Below, one piece after another: positions 1 to 64,000 of a DNA stretch of 64,000 nt. This DNA is from Naegleria gruberi (taxonomy: Eukaryota). The first letter of the stretch is position 1. Each line of letters starts with the position of its first letter. Location: assembly GCA_000004985.1 (NCBI GenBank), contig GG738857.1, one strand, 5' to 3'. The notes under the pieces are model-generated. The model was not told the DNA's origin and made no database searches. It saw only the letters and a program-made list of their open reading frames with translations. Made by a program: the position numbers and the translations under genes.

Positions 1-330
1 AAACCCAAACCCAAACCCAAACCCAAACCCAAACCCAAACCCAAACCCAAAGCCAAACCCAAACCCAAACCCAAACCCAAACCCAAACCCAAACCCAAAC
101 CCAAACCCAAACCCAAACCCAAACCCAAACCCAAACCCAAACCCAAACCCAAACCCAAACCCAAACCCAAACCCAAACCCAAACCCAAACCCAAACCCAA
201 ACCCAAACCCAAACCCAAACCCAAACCCAAACCCAAACCCAAACCCAAACCCAAACCCAAACCCAAACCCAAACCCAAACCCAAACCCAAACCCAAACCC
301 AAACCCAAACCCAAACCCAAACCCAAACCC
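1..330. repeat. Telomere-like hexamer array (AAACCC)n, C-rich strand on top as expected at a left chromosome end
   Basis: About 55 perfect tandem AAACCC units run from base 1, with a single A>G variant near position 51. The G-strand reads TTTGGG. The array ends abruptly at ~330 and passes into AT-rich unique sequence. Confidence 0.9.
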
Positions 331-1083
331 AGAACTAAAAATAGAATTCTTCTAAACCCAACCTTCAAACCCTAGCCCAAAATTATAAACTTATTCAAAT
401 ATCATTAAATTTTATATCATTCGATCGGAAATGATGAGTAGAACAACGTAGTATATTTAGTTTTTCAATTTATAAAATATTAACTTTGTAAATAATATCA
501 GATTAAAATTTCATAAATGAAACCATAGGAAGAATGATAATTTCAAAATCCTTTAATGAGATTATATAGTTTATATCATCATAAACAGTATTCATCATTA
601 GGTTCACATGAAATTTCAAAAGTTCAAGTCTGTAGGTATAAAAGTATAGAGTGAAAAGGGAAGTTGTGAGGTACAATAGGTCAACAATAACTTTTGAGTT
701 TCTCATCAAAACATATTAAATCCTGATATGAAAATGTTCCATTTGATGATTATACATCGAATATCAAATTTATTTTAACTTTCATATTTAGAGATTTCTT
801 CCCTCAATCACACATGGTCTACTTTGATGAAAAGGATGAAATCTTGAAAAAGGACCACCTATTGAAACTTTACCAACATGATGTAGATGATATATAATGA
901 TATAGAATTCATTTTCTTATCATAAAAATCAGAAATGGTACCATGGGAAGGTAAATGTTGATATTTTATGGTTGACTTTAGAGAAAGACAAGTCAGACCA
1001 ACTCTATCAAATATATCACTTGCATCAACAATATATACATGAAAATGCTCCATTCGATGAGTAGAGATAGAATATTAAGTTTA
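331..1083. repeat. Subtelomeric telomere-associated element, copy A (cut off by the gap at 1084)
   Basis: The stretch beginning 'caaaccctagcccaa...atcattcgat...gtagaacaa...tttagtttttcaatttataaaatattaactttgt...' recurs at 8281-8886 with about 85-90% identity. Both copies sit directly after a telomere-repeat tract. I see no convincing coding ORF. Confidence 0.8.
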
Positions 1084-2666
1084 NNNNNNNNNNNNNNNNN
1101 NNNNNNNNNNNNNNNNNNNNNNNNNNNNNNNNNNNNNNNNNNNNNNNNNNNNNNNNNNNNNNNNNNNNNNNNNNNNNNNNNNNNNNNNNNNNNNNNNNNN
1201 NNNNNNNNNNNNNNNNNNNNNNNNNNNNNNNNNNNNNNNNNNNNNNNNNNNNNNNNNNNNNNNNNNNNNNNNNNNNNNNNNNNNNNNNNNNNNNNNNNNN
1301 NNNNNNNNNNNNNNNNNNNNNNNNNNNNNNNNNNNNNNNNNNNNNNNNNNNNNNNNNNNNNNNNNNNNNNNNNNNNNNNNNNNNNNNNNNNNNNNNNNNN
1401 NNNNNNNNNNNNNNNNNNNNNNNNNNNNNNNNNNNNNNNNNNNNNNNNNNNNNNNNNNNNNNNNNNNNNNNNNNNNNNNNNNNNNNNNNNNNNNNNNNNN
1501 NNNNNNNNNNNNNNNNNNNNNNNNNNNNNNNNNNNNNNNNNNNNNNNNNNNNNNNNNNNNNNNNNNNNNNNNNNNNNNNNNNNNNNNNNNNNNNNNNNNN
1601 NNNNNNNNNNNNNNNNNNNNNNNNNNNNNNNNNNNNNNNNNNNNNNNNNNNNNNNNNNNNNNNNNNNNNNNNNNNNNNNNNNNNNNNNNNNNNNNNNNNN
1701 NNNNNNNNNNNNNNNNNNNNNNNNNNNNNNNNNNNNNNNNNNNNNNNNNNNNNNNNNNNNNNNNNNNNNNNNNNNNNNNNNNNNNNNNNNNNNNNNNNNN
1801 NNNNNNNNNNNNNNNNNNNNNNNNNNNNNNNNNNNNNNNNNNNNNNNNNNNNNNNNNNNNNNNNNNNNNNNNNNNNNNNNNNNNNNNNNNNNNNNNNNNN
1901 NNNNNNNNNNNNNNNNNNNNNNNNNNNNNNNNNNNNNNNNNNNNNNNNNNNNNNNNNNNNNNNNNNNNNNNNNNNNNNNNNNNNNNNNNNNNNNNNNNNN
2001 NNNNNNNNNNNNNNNNNNNNNNNNNNNNNNNNNNNNNNNNNNNNNNNNNNNNNNNNNNNNNNNNNNNNNNNNNNNNNNNNNNNNNNNNNNNNNNNNNNNN
2101 NNNNNNNNNNNNNNNNNNNNNNNNNNNNNNNNNNNNNNNNNNNNNNNNNNNNNNNNNNNNNNNNNNNNNNNNNNNNNNNNNNNNNNNNNNNNNNNNNNNN
2201 NNNNNNNNNNNNNNNNNNNNNNNNNNNNNNNNNNNNNNNNNNNNNNNNNNNNNNNNNNNNNNNNNNNNNNNNNNNNNNNNNNNNNNNNNNNNNNNNNNNN
2301 NNNNNNNNNNNNNNNNNNNNNNNNNNNNNNNNNNNNNNNNNNNNNNNNNNNNNNNNNNNNNNNNNNNNNNNNNNNNNNNNNNNNNNNNNNNNNNNNNNNN
2401 NNNNNNNNNNNNNNNNNNNNNNNNNNNNNNNNNNNNNNNNNNNNNNNNNNNNNNNNNNNNNNNNNNNNNNNNNNNNNNNNNNNNNNNNNNNNNNNNNNNN
2501 NNNNNNNNNNNNNNNNNNNNNNNNNNNNNNNNNNNNNNNNNNNNNNNNNNNNNNNNNNNNNNNNNNNNNNNNNNNNNNNNNNNNNNNNNNNNNNNNNNNN
2601 NNNNNNNNNNNNNNNNNNNNNNNNNNNNNNNNNNNNNNNNNNNNNNNNNNNNNNNNNNNNNNNNNN
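1084..2666. other. Assembly gap (N run)
   Basis: 1583 consecutive N. Confidence 1.
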
Positions 2667-3083
2667 TCCAAACCCAAACCCAAACCCAAACCCAAACCCA
2701 AACCCAAACCCAAACCCAAACCCAAACCCAAACCCAAACCCAAACCCAAACCCAAACCCAAACCCAAACCCAAACCCAAACCCAAACCCAAACCCAAACC
2801 CAAACCCTAACCCAAACCCAAACCCAAACCCAAACCCAAACCCAAACCCAAACCCAAACCCAAACCCAAACCCAACCCAAACCCAAACCCAAACCCAAAC
2901 CCAAACCCAAACCCAAACCCAAACCCAAACCCAAACCCAAACCCAAACCCAAACCCAAACCCAAACCCAAACCCAAACCCAAACCCAAACCCAAACCCAA
3001 ACCCAAACCCAAACCCAAACCCAAACCCAAACCCAAACCCAAACCCAACCCAAACCCAACCCAACCCAACCTAAACCCAACCA
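2667..3083. repeat. Second telomere-like (AAACCC)n tract, degenerating at its 3' edge (CCCTAACCC and CCCAACCC variants)
   Basis: Perfect hexamers start immediately after the gap. Variant units CTAACCC, AACCCAACC and CCTAAACCCAACC appear at 2808-3083 before unique sequence begins. Confidence 0.9.
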
Positions 3084-3801
3084 GATATTCCTAGTTATTG
3101 AGATATGCGAAGAAAACCTAACTTTTTTTTCATCGAGTACCTATTATCTCTAGAACCACTTTGAGTTTTTATTAGCATATAACAGTTTGTCGATAAAATT
3201 GTACCCTGATTAACATATATAAGATCCAAGTTTTGAATATTAGCCATTAATAAAATGGTAATGGGTTTTCGCCATACCCAAACCCAGACCCAACAATTTG
3301 ACTTTTATTCATCTTAATTCATTATCTCAATAAATACTCATTATAAATCAATATATTATATATCAATATACTCCAAATTGACTATATAATTATATAATAA
3401 CATAATATTTCATCGTTATAATAACTTATATAAGTTAATTTCATATAATAGATTAGACAATTAGAAAATCAATAAAAACATTTCAAAAACATTTCAAATC
3501 AATATATCACCTTATTAATCATGTTAATAACAATATATATCAATTTCAAATACTTTGGTATCATTTCAAGAAATTTACTATTCAACTTGTCAACTGACCT
3601 ATACTAACATTGAAGATAGAAATCTATACCACTTCAATTCACTTCCAATACATCTATATATGTTAATGAAATACAATAATATCAATTTGACATTCATCCA
3701 TATCATACATGGTACATGGCTGATCAACTTGATATCTACAGGGATGTAACTATGACATGTACTATACAGATCATCATGAAAATGATACAGTACCTTACTA
3801 A

Positions 3802-5543
3802 NNNNNNNNNNNNNNNNNNNNNNNNNNNNNNNNNNNNNNNNNNNNNNNNNNNNNNNNNNNNNNNNNNNNNNNNNNNNNNNNNNNNNNNNNNNNNNNNNNN
3901 NNNNNNNNNNNNNNNNNNNNNNNNNNNNNNNNNNNNNNNNNNNNNNNNNNNNNNNNNNNNNNNNNNNNNNNNNNNNNNNNNNNNNNNNNNNNNNNNNNNN
4001 NNNNNNNNNNNNNNNNNNNNNNNNNNNNNNNNNNNNNNNNNNNNNNNNNNNNNNNNNNNNNNNNNNNNNNNNNNNNNNNNNNNNNNNNNNNNNNNNNNNN
4101 NNNNNNNNNNNNNNNNNNNNNNNNNNNNNNNNNNNNNNNNNNNNNNNNNNNNNNNNNNNNNNNNNNNNNNNNNNNNNNNNNNNNNNNNNNNNNNNNNNNN
4201 NNNNNNNNNNNNNNNNNNNNNNNNNNNNNNNNNNNNNNNNNNNNNNNNNNNNNNNNNNNNNNNNNNNNNNNNNNNNNNNNNNNNNNNNNNNNNNNNNNNN
4301 NNNNNNNNNNNNNNNNNNNNNNNNNNNNNNNNNNNNNNNNNNNNNNNNNNNNNNNNNNNNNNNNNNNNNNNNNNNNNNNNNNNNNNNNNNNNNNNNNNNN
4401 NNNNNNNNNNNNNNNNNNNNNNNNNNNNNNNNNNNNNNNNNNNNNNNNNNNNNNNNNNNNNNNNNNNNNNNNNNNNNNNNNNNNNNNNNNNNNNNNNNNN
4501 NNNNNNNNNNNNNNNNNNNNNNNNNNNNNNNNNNNNNNNNNNNNNNNNNNNNNNNNNNNNNNNNNNNNNNNNNNNNNNNNNNNNNNNNNNNNNNNNNNNN
4601 NNNNNNNNNNNNNNNNNNNNNNNNNNNNNNNNNNNNNNNNNNNNNNNNNNNNNNNNNNNNNNNNNNNNNNNNNNNNNNNNNNNNNNNNNNNNNNNNNNNN
4701 NNNNNNNNNNNNNNNNNNNNNNNNNNNNNNNNNNNNNNNNNNNNNNNNNNNNNNNNNNNNNNNNNNNNNNNNNNNNNNNNNNNNNNNNNNNNNNNNNNNN
4801 NNNNNNNNNNNNNNNNNNNNNNNNNNNNNNNNNNNNNNNNNNNNNNNNNNNNNNNNNNNNNNNNNNNNNNNNNNNNNNNNNNNNNNNNNNNNNNNNNNNN
4901 NNNNNNNNNNNNNNNNNNNNNNNNNNNNNNNNNNNNNNNNNNNNNNNNNNNNNNNNNNNNNNNNNNNNNNNNNNNNNNNNNNNNNNNNNNNNNNNNNNNN
5001 NNNNNNNNNNNNNNNNNNNNNNNNNNNNNNNNNNNNNNNNNNNNNNNNNNNNNNNNNNNNNNNNNNNNNNNNNNNNNNNNNNNNNNNNNNNNNNNNNNNN
5101 NNNNNNNNNNNNNNNNNNNNNNNNNNNNNNNNNNNNNNNNNNNNNNNNNNNNNNNNNNNNNNNNNNNNNNNNNNNNNNNNNNNNNNNNNNNNNNNNNNNN
5201 NNNNNNNNNNNNNNNNNNNNNNNNNNNNNNNNNNNNNNNNNNNNNNNNNNNNNNNNNNNNNNNNNNNNNNNNNNNNNNNNNNNNNNNNNNNNNNNNNNNN
5301 NNNNNNNNNNNNNNNNNNNNNNNNNNNNNNNNNNNNNNNNNNNNNNNNNNNNNNNNNNNNNNNNNNNNNNNNNNNNNNNNNNNNNNNNNNNNNNNNNNNN
5401 NNNNNNNNNNNNNNNNNNNNNNNNNNNNNNNNNNNNNNNNNNNNNNNNNNNNNNNNNNNNNNNNNNNNNNNNNNNNNNNNNNNNNNNNNNNNNNNNNNNN
5501 NNNNNNNNNNNNNNNNNNNNNNNNNNNNNNNNNNNNNNNNNNN
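3802..5543. other. Assembly gap (N run)
   Basis: 1742 consecutive N. Confidence 1.
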
Positions 5544-5650
5544 TACACTCCTCTTGATAAGGAGAACAATCTGACAAAGTTTTACATTGATGGCTCTGTA
5601 TCTTACAGTCAACCAATATACCTTAGAATATAGTTTACATTCCATCTCAA
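5544..5650. repeat. ~110-bp dispersed subtelomeric boundary repeat, copy 1 (5' end truncated by gap)
   Basis: 'tacactcctcttgataaggagaacaatctga.aaagtttt.acattgatggctc.gtatcttacagtcaaccaatataccttagaatatagtttacattccatctcaat' recurs almost identically at 11303-11410. Confidence 0.8.
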
Positions 5651-6857
5651 TCATTTCAAAGAGTTATTGATCAATTCCAACACCAGTATGTTACTCACAC
5701 ATTATAGTACAATTCATATTTCAAGAGTGATTTCTAAGATAAAGTTGATGGAAGTGAGTGCCAAATGGCACATTCACTTCCAATATAGTAGTAAGCTTTG
5801 TTAATCCTTTCGATTCTGAGCCATTTTCACATCAACTTGAATCTATTTTTAACTTTTCCGCGCGTTTTTCGGTTTGATCAACCGGCAAAAATACTTTTGA
5901 TCAAGTGATTTTATTACCACTAGCCACCATCATAACTTGATATATATAAATATTTAACAATTTCACATCAGCCGTATATTGTGCCCCATTACAATCACCA
6001 TCTTTTGACATCATTTGTGATATATATTGTTAATGTATTTAAGGAGAAAAGCTTAATAAATAGGGGTTGACATGGGATCCAAAACCCTGAGTTCTGCATC
6101 TCAAATAAAGTGTAATTTCATCAAATTATATAATTTCATTTCAAGAAATGCATTCAGTAGATAGTACATGGTGATATTTCAAGAGAATGGCTGAAAATCT
6201 GAAAGATATAGAAACAACTACATTTTCACTGAAATTGATATCATGGTATGTAGACACTCTAATTAGCATATGGTATCAATTTCATGAATATTGGCTCAGT
6301 ACATGTTGAGATATCAACTCTATCACTGTACTATAGACATTTGACATGATATCATAGATTAAACTCCAACTCACTCATTTTACGTACAATCAGTATAGAA
6401 ATGATGCTAAATAATCTACACATCTATAAAATACATCTACAATAGTTTAAAAACGTTTCAAACTACTTTCATAAAATTAATCAGTAAATGTTCAATGTCA
6501 ATCCTAGGTATACCATAGTGAACACTTCATCTCAGTGAAAGTACATCCAATCATCCTATAACTTTACCAGATACGTCTAATCACACTATTGTACATATTG
6601 TATTAATTTTAGATATTCTGAATAGAAATTAACTTGATAATAATAACAATCTGTCAAAAAAGTAACTTTTCAATATATAGAATACGCTCTAGCTCATTCA
6701 GTTTGTATAATATCAAACAAGTATGAAACATGAACACATTCCTATTGGTGATAGGTACAATCTGAGAAAGATTCATTGTGAAGTAGTTGGGACTTGTCAT
6801 CATACAAGAATTGAATCAAGTATCCATTTACTTGGATTGAACTTTACATAAGCACCC

Positions 6858-7827
6858 CGGGTTTGAGCCACACCAAGCTCATTTGAGAAAGTGTAATTTA
6901 ATTTTACGACGGGTTTGAGCCACACCATGTTCATTTGAAACAATTTCAAGTCGTTTTTACATCGGGTTTGACGACAACCACTGTTTTAAAGATAACATTT
7001 GTGAAAAATCGACTGATCTCAATCATTATTAAGAATTTGAGTATACTCCAATGGAATGTTACCATCTACATACAGTTTAGAACATTTTCCATCCCCTTGT
7101 AAAAATTCCTTAATAATTTTGAACTATTCAAAGTTCAGTAAGAATGCAAAAATTTTAATTTGTTGTATAGTATAATACAGTATCATCAAAAAGTTGGATA
7201 ACTCATTCTTTTGAAAAGAAGCAACGGGTTTGAGCCACTCCACGTTCATTTGAAACAATTTCAAAAAGTTTTTACATCGGGTTGGATGACAACCATTGTT
7301 TTAAAGATTACAGTTGTGAAAAATCGACTGATCTCAATCATTTCTGAGAATTTAAGTATACTGTAAAGGACTGGTACCATTTCTATCGAGTTTTGAACAT
7401 TTTCCATCTACTTGAAAAAATTCCTTACTAATTGTGAAGTAAGAAAAGTTCAGTAAGAATGTAAAAATTTTAATTTGTTGTATAGTATAATACAGTCTTG
7501 TCAAAAGGTTGGATACGTCACTCTTTCGAAAAGAAGCAACGGGTTTGAGCCACTCCACGTTCATTTGAAACAATTTCAAACAGTTTTTACATCGGGTTGG
7601 ATAACAACCATTGTTTTAAAGATTACAGTTGTGAAAAAATGGCAAATCTCAATCATTTTTGAGAATTTAACTATACTGTAAAAGACTGTCACCATTTCCA
7701 TCGAGTTTTGAACATTTTCCAATCACTTGTAAAAAATTCTTAATAATTGTGAACTACTCAAAGTTCACTAAGATAGAAATATTTCATAAACTTATAGTTC
7801 CTTATGTAAGGAATTGTCAAAAGGTCT
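6858..7827. repeat. 315-bp satellite array A, about 3 units, truncated by the gap at 7828
   Basis: The motif 'gggtttgagccac.cca.g.tcatttgaaacaatttcaa..gtttttacatcgggtt.ga..acaacca.tgttttaaagat.aca.ttgtgaaaaa' recurs at 6911, 7226 and 7541, an exact 315-bp period. A shorter partial unit sits at 6858. Confidence 0.85.
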
Positions 7828-7877
7828 NNNNNNNNNNNNNNNNNNNNNNNNNNNNNNNNNNNNNNNNNNNNNNNNNN
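7828..7877. other. Assembly gap (N run)
   Basis: 50 N. Confidence 1.
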
Positions 7878-8190
7878 ACCCAACCCAAACCCAAACCCAA
7901 ACCCAAACCCAAACCCAAACCCAAACCCAAACCCAAACCCAAACCCAAACCCAAACCCAAACCCAAACCCAAACCCAAACCCAAACCCAAACCCAAACCC
8001 AAACCCAAACCCAAACCCAAACCCAAACCCAAACCCAAACCCAAACCCAAACCCAAACCCAAACCCAAACCCAAACCCAAACCCAAACCCAAACCCAAAC
8101 CCAAACCCAAACCCAAACCAAAACCATACCCAAACCCAAACCCAAACCCAAACCCAAACCCAAACCAAAACCAAACCCAAACCCAACCAA
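7878..8190. repeat. Third telomere-like (AAACCC)n tract
   Basis: Perfect hexamers begin at the gap edge. Variants CCAAAACCATACCC and CCAAAACC appear near 8115-8170. Confidence 0.9.
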
Positions 8191-8280
8191 AAACCTAAAA
8201 ACCCAAACCTAAAAACCCAAACCTAAAAACCCAAACCTAAAAACCCAAACCTAAAAACCCAAACCTAAAAACCTAAAAAT
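8191..8280. repeat. 14-bp (CCTAAAAACCCAAA)n telomere-derived micro-array
   Basis: 'cctaaaaacccaaa' occurs 5 times in tandem, followed by 'cctaaaaacctaaaaat'. It lies at the junction between tract 3 and subtelomeric element copy B. Confidence 0.8.
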
Positions 8281-8886
8281 ATTTAAGTCCAGACCCAATG
8301 TTTCAAAGTTCAAACCCTAGCCCAATTTATTGATTATTATATCATTCGATTGTAAATGATGAATAGAACAATGTATTATATTTAGTTTTTCAATTTATAA
8401 AATATTAACTTTGTTAATAGTGTCAGATTAAAATTTGTAAAATGAAACTATAGGAAGAATGATAATTTCAAAATCCTTTAATGAGATTATATAGTATATA
8501 TCATCATTAACAACATCTATAATCACTCTCATATCAAATTTCAAAAGTTCAAGTCTGTAGATATAAAAGTATAGAGGGAAAAGGGAAGTTGTGAGGTAAA
8601 AGAGGTCAACTATAACTTTTGAGTTTCTCATCAAAACATATTAAATCCTGACATGTAAATGTTCCATTTGATGAGTAAACATCGAATATCAAATTTATTT
8701 TAACTTTCATATTTACAGATTTCTTCCCTCAACCATCATGGTCAACTATGATGAAAAGGATGAAATCTTGAAAAAGAACCACCTATTGAAACTTTACCAT
8801 AATAATGTAGATGATATATAATGATATAGAATTCAATTTCATATCATAAGAATCAGAAATGGGGCCATGGGAATGTAAATGTTGAT
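8281..8886. repeat. Subtelomeric telomere-associated element, copy B (cut off by the gap at 8887)
   Basis: Alignable to 331-1083 with the same landmark strings, for example 'tttagtttttcaatttataaaatattaactttgt' and 'ggaagaatgataatttcaaaatcctttaatgagattatatagt'. Confidence 0.8.
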
Positions 8887-8936
8887 NNNNNNNNNNNNNN
8901 NNNNNNNNNNNNNNNNNNNNNNNNNNNNNNNNNNNN

Positions 8937-9860
8937 TTACGTAAGCACACCGGGTTTGAGCCACACCAAGCTCATTTAAGAAAGTTTAATTTAATTTTAC
9001 AACGGGTTTGAGCCAGTCCATGGAGTTGTTAGTAAAGAGTGGTTGGATGAAATCACTGTTTCAAAGATAACAGTTGTGAAAAATCGACTAATCTCAATCA
9101 TTATTAAGAATTTGAGTATAGTTCAATGGAATTATACCATCTATAGCCAGTTTTGAACATTTTCCATCGACTTGTAAAAATTCCTTAATAATTAGGATGA
9201 AGGAAAAGTTCACTAAGAAAAGACAATGTTAATTTGTTGAACAGTATTGTACAATCCCCACCTAAAGGTTGAATAAGTCACTCTTTTGAGAAGAAGCAAC
9301 GGGTTTGAGCAACTCCAAGCTCATTTGAAACATTTTCAAAAAGTTTTTACATCGGGTTGGATGACAACCACTGTTTTAAAGATTACAGTTGTGAAAAATA
9401 GACTGATCTCAATCATTATTGAGAATTTAAGTACACTTTAAAGGACTGCCACCATTTCCATCGATTTTGGAACATTTTCCATCTACTTGAAACAATTCCT
9501 TAATAATTGTGAAGTAAGAAAAGTTCAGTAAGAAAAAATAAATTTCAGTTTGTTGTATAGTTAATACATTCTCATTCAAAAGGTTGGATAAGTCTCTTTT
9601 TTGAAAAGAAGCAACGGGTTTGAGCCACTCCAAGCTCATTTGAAACAATTTCAAACAGTTTTTACATCGGGTTGGATAACAACCATTGTTTTAAAGATTA
9701 CAGTTGTGAAAAAATGGCAAATCTCAATCATTTCTTAGAATTTAACTATGCTGTAACGGAATGTTACCATCTACAGCAATTTTAGAACACTTTCCATCTA
9801 CTTGAAACAATTCCTTAATAATTATGATGCAAGCAAAGTTCACTAAGAAAAGAATATTTC
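8937..9860. repeat. 315-bp satellite array B, 3-4 units, same family as 6858-7827
   Basis: 'gggtttgagcc' anchors at 8952, 9004, 9301 and 9616. The 9301 to 9616 spacing is 315 bp and the unit sequence is about 90% identical to array A. Confidence 0.85.
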
Positions 9861-11295
9861 AAAAACTTATTGTTGGTGGAATGATTCTGCACAACTATAG
9901 AGCATCTCCTTGTTCTGATATTGTACATGTGGATATTAGTAAAAAAACCACCTATAACAAAATTTTTTGTTTTGGTCCAACAGATGATGAGAAATGGCAC
10001 TTGTAAATGTTGAAAATAATGTTATACCAATTCTGCACCATACACAACTTGGCTACTTATCCATCAGTTACAAAATGATGATACAATTGAAATAAATATC
10101 ATATCTCAATTTAAATATAGAGATGGTCAATTAAGGTACCTCAATAGGGAAGTACCCTAAGGACAATGAGATTCATTACCAAATTGATACAATATGTTAA
10201 TAACATCATATAATGAGGTTTCTATCAATTTCGTATCATTTGGACATCATTCAGTATTCATGCCATTTAACCATGTCACTAACTACTCATGATAATATGA
10301 CAAGTCAATATCAAGATGTTCAACAAGATAGAATATCATTCAAATACTCTTATAATTGATATTCATAACGTATTTGAGTGATACAAATCAATATCTATAT
10401 AATTGGACTATCTGTCAAGCTACTGTCCTAATTGACAAAAAGGTAACATTCTTACATGTCATGAATGGTAATAATCAACACCAATTCAATACTATCATGT
10501 TATAATCATCAAATACTCTCATCGAATCAATTTTGGAATGATTTCAATATCATCTTAGATAGTTATCATATGACAAAGTTACTACCTTAGTGAACTACCC
10601 ACGTCATTAATAAATGTCTAAAACCAAATCTTTCAATTATATATTCATATATATATCAATTATAGTGTATAATATCAGTTTTATAATATATAATCAATTA
10701 TTGGTATGATCGCAATATTTCAATTAAACATTGACATTGCAACATTTCTCAAATTGGAAATATAGGTCATAACATCATGATATTCAACATTTAGTGATAA
10801 AGTAAAACGATGACATATATTATCCAATAAAATATTCAGATCCCTTTAAAAGTGTTAACCACATCAAAAGCTCCCCTATTGCCATCCAAGTTGACTTCCA
10901 AAAGTCTCAAAATGGATACAATCATGATTTTTTCAGTGATATATGATTACCATTCATATTCACTACTGTATTTATCAGTATTATTGAATTTTATTGTGTT
11001 TCCATATTATAGGTCAACATCTTGATCAATTAATCATTTACTAGTAGAAAAGCTACAAGGAAATGTTTCTCTCTAGTCACCACCCAATAACCTCCTCTTC
11101 ATGAAGAAGAGTTCCAAATCAACCTTGTTCACTTTCAATATGTTGAATTAATGCAACCACTTTCCCATTCTTCTATCAAGTGTTGTCACAATAAGAAGCT
11201 TCTGATTCGTATCAACAATAAACAATTTCAAAATCTTAAATCAATAAGAGATTGGAGTAAGAGGTATCCGAGGTTCTCCTAACCAAACCCAATAT

Positions 11296-11410
11296 GAATA
11301 CACTCCTCTTGATAAGGAGAACAATCTGAGAAAGTTTCACATTGATGGCTCAGTATCTTACAGTCAACCAATATACCTTAGAATATAGTTTACATTCCAT
11401 CTCAATTGTA
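11296..11410. repeat. ~110-bp dispersed subtelomeric boundary repeat, copy 2
   Basis: Near-identical to 5544-5650. It lies at the transition from gene-free subtelomere to the first gene. Confidence 0.8.
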
Positions 11411-11575
11411 GTAGATCTCGTCTCTCATGTCTTTACGATACAAGAGACGATAATAAATATTACAATTTATTTTTTAGAATAGTTGTAATTTATTAACTAG
11501 ACATATTCAATGAATAATTCTTAATTTCAGCAAAGTAGTCTGATTTGCAATATTCAAGATAATTCTTTAAGTTAG

Positions 11576-13003
11576 TCAATTATTAGTTTGTGGCACATCC
11601 TCCGCAAAAAGAATCTCTAAATCTTTAGATATTCCATTAACGAGTTGGAACGCCTTTCTACTAGCTCCACTTTCCGTACCTGGATTGTAGTAATAATCTC
11701 GAATGTAAAAGAGTTTCTTACTACAGCCCGTTAGGTATTGAAACAAAAAATCCACAAGCACTTCAGCATCATTGGTTCCATGACCTAATATTTTCTCAAT
11801 CTGTTCGAGATAGTTTGTATCAAATGTGAGATAGAGTGTTTTTGAATTTTTTGGATTGTCGAAATATAAGGATAAATCTCCATCAACGAATGGATTATCT
11901 CCATTAAAGTATTCCCATTTGTATTTCAAATAAAAAAATTCAAACTGTTCTTCAAGATTTCCCCTTATTTTGAGTGTAAATTCGACCATTTCGTAATACT
12001 CTACTCCCCTAAAAACTCGAATGACATCCACTTTAGAACATGGAGTAATGTCGTTGGAAATAGGTAAGGGTTTTCTCTTCTTTTGGTTGATCTCTGCTAT
12101 TCTCATACAGGACAAGTTTTTGGCACTTGATTGAATGAATTCCAATATTGAAATGATTGATGCAACGTTAGTTATCTTTTCAATCATTTGCGATCCAAAG
12201 TTGATTCCTTTCATACTATTCGCATTTGTGCACCATCCAAACCTGTTGAGCTCTATACTGCCAGTTCCTCCATTTAAATATTTCATAATGATAAATGCAA
12301 TGTTCTGATGATGCTCTCTTGGAAGAAGAGTGGTAATAAATTCTTTCACATTCTTATTGGATCCAAAAAGAGTTTCACTAAATACCTGATCTATTTCGTG
12401 TTTTTGGACATACACTATATTTCTAGATTGGCCAACTGTTTCAAAATGAATAAGAACTGTGCCATTACAAGAAACCACAATCTTTTTAAGATTTGTAGAT
12501 TGAAAATGTGTCAAGTCGATATTAATCAATACACATTCATCTGAATCTCTTTTGGGAAACTTTAAAACATATGCAAAAAAAGAAGAATTTCCAGTGTTGG
12601 CTTCATCTTTACAAAATATGGACCGCAAAAGATTCCTCTCCATTAATTCATTGCTGTTCCAGAAATCAATTTCAGCATTCAATCTATAAATAATACCATA
12701 CAGGAAATTCCTCTTATCCACTTCAGAATCAAACTCATCACATGCATTTTTCATTAAAACAACATTTTTCCTAGAATGATGATGATATTCAAAATTACAA
12801 CTGCTATCCATAATATCTTGTATTGATTTACATGTGGCATACAATGAGCATTGATCAGCCAAAGTGGAAAAGCTACAAATTTCATCTAAAATTCCTAATT
12901 CTATCGGAAAGCAATTTATCACCGCTGTTGTGCTGTATGATGATTCATTTGAAACCTTCCGAATTTTCTGTCCTTCATATTTGCCAGCTTTGTCTTCTTT
13001 CAT
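11576..13003 (-). CDS. F-box-like domain protein (475 aa), function unknown
   Basis: Uninterrupted 475-codon ORF with AT-biased third positions. The N-terminal region carries an F-box-like motif, 'FPIELGILDEICSFSTLADQCSLYATCKSIQDIM'. I recognise nothing else in it. Confidence 0.6.
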   Translation of the reverse strand: MKEDKAGKYEGQKIRKVSNESSYSTTAVINCFPIELGILDEICSFSTLADQCSLYATCKSIQDIMDSSCNFEYHHHSRKNVVLMKNACDEFDSEVDKRNFLYGIIYRLNAEIDFWNSNELMERNLLRSIFCKDEANTGNSSFFAYVLKFPKRDSDECVLINIDLTHFQSTNLKKIVVSCNGTVLIHFETVGQSRNIVYVQKHEIDQVFSETLFGSNKNVKEFITTLLPREHHQNIAFIIMKYLNGGTGSIELNRFGWCTNANSMKGINFGSQMIEKITNVASIISILEFIQSSAKNLSCMRIAEINQKKRKPLPISNDITPCSKVDVIRVFRGVEYYEMVEFTLKIRGNLEEQFEFFYLKYKWEYFNGDNPFVDGDLSLYFDNPKNSKTLYLTFDTNYLEQIEKILGHGTNDAEVLVDFLFQYLTGCSKKLFYIRDYYYNPGTESGASRKAFQLVNGISKDLEILFAEDVPQTNN

Positions 13004-13309
13004 TTTTTTATTAATTTAAAAATATGAATTGGAATTGCATATGGTATGGTATGAGTTATTTACATGGTGGAAAGGATAATGATTAACAGTTGATTTCGAA
13101 TATTTTGAACTTATCAATGCAGAGATTTAAAACCAGGAAATATTCTACTATCCAATGAATTTAACACCAAAATTGCTGACTTTGGTTGATCAACTCTTGA
13201 ATCAAAGCTCTCTATTGTTTATTCCAAAATTGATTTCTGAAGAATTACATGTATCAGTAACTGTCCAAATAATATTTCATTTAGAGGACGAAAATTGAAA
13301 TGACGAGAC

Positions 13310-14962
13310 TTAGTGAGTTTTTATTGAAATATCAGAGAATTGTCTTTCCTTTGATAATATCAATAACTTAGCATATTTGGTGGCTTCATCTCTAAATTTA
13401 AAGTAAAATCTAAAGCTTTGTCCATGTGTGTGGATCTTTTCTACTGTTGATAATAAATAATTGAGAATTACATGAGTTTCTGGAAAGCAGAAATGAACTT
13501 GAAATAGTTCTGGATTTTCTGGAAATGGTCTAAATGAGAAAAGCTTGGTATTGGCTAATTTGCACTTTTCTGGGTATGGAATTAGTGAGGTTGGTTTTTG
13601 GTCAATCAATGGTTCAAAAAGAGAAGAGGAACCATTTGCATAATCTTTCAAGTCACTTGAATGAATATTTGATGGTTTGATTTCACTGAGCAGTGCTGGG
13701 TCACTATAACCTCCATTCAAATCACCATCTGGAAATACAGTATCATTTCCAATTCTACCTCTTCTAACCTTTTTCTTAACTGTAATAAAATCATCAGATT
13801 TACTGGTCAGGTTGGCCAAATCATAAACTCTTGGATAAACTCTTTTAACTCTTCTTTCATTCAAATCAACTAGTAACCATATGATTCTCTTAGTGAATAA
13901 AGTTTGGTAAGTGGTGGTTCTTTGTTGAGTATTCGTCGAAATGAATATCAAATATTTGGTGTCTGTTAATGGACATGTAATGACTGAATTATTCTCATCA
14001 TATGGCATGAATTGATCATAATTTTCGAATGGAACTTGGTCAATTTGATGAGGAATTATTGAATCTGAAAATTCCATCTTTGTTGATGGTGTTACTTTGT
14101 AAAATCCATGCTTTTTCCCACCATAATTCATTATAAAGATGTCATTACTATTCTGATTGACCAACAAGCTGGATTGTCCACTTACACAACCCTTAGCTTC
14201 AATGGTGTCAGTAATTGTTTGCACCTCATTCTCATATTGGAAAAAGCAAATGTTAGATTGTAATCCATATGGATTATATCTAAACTGACTATTATACAAA
14301 ATATTTGTTCTACCATTTCTGTTAATTTGTGGTGAGATTGATGTTGATTCAAATGCTGTATTGCCATTATAGGGAATATGAGCACTAATTAAAGTATCTC
14401 CAATTTGTTTAGAATGAATCATAGTATTTTCAATATCTTCCTGACACAATTCAATCTTCAACCTCATTAACCAATAAAAATCAGAATAAACCAATTCTAA
14501 ACAAGTAGAATTAGAACATTCTTGAATTGAAATAACAGGTTCTCCTTCATAATACGAATCATCTCTTCTCACCATCTCTCCATTAACATTTTCCATTATT
14601 TTCAATGGAACACACTTTGATTTATCCAAAATACTTCCCAATTTTCCTAACCGAATCAAACCGAATCTAGAACGACTTCTATAATCCTCAGTCTCTTGCA
14701 AATGAACAAGAATATACCTAGGAAAACTATTCCTCGGACAAACTTCTCTCAAACTTGTATGAAATATAAATTTCCTTTCCTCCTCCGAATAGAGAATCAA
14801 TGCAACAGGAACAGCCCTTCGGATAACATCCAAAAAATAGGAATAATCATAATACATCATTTCTGTATATCTGTGAATATTCGGATTGTTTCTCTCTTGA
14901 TCCTGAATGTAGGACATGTGAGAGTTGTCCTTGATATATTCCTTTGGATTGTGTTTTGGCAT
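13310..14962 (-). CDS. Hypothetical protein (550 aa)
   Basis: Long uninterrupted ORF with compositional bias like neighbouring genes. I recognise no domain. Confidence 0.55.
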   Translation of the reverse strand: MPKHNPKEYIKDNSHMSYIQDQERNNPNIHRYTEMMYYDYSYFLDVIRRAVPVALILYSEEERKFIFHTSLREVCPRNSFPRYILVHLQETEDYRSRSRFGLIRLGKLGSILDKSKCVPLKIMENVNGEMVRRDDSYYEGEPVISIQECSNSTCLELVYSDFYWLMRLKIELCQEDIENTMIHSKQIGDTLISAHIPYNGNTAFESTSISPQINRNGRTNILYNSQFRYNPYGLQSNICFFQYENEVQTITDTIEAKGCVSGQSSLLVNQNSNDIFIMNYGGKKHGFYKVTPSTKMEFSDSIIPHQIDQVPFENYDQFMPYDENNSVITCPLTDTKYLIFISTNTQQRTTTYQTLFTKRIIWLLVDLNERRVKRVYPRVYDLANLTSKSDDFITVKKKVRRGRIGNDTVFPDGDLNGGYSDPALLSEIKPSNIHSSDLKDYANGSSSLFEPLIDQKPTSLIPYPEKCKLANTKLFSFRPFPENPELFQVHFCFPETHVILNYLLSTVEKIHTHGQSFRFYFKFRDEATKYAKLLILSKERQFSDISIKTH

Positions 14963-15119
14963 TTTTTTTTAAATGATTTTTGCATTGTGATTAATAATAA
15001 ACAAGCATTTTAACATGTTGTTCAATGTGAATGTTCAATTTCATGTTCCACCACAGTACCTTAAAGTTGACGACACTGAAGCTCCAACTCAGAAATTTTG
15101 AAAATTCAATTTGTAAAGA

Positions 15120-15870
15120 AAAATTTCAAAAATATTGGAACAACCAGTCCATCACGACTCTGTTGATTCTTGGAGTAGTTTCACATCTATTAACTCCAAG
15201 AATTTCACCACATCATCTCATCATCATTTAAATAATAGTATTAATAGTAATTTTTGGAATTTAGTCCTTCATCATGATTTGGAAATTATTTTATTATTTG
15301 GAAAAATTCAAGTTGATAAACCAGCATCGGAACAACTACCAACCATCATCATTGTTATTTTCCATCATTATAATAGTAATATTTGTGGACTATAAATCTG
15401 ATAATAGTAATATTTTAGTGAAATTCAATATTTTCACTAAAATCATCATCACTGCCAGATTTATATGATAATTTGGAAAACTTTCAATCTAGTATTGTTC
15501 AGCATGGTCGATTTCATCAGGTAAAATCACTTCCTACCATTTTCCTATTGATTATCATCATGATAATTTTTGAACCATATCTCAACATGTACTTCACCAA
15601 CTTGGAAAATGTCTTTCATCAACTATTCAAATACATAATAACAATATATTTATTATCAGATTTTCATCATTTTGTTGTTTTACCAACTTCCGAAAATTCA
15701 TGGTCGCCAATCATGATTCATGCCAAAAGTACACAACCAATCATCTTGAAACATTAATAAACTGTTATTAGTATTAATGTAGATGCAACACCAATTATTT
15801 CGTTTTAATTGGTTGAAATCATAAAGATATTAATTTTTCTGTTTTTAATTTAAATTTCACATCACCTACA
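15120..15870. repeat. ~750-bp dispersed non-coding repeat, copy 1 (second copy at 23770-24510)
   Basis: The two copies are about 90% identical over ~700-750 bp. Landmarks: 'ttaactccaagaatttcaccacatcatctcatcatcatttaaataatagtattaa' and 'cagcatggtcgatttcatcaggtaaaatcacttcc'. Only short ORFs without coding periodicity are present. Confidence 0.8.
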
Positions 15871-15955
15871 CCAAGTATTAAAACCAGTCGAGTTGAAGGT
15901 ATGTAAACAATCTATGGTTGTTTATTAATATAATTTATTAATTTTCCATTTATAT

Positions 15956-16438
15956 CTACGAACTTCCGTAGCAAATATAGTAAATGTATCCATTACTCAT
16001 GCAAACAAAGCACTGATCGTTTCCACTATTTCTGGTCATAATACATTTTCCAAACTTGACAGGTAATCCTTCAAATGTTTTAATCTTGGATTTGGCAGGT
16101 TTTAATTCCTCCAATTCAACATGATGCATCATTTCTAACATTTTCAGCAACTCCAAACTGTCAAATTCCATTCTTTCATCATCTCTCACAGTATTTTCAT
16201 CAAGGAATTTAGCAATGAAATCCTCAGGTGAATGGACACCATATCTTTCACCAATTGGAATCATGTAAATTGTTAATTCCCAATCTCCATAACTTTTCAA
16301 TCTTAGGGCACCATTTGATGTAGTTTCCCTTCCAATACCAAATTTGTGAACACAGAAATTATGGAATGTTAAAGGTTGTTGCTGAGCTGCTGCTTGAGTG
16401 TTATTATTGTTTGTTTGTTGTTGTTTCTTATTGACCAT
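15956..16438 (-). CDS. Small hypothetical protein (160 aa) with N-terminal poly-Q/N tract
   Basis: The ORF begins 'MVNKKQQQTNNNNTQAAAQQQ'. The rest is a compact, non-repetitive domain with C-terminal cysteines. Confidence 0.5.
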   Translation of the reverse strand: MVNKKQQQTNNNNTQAAAQQQPLTFHNFCVHKFGIGRETTSNGALRLKSYGDWELTIYMIPIGERYGVHSPEDFIAKFLDENTVRDDERMEFDSLELLKMLEMMHHVELEELKPAKSKIKTFEGLPVKFGKCIMTRNSGNDQCFVCMSNGYIYYICYGSS

Positions 16439-16664
16439 TTTTATTTGTTTTGTTGAAGAGATTAGTTTGAAATTCGATGAAAATTTAAAGCATTTTGGAA
16501 CTGTTCCATGCAGAATGCAGAGATACTATTTATAAAAAATTAGGAGGTTACTTGAAGAAATAGAAGATTCCAGCATGTTGTTTCGCGAGTTAGTAATCTT
16601 TGTTTGTAACAAAGTTAATTTTGAAATTTCCTTTTTAAATTAATATTAAAATAAATAAAAAAAA

Positions 16665-17474
16665 ATGGATATTCAAGTTGATGAAAATGATTTGAAAGAG
16701 ATGGGACTTTCCATAGAGGAATATTTACAAATGGTTTCCGATATGAATGATCAGCTATTAAAATATCAAAGTAATATTGACATGGAAACAAAAGCAACAG
16801 ATGATGCAATAGTGAGCGATGGTGATGAGAAAGTATCCCAAGAATTGGATAATGATTTAAAGGATCATTCCGAACCAAATAATCTAAAACTAAACCTTTC
16901 AAAAAAAGCCAGAAAGAGAAAGGAGAAGAAACTAAACCTTTCTAATATTACAACTCCTTTGGATTTCACAAACCCGACACAGTTTTGGCCAAATTATGAG
17001 GAAATTATTAGAACGAGAATAACCAAGTATTTCCCAGTAGAAATTCAAATTGTAAAAATTACAAACATAACAAATCAAAAATTATTGAAACGATTCAAGT
17101 CAACCATTGAATCTGAAACACTAAGAGTGAAAAAGGAAAAAAGTGGAATTAACATCATGAAGAGTATTGAACTAGGCCTTCACGGAACAGAATCTTCAAA
17201 TATTCAAAACATTATTGATAATGGATTATTAATTCCAGGTCAAGGAAATGATCTTTCAATAAGGAATGGTCAAGCGAGTGGATTTGGAATTTACATATCT
17301 CTTACAGATCCATCTGAATCGATTCATTATTGTAAAGGAGGTGGGAAAATGTTGGCATGTGCTGTGTTATTATCGAGTCGATATATTGCTTCACATTTCA
17401 ATGATTATGCAGTGATTAGAGATGAATCATTTGTCTTGCCTTGTTTTTTAATTGAGTTTACAGAAAAGTGGTGA
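16665..17474 (+). CDS. PARP-type ADP-ribosyltransferase catalytic-domain protein (269 aa)
   Basis: 'LHGTESSNIQNIIDNGLLIPG...SGFGIYISL' matches the PARP signature (H-G-S/T, then G-x-G-I-Y-F). The N-terminus is acidic and low-complexity. Confidence 0.6.
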   Translation: MDIQVDENDLKEMGLSIEEYLQMVSDMNDQLLKYQSNIDMETKATDDAIVSDGDEKVSQELDNDLKDHSEPNNLKLNLSKKARKRKEKKLNLSNITTPLDFTNPTQFWPNYEEIIRTRITKYFPVEIQIVKITNITNQKLLKRFKSTIESETLRVKKEKSGINIMKSIELGLHGTESSNIQNIIDNGLLIPGQGNDLSIRNGQASGFGIYISLTDPSESIHYCKGGGKMLACAVLLSSRYIASHFNDYAVIRDESFVLPCFLIEFTEKW

Positions 17475-17503
17475 CGCTTCTATAAATTGAGGTGAATATT
17501 TAA

Positions 17504-20500
17504 TTACAATTTAAAGTTTCCTGTGTTTGTAAATAATTTTTGAATCATTAATTTTACAATAGCTGGTGGAAGAGTTGCCAAAAGAGAATAAAACCATGCC
17601 TGATACATTGTCTGATCAATAACAACATATAAAAATCCATTAATATCAAATCTACATCCAAATATATTCCTCATTCTTGTTTTCTCACTCCAAAATTGTA
17701 TATACTGGAAGGATTGCAATAATTTTGGAAGGGCTTGAGTCGTTGCCTTATCCTGTTCATGATTTTGAATTGCTCCTTGAATTTTAACTCTTTCCTCAAA
17801 CACTAAAATGCAATTTCTCCAACAAAAGTAATATAAAGTTGCTGCAGGGTCAACTACAAGGAATAATACAGCAATGTCTAATCCCAAGATGATGTACATT
17901 GGTTGAATGGTTTGGGCAGTGAATTCAATATTTGTAAAGAGGGAAATTAAGGATAAGACTACGGAACCTGCCTTTGTTAAGACGAAAGCAATCTATTGTA
18001 TTTGAATTAATATGAAAATTTGAATATTGAGCTAACTTACAATTAAATTATTCTTCAAATAAACCATTTTGGCATCGACAATCTTTTGAATATATTTCAT
18101 TCTCTTGTGCCAAACGATGGCAAAGTCCTTATCGAGTATGTAGCACTTATTTCTTGATAAATTAATCTTAATTTGAGTATTAGTATCATAAGAGATGGTA
18201 TCTGCATTATCATAGACTTTGAATTTCGTTTCTGTCTCTTCTAATAGTACAATAAATTCCTTTAGAGAGGCTGTAACTGATTGATTAATATCCATCCAAG
18301 TAGCTAATTCCAAAATAATTTTAGTCAATTGAGAAAAATCATAACTTACAAATTAATGGATAAAACATTAAAAATCCAAAAACGAAATTACAAGAAACAA
18401 TTAAGAAAGTATATGGATTGGTAATGGTTGGCATTCCTTTGAGTTGAAACCATGAGAAAATTTGAGGAATCAAGAAGAAGCCACAATAGTACAAGACAAT
18501 GTACATCATAAAATTCAATCCTGGTCTAATAGCTCTAATATATTTCAAGTATCTCTCATTTCTGTAAATGCTACTGAACTTGCTCTTCTTCACAAAGACA
18601 GTTCCGTTTGTAATTGGAGTGAACGAATATTCCTTATCATTGAAATTGTCTAAAAATTCTCTTGAATTCAAATATTCCACATAGGCTTCTCTGTTCTCAA
18701 ATGTTTTAACATTGACACGATCTGTGTTCTTTTCAATTAGAATTTCCTCGTGTGGGAAAATTCGATCATCCTTTGCTGTAACAATGATAAATTCATTCTT
18801 CTTTCTTTCCAATTCTTCGAATTGAGTTGAATTGAATTCTGGATCTTCATTGAGAGATGGAGTATTTTGTAGTGGTTGGTCAATGTCATTGTAAGCTACA
18901 TAATAACTATCAACATTGTGATCACCATTATCGAGGAGTTCAATTTCATTATCATCCTCCTTCTTGTTCTTTTCTCTCAGTTCAGCAAGTTCATATAATT
19001 TACCGAAAACTTTTCCTGCTTGTGAGGTGTCTCCTAATTGAGTGGATCGTTTGTCTCTTCTCTTATTCTTCAATTCTAGTAACTCAGTTTCATGTTTAAA
19101 GAAAGAATAGGTACAATTTGGCATTCCCTTGATTGTGGAATAGGCACTGTCAAAAATCAAATCAAACATCTTTCTAGTCCACTTGAAAATATGTAATCCA
19201 ACAAATTTCAAAAATGCAGACTTGTAAACAAAATAATAAGTGAAAATGAAAATAGCAAACATTGATGGAAGAAAAACAATTTCGACAGGATGAGAGTTTT
19301 GTCTAGTACTTGGTTGAGTTGACTCATAAATTGCAATTAAAACAGTTGGAACACCAGAAACACAAACCACAAACAAGAACAAGTTAAGACTCATCATTAA
19401 ATCAACTGGCCATGTCAGAATTGAACCTAAATACAAGATCCAGGATCTTCCTCTATCTCTAAATCGTTCTCCAAGTGATGGTTTTGAGAATAAATGTGAA
19501 GGATCGAATCTTTCATCTGTTGGATCATCACTTTTTACACTTTCTTCTCCTTGTTGATGATTTTCAATTATTCTATTATCAGAATTTCTACTTTTTTGAA
19601 CCATGTATTTGAAATCAAAATATGAAAGTAATAAAAAGAAACCAAACATGGCAAATGAAAGGGCAATTACCAAAACAGCAGTAATAATCATCAAATCATA
19701 ATTGAAACTTGTACTCGAGTGGTAGACACGAGCAGCTTCCTTAACAATTGAAACAACTGCAAACCAAGTCATGAATCTAATTCCACTAAACTCTGTTTGC
19801 TCATAGAAAATACTGTACAAGTAATGTAGATATTTAGGTACGTTTCCTGACATGTTTCTCTTCAATTTCAACGCCTTTTCCTCAATCTCTCTCTTATTCT
19901 TAATGGAAAAGTAATATTTTGGAATGAGATAGGTCGAGCATGTACAGATTGAAACACCAATGGCATATAGGAATGTCACCACGTTGAGAATGAAATCGTA
20001 CAATGGAACGTCATCTGGAATTTCAGTAACATAAAAGAAGGAGCAACTAATTGATACGATCATTCCAATACAAAGAAAAACCACTCTAAATTTGAGTCTG
20101 AATGATTTTGAAATCTTCTCTGCTGTTGTTGTGGTTGAAGTTGAGTTGAAGGCCTTATTGTGAATGAGCGTCTTTTTGTGTTCTTTCAATTCTCTCAATT
20201 GAATGGCAGTCTTTTTAGAGGCCTTTGATTGACCTCCTTGATCCAATATAGCTCCACATAATGGTAGGGTGACCAGAATAATAAATTGAATAGCTAGACC
20301 GAGAGAAATTGCATCGTTTCTACTCGAGTCAACAATTTGGCTCCAATACGTGCCACCAGTTTCCATTGGAGTCAACTGAACTCCAAATCTGAATAAGCAA
20401 GTCATTAGTAAGACAAATATCATCATGACAATGTAGAGAATATTTCTAGTGACAGCATCTAGGAATTTTCTTGAGAATTTCTCATTAGATTTTGAGTTAA

Positions 20501-21383
20501 CTAAACCTTTCTTTACAATAAAGTCAATATCCTTTTGAATTGCCAAATTTGATCTCAACAAATTATGATTATTCTGCAAATATTGATAAACTTCCAAACT
20601 ACAGTAAGAACCAATTGAAATGACAATCAAGGCACCAATAAGTAATGATATTTGCAATACCTGATCCAAACTAATCCAATCCTGAAGTGAAATAATCTTA
20701 TCGAAAGCAAACTTGAACGGATGTGAAGTCAAAGCAAATCCAATAATGATTCCAGGACTCGATTCAACTGTTTCACACATTTCTGCCAATAATTTATAAG
20801 CACACAACTCGTGAATGGCCAAAGCAACACCATACATGGCTCTAAACACATAAATTGTTTGTGAAACTTCTGAAAATTTTGTAAAATCAGACAAGGAAAA
20901 GTAAAATACCAAAATGCAAACATATTCCATCAAGACAGCCATTCCCAATCCAACCAGAGTTCCAAAATGCAACGTATAATGCACTCCTGTATAAATACTC
21001 TTTCTAATCAATGAATACCAAGCTAGCAAAATTAATCCAAACAGAAATGCAACTCCAAAAGTTACCAAATGTGCAATTCTCATTGAAAAATTGAAAATAT
21101 AATCAAAATGCTCCATTTCCTCTTGTGTTGAATTAATTCTCACAGTTACGTATTGTGAAGGATTAACAGCATCTAAAGCAAATAATGCAAAACTGAGTGA
21201 ACACCACAACATTCCTAAATTGTAAGATTTGTAAAGTGAATATTTGGATTGACCTTTCTTTTTGAAACTGTCCTTGTAGAGTTTGTATGGATCGGAGGGA
21301 ATTTCATCAGAATCTAATTTCAATTTTTTGGAGGGAGCCATCTTTTCGATGGTTTTTAATTCTTCAAATGACATTTTTGACAA
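17504..21383 (-). CDS. Large polytopic membrane protein, 3 exons (~1270 aa), function unknown
   Basis: The exons are 21383..18350, 18303..18041 and 17992..17504. The introns, 18304-18349 (46 bp) and 17993-18040 (48 bp), both start GTAAGT and end AG. They join the 1014-aa ORF in frame with the downstream ORFs 18032..18328 and 17504..17899. The product has more than 20 predicted hydrophobic helices. Confidence 0.7.
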
Positions 21384-21592
21384 GTGAAGTTATTTGTTGA
21401 TGTGTATTTTTGTATTTGATGAAATTTGATGAAGGAATTAAAGTGAGTATTTGATCATCACGTTGTTGATTTTTTTTGTCTTTTGAAAATCAATTATTAT
21501 TCACACAATGACAGTTGACGTGATTTTCGTAACCAACAATTTTCATTGATAAAAGAACTCTTTATTACACATTTACAATCCAATACCATCCT

Positions 21593-23089
21593 TCATAAAA
21601 TCATTTCCTTCTCACTTTCTTCCTTACTTTCCAACAACTTTGCCGATTTCTCCTTAAAATAATCCGAACCTATCTGAATCAACACTCCAACAGTTATGAT
21701 AACAATAGCTCCACCAGTATACCAACTAAACTCATCCATCCCCAAAATAAAGAACAAAATATCAGTTGCCGGTGCCACAAATGAATTAATCAAAATCAAG
21801 GTAATGCTCGAAGTCATTTTCAATAGAATTGCAGTGAAAGCGTAGGTGCCGACGTATCCCATGATGAATACGAAAGTGTCCAAGCTGGCCATGCCACAGC
21901 CATCGAGGGAGGTTGGTTGGGTGGTGTTGGAAGAGGAATAGTTGGAAAATTGGAAGGTTTGATTGAGATTAGTATAGTTTCCGATTGGAGATGTTTGATT
22001 TTGATTGAAGAGACAACCGAAACCACGATCGAACATGTTACCTAAATCGCTCAAGTTGTGAATGCCAACACCTGGAACAACCATATTGAACCAGAATGAA
22101 CTAGCATCGACTACAATCTGATAAATGCTGACCCACAAGAGTAAATGCAAATAATCAAGTTTTTGATGTTGTTTCGAATAGAGTTCTTGGACGACTGACA
22201 TTAAGGAGCCAGGAATAATACCTACTAAAAAGATCAAGGACCAGAAAACTGAACCGTCCATTGATTTTGGATCATTGGCAATTTTGATGAAAACTGGAAT
22301 TAAGGTGACAATGACACCTGCCAAAACAATCAATGCAGCAAGCAATTCCAACGAAAAGAATTTCAAGGTATGTTTCCAATAAGACTTATTCTCAGAAAAT
22401 GGTCTCTTTTTCAACATGATTGGTAAGTGAATCAAAATATAAGCCATGACAAATGTCATTGGCACAGCACTTTGTGACAGGATAGGTTGCAAAGCAGCTG
22501 GCGTGGCATGTGCAGCAAACAAGACGAGTAAACCATTCATGGAATCCAAGGCACCAATAACGAAGAGAGACCGATGGGAAAGTCTTCCTCTCTTGACTGG
22601 TTTCTTCTCAATTTCTTCAACGTCATTCGATTCTTGTTCATTTTCCAAAGCATTAAGTGAAGAGTTTGATTGATCCAATCCAGAGGAAACAGAATCACCC
22701 TTCAACAATGAACTATTCTCTTGATGTTTACCATTACGAAGTGCCTTTCTTCTCATCAAGAACTTTTTGTAAACTTTTCCAATAAAAGCATTTATATGTA
22801 CTTCCAAATATTTCTCATAAACATCTCTCACAACCAAACAAACTCCAAATACAACCACAAAACTAGCAGAACAAGTGACCAAAATGAAATAAGGTCCACT
22901 TGGCATGTCATCAGCCATTTTCTTAAAGAAAACTCCTTGAACACAATTTGACACAAACAATCCAACACAACACAATGTTAAAATGATAAAGTACAAAACC
23001 AAATGATTGGTTTTAAAGGTAGCCCATCCAACATCGCTTCCAATGCTAGTCATTGCACGAGATTCTTGTTTATCTTGCTTTTCAGACAT
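21593..23089 (-). CDS. CRT-like (chloroquine-resistance-transporter-like / drug-metabolite transporter superfamily) transporter, 498 aa
   Basis: About 10 predicted TM helices with the CRT-family pattern: a hydrophilic Ser/Asn/Glu-rich loop after TM2 and 'DSMNGLLVLFAAHATPAALQPILSQSAVPMTFV'. Confidence 0.6.
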   Translation of the reverse strand: MSEKQDKQESRAMTSIGSDVGWATFKTNHLVLYFIILTLCCVGLFVSNCVQGVFFKKMADDMPSGPYFILVTCSASFVVVFGVCLVVRDVYEKYLEVHINAFIGKVYKKFLMRRKALRNGKHQENSSLLKGDSVSSGLDQSNSSLNALENEQESNDVEEIEKKPVKRGRLSHRSLFVIGALDSMNGLLVLFAAHATPAALQPILSQSAVPMTFVMAYILIHLPIMLKKRPFSENKSYWKHTLKFFSLELLAALIVLAGVIVTLIPVFIKIANDPKSMDGSVFWSLIFLVGIIPGSLMSVVQELYSKQHQKLDYLHLLLWVSIYQIVVDASSFWFNMVVPGVGIHNLSDLGNMFDRGFGCLFNQNQTSPIGNYTNLNQTFQFSNYSSSNTTQPTSLDGCGMASLDTFVFIMGYVGTYAFTAILLKMTSSITLILINSFVAPATDILFFILGMDEFSWYTGGAIVIITVGVLIQIGSDYFKEKSAKLLESKEESEKEMIL

Positions 23090-23769
23090 TTTTTAAGTGT
23101 GTGTGGAATGAGTTGTGTTTGATCGTGGCGATATTTATAGTGAATGAAGAGTGTGATAATGCTGTTAAGAAGGACACAAGAATAGAATGAGTAAGGACAA
23201 CTTTGTGGAGTTCTCCTTACTATGTCCATTTTAGAAGTGTTAATTAATTTGGACATTTGACTCCGCATTTTAATGGCACGCTCCCAAATATTCCCCATAA
23301 GAAAAGAATCAAAAGTGAATATGCACTTTGTAATCAATGGATCTGATTAATAATACGCACTCATGAGTGAAAATAATGTGCACTTCAAATGTGCAGTGGA
23401 GTTTCAACTATTTTTCGCTCCGTTGCTTTTCAAACTCCGAACAAAGATTGTTGGCGTTTTTACAAACAAGCGTTTCATAATATGATGTGGCATTATGAGA
23501 ATAATTGTAAATTATTAAGGAAACCCTCTGTGAATTGATTGGCAATTTAGGAGTAAATGAATTAAATCTTGGAGCATTGAAAGAAGGTATTCCAGATTGT
23601 GATTTACAACCTTGAGAATCAATAGACAGCTCAATAAGACAAGCATATTTTTAATAATGATGTTATGCGCCAATATTAATCACACAGTAGCCATTCCAAT
23701 TTTCACCACTTACCTTTTTTGAGGTTATTAAAGGACATGGAAATATTTCTTAAAAATATTAGATCAACA

Positions 23770-24510
23770 TCAGGTATATCATGCCTGTGTTGATTCTTGG
23801 TGTAATTTCACATGTATTAACTCCAAGAATTTCACCACATCATCTCATCATCATTTAAATAATAGTATTAACAGTAATTTTTGGAATTTAATCCTTCATC
23901 ATGATTTGGAAATAATTTTATTATTCGGAAAAATTCAAGTTGGTACATCATCATCGGAACAACTACCAACCATCATCATTGTTATTTATCATCATTATAA
24001 TAGTAATATTTGTGGACTATAAATCTTATAATAGTAATATATTAGTGAAATTCAATACTAAAATCATCATCACTGCCAGATTTATATGATAATTTGGAAA
24101 ACTTTCAATCTAGTATTGCTCAGCATGGTCGATTTCATCAGGTAAAATCACTTCCGAACATTTCCCTATTGATTATCATCATGATAGGTACATGTATATT
24201 TTCAAAATGTACTTGAACCATATCTCAACATGTACTTCACCAACTTGAAAAATGTCTTTATCACTACTATTCAAATACATAATAACAATATATTTATTAT
24301 CAGATTTTCATCATTTTGTGTTTTTGTCAACTTCGGGTTATTCATGGTCACCAATCATGATCCATGCCAAAAGTACACAGCCAATCATCTTGAAACATTA
24401 ATAAACTTTTATTAGTATTATTGTAGATGTACCATATCAATTATTTCGTCTTGTCAAGATTTGGATTTTTCTGTTTTTCATTAAATTTCACATCACCTAC
24501 ATTGTCTCCT
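23770..24510. repeat. ~750-bp dispersed non-coding repeat, copy 2
   Basis: See the 15120-15870 entry. Same orientation, intergenic. Confidence 0.8.
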
Positions 24511-24788
24511 ATGATGAAAAGTATATAGGTAGGACGTAAGCAATACATAGTCGATACTCTATTCATTGTTTGCTGTTTTATGGTGTATTCGAGATTTTGA
24601 AATCTTGAGAAATATCCAGAGGTCATTCACTGAATAATTATAATTCCTCTTTCAATGGAAAGGAATAAAATTGGCATGAGCTTGCAACAAATGAGTTTCC
24701 ATAACAATATGTTTTGCATAAGCAATTATTAGTTTAAATTCCAACTTAAAGGTTGATTTCTAAAAATAAGGTGCTGTTGTATACCTTG

Positions 24789-25259
24789 TTATTCATTAGG
24801 TTGAATTTGTTGAGATTCTTGTGAGATTAGTCTAGTTTCCACACTCGTCACCTCTTCAATTCCCATACCACAAATAGTATTTACATAAAATTCCATATTC
24901 GATTCACAGCCAGTCATTAATATTTCCACAATTTTATCATTCTTCACCATAAATTCCACAATTTCTCCTTCATTATTCGAAACTTTCACGTAATGCCATT
25001 CCTCCTCCGAATATAAACTTTCAAATTTATAATTTTTCTTCTCCACAACCGGCACATACTGTGTTGTTTTTGCTAATTGAATTGTTTCATATGTATCTCC
25101 AGTGAAAATATCAACTCCGCATAAATATGCTTTTTTGGTTCCGTGTCTTCCTGTTTTTTGAAAAAAACAAGTCAATATTTTGCAAGGATTTCCATTGATG
25201 AGAAGATAACTTCCCTTTTTGATTTTATCTGATTCGATGGTGTGAGTGTAAGATTTCAT
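24789..25259 (-). CDS. Translation initiation factor eIF5A paralogue 1, with hypusine-site Lys replaced by Arg
   Basis: Over most of its length the DNA is near-identical to copy 2. It has the conserved eIF5A core, 'NGNPCKILTC..KTG(K/R)HGTKKAYLCGVDIFTGD'. Here the hypusination codon reads AGA (Arg), 'TGRHG', and there is a one-residue insertion 'FFQ'. I take the start as the internal Met 'MKSYTH'. The upstream in-frame Met at 25310 seems unlikely. Confidence 0.75.
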   Translation of the reverse strand: MKSYTHTIESDKIKKGSYLLINGNPCKILTCFFQKTGRHGTKKAYLCGVDIFTGDTYETIQLAKTTQYVPVVEKKNYKFESLYSEEEWHYVKVSNNEGEIVEFMVKNDKIVEILMTGCESNMEFYVNTICGMGIEEVTSVETRLISQESQQIQPNE

Positions 25260-25336
25260 TTTTTTTTGATTGTTTTTTTGTAAATTGCAAATTGAAAATT
25301 GCATCAACAAGTGTTATCAAGTAACAATGAATTCAT

Positions 25337-25386
25337 NNNNNNNNNNNNNNNNNNNNNNNNNNNNNNNNNNNNNNNNNNNNNNNNNN
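25337..25386. other. Assembly gap (N run) between the two eIF5A copies
   Basis: 50 N. Confidence 1.
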
Positions 25387-25522
25387 ATCTGAATCAATGA
25401 ACAATTTAGAAGCAAATGAATCTTGGAGCATTGAAAGAAGGTATTCCAGATTGTGATTTACCATCTTGAGAATAAATAGACCTGTTAATGGGTTGATTTA
25501 AAAATACCTAAATTTCAATTTG

Positions 25523-25990
25523 TTATTCATTTGTTTGAATTTGTTGAGCTTCTTGTGAGATTAGTCTAGTTTCCACACTCGTCACCTCTTCAATTCCCAT
25601 ACCACAAATAGTATTTACATAAAATTCCATATTCGATTCACAGCCAGTCATTAATATTTCCACAATTTTATCATTCTTCACCATAAATTCCACAATTTCT
25701 CCTTCATTATTCGAAACTTTCACGTAATGCCATTCCTCCTCCGAATATAAACTTTCAAATTTATAATTTTTCTTCTCCACAATCGGCACATACTGTGTTG
25801 TTTTTGCAAATTGAATTGTTTCATATGAATCTCCGGTGAAAATATCAACTCCACATAAATAAGCTTTTTTGGTTCCGTGTTTTCCTGTTTTTTGTAAACA
25901 AGTCAATATTTTGCAAGGATTTCCATTGATGAGAAGATAACTTCCCTTTTTGATTTTATCTGTTTCGATGGAGTGAGTGTAAGATTTCAT
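25523..25990 (-). CDS. Translation initiation factor eIF5A (155 aa), canonical
   Basis: Full eIF5A signature including the hypusine loop 'KTGKHGTKKA' (AAA Lys codon) and the C-terminal OB-fold region. Single exon. Confidence 0.9.
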   Translation of the reverse strand: MKSYTHSIETDKIKKGSYLLINGNPCKILTCLQKTGKHGTKKAYLCGVDIFTGDSYETIQFAKTTQYVPIVEKKNYKFESLYSEEEWHYVKVSNNEGEIVEFMVKNDKIVEILMTGCESNMEFYVNTICGMGIEEVTSVETRLISQEAQQIQTNE

Positions 25991-26208
25991 TTTCAGTTTC
26001 GAATTTTTTTTTGATTGTTTTTTGAAAAATGCAAATTGAAAATTACATCATCAATACGTGTGACAATCTTGAAACTCCACTCTTGCCAATTGCTCTTCAT
26101 GAATTTTAACACCAAACATTTTGAATTTCTTTGAACTGTTAGTATTCGATAAATTAGTATGTTAATTTAACAAAAATTTCCCGCTCAATTCCAAACATCC
26201 AAAAAAAA

Positions 26209-29200
26209 ATGTCTCTCCAAATCAAAGCCCTCACACGCTCACTGCATGTTCTGATGATGTTATGTTTGATAATGATGATCATTGTGATGGAGGGCAATTT
26301 TATTTCCTCCGAATTATTACTGAACAATGATAAATTTCGAATACGTGATGATCACGAAAATGTACTAAATTATATGAGGAGGAAAGCCTTGAGTAGTTGG
26401 GAAAATGATGATCAAATGATGATGGAAAATTCAAATCAAATATTGTTGAATGATTCCGATGCCAGTGGTGTTGTTATTAGTAATAACAGCAGCACTATTC
26501 CAAATATATTTTATTTAAATACTAATATTCCGACCATTAATAATGCATCATCTTTAAATTGTAATAATATTTCGAATCCTTGTACGAAAGGATCACAAAT
26601 TTTAAATTATTTCTATGAAAATTTAGTTTACAAGACGGATAGTATTGATGTTTATGTGATTGGCAATTTGACAGATTGTTTTGATGGGACTGACAGATCG
26701 AATTCCTCCACAAGTAATTTATTAACAATGCGGCTGATAGGTCAAGATCCTAATCAATATTCCTATATGAATTGCAACATGAGATTATTATTTACAAATG
26801 TCTATTTTCATTACTTTAACCTTTACAAATATGATGTGAAAAATTTGAATACAGTAGGATTTGTGAATTGTAACATTAATTCAGTGAATGGAGATGAAAA
26901 AATTGAAACTGGAAAGTTAGTAATACGAAACTCAATTTCTAGGAACTCTAATTTTGAGACTACTAGTGTAGTGGATATTGACAAATTTGTCATGATTGAA
27001 AGTGATTTGAAAGTTTTCTTTCATGATCTGTATTTTTGGAAATCAAGATTTCTGACAGTTAATACTCTTAATAATTCTTTATTTGTGGATAGTTCAATAG
27101 AGTTGAATAGATTGTCAATGGTAGCAGTTGAAAATAGCAGATTCGAGAGATCTCAATTAACTGCTGTTTACCTATCCGCTTTGGAAATCAATAATTGTAC
27201 AGTATACGAAACTGTGAGATGGCTACGATTGAAAGGAACTATTCTCTTATCTCTAGAGAACAGTGTCATTAGTGAGAGTCCATACGACTCATCGAGTAAG
27301 GGAATTATAGAATCAATATTATCGAGCTATATTCACATTAACCAGTGTAAATTTCTTTCCAATAACAATATAGCAGTTTATGTGGACGAAACTGGTTTCT
27401 TCCATACGAGAAAATCGTTATTTAGTAATAATTTGGGGGCTGTATATATTGGAGAAATAGTTAACTTGGGAGATGTATTAACTGGAGTCCATATTATATC
27501 ATCCACATTTTCAAGAAACTTTGGAGTAAATGGTGGTGCCATAACTCTTCCCAACACAACTAGTGAAATATTTCGTTGTGAATTTTATGCAAATATTGCT
27601 CAAGCAGGAGGTGCAATTTTTTCCACTTCTGGTGAATTGAACATACTCAACAGCATCTTTGAAGAAAATCATGCTTTTTATTCTCCTTCATGTCCCACTC
27701 CATTTTGTGGAAGAGGAGGAGCCATCTATGCTCAAAACCCAATTCTTTTAAATATTGACTCTAAAAACACTTTCCGTAGAAACTATGCAAGAGATGGAGG
27801 CGCAATTTATGTTGATATTTATGATGACAATGAATTCTGGAAATCATGGATTTTAGTACTGAACTGTTTAGAAAACTCTGCAACCTTTTATGGAGATTGT
27901 TTTTATTCGAAACAAGATATGAAAGAACATGATTTTCTAAAAATTTTAAAGAACTCTCCAAATGCATTAGGTTCTTCTAAATTAACAATTGTGGACGTCA
28001 AACCAAGCTCCCTTGAAGTATATCCAGGTCAGAAAGCATCCATAGCTTTGACTATTATGGATGGGTTCAATAATACTTTACAAAAGCTGCAAACACAACC
28101 AGTAATAGCGAGCTCAGATCCTGGAGTAGCATTTCAGACATTTTTTGAAAATACCACATTCACCATCTCTCTACAAGTTACTAATCACAATACCACCTCA
28201 GCTGTGGCTTCATTTTATGTTGGAGAAGCAAATGTTAACATTACTGTCAAAATCATACCATGCCCAGATGGCTATTCATTAGTTAATTATTCTGCATCAG
28301 AAACAAGCAAGAGATTGTGCCTCAAAAATCCTGATCCACCACTCCATATCATTTTACCAGCTATTTTTTCAAGTATAATATTGTTCATTGTTGGAATCTT
28401 GTTGGGAATTTTAATAATATATCTAGGTTGGAATATTAATGAAAAGTTGAAACGTCTCAAGAAAAAGGAGAAGGCTGAAAAGAACTTGGCTCAGCGTCTT
28501 GTTGATAAGCAAGTTATCTTTTCAGAAAACAATGAGTTGAATCCATCAACAGATCTAAAGACGTCACTATTGGGAAGCTATTATGCCAACAGTCAAGGAT
28601 CCTCTTCATCTGGAAAGAATAGAAAAATTAAGGAGAAAATTAGGATGCAAGCAGAGCAAAACTATTTAATTCCAATAGAAAATATTGATATTGTTCGAAA
28701 AATTGCTGAAGGAGCAAATGGCATCGTATACCTCGGGAAATGGCTTGGCACTGAAGTTGCTATGAAGAGCTTGAAATTGGAATATGTTACGGAAGAGGAG
28801 AATGAGGAATTTGAAAAGGAGGCAGCATTATTGAAATCCCTTAAACACCCAAATATTGTCACCAGTTTTGGCGTTTGTATGAGTGGAAATATTAAATACA
28901 TGATTGTGGAATACATGCCAAGAGGAAGCTTGGACAGGGCAATTTATCAATCTAGAACTGGAGCTCAAATACTCAAATTGAAACAAAAAGTGAATATCCT
29001 TCTTGGAGTTGCAAACGGTATGAACTATTTACACTCTCTTAAACCATATAGTATCATACATAGAGATTTGAAACCTGGAAACATTTTGCTTGATCATAAT
29101 TTATCAAGTAAGGTAACAGATTTTGGACTCTCCAAAATTATAGGAGGAAATTCTACCAACACAATGACTACAGCACTGGGAACTTTATTTTACATGAGGT

Positions 29201-29658
29201 GAGTTGTTTAATTTAACTTTGGTTATAAGAATAACAATAGTCCTGAGATTCTAGGTGCAGACAGTCCAAGTGAATTCTCAACCAAGCTCGATGTCTATAG
29301 TTTTGCAATCATCATGTACGAGCTGATGTTTGAAGAATCTCCTTATTTAAATCACAAATCGCAAAAGATTTACAGATTCATCACACCCAATACTAACACT
29401 GAAAATCCTTTCAATATTCCAACTAAAGTGGTAAAGGGATTGAGACCTACCATTCCATTTTCATCCCTAGAAGAGCAGTATATTTGGATAGAGGAATTTG
29501 TTCTTCCTAGAGAACCAGAGATGGATGTTCAAATTGTTTCGAACGTATTTTCATTATTTATCGATTTGATGATTGAATGTTGGAGTGGAAAAGCTCAAGA
29601 AAGGCCAGATTTTGGAGAAATTTCCGAAAGATTAGGTGAAATGTTGAGAACATTATAG
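26209..29658 (+). CDS. Receptor-like Ser/Thr protein kinase: signal peptide, PMP/β-helix-repeat ectodomain, TM helix and kinase domain (2 exons)
   Basis: Exon 1 is 26209..29198 and exon 2 is 29241..29658. The 42-bp intron, 29199-29240, runs GTGAGT...AG and splits the kinase 'SPE' (APE) motif. Splicing restores '...GTLFYMSPEILGADSPSEFSTKLDVYSF'. The ectodomain has repeated 'GGAI(Y/F)' motifs (PMP-type right-handed β-helix repeats). The TM helix is 'ILPAIFSSIILFIVGILLGILIIYLGW'. The kinase motifs are GxGxxG-like 'IAEGANGIVY', 'VAMKSLK', 'HRDLKPGNILLD' and 'DFGLS'. Confidence 0.8.
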
Positions 29659-29698
29659 AGGCTCAATTCACGGGAAAGAAAATAATTTATGAAGAATG

Positions 29699-30487
29699 TT
29701 AAATGTACTTATTCTTCTTAATCAAAGGTTGTGAAAAAACTGGTGTAGAAACCAATTCGTCTTGTTTTCTCTTTTTAGAGCCAGGCGAATCACTATAAAC
29801 TATAGTATCATCCTTAATTCCATAAGTTTGAATAGCTTCAAGAAGAGAAGCATGCTTAGATTGTCTCTGAATAATTTCCACCTCCACAGGAACACTGAAA
29901 TGACTATAATCAATGAATAGGCGAATTAAATCTGTCGATTCAAAGAATTTAGTCGAGGCCAATGACTTGTAATCCTTAAAGAAATCAATCAGAGCTACCT
30001 TGTGTTCCTTTAAGAATCTCTTCTTTCCTGATTGATTAGCACTCGACAATGATGATGATTGTTGATATATAGTCTTTGGTTTTTTTTCCACATCCTTTAT
30101 CATATCCAAAACCGCTTTACTATTTCGATTTCTGAAAATTACTTCATTTGTAATTGTTAATCCATTCATCTTGACAAATATCGAGATCAAGTCATCGGTA
30201 TCAAAGAACTTTTCAACCAATGTAGGATAACTCTCAAAGAAGGCTTTCAATTTATCCTTTACTTCCTTTGTGAATTGAATAACCTTCTTTGGAGCAGTTT
30301 CATCCTCTTGATCATCTTGCTGTGCATTAGAAAGACTTGCCAATTCCGGAGGATAATGTACAGTAACTTTAACTCCCAACAATTCCAATGATGATATTAA
30401 ATTCCTTGCAATGCTAATGGCATTTTGCACGAGGGAAACTGGTTGATGTGATGAAGTGGCTTCCGATGAAGTAGAACTTCGACGCAT
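29699..30487 (-). CDS. Hypothetical protein (262 aa) with two internal ~65-aa repeats
   Basis: Clean ORF. Two homologous halves: '...KLKAFFESYPTLVEKFFDTDDLISIFVKMNGLTITNEVIF' and '...ALIDFFKDYKSLASTKFFESTDLIRLFIDYSHFSVPVEVEI'. Confidence 0.5.
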   Translation of the reverse strand: MRRSSTSSEATSSHQPVSLVQNAISIARNLISSLELLGVKVTVHYPPELASLSNAQQDDQEDETAPKKVIQFTKEVKDKLKAFFESYPTLVEKFFDTDDLISIFVKMNGLTITNEVIFRNRNSKAVLDMIKDVEKKPKTIYQQSSSLSSANQSGKKRFLKEHKVALIDFFKDYKSLASTKFFESTDLIRLFIDYSHFSVPVEVEIIQRQSKHASLLEAIQTYGIKDDTIVYSDSPGSKKRKQDELVSTPVFSQPLIKKNKYI

Positions 30488-31479
30488 TTTTGTGATGACG
30501 GAATTTTTGATTATTTATTATTAATATGTGGTAGTAATTGTTATAATTATTTCTTCTTTGATAATTGCTGAATTTGACATTATATATTCATCATGTGAAG
30601 AGTAGGCGGCGAGACCCTTTGGTATTAGATTTGGTGAATTAACAAATAGACTACGGACATCTTCATGTTAGTAGCATGAGTCTTTTTGTACACCAATAAA
30701 ATAGCCAGTTGATACCTTGCATTGATGATGATGATTGGAACGATATTTGATGAAGTGGTTCTACCAACTGCCAAACGATTATTGTTCTCACATAATACAA
30801 GTTTTTTTTTGAAAATTTTTTAACAGCGGTTGTTCAACATCAAAAAAATACAGCAAAGAATTTATTTGTCTTGTTCCTTTGATGATTTTCAAAGGCAATT
30901 CTTCATCATCGTAAAAACTATTAATTGTACAACATGATAGGATAGTTTGGAAGCAGTGGTATATGAATTTGGAGGATTTGGACTTGAATTGTGGACTTGG
31001 AAAGGCAATGATTAAATTTATATATATTGCAACTTTTGATGAGTTGATGTATAAAAAGCACACATTATCTATATTGCTACAACAATCAAACAGCTGCAAA
31101 CACTTCCTTTCAAGAATAACATCATCAATAATATTAATTTTATTATTTTCATCACGATGAACAGAGATCAAGATGAATGTGTTGATGTTGAACAAGAAAA
31201 CCATGATGAAGGTAATTCTTCTTTAAATCATTACTAATATCATCCGAGAAGGTTCACAGCTTTTCTTCCACAGTACAAGTAGTTGCAGACTTGGAGATAT
31301 GCAAGTATTTCCCTCCTTTCCAAAAAGATAAGAATTGGAAACTCTCTACATTGGACTAATATTAAGGTATGATGAATTTTGAAATGGAAATTGTTGGAAG
31401 TAACATAAACAACATTGTTGTTTGGCCCAGAAGAATGATACAAGTTTCCATTGTCTAATACTTTCAAACTTTTGGACGA

Positions 31480-32637
31480 TTAATACTGATCTAGACAATA
31501 CTCTTTCAATTCTTTCAGTTGTTCATAAATTTCCTTTGCTCCTTCAATTCCAATAGGATTTCCATGAATTCGAAGATGGGTTAATGCTTTCATTGTTGAA
31601 ATGGCTTTTGCTCCTTCGTATCCAATATTATTTGAATAAAGAGAAAGATCTGTTAACTTTTCAAGAGTTATTAGAAACTTGGCTCCTGCATCACCAATAT
31701 TATTTTCACAAAGTTTAAGAATTCTTAATTGTTTCAATTTTTCAGAAATAAACTTGACTCCATGTTCATCAATTCTAGTCGTTTGAAGGGAAAGATTTGT
31801 CAGAGAAATTATTCCACTTATGAATTTGACTCCTTCATTACCTAAATCATTTTGATTCATGTTCAATTCAGTTAATTTTGGTAATTTGCTAATAAATTGA
31901 GCTCCTACATAACTAATACTATTGAATGAAAGGTTTAGAATAGCGAGATTAGGTAAATCACTCACAAACTTGGCTCCTACATCACCAATCGCATTGGTAC
32001 TGATATTTAGTTCGGTCAATTGAGTCATTTTTCTTAATAACATAGCACCCCTGAAACCAATGACATTATTAAAGACACTTAAAGCAGTCAATTTATCCAA
32101 TTTTCTGATATATTGAACTCCTTCCACTCCGAGTTGATTCGTTCCAATGTCAAGTTTAGTCAATTGTTTCATTTCACTTATATATTTAGCTCCTTGTTTT
32201 CCCATTTTATTATTAGCAATATTCAGACTGGTCAACTGATTCAATTCGCTAATAATTTTAGTTCCTTCTAGTCCAATTTGATTGATCTCCAGCTCTGTTA
32301 ATTGTTTCAGTTGACTAATTGCTTTAGCTCCTTCAATTCCAATTCTATTCCAAGATATTACAAGTCTAGTCAATTGTTGCAGTTGATCAATAAATGTAAC
32401 CAATGTAGATGCACCTTGGCCTTTTCCAATAGAACATCCAGTAACATCAAGATCAGTCAACTGTCTCATATTACAAATTGATTTAATGTCCTCTTCATCC
32501 ATTCCAATGTATGCAATGGAAAGAGTTTTCAATTTTTTCATATTCATTAGAATACTGCACCATGGTTTAATTTTCATATTGTGAAACTCTACTTGTTCGA
32601 AACAGTTTAGAAATTGACTTTGGATTCGGTTGACCAT
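31480..32637 (-). CDS. Leucine-rich-repeat protein, RNI-like 24-residue repeats (385 aa)
   Basis: About 11 tandem repeats of the form 'LTxLxIxxNxIGxxGAKxISxLKQ', for example 'LTSLNIANNKMGKQGAKYISEMKQ'. Confidence 0.7.
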   Translation of the reverse strand: MVNRIQSQFLNCFEQVEFHNMKIKPWCSILMNMKKLKTLSIAYIGMDEEDIKSICNMRQLTDLDVTGCSIGKGQGASTLVTFIDQLQQLTRLVISWNRIGIEGAKAISQLKQLTELEINQIGLEGTKIISELNQLTSLNIANNKMGKQGAKYISEMKQLTKLDIGTNQLGVEGVQYIRKLDKLTALSVFNNVIGFRGAMLLRKMTQLTELNISTNAIGDVGAKFVSDLPNLAILNLSFNSISYVGAQFISKLPKLTELNMNQNDLGNEGVKFISGIISLTNLSLQTTRIDEHGVKFISEKLKQLRILKLCENNIGDAGAKFLITLEKLTDLSLYSNNIGYEGAKAISTMKALTHLRIHGNPIGIEGAKEIYEQLKELKEYCLDQY

Positions 32638-33003
32638 TTTACTGTCAATTGAAAGTGAAAATTTTGATCGTTCTTGGATGACTTTTAGGAATTGTTTGGA
32701 TACGAGAGCACAGTTTCTAATAAGAAATTTGGGATTATCGGAAAGAAAGGAAAATATTTCGAAACAAGCATCATCCGAAAATATTTCTAATAATTTTTTT
32801 TAAATATTCACTATCTGAAACAAACCTTCTGAATTTACAAATTCCATTTTGTCGAAAGGTTTCGTCTTGTTTAGTTCCATTTTTTTAAATTTTTTTTACC
32901 AATTAATTAAATTAACAAAGAAATTGTAAACAGATTATGATATTTATTGAAAATGGTTGTAATCAATTTTAACAAGTTAAACTGTCAATAATCACAAAAA
33001 AAA

Positions 33004-34422
33004 ATGTCATCACATCAACTGCCACACATCATCTCACTGTTCTCGATTATAATCCTCATCATATCTTCAATCCACTGCGAACAATTCGTCTTGGGTGGCT
33101 CATTCACCATGAAATCCAGAACATCAGACTCATCTGTCACCAATCACTTTATTAAAAATCTTGCACTGTACAATACAAAAAACAATGAACTGTCAGCATT
33201 TTATAATATCCCACCTGATGGCCCCATTAACGTAATTTATTATGAACCTCGTTGTGATATGATGTTTATCGGAGGAAAATTCACAACCATTGATGGAGTG
33301 AAAAGTGGACCCATTGCTGTGAAATTATTGGCGAGTAGTGGAGGAAACACAACTCAAAATCAGTGGCAATCGTTGGGTGTATTTGATAGAGATATATGTA
33401 TGGGGGAATGGTCGGATGGAGCTGAGATTATGGATATTGAATTGTACTTTTCAAATTTTGTAAAAAGTTGTCAACCAAGTATTGTAATGGTTGGTAAATT
33501 TACAAAGGCAGCTGGTATTAGAAATTTGAATAATATTGTCATGTTGGATACGAAGAGTTTGAAATGGGAAGTGTATGCTGGAGGAAATAATTTGAATGGA
33601 TCTTCGTTTAATGGAATTAGGGCAAATTCATTGAGAGCTGCTCTGTATCATGATGATTCGTATTTGTACGTTGGAGGTGATTTTGATGGATATTTCAAAA
33701 GATATAAGGATCAGAAATGGGAAACTCTTCTTCAGGGACAATTGGATGGTCCAGTAACTACCATTTCAATTCAGAATAATCATATTTATGAGGATATCAT
33801 TGTTGTGGGAGGTCAATTCACAGTTCCTAAGCAGTACATGTTTCTATTCAAGCCATCGAAGAGTGTTAATTATGTGAGACATTTTAAAAAACCAACCAAA
33901 TTGATTGCACCATCAGTTGAATTCCTAACTGCCAATCAGACAAGTAGGAGAGGTGTGAAACAACTTGTGGTGAGTGGAGATCAATTGTTTGCAGGTGGTG
34001 CTTTTTCACATGAATCTGCAACCAATGGAATTTACAATAATTATCTGAGTTTAACTATTGAGGGATATGTAGCAGCCTCTTCTGAAACTTTGAACACTGT
34101 CTTTGAGAATAGTACAGTGTCGTCAATGGGCAAGTGTAAACCTCCATATAGATCTTGTAAGAGAGGATCTGTGGCTATCATCAAGAGGGATTTTATTTAT
34201 TATCCTGAAGAGAAGGGATATTATTATGATCCAGATCTGACATTATGCATTCATAGATCAGTGAATGATATTGACCAATTTAAACTTGCTATTGAAGGTG
34301 AGGAAGATACTGTGAATGATGTCATGTTCTTACCTTATGCTGCATCGAATTGGATTCAATCATCCTTACTGCTAACAGTTTTTTGTTTAATGAATGCATT
34401 GACATTTATTTATACTATATAA
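33004..34422 (+). CDS. Secreted, probably GPI-anchored Kelch-like β-propeller protein (472 aa)
   Basis: N-terminal signal peptide 'MSSHQLPHIISLFSIIILIISSIHC'. Recurrent 'GGxF' blade motifs: 'FIGGKFTTIDG', 'YVGGDFDGYF', 'VVGGQFTV', 'FAGGAFSH'. The C-terminus is a short hydrophobic tail ending at the stop, a GPI-signal-like arrangement. Confidence 0.55.
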   Translation: MSSHQLPHIISLFSIIILIISSIHCEQFVLGGSFTMKSRTSDSSVTNHFIKNLALYNTKNNELSAFYNIPPDGPINVIYYEPRCDMMFIGGKFTTIDGVKSGPIAVKLLASSGGNTTQNQWQSLGVFDRDICMGEWSDGAEIMDIELYFSNFVKSCQPSIVMVGKFTKAAGIRNLNNIVMLDTKSLKWEVYAGGNNLNGSSFNGIRANSLRAALYHDDSYLYVGGDFDGYFKRYKDQKWETLLQGQLDGPVTTISIQNNHIYEDIIVVGGQFTVPKQYMFLFKPSKSVNYVRHFKKPTKLIAPSVEFLTANQTSRRGVKQLVVSGDQLFAGGAFSHESATNGIYNNYLSLTIEGYVAASSETLNTVFENSTVSSMGKCKPPYRSCKRGSVAIIKRDFIYYPEEKGYYYDPDLTLCIHRSVNDIDQFKLAIEGEEDTVNDVMFLPYAASNWIQSSLLLTVFCLMNALTFIYTI

Positions 34423-37400
34423 ACAACATTGGCTTCTTCCAATAATTGTTGTTGAAGAGTGTGAGCCTTATTGAATACTGTATATTCAGAGGTAAAGACA
34501 AATCTAGAGAAGGTATCACCAAGATTGATGAGAATTTGTCGATTCAAGTTTTCAAATGTTTCCTTCACAACCTTTTCTTCAATTTCTATAACTGGAACAG
34601 GAGCATTCTTTGTGGCAACCTTGATATCTTGATCAACAGCTTCAATATCCACAGAGAATAATTCATAAGATTCATTCTTTTTGATAATGCTCTTGTAGAG
34701 GAAGAGGAATGCATTTCTACATTTGGATGGAATATTGACTTCTGTTGGTGCATTCGTCTTGATATAATTGTTATAAATATACTTGGAGAACTTTGGAAGC
34801 CTTTCCAAGTCATTACTATCCAAGAATGATTTGTTTGTTTTGATATCAGTAAAAAGATAAATATTCTCCAATGAGAACTCCTTTTCACAGAAAACTTCAA
34901 AGAGTCCATAACCTTCCTCATTATCCAAAACGACGCTCATATCCTTGTTGATAATTTCATCATTGGATGATTGTCTATTTTCTGGCTCGCTAGCTCTTTC
35001 CGTGTTTCTGACCTTTCCTTTGATCTTGTAGTTTGCCAATACCAACAGAGCATAACCACCAAATGTTAACATGTAGGTGAACACGTACAAAACTTCAAAG
35101 ATGAATGAAACCATATCTGTAACGAGGGCTTTTTGGAACATTTCTTCAGATTGGAATCTGAATGATAAACTACTAAGACCAAGTACTTGATTGAAGAAGA
35201 GGAAAATAAAGCACAAAATGTAGAGCATCATTTCCATTCTGAAATAAAGAGGACCGTCCAATGAAATAAACCATGTATAGAGTTTCTTGAATGGATTTGT
35301 GTAATTTTTCTTAAAGTTAATGGTATTAACATCAAACTCAGATGTTGGCTCCTTACGTTTGCTTGATGCTCTTGCTACTCTTTCCTTTTCTTGTTTATGA
35401 GATCCTACAAAGTCAAATATGGTAACCAGAATAATCATTACACTAAATACAAATACTGTGGTTGTGTAGGAAATAGAAACAATGTAGGTGTAAGCTGCTG
35501 AGCTAATGGCTCCAGTTCTAACTAGGATGACCCATAATGTCCAATAGAGCAAATTGATGCCAGCAAAAACGCAAACAATGGTTACAAATAAAGCAGTAGA
35601 GGTGGTGTAACGAAGCATTTTGAATATTCTTTCGCTCTTCTTTTCGTCTCCTCTTGTCTTGGCAATTAATTGATACAAATATTTCATAAATTGGAATCTG
35701 AATACTTGTAATACATATGAAAGAATAGCCGTCAAATTGAGTGTGTTGACAAGAATAGCAACAATATTAGCAATCACATTAGCAGCTGTATCACCAGCTT
35801 CCCACATTTGAGAATTACCAGAGTAGAGTTGAGATACTAGAACACTTCTTTGGATGATATAAACCAAAACACTTTCAATGATCAAAGCAATCATACCCAA
35901 GTATGGAGTTCCCAAACGAGAGGAAATTGGTTGCTCCTTTCTAAAGATAATTAATAATGTTAGGATGATAGTAGACATTACAAAGTAAAAGATACCGAAT
36001 GCAATTTGAGCACTATACAATCCAGTTACTACCTGCTTAACAATTGGTGTCATCTCTATTGTTTTTTGTTCCAAGAATGTGGAGAACATTGTGGTGTGAG
36101 TACAGGCACAATCAATCATTTGAGTAGCAGGATTATAGCCCACCAATGTACATCCGTCTGTGCTCCAAGCTCCACTACGTTCGTCATAATATCTACATGC
36201 AAAGGTTGATGTATTGGAAGAATAATTGGAAACAGTAGACAAATCCAAGTTCAATTTGAAGGAGAGAATGATTGGAGTTGTCAAGTTAGCCAATGGTAAA
36301 ACGCTTCCCTCTTGTAAGAACTTGAAGTCATTAGCAATAGATGTGGAAGGAGTACTTTCAGTAAAGTTATTGGAGAATGGAAGATTTTGATAGGAAATTA
36401 AAGATGTACCAGCACTCTTTGAGAAACCATCATATTTGGCCAAGATACTGGATATGTCCATTCCAATAGAACTGTCTCCTGATGAGAGAGTTTGATTGCC
36501 TGATGTTGGTCCACTCAATTTGAAGCTAGAAATTGTAATATTGATGAGAGGAGTACTGATTGTTACGGCAGGAAGTTCAGAGGATGATGAGTCCAATACT
36601 GTTGGAACTTGAGAGAGTAAGACAAGTGCGGCCATCTTACTGGTAACCTCTGTCGTTTTATCAGCACCAACACCAGATTGCAGTAAGTTGCCTGAAATTT
36701 CAATTGCTGATTTAACATCATCTTGTGAAATTTTGGATCTAACGTATCCGTACTGCTCAATTTCCTTCTTGTATAAATCTGTAAGAGAATCAGCGAAACT
36801 ACTCATCTTGGTTGTTACTTGGTCAACTACCTTGTCATTAACCGAGTCAGAGGAAGAAGTTAAGGCTTGGAAACTTGACAAAGCAGTAGCAGGATTAGTT
36901 GGATCTATCTTAATGTTTTGGACAATTTGTGAAACCAAATCAGCGTTACCACCACTTCCAGAGGAAGCAACCAAATACGATTGATCGTATGAGGCCACTG
37001 TTACAGCCACTCCTGTTAATTCACCAATTCTAGATGATAATTGAGAAGATGTTCCATTAAATGCAGTTACATTTACAGAAAGAGTCTCAAGTAAATCACT
37101 ATTTCCAAGAGAATCTTTTACATAAACAAGTAATCCAAGAGATCCCACTGTTACTTTCTTGTCTGTACTAATATACGGCAAGTAGGTAGAAATTGTCAGA
37201 TTTGCAGAATACTCAGTCAATCTAATTTGTTTCAAAGAGGTTGGATCAGTAAACCCGATAGCATATTGCAAAGGTTGTAATTGCTCAGCTGCAGCCCACT
37301 GATTAAAGGTAATTGTGAAATAATCAGTGAGTGCATATCCTGATGTTCTATCCAAAGTTACCAAATCACCTTCTGGGGCAGAAGCAGCAGAAATAATTGG

Positions 37401-39891
37401 GATAGTTACAGAACCAGTCATATTCTTGTTAGCAGAATTGAAAATTGCTAAAGAAATAACAACATAAGAACTGCCTGAAATATAGTTGGTTGTACTCAAT
37501 GTAATTGCTGGGGTAAACAATAAGGAATTACCTTGACGTGTATAACCAGTAATAAGACCAGTTGATTTGAAAATATTAGTGAGAGTACTCTTGACCATCA
37601 TTGATACACTCCAAGAGAAAGTCAAGGAAGAAGAACAATTTCCTTCACATCCCAAGAATGATTGAACAATTGATTGATTCAATGCCACTTTAGAAACAAC
37701 AGCCTCAATAGCTTTTCCAGCAGCAAGTTGTTTTCCTACATAAACTGAAGGCAAACCAAAAATGTCCAATGAAGGAACATTTACATCAACAACCGGTACT
37801 ACCAAGACAGTCATATTAAATTTGACAGTGTTGGATACACGACTAGCAAAACCTTTTGGATTAGTATAGAAAACATTAGCCGAGAAAATGTACAAAGCAG
37901 GAGCCTTGAGTTCTGATGGATTAACCATAAGTATTCTATCATTAGTTTGGTTAAATGGAGTTGAAGTGTTTGTATTACCTTGGCAATTTTCACAAATCCA
38001 TTGGTAAACCAGATTGGAGCTGGCGAGAGAGGAAAATTCGTCTGATATTATTTCCAATGAAACAGAAGTAACATTTTGATAGTAAACTCCTGATGATTTT
38101 TTCAAAGAAATAACTAATGGATTGAGGTTGACGCTACAATCGGTAGAAGAGTATCCAGATTGACAGCTACATTCGTTATAAGAAATACAAGTACCCTTAG
38201 ATGAACAAACGTTGCTGGAATTAGATGAAACTGAGTTGCAAGTAGTGAGCTCGCATTTAGTTCCGAAATAGTTTGCATTACATGAACAGATATCATTACC
38301 AGTACATGTTCCCTTTCCATTACAAACAGAGGTGTTGTTAGAATTGATACCAAAACATTTTGTTACTGAACAAGATGGTCCAAACCAATTAGCTGTACAA
38401 TTACAGGTATTGTAGTCCAAACATTTACCATTTCCAGAACAGACTGTGGAGTTCAAATAATTGATTCCATAACAATTGAATTGTGAACATGTGGATCCGT
38501 AATAATTCTTTGAACAATTACAGTTGTTTGGAGAAACACATGAGCCCAATCCGCTACAAACATTGGATGAATTGAATTGAATATCATGGCAAGAGTAACT
38601 TTCACAGTTTGATCCATTGAAACCTGATTTACAGCTACAAATATTTGGCGCAATACAGGAACCATTGCTTGAACAAGCCAAAGAGGAATTAAAGTTGTAT
38701 CCAAAACATGAGAAGCTTTCACAATTAGATCCAGAATATCTTGAGGTACAGTTACATTTGTTTGGTTGAGTGCACGAGCCTCTTCCAGAACAAACATTCT
38801 TATCAGAATAGACGACTGAGTTACAATAATAAGTACCACAGTTTGATCCAGAGTATCCTGCAATGCAAGAACAATTATTTGGTGAAATACAACTTCCTTT
38901 TCCAGAACAAGCTAATGGATCAGAATAATCAAAACCAGAACATTGGTAAGTTTGACAATTGGTGCCATTATATCCAGAGAAACAAGTACAGTTGTTTGGA
39001 GAAGAACATACTCCAAAACCAGAACAAACTGAGGAACTATTCTTTGAAATATTAGAACAATTGTAATTTTCGCATTGTTGTCCATAGTATCCTGAATTAC
39101 ATGAGCAAATATCAGCTCCATTGCATTTACCATTACCAGAACAGACCTTAGAATCATTTGATAACAATCCATAGCATTGGAATTTTTCACAATTATTTCC
39201 ACCATATCCTGCAATGCAAGAACAATTATTTGGTGAAATACAACTTCCTTTTCCAGAACAAACTAATGGATCAGAATAATCAAAACCAGAACATTGATAA
39301 GTTTGACAATTGGTGCCATTGTATCCAGAGAAACAAGTGCAGTTGTTTGGAGAAGAACATACTCCAAAACCAGAACAAACTGAGGAACTATTCTTTGAAA
39401 TATTAGAACAATTGAAATTTTCGCATTGTTGTCCATAGTATCCTGAATTACATGAGCAAATCTCAGCACCATTGCATTTACCATTACCAGAACAAACCTT
39501 AGAATCGTTTGATAACAAACCAAAACATTGGAATTTGTCACAATCATCACCACCATATCCTACAATGCAAGAACAATTATTTGGTGAAACACAGCTTCCT
39601 TTTTCAGAACAAACTCCTGAATTGTTATAGAGTTTTCCATTACAATCATAATTTTCACACATGTTACCATAATAACCTGATTTACATGTGCAAACATTTG
39701 ATGAGGAGCAAACACCATTTCCAGAACATACACCAGTATTATTGTTGAACGTTCCATAACAGTAATAAGTCTGACAACTTTCTCCAGAGTATCCATTTTG
39801 ACAGGAACAATTATTTGGTTTAACACAAGCTCCCTTTCCTGAACATACAGATGAATCATTGTAATAAACGTTGTAACAATTATAATCAGAA
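34410..39891 (-). CDS. Adhesion-type GPCR with C-terminal RGS domain: EGF-like repeat ectodomain, GAIN/GPS, 7TM and RGS. Probably the 3' part of one gene together with 39560..41041.
   Basis: The 1750-aa ORF (34410..39662) stays open in the same frame up to the gap at 39892, and EGF-like repeats continue there ('...CSGKGACVKPNNCSCQNGYSGESCQTYYCYG...'). From N- to C-terminus: more than 20 six-cysteine EGF-like units; a GPS site 'CRYYDERSGAWSTDGCTLVGYNPATQMIDCACTHTTMFSTF' (C-x-C-x-H-T/T-x-F); seven hydrophobic helices; and an RGS box with 'EFSLENIYLF' and 'APTEVNIPSKCRNAFLF'. No signal peptide exists if the protein starts at Met 39662. Confidence 0.8.
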
Positions 39892-40042
39892 NNNNNNNNN
39901 NNNNNNNNNNNNNNNNNNNNNNNNNNNNNNNNNNNNNNNNNNNNNNNNNNNNNNNNNNNNNNNNNNNNNNNNNNNNNNNNNNNNNNNNNNNNNNNNNNNN
40001 NNNNNNNNNNNNNNNNNNNNNNNNNNNNNNNNNNNNNNNNNN
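39892..40042. other. Assembly gap (N run) inside the lectin-EGF-GPCR gene
   Basis: 151 N. Confidence 1.
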
Positions 40043-41041
40043 TGTTATTACAATAATAAGTTCACAGTTAGTTCCGTAGTATCCATTGACACAAGTGCAT
40101 ATATTAGGATTGTAACAAGTTCCATGACCTGAGCAAACATATGAAGTGTTAGTATTTGTAATTCCATTACAAGTCCAATATTCACACAAGGATCCAACAT
40201 AATTGGTGTTGCAAGTACAAGTATTTGGACCACTACAAGTACCTCTACCACTACAAACATTATAACTACCAGCAAGAGTACCGCCACATACGAATGTTTG
40301 ACAATTAGCATTGCCATATCCACTGTTACAATTACAACTATTTGGTGAAGTACAGGTACCATGACCTGAACATACTGCGTCACTGGTTGCATTTACATTA
40401 AAACAAACTGGTGTCTGACAAGTAGAGCCAACATATCCATAATTAGGAGCACTTCCATCAGAATAATCAGTACTCCAACAAACATATCCATCAGAACCAT
40501 ACAAGACTAAATCTCCATTATTTTGAAGAACTAAAGCAAAAGGAGCAGTACCTCCAGTACAAGCTTCTGACAATGTCTTTACAACGTTACCATTGCCATA
40601 AATTGCCAAAGTACCGTTAGTTTCTAATTTCAATTGATATGGAGCTGTTCCCTTCTTATAGGTTCCACTCATCCAACTGGCATAATTGCTGCCAGCACTA
40701 TTATCAAACAATACCAAGTTTCCTGAGGTTTGCATCTGTAAATAGTATTGTCCAAAATAGAGCGAGGAAAAGGTTGCTCCTGCAGTCATGATATTATTCT
40801 GATTTGAAATTAAAGCAGTGGATGTTGTAATATCCAAGCAAGTACATTCATCATCGCCTGTACATAAACCATGTCCAGAACATACACCACTAGTTCCAAT
40901 CTGTGTTGATTCTACTCCTGTACATGTATGTTGAGCATGGCTGGAATGGCTCATACAAATTCCTACAATGATTAGGATAATAAGGTATATACAACTAGTG
41001 CTAGAAAGACGTAACCTAGGGGTTGCTTTCCTATTTGTCAT
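40043..41041 (-). CDS. Signal peptide + bulb-type (B-lectin) mannose-binding lectin domain + EGF-like repeats. Probable 5' part of the adhesion-GPCR/RGS gene.
   Basis: Start Met at 41041 with signal peptide 'MTNRKATPRLRLSSTSCIYLIILIIVGICMSHSSHA'. The B-lectin domain reads 'QNNIMTAGATFSSLYFGQYYLQMQTSGNLVLFDNSAGSNYASWMS...LETNGTLAIYGNGN...LQNNGDLVLYGSDGYVCWST'. EGF-like repeats of the same type as the downstream gene follow and run into the gap. The ORF-track continuation past the gap (39560..39891 in this frame) is out of frame and not real. Confidence 0.7.
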
Positions 41042-41742
41042 TTTGTTGTATAAAGCGTTTCAAAATTTTGGATGACAAGTGAAAGCAAGTGAGTTGTAAC
41101 TTTTTTTCTATTTAGTTTTTACCCAACTTCATATTCTTTGCTTCAGTAAAATGCGCATTTCTGATTCCAGCTGAATTGTCACTAGTCGTTTACAGAGATG
41201 TTAAGAGTGACTTGGGTGAGTGTGGGTGAAGGACCGTAAAGAAATTTCCCGCCAAACAATTCTACAACTGAGATTCAATGTTAATGTCATCACTCATTAA
41301 AAAAGGCATTGTGATTTGGTTATTTTTGATGGAATGAAGGAACTTTAATGTTGGATGACTGAAGAGAGGTGAAATGTCTGTTAAATAAATGTTGTATGAC
41401 TCATTAATAGATATTTTGTTCCGAAATTTGTACTATTGTAGAAAACATATTAGTTTGATGGTTGATGATAATGTTTAACAACAAGGTGTGTATATCAGAT
41501 GCTCATTATGGAAGGTGATAGAGCCAAATAATTTTCTTCCTTGTAAATTATTATTTAATAAAACATATGCTGCTAATTAGCGAAGAGAGGAATTTCCGAG
41601 AGATGCCATCCTGATGGTTTCATCCTTTCACATTTTAATCATTTTTATTTTAAAAGTAATTTTATTTAACATTCCTTCCAAGCGGGAAACTACAGCCACG
41701 TTTCGGATCAAAACGTTTCTCTATTTACAAAAATTCAAAAAA

Positions 41743-42693
41743 ATGTTGGTAACCAACCAAAGCCAAACACTGAAAGAAGAGCTAAACACCATTACTACGC
41801 TCTTTGAGCAACTTCATGCCAAAGCAAATGAAAAAATAGCTCTCTTGGAGAAGAAAGAGAAAGAGTGGAAGATCAGACAAGATCAAATCGAAGAAAATAT
41901 CAAAAAGTGTCCTGATAAAGTAATTTTGAACATTGGAGGAAAAACCTTTGCATCAACCAAAGACACTCTTCTCAGCAAGAAGGATTCCTTTTTCTATGCC
42001 ATGTTGTCGAGTGGTAATTGGTTACCAGATCAAGATGGAACTTATTTCATTGATCGAGATCCAAAATATTTCCGATACTTGTTGAATTACTTGAGAACTG
42101 GAGAACGTCCAGATTTATCTGAATTATCAAAGGTTAAATTGAAGGAATTGCAAAAGGAGGCAAACTTCTATTGTCTTGATGATATGTTCGGAAATGACTC
42201 ATCACTTGAAATATTGGCTATGCCCTCTGTCAAGTCCACAATAATATCACAAAGGAAAGTTTCTATTGTTGGTGATGATAGCAGTGGTACATACATCAAA
42301 ACCTATAACCTCACAAAGTTGGAGAGTGGAACCTTTAGATGGAAGATCAATATTCATTCATTTACTTCATGGCTTGGTATTGGAGTTGTTATGACTGACA
42401 GGGTGGAAAAGAAGATATTCAATGACTTTGTTACTCCATACAAAGAACACGGATGCTACATGGCAAGTGCAAATTGTTACCTGTGGCAAGCAGCTAACGG
42501 TTATTCTGCTAACAGTTTCCCATTAAAAGCTGGAGACGAGATGATGATGGAATTGTCTTGTGAAAGTCAAGTTCTCACCATCACCAATACTTCCACCAAT
42601 GCTCAACTTACAATTCCTAATGTTAGCCTGCCAGCTTTTCCTTGTATTGTTACGAATGGAAAATTCAGCATTGATTTAGAGTGGGTAGCTTAA
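41743..42693 (+). CDS. BTB/POZ (K+-channel-tetramerisation, KCTD-type) domain protein
   Basis: 'VILNIGGKTFASTKDTLLSKKDSFFYAMLSSGNWLPDQDGTYFIDRDPKYFRYLLNYLRTGE' is a canonical T1/BTB domain. I take the start as Met 41743, because the upstream extension of the ORF from 41614 reads like non-coding sequence. Confidence 0.7.
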   Translation: MLVTNQSQTLKEELNTITTLFEQLHAKANEKIALLEKKEKEWKIRQDQIEENIKKCPDKVILNIGGKTFASTKDTLLSKKDSFFYAMLSSGNWLPDQDGTYFIDRDPKYFRYLLNYLRTGERPDLSELSKVKLKELQKEANFYCLDDMFGNDSSLEILAMPSVKSTIISQRKVSIVGDDSSGTYIKTYNLTKLESGTFRWKINIHSFTSWLGIGVVMTDRVEKKIFNDFVTPYKEHGCYMASANCYLWQAANGYSANSFPLKAGDEMMMELSCESQVLTITNTSTNAQLTIPNVSLPAFPCIVTNGKFSIDLEWVA

Positions 42694-42828
42694 CTTTGCA
42701 TTCACAATATAATGGTGAAGGTTGTTGTTTTTCTTTTTGTGATTTTTAACATCCGTGATGAGCGGCAAAAACTACCGTTACACAATAAAAAAAAATCAAG
42801 CCTTTTCTTATTGGCCACATCAGATTTT

Positions 42829-43020
42829 TTATTGCGCCAAACACATTATTGTACAAGCAAAGGCAATAATTGACAATCCAATGAATAAACCAATGGCAAT
42901 AACTGCTATCAAGATTTCTGAACAAGCCTGATGAAATTCTATTCTTGAATTCTGGTTTGTCAATGCCTTCAAGGGCCTTTTGAATATATCTTTTCTCTTC
43001 ACGGACATCATCATGGCCAC
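42829..43020 (-). CDS. Possible small single-TM protein (63 aa)
   Basis: Short ORF with one clear hydrophobic helix, 'ILIAVIAIGLFIGLSIIAFACTI'. No other support. Confidence 0.25.
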   Translation of the reverse strand: MAMMMSVKRKDIFKRPLKALTNQNSRIEFHQACSEILIAVIAIGLFIGLSIIAFACTIMCLAQ

Positions 43021-43374
43021 ACATTATTTAATTATTCAAGAAGTTCGGAACAAATCCAGTTCTAATTTCCATGAATATTACCTTTCGAAAAGTGGTGAAG
43101 AATTCTTCTATTCCATGACTACAAAATGTATTCTATTTAATTATTAATTCATTTTGTGTTTACTTGTTCAGATAAAGAGAGCGTGCTTTCCACTTGTGAT
43201 TTTAATGCTTTTGAAGAGAAAAATTCTCGTTTAATATTCATCTGGCCATTAAGAAGGTTTAAAATACAATTTTGGAAGTCAACCGTCTACGTGATGACAT
43301 GTTTGTAATGTCAAATGGTGAATTACCTTCTCACAAGAGAGAAAGAAAAAAAACAAACGAAACCCTTCAAAATA

Positions 43375-45161
43375 ATGTTGCCTTTCTTACTGTTTCTCTG
43401 TTTGCTTGTGGCAGTTTCGCTTTGGCTCTTGTATTTCAAGTTTTACAAACCATATCTTGATTGTCAAGTATTGCTGGAAGATATTCAAAGTGCAGCAGAT
43501 GAGAAAGTTGAAAGAATTGGAGATACAGCAATAATCCTAGGAGGATCCTTTGCTGGACTGACAAGTGCCATTGTACTGTCAAAATATTACAGAAGGGTAA
43601 TTATTGTGGATCGAACTGTGATGGAGCCACTTGAAACTGTGGCCAAAGCCAGACAGGGAGAACAAGCTCATGCTATTTCATATCGTTCATTATTGGTGTG
43701 GGATCGATTATTGCCAGGATTTTGGTCCGAGTTGGTAGAAATGACAAAAGCTAATCGACTTTCACAATTAATGTTTCCTGCCACCGAAGTCAAATATTTC
43801 TACAGGGAAGGTTATAATTTGAGTGGACATTTTGATTTGAGAAGTAGATCGATTATTACTGCCAGTAGAGGACAGATGGAAACTGCACTCAGAGAAAGGA
43901 TTAGAAAAGATTTGAAGAATATTGAGATATTCGATGGATACAATGTTTCCTCTAATGGAATCAATATTGAAAGAGTACAAGAGAGCAACAATGGAGAGAA
44001 GGTTGTACGTGTCAAATCAGTGACCATTGCAAAGTGTTCACAAGAAAATGATCCAGCAGATCGATTGATAATTGATTGTGATTTGTTTGTCAATTGTGCT
44101 GGTGTAGGATCCAATGTTTTGATGAAAAACATTGAAAATGAAGTTTCACCTCATAAGAAACTATTAACCAAATCTAAGGTAGAAGTCAAGATTAGATATC
44201 AAACTGTTTATTTTGAACCTAAGGATACTTCATACGATAGTGAAGGAAAGGTCGTTCTCTGTCGTGAAGATAGACAAGTGAATGAGAATAGAAAGATTAA
44301 TGATCCATACTATATGATTTATCACTTGTTGACCTACCCAAATACAAAGGGAATGCTCATAATGCCATTCACTGACAATACCATGTTGCTCCTCTTACAC
44401 AATTACAATGAGAAAATTGAGTCATTGACTCCAGAACGTGCAAAGGAGCAAATTTTAGAATTTTGTAAAGATTTCCCAGATATGGAGAAGGACACTTCAC
44501 ATGTATTGGATCTACTCAAAGATGAACCAAAGAGAATAGCTCCAATCTATGAAAAGAATGGCAGCGAATACGTACACTATGAAAATTTAAAGAATGTCAA
44601 AGGATTTATTGCACTCGGTGATGCTGTTGGTAAGTTGTGTGTGGAAAATATTCAATTTAATCCTTTTGCATTCAAACATTAGCTTCTCTCAATCCTATTT
44701 ATGGCCAGGGAATTACCTTGTCTGTAGATTCGGCAGTATTTTTGGATAGCATGATCAAGAAGGAGCTCGAAACATCCAATAAGGCAGTATTTAATGCCAA
44801 GTTTTGTAACAAGTTTCAATTGGCTCTTTCCAAGACCTATTTAGTTCCTTGGATTTTGGGGTCTAGCTCCGATTTGAGATTTGACTTTTCTAAATATTCA
44901 AAGAACCTCTACTTACAAAAATTGGTTGCTCCACTATTGGCTTGGCTCACTGATAGATTATTCATTTCAAGTCACTACTCTGCAGTATCGAGTTATTACT
45001 TTCAAACTGTCTTGATTATGGATGATGGTTTCAGAAAGCAATTGTTAAATCTTCGTTGGTTGCTTGGCTATGTTTTCTGGAGAGAGCTCAAAATGGCCAT
45101 GTGGTGCCTTGCTATCGCCGCTTTGTGTACCTTGGCTGTTGTTGGTGTGGAAAATTATTAA
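43375..45161 (+). CDS. Membrane-anchored FAD-dependent monooxygenase (squalene-epoxidase-like), 2 exons
   Basis: Exon 1 is 43375(or 43315)..44629 and exon 2 is 44683..45161. The 53-bp intron, 44630-44682, runs GTAAGT...TAG. Splicing creates the flavin-monooxygenase fingerprint 'GDAVASLNPIYGQGITL' (GDAxxxxxPxxGQGxN). The N-terminal TM helix and the Rossmann motif 'AIILGGSFAGLTSAIVLSKYYRRVIIVDR' are followed by a C-terminal hydrophobic segment 'MAMWCLAIAALCTLAVVGV'. Confidence 0.7.
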
Positions 45162-45400
45162 GGTATCCTAATTCCGAACGATCGCACACTCCTTTGGAAA
45201 CACTTTTTCACACAATTTACCAAAAATGTTTCTGACACAGCTGTTTCAGTTTGGGTAATAAATAAGGTTGTTCAATGCACACAGTTTGTTGGCTCTGTTT
45301 TTGAAAAAAACAACATACCAACAAACCTCACATCTTTACTGTGGTGGTGGTCAATATCAAATTGTTCTTACTAAGATAATTCACATTAAAAGGGAGAAGA

Positions 45401-45767
45401 ATGGGAACTTGTGCAAGCATTCCAGACCATCATCATTCAGAGACTATTGAGGATGTTCAGGATGTTGCAGCTGGGGATGATAAGGACTCGATTCATGTCT
45501 CCTCAATAAGTGGCTGCTCAGAGAAGGGGAATAACAATAACATCATAGAGGCTGTTGAGACGATAATCTTCTTCTCAAAACAGGAGAGGAGAATAATGCT
45601 ACCTTCTTCATCGACCTCTTCTATTGACAGTAAAGTGTTGAAACCATCATCTGTTATTTTACATTCGGAGGATGGAAAACATTTAGCTAAGGAAATTAAC
45701 ATTCCAGTGAATCAAATTCCAGTCATTAAGGAAATGAGTCCTCAAAATCAAGAAGTTCTGGTCATTG
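45401..45767 (+). CDS. Hypothetical protein with N-myristoylation-type start (MGTCAS...), 3' end lost in gap 45768-45871
   Basis: The ORF begins 'MGTCASIPDHHHSE' and is acidic and Ser-rich. It runs into the N run. Confidence 0.4.
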
Positions 45768-45906
45768 NNNNNNNNNNNNNNNNNNNNNNNNNNNNNNNNN
45801 NNNNNNNNNNNNNNNNNNNNNNNNNNNNNNNNNNNNNNNNNNNNNNNNNNNNNNNNNNNNNNNNNNNNNNNGGAATGAAACACTAGTGTTCAACCTTCAA
45901 CGTAAT

Positions 45907-47112
45907 TTATTGGAAATGATCAATGTAGAGATGACATGTCCTTGCAATAATATCCATACCAACCCGAGCACTCTTTTCCTTAAGGAATTGTGGATCTTTG
46001 AGTTTACCACTTTGCAAATAATATTTCCAATGACTTCCAATACCTAGCACGCAATAACACATCTGGAGAACTATGCAATGTTTGTAGGATTCAAGGAAAC
46101 TCTCCCAACTCAACTTGTTACCACTCAATGATTCAAAGTATTCACGGAGGAGCGACTCTTCCACTGTCCTCCTCTTTTGAATGGATATGCTTTGGGCAGT
46201 AAAATGTGAAAGATCATAGGAGCAAGGACCTTTGCTTAAGGATTGAAAATCAATAAATTTTACAGAATTTCCTTTCTTAATAATATTTTCCAATCTAAAA
46301 TCACCGTGAACGGCAAATGCTTGATCATTTTGGAGGTACGAGAGCGAGTTCTTAATGTTGGCCACCAAATTTGGCAACTCTATTCTTGTGTGAAAATGTT
46401 GCAAAATGGTATCACTGTAAGTAGACCAATCTAGTTCCTTAATAACGTCCAAAAATATTGTCCAGTCCCCCTCAACCTTCGCACAAACAGTTTCCACCAG
46501 ATATTTATCAAGATTTTCCTCCTTTTCTAGTAGCGAGTTAAATTCAAAGAAGAGAACTCCATTTATGAAGGAGTAAAACAAGCTCCTAACATTCAAATCA
46601 GAAAGATTGCTCCCAATTTCGAGTTGGACTCTCTGCCAATGTCTCAATATATTAGATGCATCCTCAATAGAGCAATCACTCAATTGATCCATTTCTCCAA
46701 TTCCACAATCTTCCATTACAATGTAAAATAATTGCTCTTCTTCATTCAAATATCCACTGGCAAATATCTTTGGTAAGCCATCAACTTTTTTCTTCATCAT
46801 CAACCATCTACAAAATTCCACTTCATTTCTGTATTGATTCTTCAATAGAGGTCTCATCTTTCCATTCGTACTAGCCAACTTGACAATCACACTCTCCTCT
46901 CCAACTTGTATTCTCAGCACCACACCACAAAATCCCTTCATTGTATTTACAATATTTCCATTCCTCAAGACCAGTTCCCAGGAAACATCTTCCCTCTTTT
47001 CATTCAATTGATCTTCAACATTCGATACAGATCGCAATGAATCACTCTTCTTGATCAATACCGTGGCATCATCAAGTAAGCCAGCATACAACCGCTCAAT
47101 ACAACTTTCCAT
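45907..47112 (-). CDS. Protein-kinase-like-fold phosphotransferase (APH/choline-kinase-like), 401 aa
   Basis: Catalytic loop 'AVHGDFRLENII' (HGD..N) and metal-binding 'IDFQS' in the expected order, preceded by a lysine-containing β-strand region. No protein-kinase activation-segment motifs. Confidence 0.55.
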   Translation of the reverse strand: MESCIERLYAGLLDDATVLIKKSDSLRSVSNVEDQLNEKREDVSWELVLRNGNIVNTMKGFCGVVLRIQVGEESVIVKLASTNGKMRPLLKNQYRNEVEFCRWLMMKKKVDGLPKIFASGYLNEEEQLFYIVMEDCGIGEMDQLSDCSIEDASNILRHWQRVQLEIGSNLSDLNVRSLFYSFINGVLFFEFNSLLEKEENLDKYLVETVCAKVEGDWTIFLDVIKELDWSTYSDTILQHFHTRIELPNLVANIKNSLSYLQNDQAFAVHGDFRLENIIKKGNSVKFIDFQSLSKGPCSYDLSHFTAQSISIQKRRTVEESLLREYFESLSGNKLSWESFLESYKHCIVLQMCYCVLGIGSHWKYYLQSGKLKDPQFLKEKSARVGMDIIARTCHLYIDHFQ

Positions 47113-47394
47113 TTTTTTTAAGGTTTTTTAAAAAATTGGCGCTCTTAAATTTTAAATTGATCAAAAATCGCCCGCGCTGTAATTGGATTTGGTTCTAAAA
47201 ACAACCTCTTCATACAACAAGACTCAGCTTTGGCAAAAATGAGGCTTCCTTCTAACATATTGATTTTGTAAGCTGCTGTGCTAACAAGAAGCTAGGCTTG
47301 TGTTGTAACAAGAACAAAAGATATTTAAGTGAAGATGGGGTCTCTTCTGTTTCACAAGTGCTATTCAGGTTTATTTACAATTTTAATAATTTAT

Positions 47395-49029
47395 TTACTT
47401 GTTGAGTTTGAATTTCTTTGAAGGTTTGGCATCTTGAATGGCACTTGGTCTGTATTCTCCCGAGATACCAATTCCAACATATCCATTTTGTACACTGAGA
47501 TTGGTATTGTCGATGATTAATCCAGGAAGATAGTTGGCCAAATTGAAGAGTGGAATACCATCAGCAAGTTGAATGTTAAGTTGACGAACAACTCCTCTTG
47601 CTACAACAACATTGACAATGAATGCAAAATTCTTAATATCTATTGGTCCAATCCATGATTGTTTCAAGGTGAGAAGAACTGATGGATTATCAATTTCGGC
47701 AGTCATGTTGATGGTAGTGGCATTATTCTTAAGGGAAATCTTATCCAAAGAGAATTGAGCAGCAACTGAGACAGAGAAGGCATTCACAGTTGAAGAACCA
47801 TTTAAAACTTGGAACAACAATTCACCATTGAAATTGGCATTCATTCCAACAGTTGTAATGTTAAAGTCTGGAACTGGTGCATTACTTGGGTTGCTTGACA
47901 AGACCAATTGGACAAGTTGATTTGGATACTTGTTGTAAAGTTCTGGGAGGTAAATCTTCAAACTTGTAGTATTGAGTTGGATCATTTCAGTTGGAGGGAC
48001 CATTTCAGGAGTAACGACAAATGAAATTTGGTTAGATTGGTGGAGACTGAATAATAAACTCTTTACAACAAAGTCAGTAACGTAAATTTGCAATAAATCA
48101 TTACTAGTTGGGCTGGTTGGCAAATCAACTGGTTCAAATGGTAATTTTTCACCGAGAGACTTGTCGAAGAATCTAACTTGAGAGAAGGCACCAACAGTCA
48201 AATAATCAACAACCTTAAAGATATCAAATCCAAAGTCGATCATTAAACTCATAGTTGATGACAAGTTGATTGGCATGATGAATGGTTGTTGAGCAATGTA
48301 ATCATTGACTTCTTGGATCTTCAAATGAATAGTATCAGAAACAGCATTAGCAATAAGTTTGTTAATAGTTGATGTAAAGAGAGAATCGAGCAAATTAATA
48401 ATCCATCCTTGAATACCACCTTCACTAATATGAATCTTCATGTCATACAATTCCAATCCAACTTGTGACATAAATTGTGGTTTTTCGTCAGGAGTAATTG
48501 ACAATTGAAGTCTCAAACCTCCATAAACACTTTCAGTATTAACATCAGCAATACCAGATCCAGTCAAATATGGGAATGACAATTGCTTGTATTGGAATTT
48601 GGTAGTCAAAACCAAACTTGCTTTGGACATTTTAACATAGAAATAATTACCAGTAGGATCCAATGAAGTTTGAATATCTTGTCCCAAGTCAATTTGTTGA
48701 AGTTTCGTTTCACTAACAACAACTTGAACATCACCAATCACTGAAACATGTTGTGTTACATTAATTTGTGGAATGACAATATGATCCTTTACATATTGTG
48801 CAAATTCGTCCTTATTTTTCTTTATAATTTGATTCAAATAGGAAATGTTTAAAAAGCCTGCAGAGGAAGGCTTTAAAGGAGTTGCTTTTATCTTATTTGT
48901 TATTGTTTTAATATTTCCTCGTAAATTTGATCCGCTAATTAATGATGCACACAAGCCGATGATCATCATACCCACTATCATCATCAGCGAGAGAATAAAA
49001 CTTCTCCCTCTATGATTGAATTTAAACAT
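47395..49029 (-). CDS. Secreted or type-II membrane protein of unknown function (544 aa)
   Basis: N-terminal hydrophobic anchor 'SFILSLMMIVGMMIIGLCASLI'. Long non-repetitive ORF. Confidence 0.55.
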   Translation of the reverse strand: MFKFNHRGRSFILSLMMIVGMMIIGLCASLISGSNLRGNIKTITNKIKATPLKPSSAGFLNISYLNQIIKKNKDEFAQYVKDHIVIPQINVTQHVSVIGDVQVVVSETKLQQIDLGQDIQTSLDPTGNYFYVKMSKASLVLTTKFQYKQLSFPYLTGSGIADVNTESVYGGLRLQLSITPDEKPQFMSQVGLELYDMKIHISEGGIQGWIINLLDSLFTSTINKLIANAVSDTIHLKIQEVNDYIAQQPFIMPINLSSTMSLMIDFGFDIFKVVDYLTVGAFSQVRFFDKSLGEKLPFEPVDLPTSPTSNDLLQIYVTDFVVKSLLFSLHQSNQISFVVTPEMVPPTEMIQLNTTSLKIYLPELYNKYPNQLVQLVLSSNPSNAPVPDFNITTVGMNANFNGELLFQVLNGSSTVNAFSVSVAAQFSLDKISLKNNATTINMTAEIDNPSVLLTLKQSWIGPIDIKNFAFIVNVVVARGVVRQLNIQLADGIPLFNLANYLPGLIIDNTNLSVQNGYVGIGISGEYRPSAIQDAKPSKKFKLNK

Positions 49030-49382
49030 TTTTTTTTGGCTTGATTTATATTTGGCTTGATGGGCAAGATTTTATGGGATTCGAAGTCCGCATTGGAAAT
49101 CATGCCTTTCAGGTTCAACAATAAATGTTATCTAAAACATGTATTATTATAGGTGAATAGGAAGAAGAATCATACCAATAAGACTAATTGCCATTAAAGC
49201 ACAATGCAAATATCATAAAAATTGATTTCATTTTCTTGCATTTTGTAATTTGAATTGCAAAATTAATAATTGTCAAGTACATATTTGTAAGGGTGAATTA
49301 AAATTCTCTCTTTGATATTATTCAAAACTTTTCCCGCCTTCCAGTCTCTACTCGAATGGAAGAGTTTCATAATTAAAAAAAA

Positions 49383-50462
49383 ATGTCTCAACAATCATCA
49401 GTGCAGAGTTTGCTGTTTCCCTTCTTGCAAACTTATCACTGTGGTAATTCGGAATGTAAATACTACAATGAAGAACAATGTCTTGATAGACCTCTCGGGG
49501 AAGAGTTGATAGATTCTGGAATTTCGACATGTTTAAAGTGTTTTTCTTGTGATGATAGTTTACTTCCTTGTGATTGTTGTACACAATTATTTTCAATAGG
49601 TGCTAAAACTTCACCATCATCTAACATGATTAAATTCTGTTCGTATTGTAGCTTTCCGAACGTTTGTCATCCAAAGTGGAGAAGACATGATGGATTTTCA
49701 TTATCGGAACAGGAAAAGCTACAACAAATCAAATACATTCAACTTCAAATTATAGAACATTCATCTGGGGAAGCTACAATTAATCACAGTGAAAAGGAAT
49801 ATGGAAAACACTTGTTGGATAGTTGTCCTAATGATGACCAATTCACAATTGAAATGTTTTACAGATCACCTCTTACTTTTGGTTCTGCTCTGAAAACAAC
49901 ACTTGGAATTTTGACAGAGCCTAAGAAACAATTCTTTGAATCTGATTTTCTCATGCTAAAATCACTCTATGCTAGCTCAATTACTAAAGAGGCTAAATTA
50001 TCGAAACTTTTCGAGAATATTGAAAAACATTTCGTAAAGAACACCTCCCTCCATTCAGTATTGCAGAACATTAACCAATATATTTTAGGCAATGTTAGCT
50101 TTCCACTCCTTCCAAATTGTAGTAAATTGAACACTATCAAAATGATATTTAAGAATCAGTTTTTAATAATGTTGGAAACTCTACGATTGGAATTAACCAC
50201 AAATTTATTACCTAACATAATAGAACCACTCAATGAACACATTACTGAAATATCACAACTAACAAATGAAGGAAAATTGAAAAGTACTACTAAGATACCT
50301 AGACCACTAATCTATCCATTTGGATCCACACCACTAGGAGAAACCAATGAAAGTCAAGAATCTCTGTTTATCAAAAAGTTTGAATTGTGGAGAAGTTTAT
50401 ACTTTCAATTATCCACTATCATTAACTTGCTTTCAACATTCCATCCTTGTACAAGTGTGTAA
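49383..50462 (+). CDS. Hypothetical protein with N-terminal Cys-rich region (zinc-finger-like), 359 aa
   Basis: 'CGNSECKYYNEEQCLD...CLKCFSCDDSLLPCDCC...CSYCSFPNVCH' cysteine clusters. The rest is helical and low-complexity. Confidence 0.5.
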   Translation: MSQQSSVQSLLFPFLQTYHCGNSECKYYNEEQCLDRPLGEELIDSGISTCLKCFSCDDSLLPCDCCTQLFSIGAKTSPSSNMIKFCSYCSFPNVCHPKWRRHDGFSLSEQEKLQQIKYIQLQIIEHSSGEATINHSEKEYGKHLLDSCPNDDQFTIEMFYRSPLTFGSALKTTLGILTEPKKQFFESDFLMLKSLYASSITKEAKLSKLFENIEKHFVKNTSLHSVLQNINQYILGNVSFPLLPNCSKLNTIKMIFKNQFLIMLETLRLELTTNLLPNIIEPLNEHITEISQLTNEGKLKSTTKIPRPLIYPFGSTPLGETNESQESLFIKKFELWRSLYFQLSTIINLLSTFHPCTSV

Positions 50463-50773
50463 ATAATAAAAACTTCTTCCAATGATGCCATTGTACAAGT
50501 CCAATCGACAATGAATGCATGCTTAGCTTCCTTTCTAGTCATTACTTTGAATAGAGTTTCTAATAATTGTTTGCTATCGTTTTGATGATTACCAATTCTA
50601 AATTCCAATCTGTTTGCAAAAGTTTCATTGTGTGAAATTAAATTAGGTGGAATTCCATTTTCATTTTCAACCAATGAGGTTTGAACATAATTTCTAGCAA
50701 CTTCATTATATTCTGTACTTGATGTTTGGACGTATAACTTGTAAATTATCTCATTCTTTTGTCAAGATTGACA

Positions 50774-51775
50774 TTATTCCAGCATTTTTTTCACGAATTC
50801 TTCATCCGCATCTAACCTCTCTTGAATAGTATGTTTTGTCTTTTCACACACCCTCTCTACTTGATAATAAATATTCTTCAATTCCTTTTCTATCCTTGCA
50901 TTATTAGTTTGTTGATTGCTGAATCGTTTTTCCCATTCTTTCAAAAACTGCCTTTTCTCTTCTATCATTTCCTTTAAAAGAATTTCAGATTGCTGACAAT
51001 GCTGTTCCTGTAAATCTTTAATCTGAGCTACAATAGAGCGCTTAGTGTAAGGTCTTCATCAACTCCTTCATCATCTTTTTGAATATTTTCAATAAACTTG
51101 GTTCTAAGGATTTTAGCTTGCTCCACTATTGATTTCGGAACTTTCACAGTTTCATTAGTTTCAAATCTTCTATCCTCTTTGATTTTTGCTAATTTTGCTT
51201 TCGTTTCTGCTGCCATTTCCAGAATCTTATTAAACTTTTGTTCATATAGTGGTGACACAGTGCTGAACTTTCTCTTTTTCTCATTTAGTCTCTCACTTTC
51301 ATTGATCACCTTTACACCTCGTTCATACTCATCAATTAATTCCTGAACAGTATCGTTTTTTGATTTCCTAAACAATGGATTGTAGCCACATTCATCTGAT
51401 TCATTATTTTCAATTTCCAATTCCTTATGATTATTACTCCTCCTAGAATTTAATTCATTTTCCTTTAAATCCTTTTCAATCTCGGAAATATGTTTCCTGA
51501 TTAAATCCAAAGATTTGTGCAATGATTCGATAATCAGTACTCGCCCGAGACTTGTTTGGAAGATCCATTCTCTTCATAGCAGCTATGTACAATCTGCTCA
51601 TATTTGCATGCCATTTAATTAAAACAGAATTTGTTGCATTAGAATTTGCTGGTAAATCAATCACGGTTCCGAGAATTTTCACAAATCTATCAAAATCCAA
51701 ACCGACTGCTTCATTGTTATTATTACTAATATCTTGTGATGATGAAGTTTTCATTCCCGACATTTTTAATTGCAA
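50774..51775 (-). CDS. Coiled-coil protein gene, multi-exon, exon boundaries unresolved
   Basis: Three consecutive minus-strand ORFs (51476..51775, 51028..51522, 50774..50968) overlap out of frame. All encode charged heptad-like sequence. At least one short intron must join them, and a candidate GT...AG lies at ~51480-51535. Confidence 0.4.
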
Positions 51776-51831
51776 ATGTTTTCATCGCAGTGCATTGGTT
51801 GAGTGAAATAAATTACAATAATGGATTTTAA

Positions 51832-52929
51832 TTATTTAAGGTATGGAATAATGTTATCAATGAACCACTGCTCAGTGAATCGAAGATGATCACCATTGCT
51901 TTCTAAAAAGACCAATTTTCCTGCTTTATCCATTTCTTGTAAGCCAAGCCAATCCTCCTTGTAGAGTGGCGATTCTCTTAATGGAACGACACGTTTATCT
52001 TGTCCAGGTTGATAAAATTCAAATTGTTCAGATTCTATTGGTTGTACGAATGAGTCTTGCAAGAATTTCACCATTACAAATTTGTTCAAGCTCTTTAAAT
52101 TAATCTTGTAAGTTTCATTCTTAATTCTTCCATAATTATTAATGTCTGGAAGGAAAATACACTTATCAATATATTCCTGTTCATTGAAAGGATCATGCCA
52201 ATATTCTGCTTGAACAAGAGAATCTTGAACCCAACCCCAATAAACTCCAATATCCAACATTTCTCTTATATATTCGCAAACTGTATGATTGACTCCAATA
52301 CATTTAGGTAAGCCATAAACTCCTTGATGTTGTCCTCCAATACTGATCAAATTATTAACCTTTGGCAAATTGCATCTTTGAACAAAGGCTGCATTATTAA
52401 AATATCACAATAGGTCAGTAATTGGTTTACAATATAAAACAAACCTCTCAAAAATTGAGATCCTTGAGAGAATCCAATAGCATTAAATCCATCCTTCAAA
52501 TTAGGATCCTTCTTCAACATATCACAAGCCATTTGAACTTGTTTGTTGGCATTCATTAGATAACTATTCTCAACATCTTCCTCTATATTATTTCCAATTC
52601 TAATAGAATGAATATATGGTAAATTTGATGAATTAAATTGTGATCTAATCAGTGTTTCAATCTTTCCCATTGACTATTATTCCGATCCAATTAATAATTA
52701 AATTTATTAGAATTTGATCAACAACAATTGAATAATAACATACAAATGGAAAACAGCATGAATCACCCATACCATGCCACAATACAATTGGTTTAATACT
52801 ATCACTTGATGAAGCAGCAACTTGTTGTGATTTTGGATTGATACGAACCGATAATGATTCCACCTCCGTGCTGATCATGAACACACAAATCACAACCAAC
52901 AATACAAACATGAACCGCCTTTCCTTCAT
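51832..52929 (-). CDS. PPT1: Palmitoyl-protein thioesterase 1 (3 exons)
   Basis: The exons are 52929..52744, 52673..52445 and 52388..51832. The 70-bp intron (52674-52743) runs GTATGT...AG and the 56-bp intron (52389-52444) runs GT...AG. The spliced product carries 'PIVLWHGMGDSCCFPFSMG', 'GFSQGSQFLRAFVQRC', 'ISIGGQHQGVYGLP', 'VQAEYWHDP', 'FVMVKFLQDS' and 'FLESNGDHL'. It is collinear with PPT1, including the catalytic Ser (GFSQG), Asp and His. Confidence 0.9.
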
Positions 52930-53309
52930 TTTTCTATTTCTTGATTTAATTCTATTAAAAGATCACCTCATGATGATCAATAATAGTAACTATCAGCAAT
53001 CAAGCCTTTTATTGCAAATTTTTGTTCTAATAACTGAATGAGATTTCATTAAGCGAAAAGCAATAATTAATTCCTTGATGATATTTTTGTTTTTTAAATT
53101 TTAAAAAAAACAAACAAATATGATTATAAAGTAAAGCATTATTAAAATTTGCTCTTTTATTAAGGAAGTAATGTCAATGGGTCACTGAGAACAAGAGTGT
53201 CTGAATAACAGCAAAACTCCTCACCCAGACATTAATTTTAAGAAATCCATTCGTTCTGAACGTTATGAGAAAGGATATCTAATCCAAAAGTCCGTCACAC
53301 GAAAAGAAA

Positions 53310-55910
53310 ATGATTGGTTGTTTTCTTCGTCATCATCATGATGGATCATCTCTGCTGGTGATCCTTTCTGTGATGATAATTTCTTCATTATTAATAATTA
53401 TTAATTCATCTGATGCTGCAATAATTTCTCTGAATAATAATCAAACAATTAATCATCAACATCATAACCAACAACAAGAATATATTTCACAATTTTGGAT
53501 GAATAGTAATGTTATTCCTTCCTTATTACCTTCTCATAAATCAAGAGCCTCTCGTTTCTATTATTCCAATCATCATCAACAACAGCAAGAGAAAAAGGCT
53601 ATTAGAAATAATCATCATCATGAAATTGTGAAGGAGTTGCCAAGTGAAAAGAAGATTTACAAGGGATTTGCAACAATCGACTCACAAATCAGAGAAAATG
53701 TTTATTCAAAAGGGGCTGCAGCAACTTCACAAGATTTCCTTCTTCCACGACCAAAGATGTACTCTGGTATTCAAACAAAGGATTCGGATCCATTATACTT
53801 TGGTATTGCTTGGAATGAATATGATAATCAACAGTGGAATATCAAAGTGAGAGAAAATGTTTACACTGAAGATATTCAATTTAATTGTTTGAAAGTGGAA
53901 CGTGCTGATCCCTTGACATTCTCCAAGGTTATTGTTGTGGATCAATATTTGACCAATGTTCGTCTGAATATCACAACTGTAAAATATGGAGGTGTGAAGA
54001 ATAATGCATTTGCTGTGAAAATTACAGGTGAATCAATGTATGATCCAAGAAAGAAGGAGAAGGTTGATGATCACATTGCTGTTTATTTGTACACTGGTGT
54101 AACTAAGGGAGAGGTTTATGATATGAAGACTGATTCAAATGGACAATTGGTATTACAAGGAGTTGACGACAGTTCTTATGGTAGTTTTAGAATGAGAACT
54201 AGCTCTGTGAAGGGTGCCAATACAGAAAAAACCAAGTGGAGATATGATAATGCGCTTGAATCATTCTACTTTGTAAATGAAACTGACAGACCATATTATG
54301 CCAAGCAAATAATTACTGACACGATCAGCTCTGGAGTTGGAAATGACTATAACAATAATCCAGCCTGTTGTCAAAATGGTGGAAATCACTTTAATTTATT
54401 GCCAAATAAGAAAATGTCACAAAAGAGTAATATTGGTATTATTCAAAAGGTTCTTAAAACACCTTTCGAATGGGTTATTACCTTTGATAATCCTAATGCC
54501 AATCCTCTCACTGATCTTGAATCATCGCCTGCCTATATTGACCACCTCTATGAAAAGTACAAACAAGAGTTTGAACAAAAGTTTGATGATAGATTCCCTG
54601 TCACTAATTTCATTAATACAAATACTCAAAAAGCTTCTGCTCAAGATTACAGAGAGTTTGGTATGCAAGTTGTTAGCAGTTTAATGTTTGGATTGAGTTA
54701 TTTTGAAGGTTCAGGATATTTCAAGAATATGAGTGATCCAGCGAATCCAATTATTGTCATGAAGAATAGAAAATTATTATCTCTCATTCCCAACAAACAA
54801 TCCTTCCCTCGTCCATTCTATTGGGATGAAGCATTCATGGAAATGGTTCAAGTGAGATGGAATAGAGAAGTATTTGAAGAAGTAACTAGAAATTGGCATT
54901 TTGATGCAATTCTTGATGATATCACTGGATGGATCGATAGAGAACAATTTATTGGAGAAGAGGCTAGATACCAACAACCCCAATGGGCTTGGTATGGCTT
55001 ATCAAATCAAATGAATCCACCAGTTTACTTTATCACTTTGGAGAGATATTGCAGAATGTATGACAAGAATGTTGTTATTGATTATTTTAACAGAACTGGT
55101 CTCTTTGAAAGATTACAAAAGATCCTTGCTTGGTATTTGAAGAATCTTCAAGCTGCTGGAAGTGAAGAGTATACTTACAGATGGGGAGGAAGAGTTTTTG
55201 ATGTTTCTCTAGATAGTGGTCTTGATGATTATCCAAGATTTATGAAGGTTCTACCAGGAGAGAGCAATGTAGATCTTCAAGCATGGATTGCTAAAGCAGC
55301 TCAAGTTATGAGCGACTTGTCTCAAATGTTATCCAAGCCAAAAGATCTCATTGATTACTATGCCTCCATATCCAATATTATTTCCAAGAATTTACATGAT
55401 TTGTTCTGGAATGAATCAATTGGATTTTATGTTGACAGATCAAAAACTCTTGGATTTGCCAACCACATTGGATACATTGGAATGTTACCTGTTTGTCTTG
55501 GAATTGAAACTAACATGACTCGTGTGGAAAAAACAATTGAAAAAATGTCAAACTCTGACTATTTATGGTATGAAGAGGGTGGTATCATTTCTCTCTCCTA
55601 TGAAGATATTACATTTGAAAGATCAGGTCAGTATTGGAGAGGAGCATTGTGGGCACCTTTTCAATATCAATGTGCTAGAGGACTTGCCTTTTATGAGAAT
55701 AATTACAAGTTGAACTCTGCCAAAATAATGAGAAAGAAAATTCAAACTGCCTACGTTAACAATGTTGTAAAGCATTACCACGTTAATGATAATTCCATTG
55801 GTGCAATCTATGAGACATACCATCCAACTGATGGAAGAGGTTTCAATAATCATCCTTTCACTGGTTGGTCAGCTCTAGTTGTTTTATTAATGTCTGAGGA
55901 TTATCAATAA
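53310..55910 (+). CDS. Mannosyl-oligosaccharide glucosidase (glucosidase I, GH63), type-II membrane protein, 866 aa
   Basis: The N-terminal signal anchor is followed by the GH63 hallmark 'SFPRPFYWDEAFMEMV' (vertebrate 'FFPRGFLWDEGFH'). The C-terminal (α/α)6 region carries 'RWGGR...DDYPR'. Single uninterrupted ORF. Confidence 0.8.
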   Translation: MIGCFLRHHHDGSSLLVILSVMIISSLLIIINSSDAAIISLNNNQTINHQHHNQQQEYISQFWMNSNVIPSLLPSHKSRASRFYYSNHHQQQQEKKAIRNNHHHEIVKELPSEKKIYKGFATIDSQIRENVYSKGAAATSQDFLLPRPKMYSGIQTKDSDPLYFGIAWNEYDNQQWNIKVRENVYTEDIQFNCLKVERADPLTFSKVIVVDQYLTNVRLNITTVKYGGVKNNAFAVKITGESMYDPRKKEKVDDHIAVYLYTGVTKGEVYDMKTDSNGQLVLQGVDDSSYGSFRMRTSSVKGANTEKTKWRYDNALESFYFVNETDRPYYAKQIITDTISSGVGNDYNNNPACCQNGGNHFNLLPNKKMSQKSNIGIIQKVLKTPFEWVITFDNPNANPLTDLESSPAYIDHLYEKYKQEFEQKFDDRFPVTNFINTNTQKASAQDYREFGMQVVSSLMFGLSYFEGSGYFKNMSDPANPIIVMKNRKLLSLIPNKQSFPRPFYWDEAFMEMVQVRWNREVFEEVTRNWHFDAILDDITGWIDREQFIGEEARYQQPQWAWYGLSNQMNPPVYFITLERYCRMYDKNVVIDYFNRTGLFERLQKILAWYLKNLQAAGSEEYTYRWGGRVFDVSLDSGLDDYPRFMKVLPGESNVDLQAWIAKAAQVMSDLSQMLSKPKDLIDYYASISNIISKNLHDLFWNESIGFYVDRSKTLGFANHIGYIGMLPVCLGIETNMTRVEKTIEKMSNSDYLWYEEGGIISLSYEDITFERSGQYWRGALWAPFQYQCARGLAFYENNYKLNSAKIMRKKIQTAYVNNVVKHYHVNDNSIGAIYETYHPTDGRGFNNHPFTGWSALVVLLMSEDYQ

Positions 55911-55987
55911 ATTCAAAACAAAGAAAACTTTAGTGAGACAGCAACTGCACATAAGAAATGAGTAAACCCTTGATTTATTCTGAACTA

Positions 55988-57949
55988 TTACCAAGAGGAT
56001 TCTTCATGAATCTTTTTACGCCAATCATCCTTCAAACAGACAAATGTAATTTCTGGGTGTGCATTTCTCAACTCATCCCAAGAAACAAATTGTTTAGGTT
56101 TGCTTCCATTTCTTTCTCTTCCATACTCCATATCTGACTCATTTGGTTCGTAATATTCAACAAGTTTAAGGGATGGTGGATGATTGATAAATGGGTCCTT
56201 AGTAAACATGCACACAACCAAACTCAAAGATTCCAATTCAGTCAAACTCTTCAACATGAGTTCTAATTCTTCTCCTTGAACAAAGTTTGGCATTCGTTGC
56301 CTTAATTCAAATCTCTTTAGTCCTGGATTGTTATTGGAAATTTGTTTGGAAATTGAATTGTCAAACTCCTCAACAGCAACAACTTTCAAGTTTTTGAATT
56401 TCTCTAAACAATAACCAGTAAAAGTTACAGAAGTATCATAAGTACCATATCCATAATTGTAAGTGAGAGGTATCCAAATATTGGAAGCAGAGTTCAATAG
56501 AGAATTATTGAGTGCATTATGAATAAATTCCCTGTAGGTTAATCGATGATTTGGAAGGAATATCTTGCCCATCTTACCTCTTGGATCCTCCACTTTTGCC
56601 TTAATATCATGTGTTAAACTATCAATGGAAACTTGTACTTGAAAGTTCTGTAAATATTTCACAATGACCTTTCTCCAAACTTTTCCACTTGCAGCTGAAG
56701 TAATCAATGTTCTTGTGGGGAGGAACGATAATACATTAAATAGAGTATCATCATCCAAAAGTCTAATATGAAATGCCGAAATTTGACTTGAAAATGGATT
56801 AATAAACTTGGCCTTTCTTTCATCGTCTGCTTTCTCCTTATTCAAACCTAATCTTCCATATGCACAAGCTCTCATCAAATAGGTCTGTTCTCGTTGTCTA
56901 GTGAGTGGCATTAAGGAAATTGATTGTGTGAAATCCTCAATAGCATACTTGACAAGATCCTTAGACAAGTAATAATAACAAAGTCCTCTATTGTAATAAG
57001 TAGATTCCAACAAATCAGAATCATAAACTAATCCAATAGAGATGGCATTATTAAAGAGAGTAATGGCCTTCTCATAACGAGCTGAATTATAATAGGAAAT
57101 ACCAGCCCTTACATATAATAATTCGAGTGAAATCAAAGTTTTTGGTTTTTCCTTAAGAATTGGCTTTGTTGTGTCCAATTTCAAATTGTGATTGAAAAAG
57201 TTCTTGACGTTATTGTTGAAATTTGAGGAAAATCTTGAAAAGTTTTGAGAAACTGTAATCATAGTTCGCTCAATTGGTTTTTTAGAATTAATTTGTAATT
57301 CAACAAATTCCTTTTCCAATTCTAGAATTTCATCTTCGGTTAATGGTTGATTATTCGAATTGACCAAAGTTTCTCTCAAATGAATTGAACTAAAGAATGA
57401 ATCACCAGCCGATTGGAAATCACCATTAGCATATTCAATAGAACCCTTCAAATACATTGTGAGATAACTGTCTCTAACAGCTGACACCTCCAAAGCTTCC
57501 AATAAACTCCAAGCTTCCTTCAAATCTGCATTCGATTCTTCCAATCTAGAATCTTCCAAACGAATCGTTGCTCTCTTTAACAATAATCTTGCCAATTCTT
57601 CATTAGAAACTTTTGTTTCCCTCTTCATAGCTTCAACTGCCATCGTTGTTTCTTGATCCAACTCGAGAGCTCTTTCCATTCGTTTCTTCTTCTCTGATTC
57701 CTTCATCATGTCCAAAATCTTTTCATTATTTCCACGAATGGAATGATCAATCGACTCGGCCAGTCTTTTCACACCCGCAGCAGCACCAACTACCAAGATC
57801 AATGGTAATAAAAACATTGGAGGATTATAACTATTGGAAACCAGTTCATCAATTTTAAGCAATATTTCACACAATTTCACACACACACGAATATTAAGGT
57901 AAATTTTCATCATCATTTTAGCAACATCATCATGAGAACCCGAAGACAC
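55988..57949 (-). CDS. TPR + F-box-like + LRR-like protein (653 aa)
   Basis: TPR-like helical repeats ('YYNSARYEKAITLFNNAISIGLVY...'). F-box-like 'LLDDDTLFNVLSFLPTRTLITSAASGKVWRKV'. C-terminal Leu-rich region. Possible N-terminal TM segment. Confidence 0.55.
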   Translation of the reverse strand: MSSGSHDDVAKMMMKIYLNIRVCVKLCEILLKIDELVSNSYNPPMFLLPLILVVGAAAGVKRLAESIDHSIRGNNEKILDMMKESEKKKRMERALELDQETTMAVEAMKRETKVSNEELARLLLKRATIRLEDSRLEESNADLKEAWSLLEALEVSAVRDSYLTMYLKGSIEYANGDFQSAGDSFFSSIHLRETLVNSNNQPLTEDEILELEKEFVELQINSKKPIERTMITVSQNFSRFSSNFNNNVKNFFNHNLKLDTTKPILKEKPKTLISLELLYVRAGISYYNSARYEKAITLFNNAISIGLVYDSDLLESTYYNRGLCYYYLSKDLVKYAIEDFTQSISLMPLTRQREQTYLMRACAYGRLGLNKEKADDERKAKFINPFSSQISAFHIRLLDDDTLFNVLSFLPTRTLITSAASGKVWRKVIVKYLQNFQVQVSIDSLTHDIKAKVEDPRGKMGKIFLPNHRLTYREFIHNALNNSLLNSASNIWIPLTYNYGYGTYDTSVTFTGYCLEKFKNLKVVAVEEFDNSISKQISNNNPGLKRFELRQRMPNFVQGEELELMLKSLTELESLSLVVCMFTKDPFINHPPSLKLVEYYEPNESDMEYGRERNGSKPKQFVSWDELRNAHPEITFVCLKDDWRKKIHEESSW

Positions 57950-58779
57950 TTCTACTTACGCACCACCACACATTTTTTTTATATTTGTTGTGTGAAAAGA
58001 TGGTTTTTTTCAGTTAGTACTGTTTTTGCTTAGTAGAACTTCATCTCTTTCCAAATATGAATTTTAACGCAAGTTCATTAAGGACTCTGTTTGACTATTG
58101 CATGAAACTTTATACTCAACCAAATATATATACAAATGAAAATGGTGATGTAAAAGTAATCAATCTGATAATTGTTGAACAACAACCTAAATGTTCTGAA
58201 AGCCAAAACCAAATCAATATATTGAATGATAATCATCAAAATTATTGCATTCAAAAACAATCACTGCAATATATAGAAAACAATCATTTGGTAATAGAGA
58301 AAGAAGACTCTCTTATACAATAATTGAGATGACACAAATTAAAGTTCACTGTTATCTGTGCTTTGATAAGAAAGGGTTTGCATTTTCGTATTTTTTGAAT
58401 TCCTCTTACTCCTTGCATGCACGTTATCCAAACACATATTGTTGTATGACCTTCCTTTTAAAGAATTTATACCGAATTTTGAATTAATTGCTATATTGGT
58501 ATATTGAATAGTTTTGGTGATGACCGAATTCATAAGATAATCAACACAAAATCATTGTAAACTACCAGCAGCACTGCATTCAGTCAATTTGTGCAATTTA
58601 TTAGAAATGAAACTCTTCTTCCTTTTGTCCCTTCCCTTTCGAATAACAATTTGGCAAAACGAAACAAATTTTGGCGATACCTCCAGTTCACTCATCAGAA
58701 GATTTCAACATGAAAAACTGACAATCTCTTTACAACCGTCTAAAACAGCAAAATAAATATTGTCGTTGAAGAATTTCAA

Positions 58780-60009
58780 ATGTTCCAGCACAAGTTCAGT
58801 ATTATTTTGAGTGACATTTGGCAGGACAGTGATGCATTCTTACAACCAAAGCATGTACCCACTTCCTTCAGAAAATCATCTAAAATCTTCTTGTGCTCTC
58901 ATTCTTCTTTATCAATAAACGAAACAGACGAATCTTGCCGATTTCACCCGATTTGCAATACAAAAAAAATGCTCAAGAATACACTCTCACTGCATCCATC
59001 AGTTTCCACCACCACAGAATTAATCTATTGCACTTCTCCCCCAACTCCAACTAGACCATTTTCACTTTCGTCCACACTTTCGTCTCCTTTATCCAACCAC
59101 CAAATTCCTTCCTCCAACACGACCATGAACAATATTCATACCAATAATAACAATAATCCATATCTTCACTTTCACAACAACACCATCAACAATACTTCCA
59201 TTCCATCTTCAAACTCTTCCAGCACCAGCTCAACTTCCACAACCTCTTCAACTACCATATTTAGCAGCAATCGATTTAGTTTCAATCTCACAAATCTCTT
59301 CACCACCTTCTTCACCTTGTTTCTCTTCAGTTGTTACTTTTTTTCAGTGACTTATCATTGGTTAAATTTATATCCAAATTCAGTTGGTTTTCCTTTGGGT
59401 TTAAAATTTTTATTTTTGAATCAGGAACCTGAGAATGTTTTTTCATTGATTGATCAGATGCAACAGTTTGGAAGGGATCATCAGAAAAGTTTGGATTTTA
59501 TTCATGTTTTTGTGACAATTCCACTTTTTACATGTTTTGTGTTGGGATTGTGGTTTGATTCGTTTTTGAGTTCAAATTCGAATCATTATTCGAATCATCA
59601 TAATTCATACCTGATGAAAATTGGTGTTTGTTTCATGATTGGATTGCAATTGTTACTGTCTTGGATGGAAAAGATAATGATTATGGTCTTGTTGGAGAAA
59701 CATCCATTCGATGTTCGAATCATTGGAAAGAATCCACTGATGAGAGCTGTGAAAGATGTTGAAATTTTAAATTTAACATCAAAAGCTTCATTCATATTGG
59801 GTTTCTTGTTGGTTTTGGGTGGATTCTTGTCTATTCATTATAAGAATAATCAACAGCAACAATATTCAGATTCGTCTAGTTTATTTAATCATTCATTAGC
59901 ATACGAAAGTGTCAATTCATCATCACAGAAGGGATCTAATTTTCTAAATTTTGCAAATACTAGATTTCGTTCTGCTAGTGCTCATCAACAGTACAAAGAT
60001 ATTCTCTAA
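58780..60009 (+). CDS. Low-complexity Ser/Thr/Asn-rich multi-TM protein (409 aa)
   Basis: Long Ser/Thr/Asn tracts are followed by at least 4 hydrophobic helices. Confidence 0.45.
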   Translation: MFQHKFSIILSDIWQDSDAFLQPKHVPTSFRKSSKIFLCSHSSLSINETDESCRFHPICNTKKMLKNTLSLHPSVSTTTELIYCTSPPTPTRPFSLSSTLSSPLSNHQIPSSNTTMNNIHTNNNNNPYLHFHNNTINNTSIPSSNSSSTSSTSTTSSTTIFSSNRFSFNLTNLFTTFFTLFLFSCYFFSVTYHWLNLYPNSVGFPLGLKFLFLNQEPENVFSLIDQMQQFGRDHQKSLDFIHVFVTIPLFTCFVLGLWFDSFLSSNSNHYSNHHNSYLMKIGVCFMIGLQLLLSWMEKIMIMVLLEKHPFDVRIIGKNPLMRAVKDVEILNLTSKASFILGFLLVLGGFLSIHYKNNQQQQYSDSSSLFNHSLAYESVNSSSQKGSNFLNFANTRFRSASAHQQYKDIL

Positions 60010-60459
60010 TTCTTCAGTTGCAACAAGAAGGTCATTTGGATTACTCGAGTTTCGAATAGATAGTTAACATGATTTCGGGAACAAGTGCATCATCAATTCT
60101 CACAATCTTCTAATTAATAGACCGACTCTTTGGAGGTTTACAAACATCGAGTTGCAACACCGATGTAACTTTCTAATAAAATTTAAATGATTATAATAGT
60201 CAATAATAATTGTATTTACAAAATCTTTGAAATTTACAGTTTTTTGTGGAGGTCACCAAATTAATCCATTAAAGATGTTGAATATTTGAATATTCGAATG
60301 TGGTATCCTATTCCTGTAGTTGATTTCACTTCGACTTTTTACACAAATATTTGTTTACAAAACTGCTAGAAAAGTATGATTTGGAATAATTGGTTATCAT
60401 GTACTGCTATGTTAAAAGTTTTATGGGAAGTTTACAATTCATCTCTCAAAAATCATAAA

Positions 60460-61011
60460 ATGTCAAATTCAAAAAACACAAACGAACAATCTGTTGGGAA
60501 CAGTCGGTGCAGGAACCATCGGAGCAACAGTTGCAGGAGCCACGACCTATGTAGGTGTGCCACTCGTTGTTTCATCATTGGGTTTTGGATCGGGTGGAGT
60601 GGTGGCTGGAACGACAGCAGCTGGCATGATGAGTGCTGCAGGAAATGTGGCTGCTGGTAGTTTGGTGGCTGGATTGCAGTCAGTTGGTGCTACAGGTAAG
60701 TTTAAATTATTTGTTTGTTTGATTGATTGAATTTGTTTGAATTATATAATTGGGTTGACGAATTTCGATTTGGATGAATAGGAGCTGTGGCTCTTGGAAC
60801 GACTGTTTTGCCAGTTACATTGGTGGTTGGTGCTGGAGTGGCAGTTGGATATCATTATTGGAATAAGAAGGGTGACAACACATCATCATCAACAACAATT
60901 GATGAAAATAAGACAAATGAAGAGAATGATAAGTTTGGTGGATCAACCAATGAAGAGAATGATAATAGTAATAATGGAAATTCGAGCAAACCATGGTGGA
61001 AAGTATGGTAA
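60460..61011 (+). CDS. IFI6/IFI27 (ISG12)-family small membrane protein, 2 exons, with apparent +1 frameshift just after the ATG
   Basis: 'GVVAGTTAAGMMSAAGNVAAGSLVAGLQSVGATG' matches the Ifi-6-16 signature ([40 protein letters not shown]). The 86-bp intron, 60696-60781, runs GTAAGT...AG. The only ATG (60460, 'MSNSKN...') is offset by +1 from the domain frame, and an A6 run (60471-60476) lies between them. Confidence 0.6.
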
Positions 61012-61167
61012 TTGGTCTAATCTCTTTGAAATAATCTCTGTACATTAAATATATTCTTGTATTATTAAAATTATTGGAATAGGATAAAAAGAAACTATTC
61101 CATATTCATTATACTTGACTAGACATGACCACTCAAATATTATGACTCCATACATATATCCAAAAAG

Positions 61168-62157
61168 TTATAGGATAAACAATAGGAAGAATTCAGAAAG
61201 TGACAACAAGTTATTTCTCATCTTGGGGAAATAAATATTTCCCATCTTTTCACTTGCTAAAATGTCAGGCTTATTGAGGAATTGTTTCATGAGATCTACG
61301 TCTTGTTTACTGAATTTTTCATCTTCAGTTCTTTGTAGAGCTTGTTCAATGGCTGATTGAATAACGGATTTTTGAAATTCATTTGCAAAACTTATTTGAA
61401 TTGGAAATCTTTGGAATGGAACTTCAAATAGAATGGAAGATTCATTACAATAATTTGCTAATTGTACGAATATTTCAATTAAACTTTCAGTGTCCATGTA
61501 CTTGATGATGAGAACATCGTGTTCTTGTGTTGAATGACCTTTGAACCATTGCCAGACATCCATTTCACTAATTGGAATCATTTTCATTGGAAGAAGAATA
61601 TTGGAAAAGTCTTCCTTGGCCTTTTCCATATATTCTATTGCTTTCGAATATTCCAATCTTCTATTATTGAACTCGTTCAATGTCTTGACATTGGAACAAT
61701 ACAATTTTTTCGACAATTCACTATGAATACCATATCCAAAACAATCATAACTTGGATAAATTGAAAATAATGTTTTGTACAATCCAGGTTGTCTAATAAT
61801 CTTTCCATCACATTTTCTATGAATAATAATTGGTAAATATTTCATTTCCAACTGATTGTCCAATGTTAATTCCTTCGGATTGTTTCCAAATAGCTTTAAC
61901 GAATCAAAAGCAGCACTTGTTATTGCATCATACTTTCCACACCATGAACTATTCCAAAATTGTTTAAATTGACGATTAGGATTTAATCTCTTCATCATAT
62001 TTTCTGTAGAATTATTGGATTGTTGTTGTTGTTCATTTACTGATGATAGAATAGTTGTTGTAGAAAATGATCGGAAATTCTTGATCAAGAAAAATTGATT
62101 GGAAAAAAATTGATTTTTCGAGAGATGAGAAAATGGGAGGGGTCTGAGTTTTTGCAT
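61168..62157 (-). CDS. Hypothetical protein (329 aa), possible mitochondrial presequence
   Basis: Clean ORF. The N-terminus is 'MQKLRPLPFSHLSKNQFF...RSFSTTTILSS', Arg/Ser/Phe-rich with no acidic residues. Confidence 0.5.
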   Translation of the reverse strand: MQKLRPLPFSHLSKNQFFSNQFFLIKNFRSFSTTTILSSVNEQQQQSNNSTENMMKRLNPNRQFKQFWNSSWCGKYDAITSAAFDSLKLFGNNPKELTLDNQLEMKYLPIIIHRKCDGKIIRQPGLYKTLFSIYPSYDCFGYGIHSELSKKLYCSNVKTLNEFNNRRLEYSKAIEYMEKAKEDFSNILLPMKMIPISEMDVWQWFKGHSTQEHDVLIIKYMDTESLIEIFVQLANYCNESSILFEVPFQRFPIQISFANEFQKSVIQSAIEQALQRTEDEKFSKQDVDLMKQFLNKPDILASEKMGNIYFPKMRNNLLSLSEFFLLFIL

Positions 62158-62266
62158 TTTTTTCTATCTTAAAAAAAGATCTCTAATTAAGATATTTAAA
62201 TTCTATCAATACAAATCAAAATGGAAGTTCCAAAATATTTGATATGAAAATAATCAATGTAAAAGA

Positions 62267-62340
62267 TGCCTCCCTTGGGAATCGAACCCAAGACCTCTGT
62301 CTTACTAGGACAGCGCTACTGCCAACTGAGCTAGGAAGGC
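62267..62340 (-). tRNA. tRNA-Thr (anticodon AGU)
   Basis: The reverse complement reads GCCTTCCTAGCTCAGTTGGCAGTAGCGCTGTCCTAGTAAGACAGAGGTCTTGGGTTCGATTCCCAAGGGAGGCA. It has a 7-bp acceptor stem with one G-U pair, an anticodon stem CTGTC/GACAG around loop CTAGTAA, a T-arm TTGGG/CCCAA with a TTCGATT loop, and discriminator A. Confidence 0.9.
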
Positions 62341-62507
62341 CACATTCATTAAAAATCCCTTAATGAAATTGTGCTAACCATCATTAACAAAGATTAGAAT
62401 TTAAAGAATACGTATTTGTCTTAAATTGTGTTTTTGTTTTTAATCAAGTCTTTCAATGGTTGAGAATGTTCATTATTTCGTTTGGAACTTTTCAAAACTC
62501 AAAAAAA

Positions 62508-64000
62508 ATGCAACACCCACTCACAGATGTCAAATTTTCATTTCTTGTTGATGAAACATCAACAATAGGAAACTCGCATGATGACCTGATGGGAAAGTTT
62601 CATGATACTTTAAATTATTCCTTCCGATCCCATAAAAATCGTGCCTATCAACTTGAATGTGAATTGTTGGAGATTTTACTTCACGGAAATTATCATAATC
62701 ATGTTATGAAGAATAGTTTTGAGATTGCAGATCCGTATCGATCAGTAATAATTCAATTGATTTCAAAGTGTAATATTGGTAGTGGTTGTGTGAAATTTTT
62801 ATCGGATCGATGGAAGAGAGATCGAGAATTAATGAAAATTGCACTGAGTGTTAACGGTTATCAATTTGATGAAATGTTGCCAGAATTCCAGAAAGATAGA
62901 GAGTTGATTTTGATGGCAATTAGAAATGAGAAGCAATCGCTGGTAGACAAACACTCTCCAGAGAAAATTATCACACAAATATTGAGCGATTTTAGTGAAG
63001 ATATAGAGCTTATGATGGAATGTTGTAAGAAGAAAAGACTTTGCTTTTATTATCTCAGTGAAAAATTGAGAGATAATGAAGAGTTTGCTGCATTTTGCTT
63101 TTCTGAATGGTGCGGTACGTCTGAAATGGATAGTCTTTCTGAGAGATTGAAAAACAACCGAGAATTCATCTCAAAAATTATTGAAATCAACCCAGAGATA
63201 GTGACCAGATGTGGAAAAGAAATTGTGGATGATGAATTAATGTTAAAAGCACTCAAATATGGTCTTTCTTTGGATCACTTGTATAACTCTCCCCTTTTGA
63301 CAAGAGAGCTAGCATTAGAATATTCCAAAACAAATCATTGGTCCTATATTCCTAAACGATTTGCCAAAGACAAAGAAATCTGTTTAAATATTGTTGAAAA
63401 ATATGGTTCCAGATTAACAAATCTGGATAGTGAAATGCAATATGATATGGATGTTGTTAAGGTTGCAGTGAAGAACTATCCGCACGTTTTTAAAGACCTA
63501 CCAGAAGAAGTGAAGTTACAATTTGCTAAATCTTGCCGTGAAACAATCATTGATATTGTACATAATGATTCAAACTATCATCTTTATAACTATTTCAAGA
63601 ATTACATGGGAGAGGACATTGATTTTTATGTTTTTGCCTATACCAAAGACTGTAATTGCAATCCTCCAGCATCTTTATTAGAAAATAGAGAATTCACTTT
63701 GAAATGTCTGCTACAAAATCATTTACGGATCAAAGTACCAGCTCAATATAAAACAGATACAGAAATCATCAATGCCTATTGGAATTGTAAAAAAAATCCA
63801 ACAAGGAGAATCGAATGGGATTGGGAGATTATTCTTCAAAATTCTGAAATCACAATGGAAGCTTTAGAAAGTTGGTCCAATGAAGAAAAATTTGATTTAG
63901 AAGTTACCCAATTTGAAAATGCCTCTCTAGATATATTATCAAATAGAAAAATCATTCTATTGGCAGCCAAGAATGAATTACTTTCCAATATTTCAATTCT
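62508..64000 (+). CDS. DUF4116-repeat protein (3' partial, ≥497 aa, runs off the window)
   Basis: Open frame from ATG 62508 to the window end with no stop. Repeated ~35-aa modules of the form 'DREL(M/I)xxA(L/I)xxNGxx(F/L)...(D/E)ExxxDxE(L/I)xLxA(I/V)', for example 'DRELMKIALSVNGYQFDEMLPEFQKDRELILMAIRNE'. It is absent from the ORF track because the end is not reached. Confidence 0.65.
   Translation, partial: MQHPLTDVKFSFLVDETSTIGNSHDDLMGKFHDTLNYSFRSHKNRAYQLECELLEILLHGNYHNHVMKNSFEIADPYRSVIIQLISKCNIGSGCVKFLSDRWKRDRELMKIALSVNGYQFDEMLPEFQKDRELILMAIRNEKQSLVDKHSPEKIITQILSDFSEDIELMMECCKKKRLCFYYLSEKLRDNEEFAAFCFSEWCGTSEMDSLSERLKNNREFISKIIEINPEIVTRCGKEIVDDELMLKALKYGLSLDHLYNSPLLTRELALEYSKTNHWSYIPKRFAKDKEICLNIVEKYGSRLTNLDSEMQYDMDVVKVAVKNYPHVFKDLPEEVKLQFAKSCRETIIDIVHNDSNYHLYNYFKNYMGEDIDFYVFAYTKDCNCNPPASLLENREFTLKCLLQNHLRIKVPAQYKTDTEIINAYWNCKKNPTRRIEWDWEIILQNSEITMEALESWSNEEKFDLEVTQFENASLDILSNRKIILLAAKNELLSNISI

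Follow-up and report, generated by a model that had tools for sequence, protein, structure and literature searches.

The stretch of Naegleria gruberi DNA analysed here (a window of 64,000 nucleotides) contains, close to its right-hand end, a short Gly/Ala-rich gene resembling the interferon-inducible Ifi-6-16 family, preceded by an ATG that lies one base out of register with it. Where, then, does translation of this gene begin, and is the disagreement in frame a property of the organism, of the assembly or of the gene model? The initial annotation offered a homopolymer sequencing error, a recent frameshift or translation through an upstream exon, and these three options proved to be the right set. 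The features that bear on the question are collected in Table 1, along with the introns of the window that were validated independently.

Table 1. Features at and around the ISG12-family gene, and validated introns of the window (window coordinates).
Feature	Position	Strand	Remarks
Upstream ORF, multi-pass membrane-protein gene	58780..60009	+	409 aa; own stop 60007-60009
Intron of the public model	59909..60503	+	595 nt; donor aaa/GTGTCA, acceptor gggaacAG/tc; coordinates reproduced exactly
TAA closing the domain frame (frame 2) upstream	60413..60415	+	
Start codon, probable true start of the stand-alone gene (cataaaATGtca)	60460..60462	+	Frame 1
A6 homopolymer, likeliest site of a one-base excess between ATG frame and domain frame	60471..60476	+	
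Exon 1	60460..60695	+	Frame-1 leader up to the A run, then frame 2
Phase-1 spliceosomal intron	60696..60781	+	86 nt, GTAAGTTT...GAATAG, 24% G+C; donor GTAAGT; validated by ORF junction and continued Pfam match
Exon 2	60782..61011	+	Third hydrophobic helix (AVALGTTVLPVTLVVGAGVAVGYHYW), Asn/Glu/Ser-rich tail, stop TAA 61009-61011
Validated intron	donor 29199	+	GTGAGT, 42 nt; kinase APE motif restored, Pkinase profile 3-256
Validated intron	donor 44630	+	GTAAGT, 53 nt; ORF junction
Validated intron	donor 18349	-	GTAAGT, 46 nt; ORF junction
Validated intron	donor 18040	-	GTAAGT, 48 nt; ORF junction
Validated intron	donor 14185	-	GTAAGT, 38 nt; ORF junction
Validated intron	donor 52743	-	GTATGT, 70 nt; palmitoyl-protein thioesterase gene
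Validated intron	donor 52444	-	GTTTGT, 56 nt (52444-52389); palmitoyl-protein thioesterase gene

A direct check of the sequence places the ATG at 60460 in frame 1 (position modulo 3 equal to 1), with the codons TCA AAT TCA AAA AAC directly after it, and the Gly/Ala-rich ORF in frame 2, open from the TAA at 60413 to the GTAAGT donor at 60696. The positions originally given for the ATG, the A run and the stop were all verified. The accompanying statement that the domain frame is devoid of ATG codons holds only up to the domain itself: none occurs in frame 2 between the TAA and the domain, but the same frame contains two further on, at 60626 and 60629. These form the Met-Met conserved in the family motif ('MMS'); lying in the middle of the domain (residues 56-57 of 154), they are excluded as the natural start.

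The part of exon 1 that is read in frame 2 encodes the first transmembrane helix and the core motif GFGSGGVVAGTTAAGMMSAAGNVAAGSLVAGLQSVGATG, and ends with the first base of a Gly codon that the intron splits. The intron that follows has canonical GTAAGT...TAG borders, with a donor fitting the GTNNGT pattern of all eight validated introns of the window, and once it is spliced out the frame is open and the Pfam match extends into exon 2, the tail of which ends in KPWWKVW; the 86-nt intron (60696-60781) and the C-terminal exon reaching to 61011 are thus present just as first described. The predicted effect of deleting one A was confirmed as well, the outcome being a stop-free protein of 154 residues (MSNSKTQTNNLLGTVGAG...KPWWKVW), with SNSKTQTNNLLGTVGAGTIGATVAGATTYV as a predicted peptide of the frame-2 product when it is started at 60460. 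The frame is restored by any single-nucleotide deletion between the ATG and approximately 60503 (about 60463-60503), an interval in which the A6 run is the sole slippage-prone stretch. Apart from this one-base lesion, there is no further stop or frameshift in the gene.

The resemblance to Ifi-6-16 proteins stood up to a profile search. The corrected protein matches the Pfam family PF06140 (Ifi-6-16) with 51.5 bits against a gathering cut-off of 29.1 (E = 9.7e-14), the match covering profile positions 2-74 of 84 and residues 22-89 of the protein. A phmmer search of the PDB gives a significant but modest match to human IFI27L1 (2LOQ_A, E = 9.9e-4, query residues 17-82 against chain residues 20-90). 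In an alignment of 11 sequences comprising named animal, fungal and amoebozoan members, all 16 invariant columns, as well as five near-invariant ones, are present in the Naegleria sequence. Judged by its sequence, the predicted product of the locus is a member of the Ifi-6-16/ISG12 family.

The reference for the ISG12 or FAM14 family (IFI27, IFI27L1, IFI6) is Parker and Porter (2004, BMC Genomics 5:8). The Naegleria protein has in common with human IFI27, IFI27L1 and IFI6 its small size (under the corrected model), hydrophobic helices rich in Gly and Ala, and the motif GF-x-x-G-[IV]-x-AG-[ST]-x-AA...AGS-x-x-A-x-LQS-[IV]-GA-x-G; it differs from them in its long Asn/Glu/Ser-rich C-terminal tail. 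The term 'interferon-inducible' is also inapplicable to it, its host having no interferon system: we know of no interferon pathway in Naegleria, and induction by interferon gives the family its name without being a criterion of membership outside vertebrates. The product would be a protein of about 154 residues, beginning with a short polar leader, continuing through three hydrophobic helices rich in Gly and Ala and closing with a tail rich in Asn and Glu; its hydrophobic Gly/Ala-rich composition suggests an integral membrane protein of the two-to-four-helix kind expected in the family. By analogy with the animal members IFI27, IFI6 and IFI27L1, it may be a small integral protein of an organelle membrane, the Gly/Ala helices of which would pack together or oligomerise.

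The ATG at 60460 has the surroundings of a genuine start codon. The three positions preceding the start (-1, -2 and -3) are occupied by A in 14 to 16 of the 17 long ORFs of the window, a pattern to which this ATG conforms, and its second codon specifies Ser, as in four of the 17. It lies 34 nt upstream of the first hydrophobic helix and places 21 residues before the Pfam domain, against a median of 22 in 120 family members; the median length of these members is 142 aa, compared with 154 for the corrected model. Outside the ORFs of the window, 17% of positions have, within 45 nt, an open ATG in the frame reached by a one-nucleotide deletion, and 0.25% have such an ATG with an intervening homopolymer of at least six. 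The combination of an out-of-frame ATG with a homopolymer thus exceeds chance. As a general observation, start codons of the 17 long ORFs are often preceded by an A-run (AAAAAAAATG), a feature that could help in choosing N. gruberi starts.

Our preferred reading, to which we assign a probability of about 0.45, is tentatively that of a stand-alone gene in which the extra base is an assembly error or the state of one haplotype. The locus would be a two-exon ISG12-family gene with translation expected to start at the ATG at 60460, which would be one base out of register with the gene body, most likely through one extra A in the A6 run. That base could have arisen as a consensus or base-calling error of the draft, or could be carried by one haplotype, and the organism would still make the protein. 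The scaffold is a draft with N gaps. Against an error, the assembly is presumably Sanger-based, and a miscounted run of six A is, we assume, uncommon in Sanger data. Naegleria has been described as a heterozygous diploid (PMC9928731). Exact-product look-ups (window ORFs, N. gruberi proteins) found no independent assembly or transcript on record. The same sequence is expected from an error, from a heterozygous allele and from a recent mutation that has become fixed, and we prefer an error or a one-haplotype state to a fixed mutation solely because the gene is otherwise intact.

The closest competitor, unlikely as we judge it, is a young pseudogene, in which the extra A is real on all NEG-M copies, the protein has been lost and the lesion is very recent. 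Such a gene would match the sequence exactly as assembled, from which translation starting at 60460 yields a 66-residue off-frame peptide, and the A run would fit a mutation too, homopolymers being mutational as well as sequencing hot spots. The gene also appears to be dispensable or lineage-restricted (no other heterolobosean homologue is found among the approximately 25 named of 121 family matches), and it has no paralogue within the 64-kb window. Against decay speak the approximately 140 remaining codons, both splice sites and all the invariant residues, every one of them intact; the pseudogenising event would therefore have to be very recent. With the rest of the gene in this state, the lesion is non-biological or very recent.

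A different solution has been adopted by the public annotation. The gene is already represented, on the same contig, by a protein of 453 residues (XP_002679426.1 / EFC46682.1 / UniProt D2V8H0, D2V8H0_NAEGR / NAEGRDRAFT_78995), which is tagged PF06140 and the Ifi-6-16 domain of which scores 51.3 bits. It was retrieved at 93% identity by an exhaustive phmmer search with the translation of exon 1. A word-indexed protein search missed it, although about 145 residues are identical between model and query; such an index apparently copes badly with low-complexity Gly/Ala queries, and absence from its results is not absence of annotation.

This public model could be rebuilt exactly from the window with exons 58969-59908, 60504-60695 and 60782-61011. 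The last two exons are identical to the corresponding parts of the corrected gene, whereas the N-terminal 313 residues come from the upstream ORF, and neither the leader nor the five residues opening helix 1 (LLGTV) are included. The upstream ORF is entered at the Met at 58969 (context acaaaaaaaATG) rather than at its first Met at 58780. A Pfam search assigned this ORF to no family, and a word-index search with the public model returned no orthologue of it, only the model itself. The ATG at 60460 and the A run fall inside the model's 595-nt intron; if there are two genes, the same segment runs from the last part of the upstream gene across the spacer between the genes into the 5' end of the ISG12-family gene.

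Whether the public model is credible depends on that intron, and we compared it with the introns of the window that could be validated without selecting on their donors, namely by junctions between long ORFs with blocked read-through and by Pfam continuity (n = 8; Table 1). All eight validated donors read GTNNGT (GTAAGT five times, GTGAGT, GTATGT and GTTTGT once each), and the introns are 38 to 86 nt long. The GTGTCA donor of the public model lacks both the G at +5 and the T at +6 that are seen in all of them, and scores -7.6 bits on a position weight matrix, compared with 5.4 to 13.1 bits (leave-one-out) for the validated donors, a matrix built from only eight sites of one 64-kb window, so that other parts of the genome may have introns that are longer or weaker. 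Among the 74 GT sites between 58969 and 60503 it comes 64th, and 91% of the GT dinucleotides of the whole window equal or exceed its score. Its length of 595 nt is 7 to 15 times that of every validated intron of the window. The segment does have GT...AG borders and does preserve the frame, but 819 combinations of ATG, GT and AG keep the frame in 58700-60540, and the existence of one of them therefore carries no weight. A literature search found no paper giving a splice consensus for Naegleria. Judged by its donor and its length, 59909-60503 is probably not a real intron.

Two of the reference introns belong to a palmitoyl-protein thioesterase gene of three exons (51835-52962, minus strand), the spliced product of which matches Pfam Palm_thioest over its entire length (positions 1-254 of 254, 291 bits). 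The GTTTGT donor of its second intron indicates that N. gruberi tolerates T at +3 and +4 and keeps the G at +5 and the T at +6.

An alternative ATG-bearing upstream exon was also sought over 1.8 kb, and no in-frame join with a consensus-like donor was obtained: a GTAAG, GTGAG or GTATG donor occurs in none of the 819 in-frame combinations. The upstream-exon option of the initial annotation is thus the one that was deposited, with an intron that is poor in both donor and length. Given this poor intron and the lack of a consensus-like alternative, the evidence favours a homopolymer error or a recent frameshift.

The deposited fusion, which would splice an N-terminal membrane module of four helices (58969-59908) to the ISG12 domain and leave the ATG at 60460 and the A run intronic and irrelevant, is in our estimation improbable. 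It is the sole model that provides an uninterrupted, ATG-started ORF from the sequence as it stands, it respects the GT-AG rule, and long N-terminal extensions do exist in some family members (11 of 129 exceed 300 aa, for example Blastocladiella P0066 with 414 aa). Apart from the intron itself, however, it faces several difficulties. At least 200 residues precede the domain in only two of 120 members, and the public model has about 315. The fusion would make an intron out of a segment that holds a start codon in ideal context, in a configuration met at 0.25% of positions, and would discard the natural stop of the upstream ORF together with its coding-like 33-codon tail, the codon usage of which scores +6.6 bits against a coding mean of 7.5 (weak evidence, as 7-20% of stop-free non-coding windows reach this score). 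No homologue of the fusion architecture was found when the public model was used as a word-index query, which returned only the model itself.

The public 453-aa protein is thus probably a chimera of two genes. Under the stand-alone reading, it could be explained as a rescue by the gene predictor, which, finding no in-frame ATG, would have joined the strongly coding Gly/Ala exon to the upstream gene by the first frame-compatible GT...AG pair. The entry (D2V8H0 / XP_002679426.1) deserves a curation flag as a probable chimera of two unrelated membrane-protein genes, since it could mislead surveys of ISG12 domain architectures or of Naegleria orthology. What is new here is only this probable mis-annotation and the one-base lesion behind it.

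It is very unlikely that the six A are real and that the protein is made by recoding (ribosomes shifting by +1, or the polymerase slipping, on the A run) or by unconventional initiation at a near-cognate frame-2 codon (CTG at 60491 or TTG at 60494), the latter two codons lying downstream of a strong AUG. The intact remainder of the gene would be in keeping with recoding; the Lys-tRNA on AAA 60472-60474 can find a perfect match again one base further on, and TCA AAA AAC (60469-60477) formally constitutes an A_AAA_AAC slippery heptamer in register with the ATG at 60460. A -1 shift on this heptamer, however, leads into a frame other than that of the domain, with a stop after about 25 codons, which rules out -1 frameshifting, and the heptamer looks coincidental. 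The shift needed is +1, which normally requires a slow or stop codon in the A site; the next codon here is AAC, a common one. Transcriptional slippage and the sliding of ribosomes have mostly been described on A runs of more than six. There is no stimulatory RNA structure in 60478-60570, which folds at -21 kcal/mol against a mean of -24.8 for shuffled sequences (z = +1.13), 181 of 200 shuffles folding at least as well. We likewise see only a slim chance that every haplotype and the mRNA truly carry A6 and that the protein is nonetheless made, by +1 recoding on UCA-AAA-AAC or as a true fusion. If true, the former would mean that a heterolobosean uses a cellular +1 frameshift; the latter would give the family a new domain architecture, by way of an intron of exceptional length whose donor departs from the consensus.

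The occurrence of Ifi-6-16 homologues outside animals and plants had been put forward as worthy of note, a point that does not survive as a novelty. The exhaustive phmmer search yielded 121 family proteins, and the approximately 25 that are named include, besides fungi (chytrid, mucoromycete, glomeromycete, basidiomycete and blastocladiomycete) and testate amoebae (Difflugia, Pyxidicula), animals such as turtles, a sea cucumber and an ostracod; the Naegleria gene itself, moreover, already bears the PF06140 tag. The fungal and amoebozoan homologues (Terramyces, Entomortierella, Atractiella, Cetraspora and Blastocladiella; Difflugia and Pyxidicula) are 42-51% identical to the corrected protein over an aligned overlap that is essentially the core domain, as measured on the 11-sequence alignment, which includes six of the seven. 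Most are 90-210 aa long and, like the corrected protein, have a short leader ahead of the first helix. None is a close orthologue, the best non-self match having an E-value of 5e-9 and 50% identity. Members of the family were already known in fungi, Amoebozoa and animals, and the presence of the ISG12 fold in Discoba fits this broad eukaryotic spread and leaves the picture unchanged. A literature search found no paper linking Naegleria with Ifi-6-16.

Among the approximately 25 named of the 121 matches, there is no second heterolobosean homologue, and naming of this fraction is too thin a basis for claiming a patchy distribution. No orthologue from another Naegleria or heterolobosean was recovered by protein searches, by a metagenome scan or at the N. 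lovaniensis locus, and metagenome scans with the Ifi protein and with the upstream ORF, together with a scan of viral contigs, detected no relatives. The N. lovaniensis locus (PYSW02000006.1, 698875-721675) is a region of 22.8 kb around the orthologue of the GH63 glucosidase gene, which in our window lies at 53310-55910 and is 100% identical to NAEGRDRAFT_57460. At a tblastn threshold of E <= 1e-3, this region has no match to the ISG12-family protein or to five nearby ORFs of the window, including all three flanking ones. It follows that the two Naegleria species apparently do not share the gene order around the ISG12-family gene, unless these genes evolve too quickly to be detected.

On its downstream side, a minus-strand ORF (61168-62157) converges on the ISG12-family gene, and a tRNA-Thr(AGT) gene on the same minus strand (62267-62340) lies about 110 nt upstream of the start codon of that ORF at 62157. 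A much longer minus-strand ORF at 34410-39662 encodes 1750 residues with EGF/teneurin-type repeats and an RGS domain at the end; it contains near-identical stretches 351 nt apart and has an assembly gap upstream, with N from near 39892. An apparent second frameshift at 39560-39662, considered as a control on assembly quality, turned out to be an artefact of the N gap and the ORF listing, the frame of the EGF repeats being continuous. In all, the window contains 3730 N. At its opposite end, an (AAACCC)x55 repeat occupies positions 1-331 and a (CCAAAC)x70 block lies about 2.3 kb further in, at 2668-3080, N gaps separating and following the two. The start of the window is the end of the scaffold, with a telomere-type TTTGGG/CCCAAA repeat, and the internal block may be a mis-join or a subtelomeric copy.
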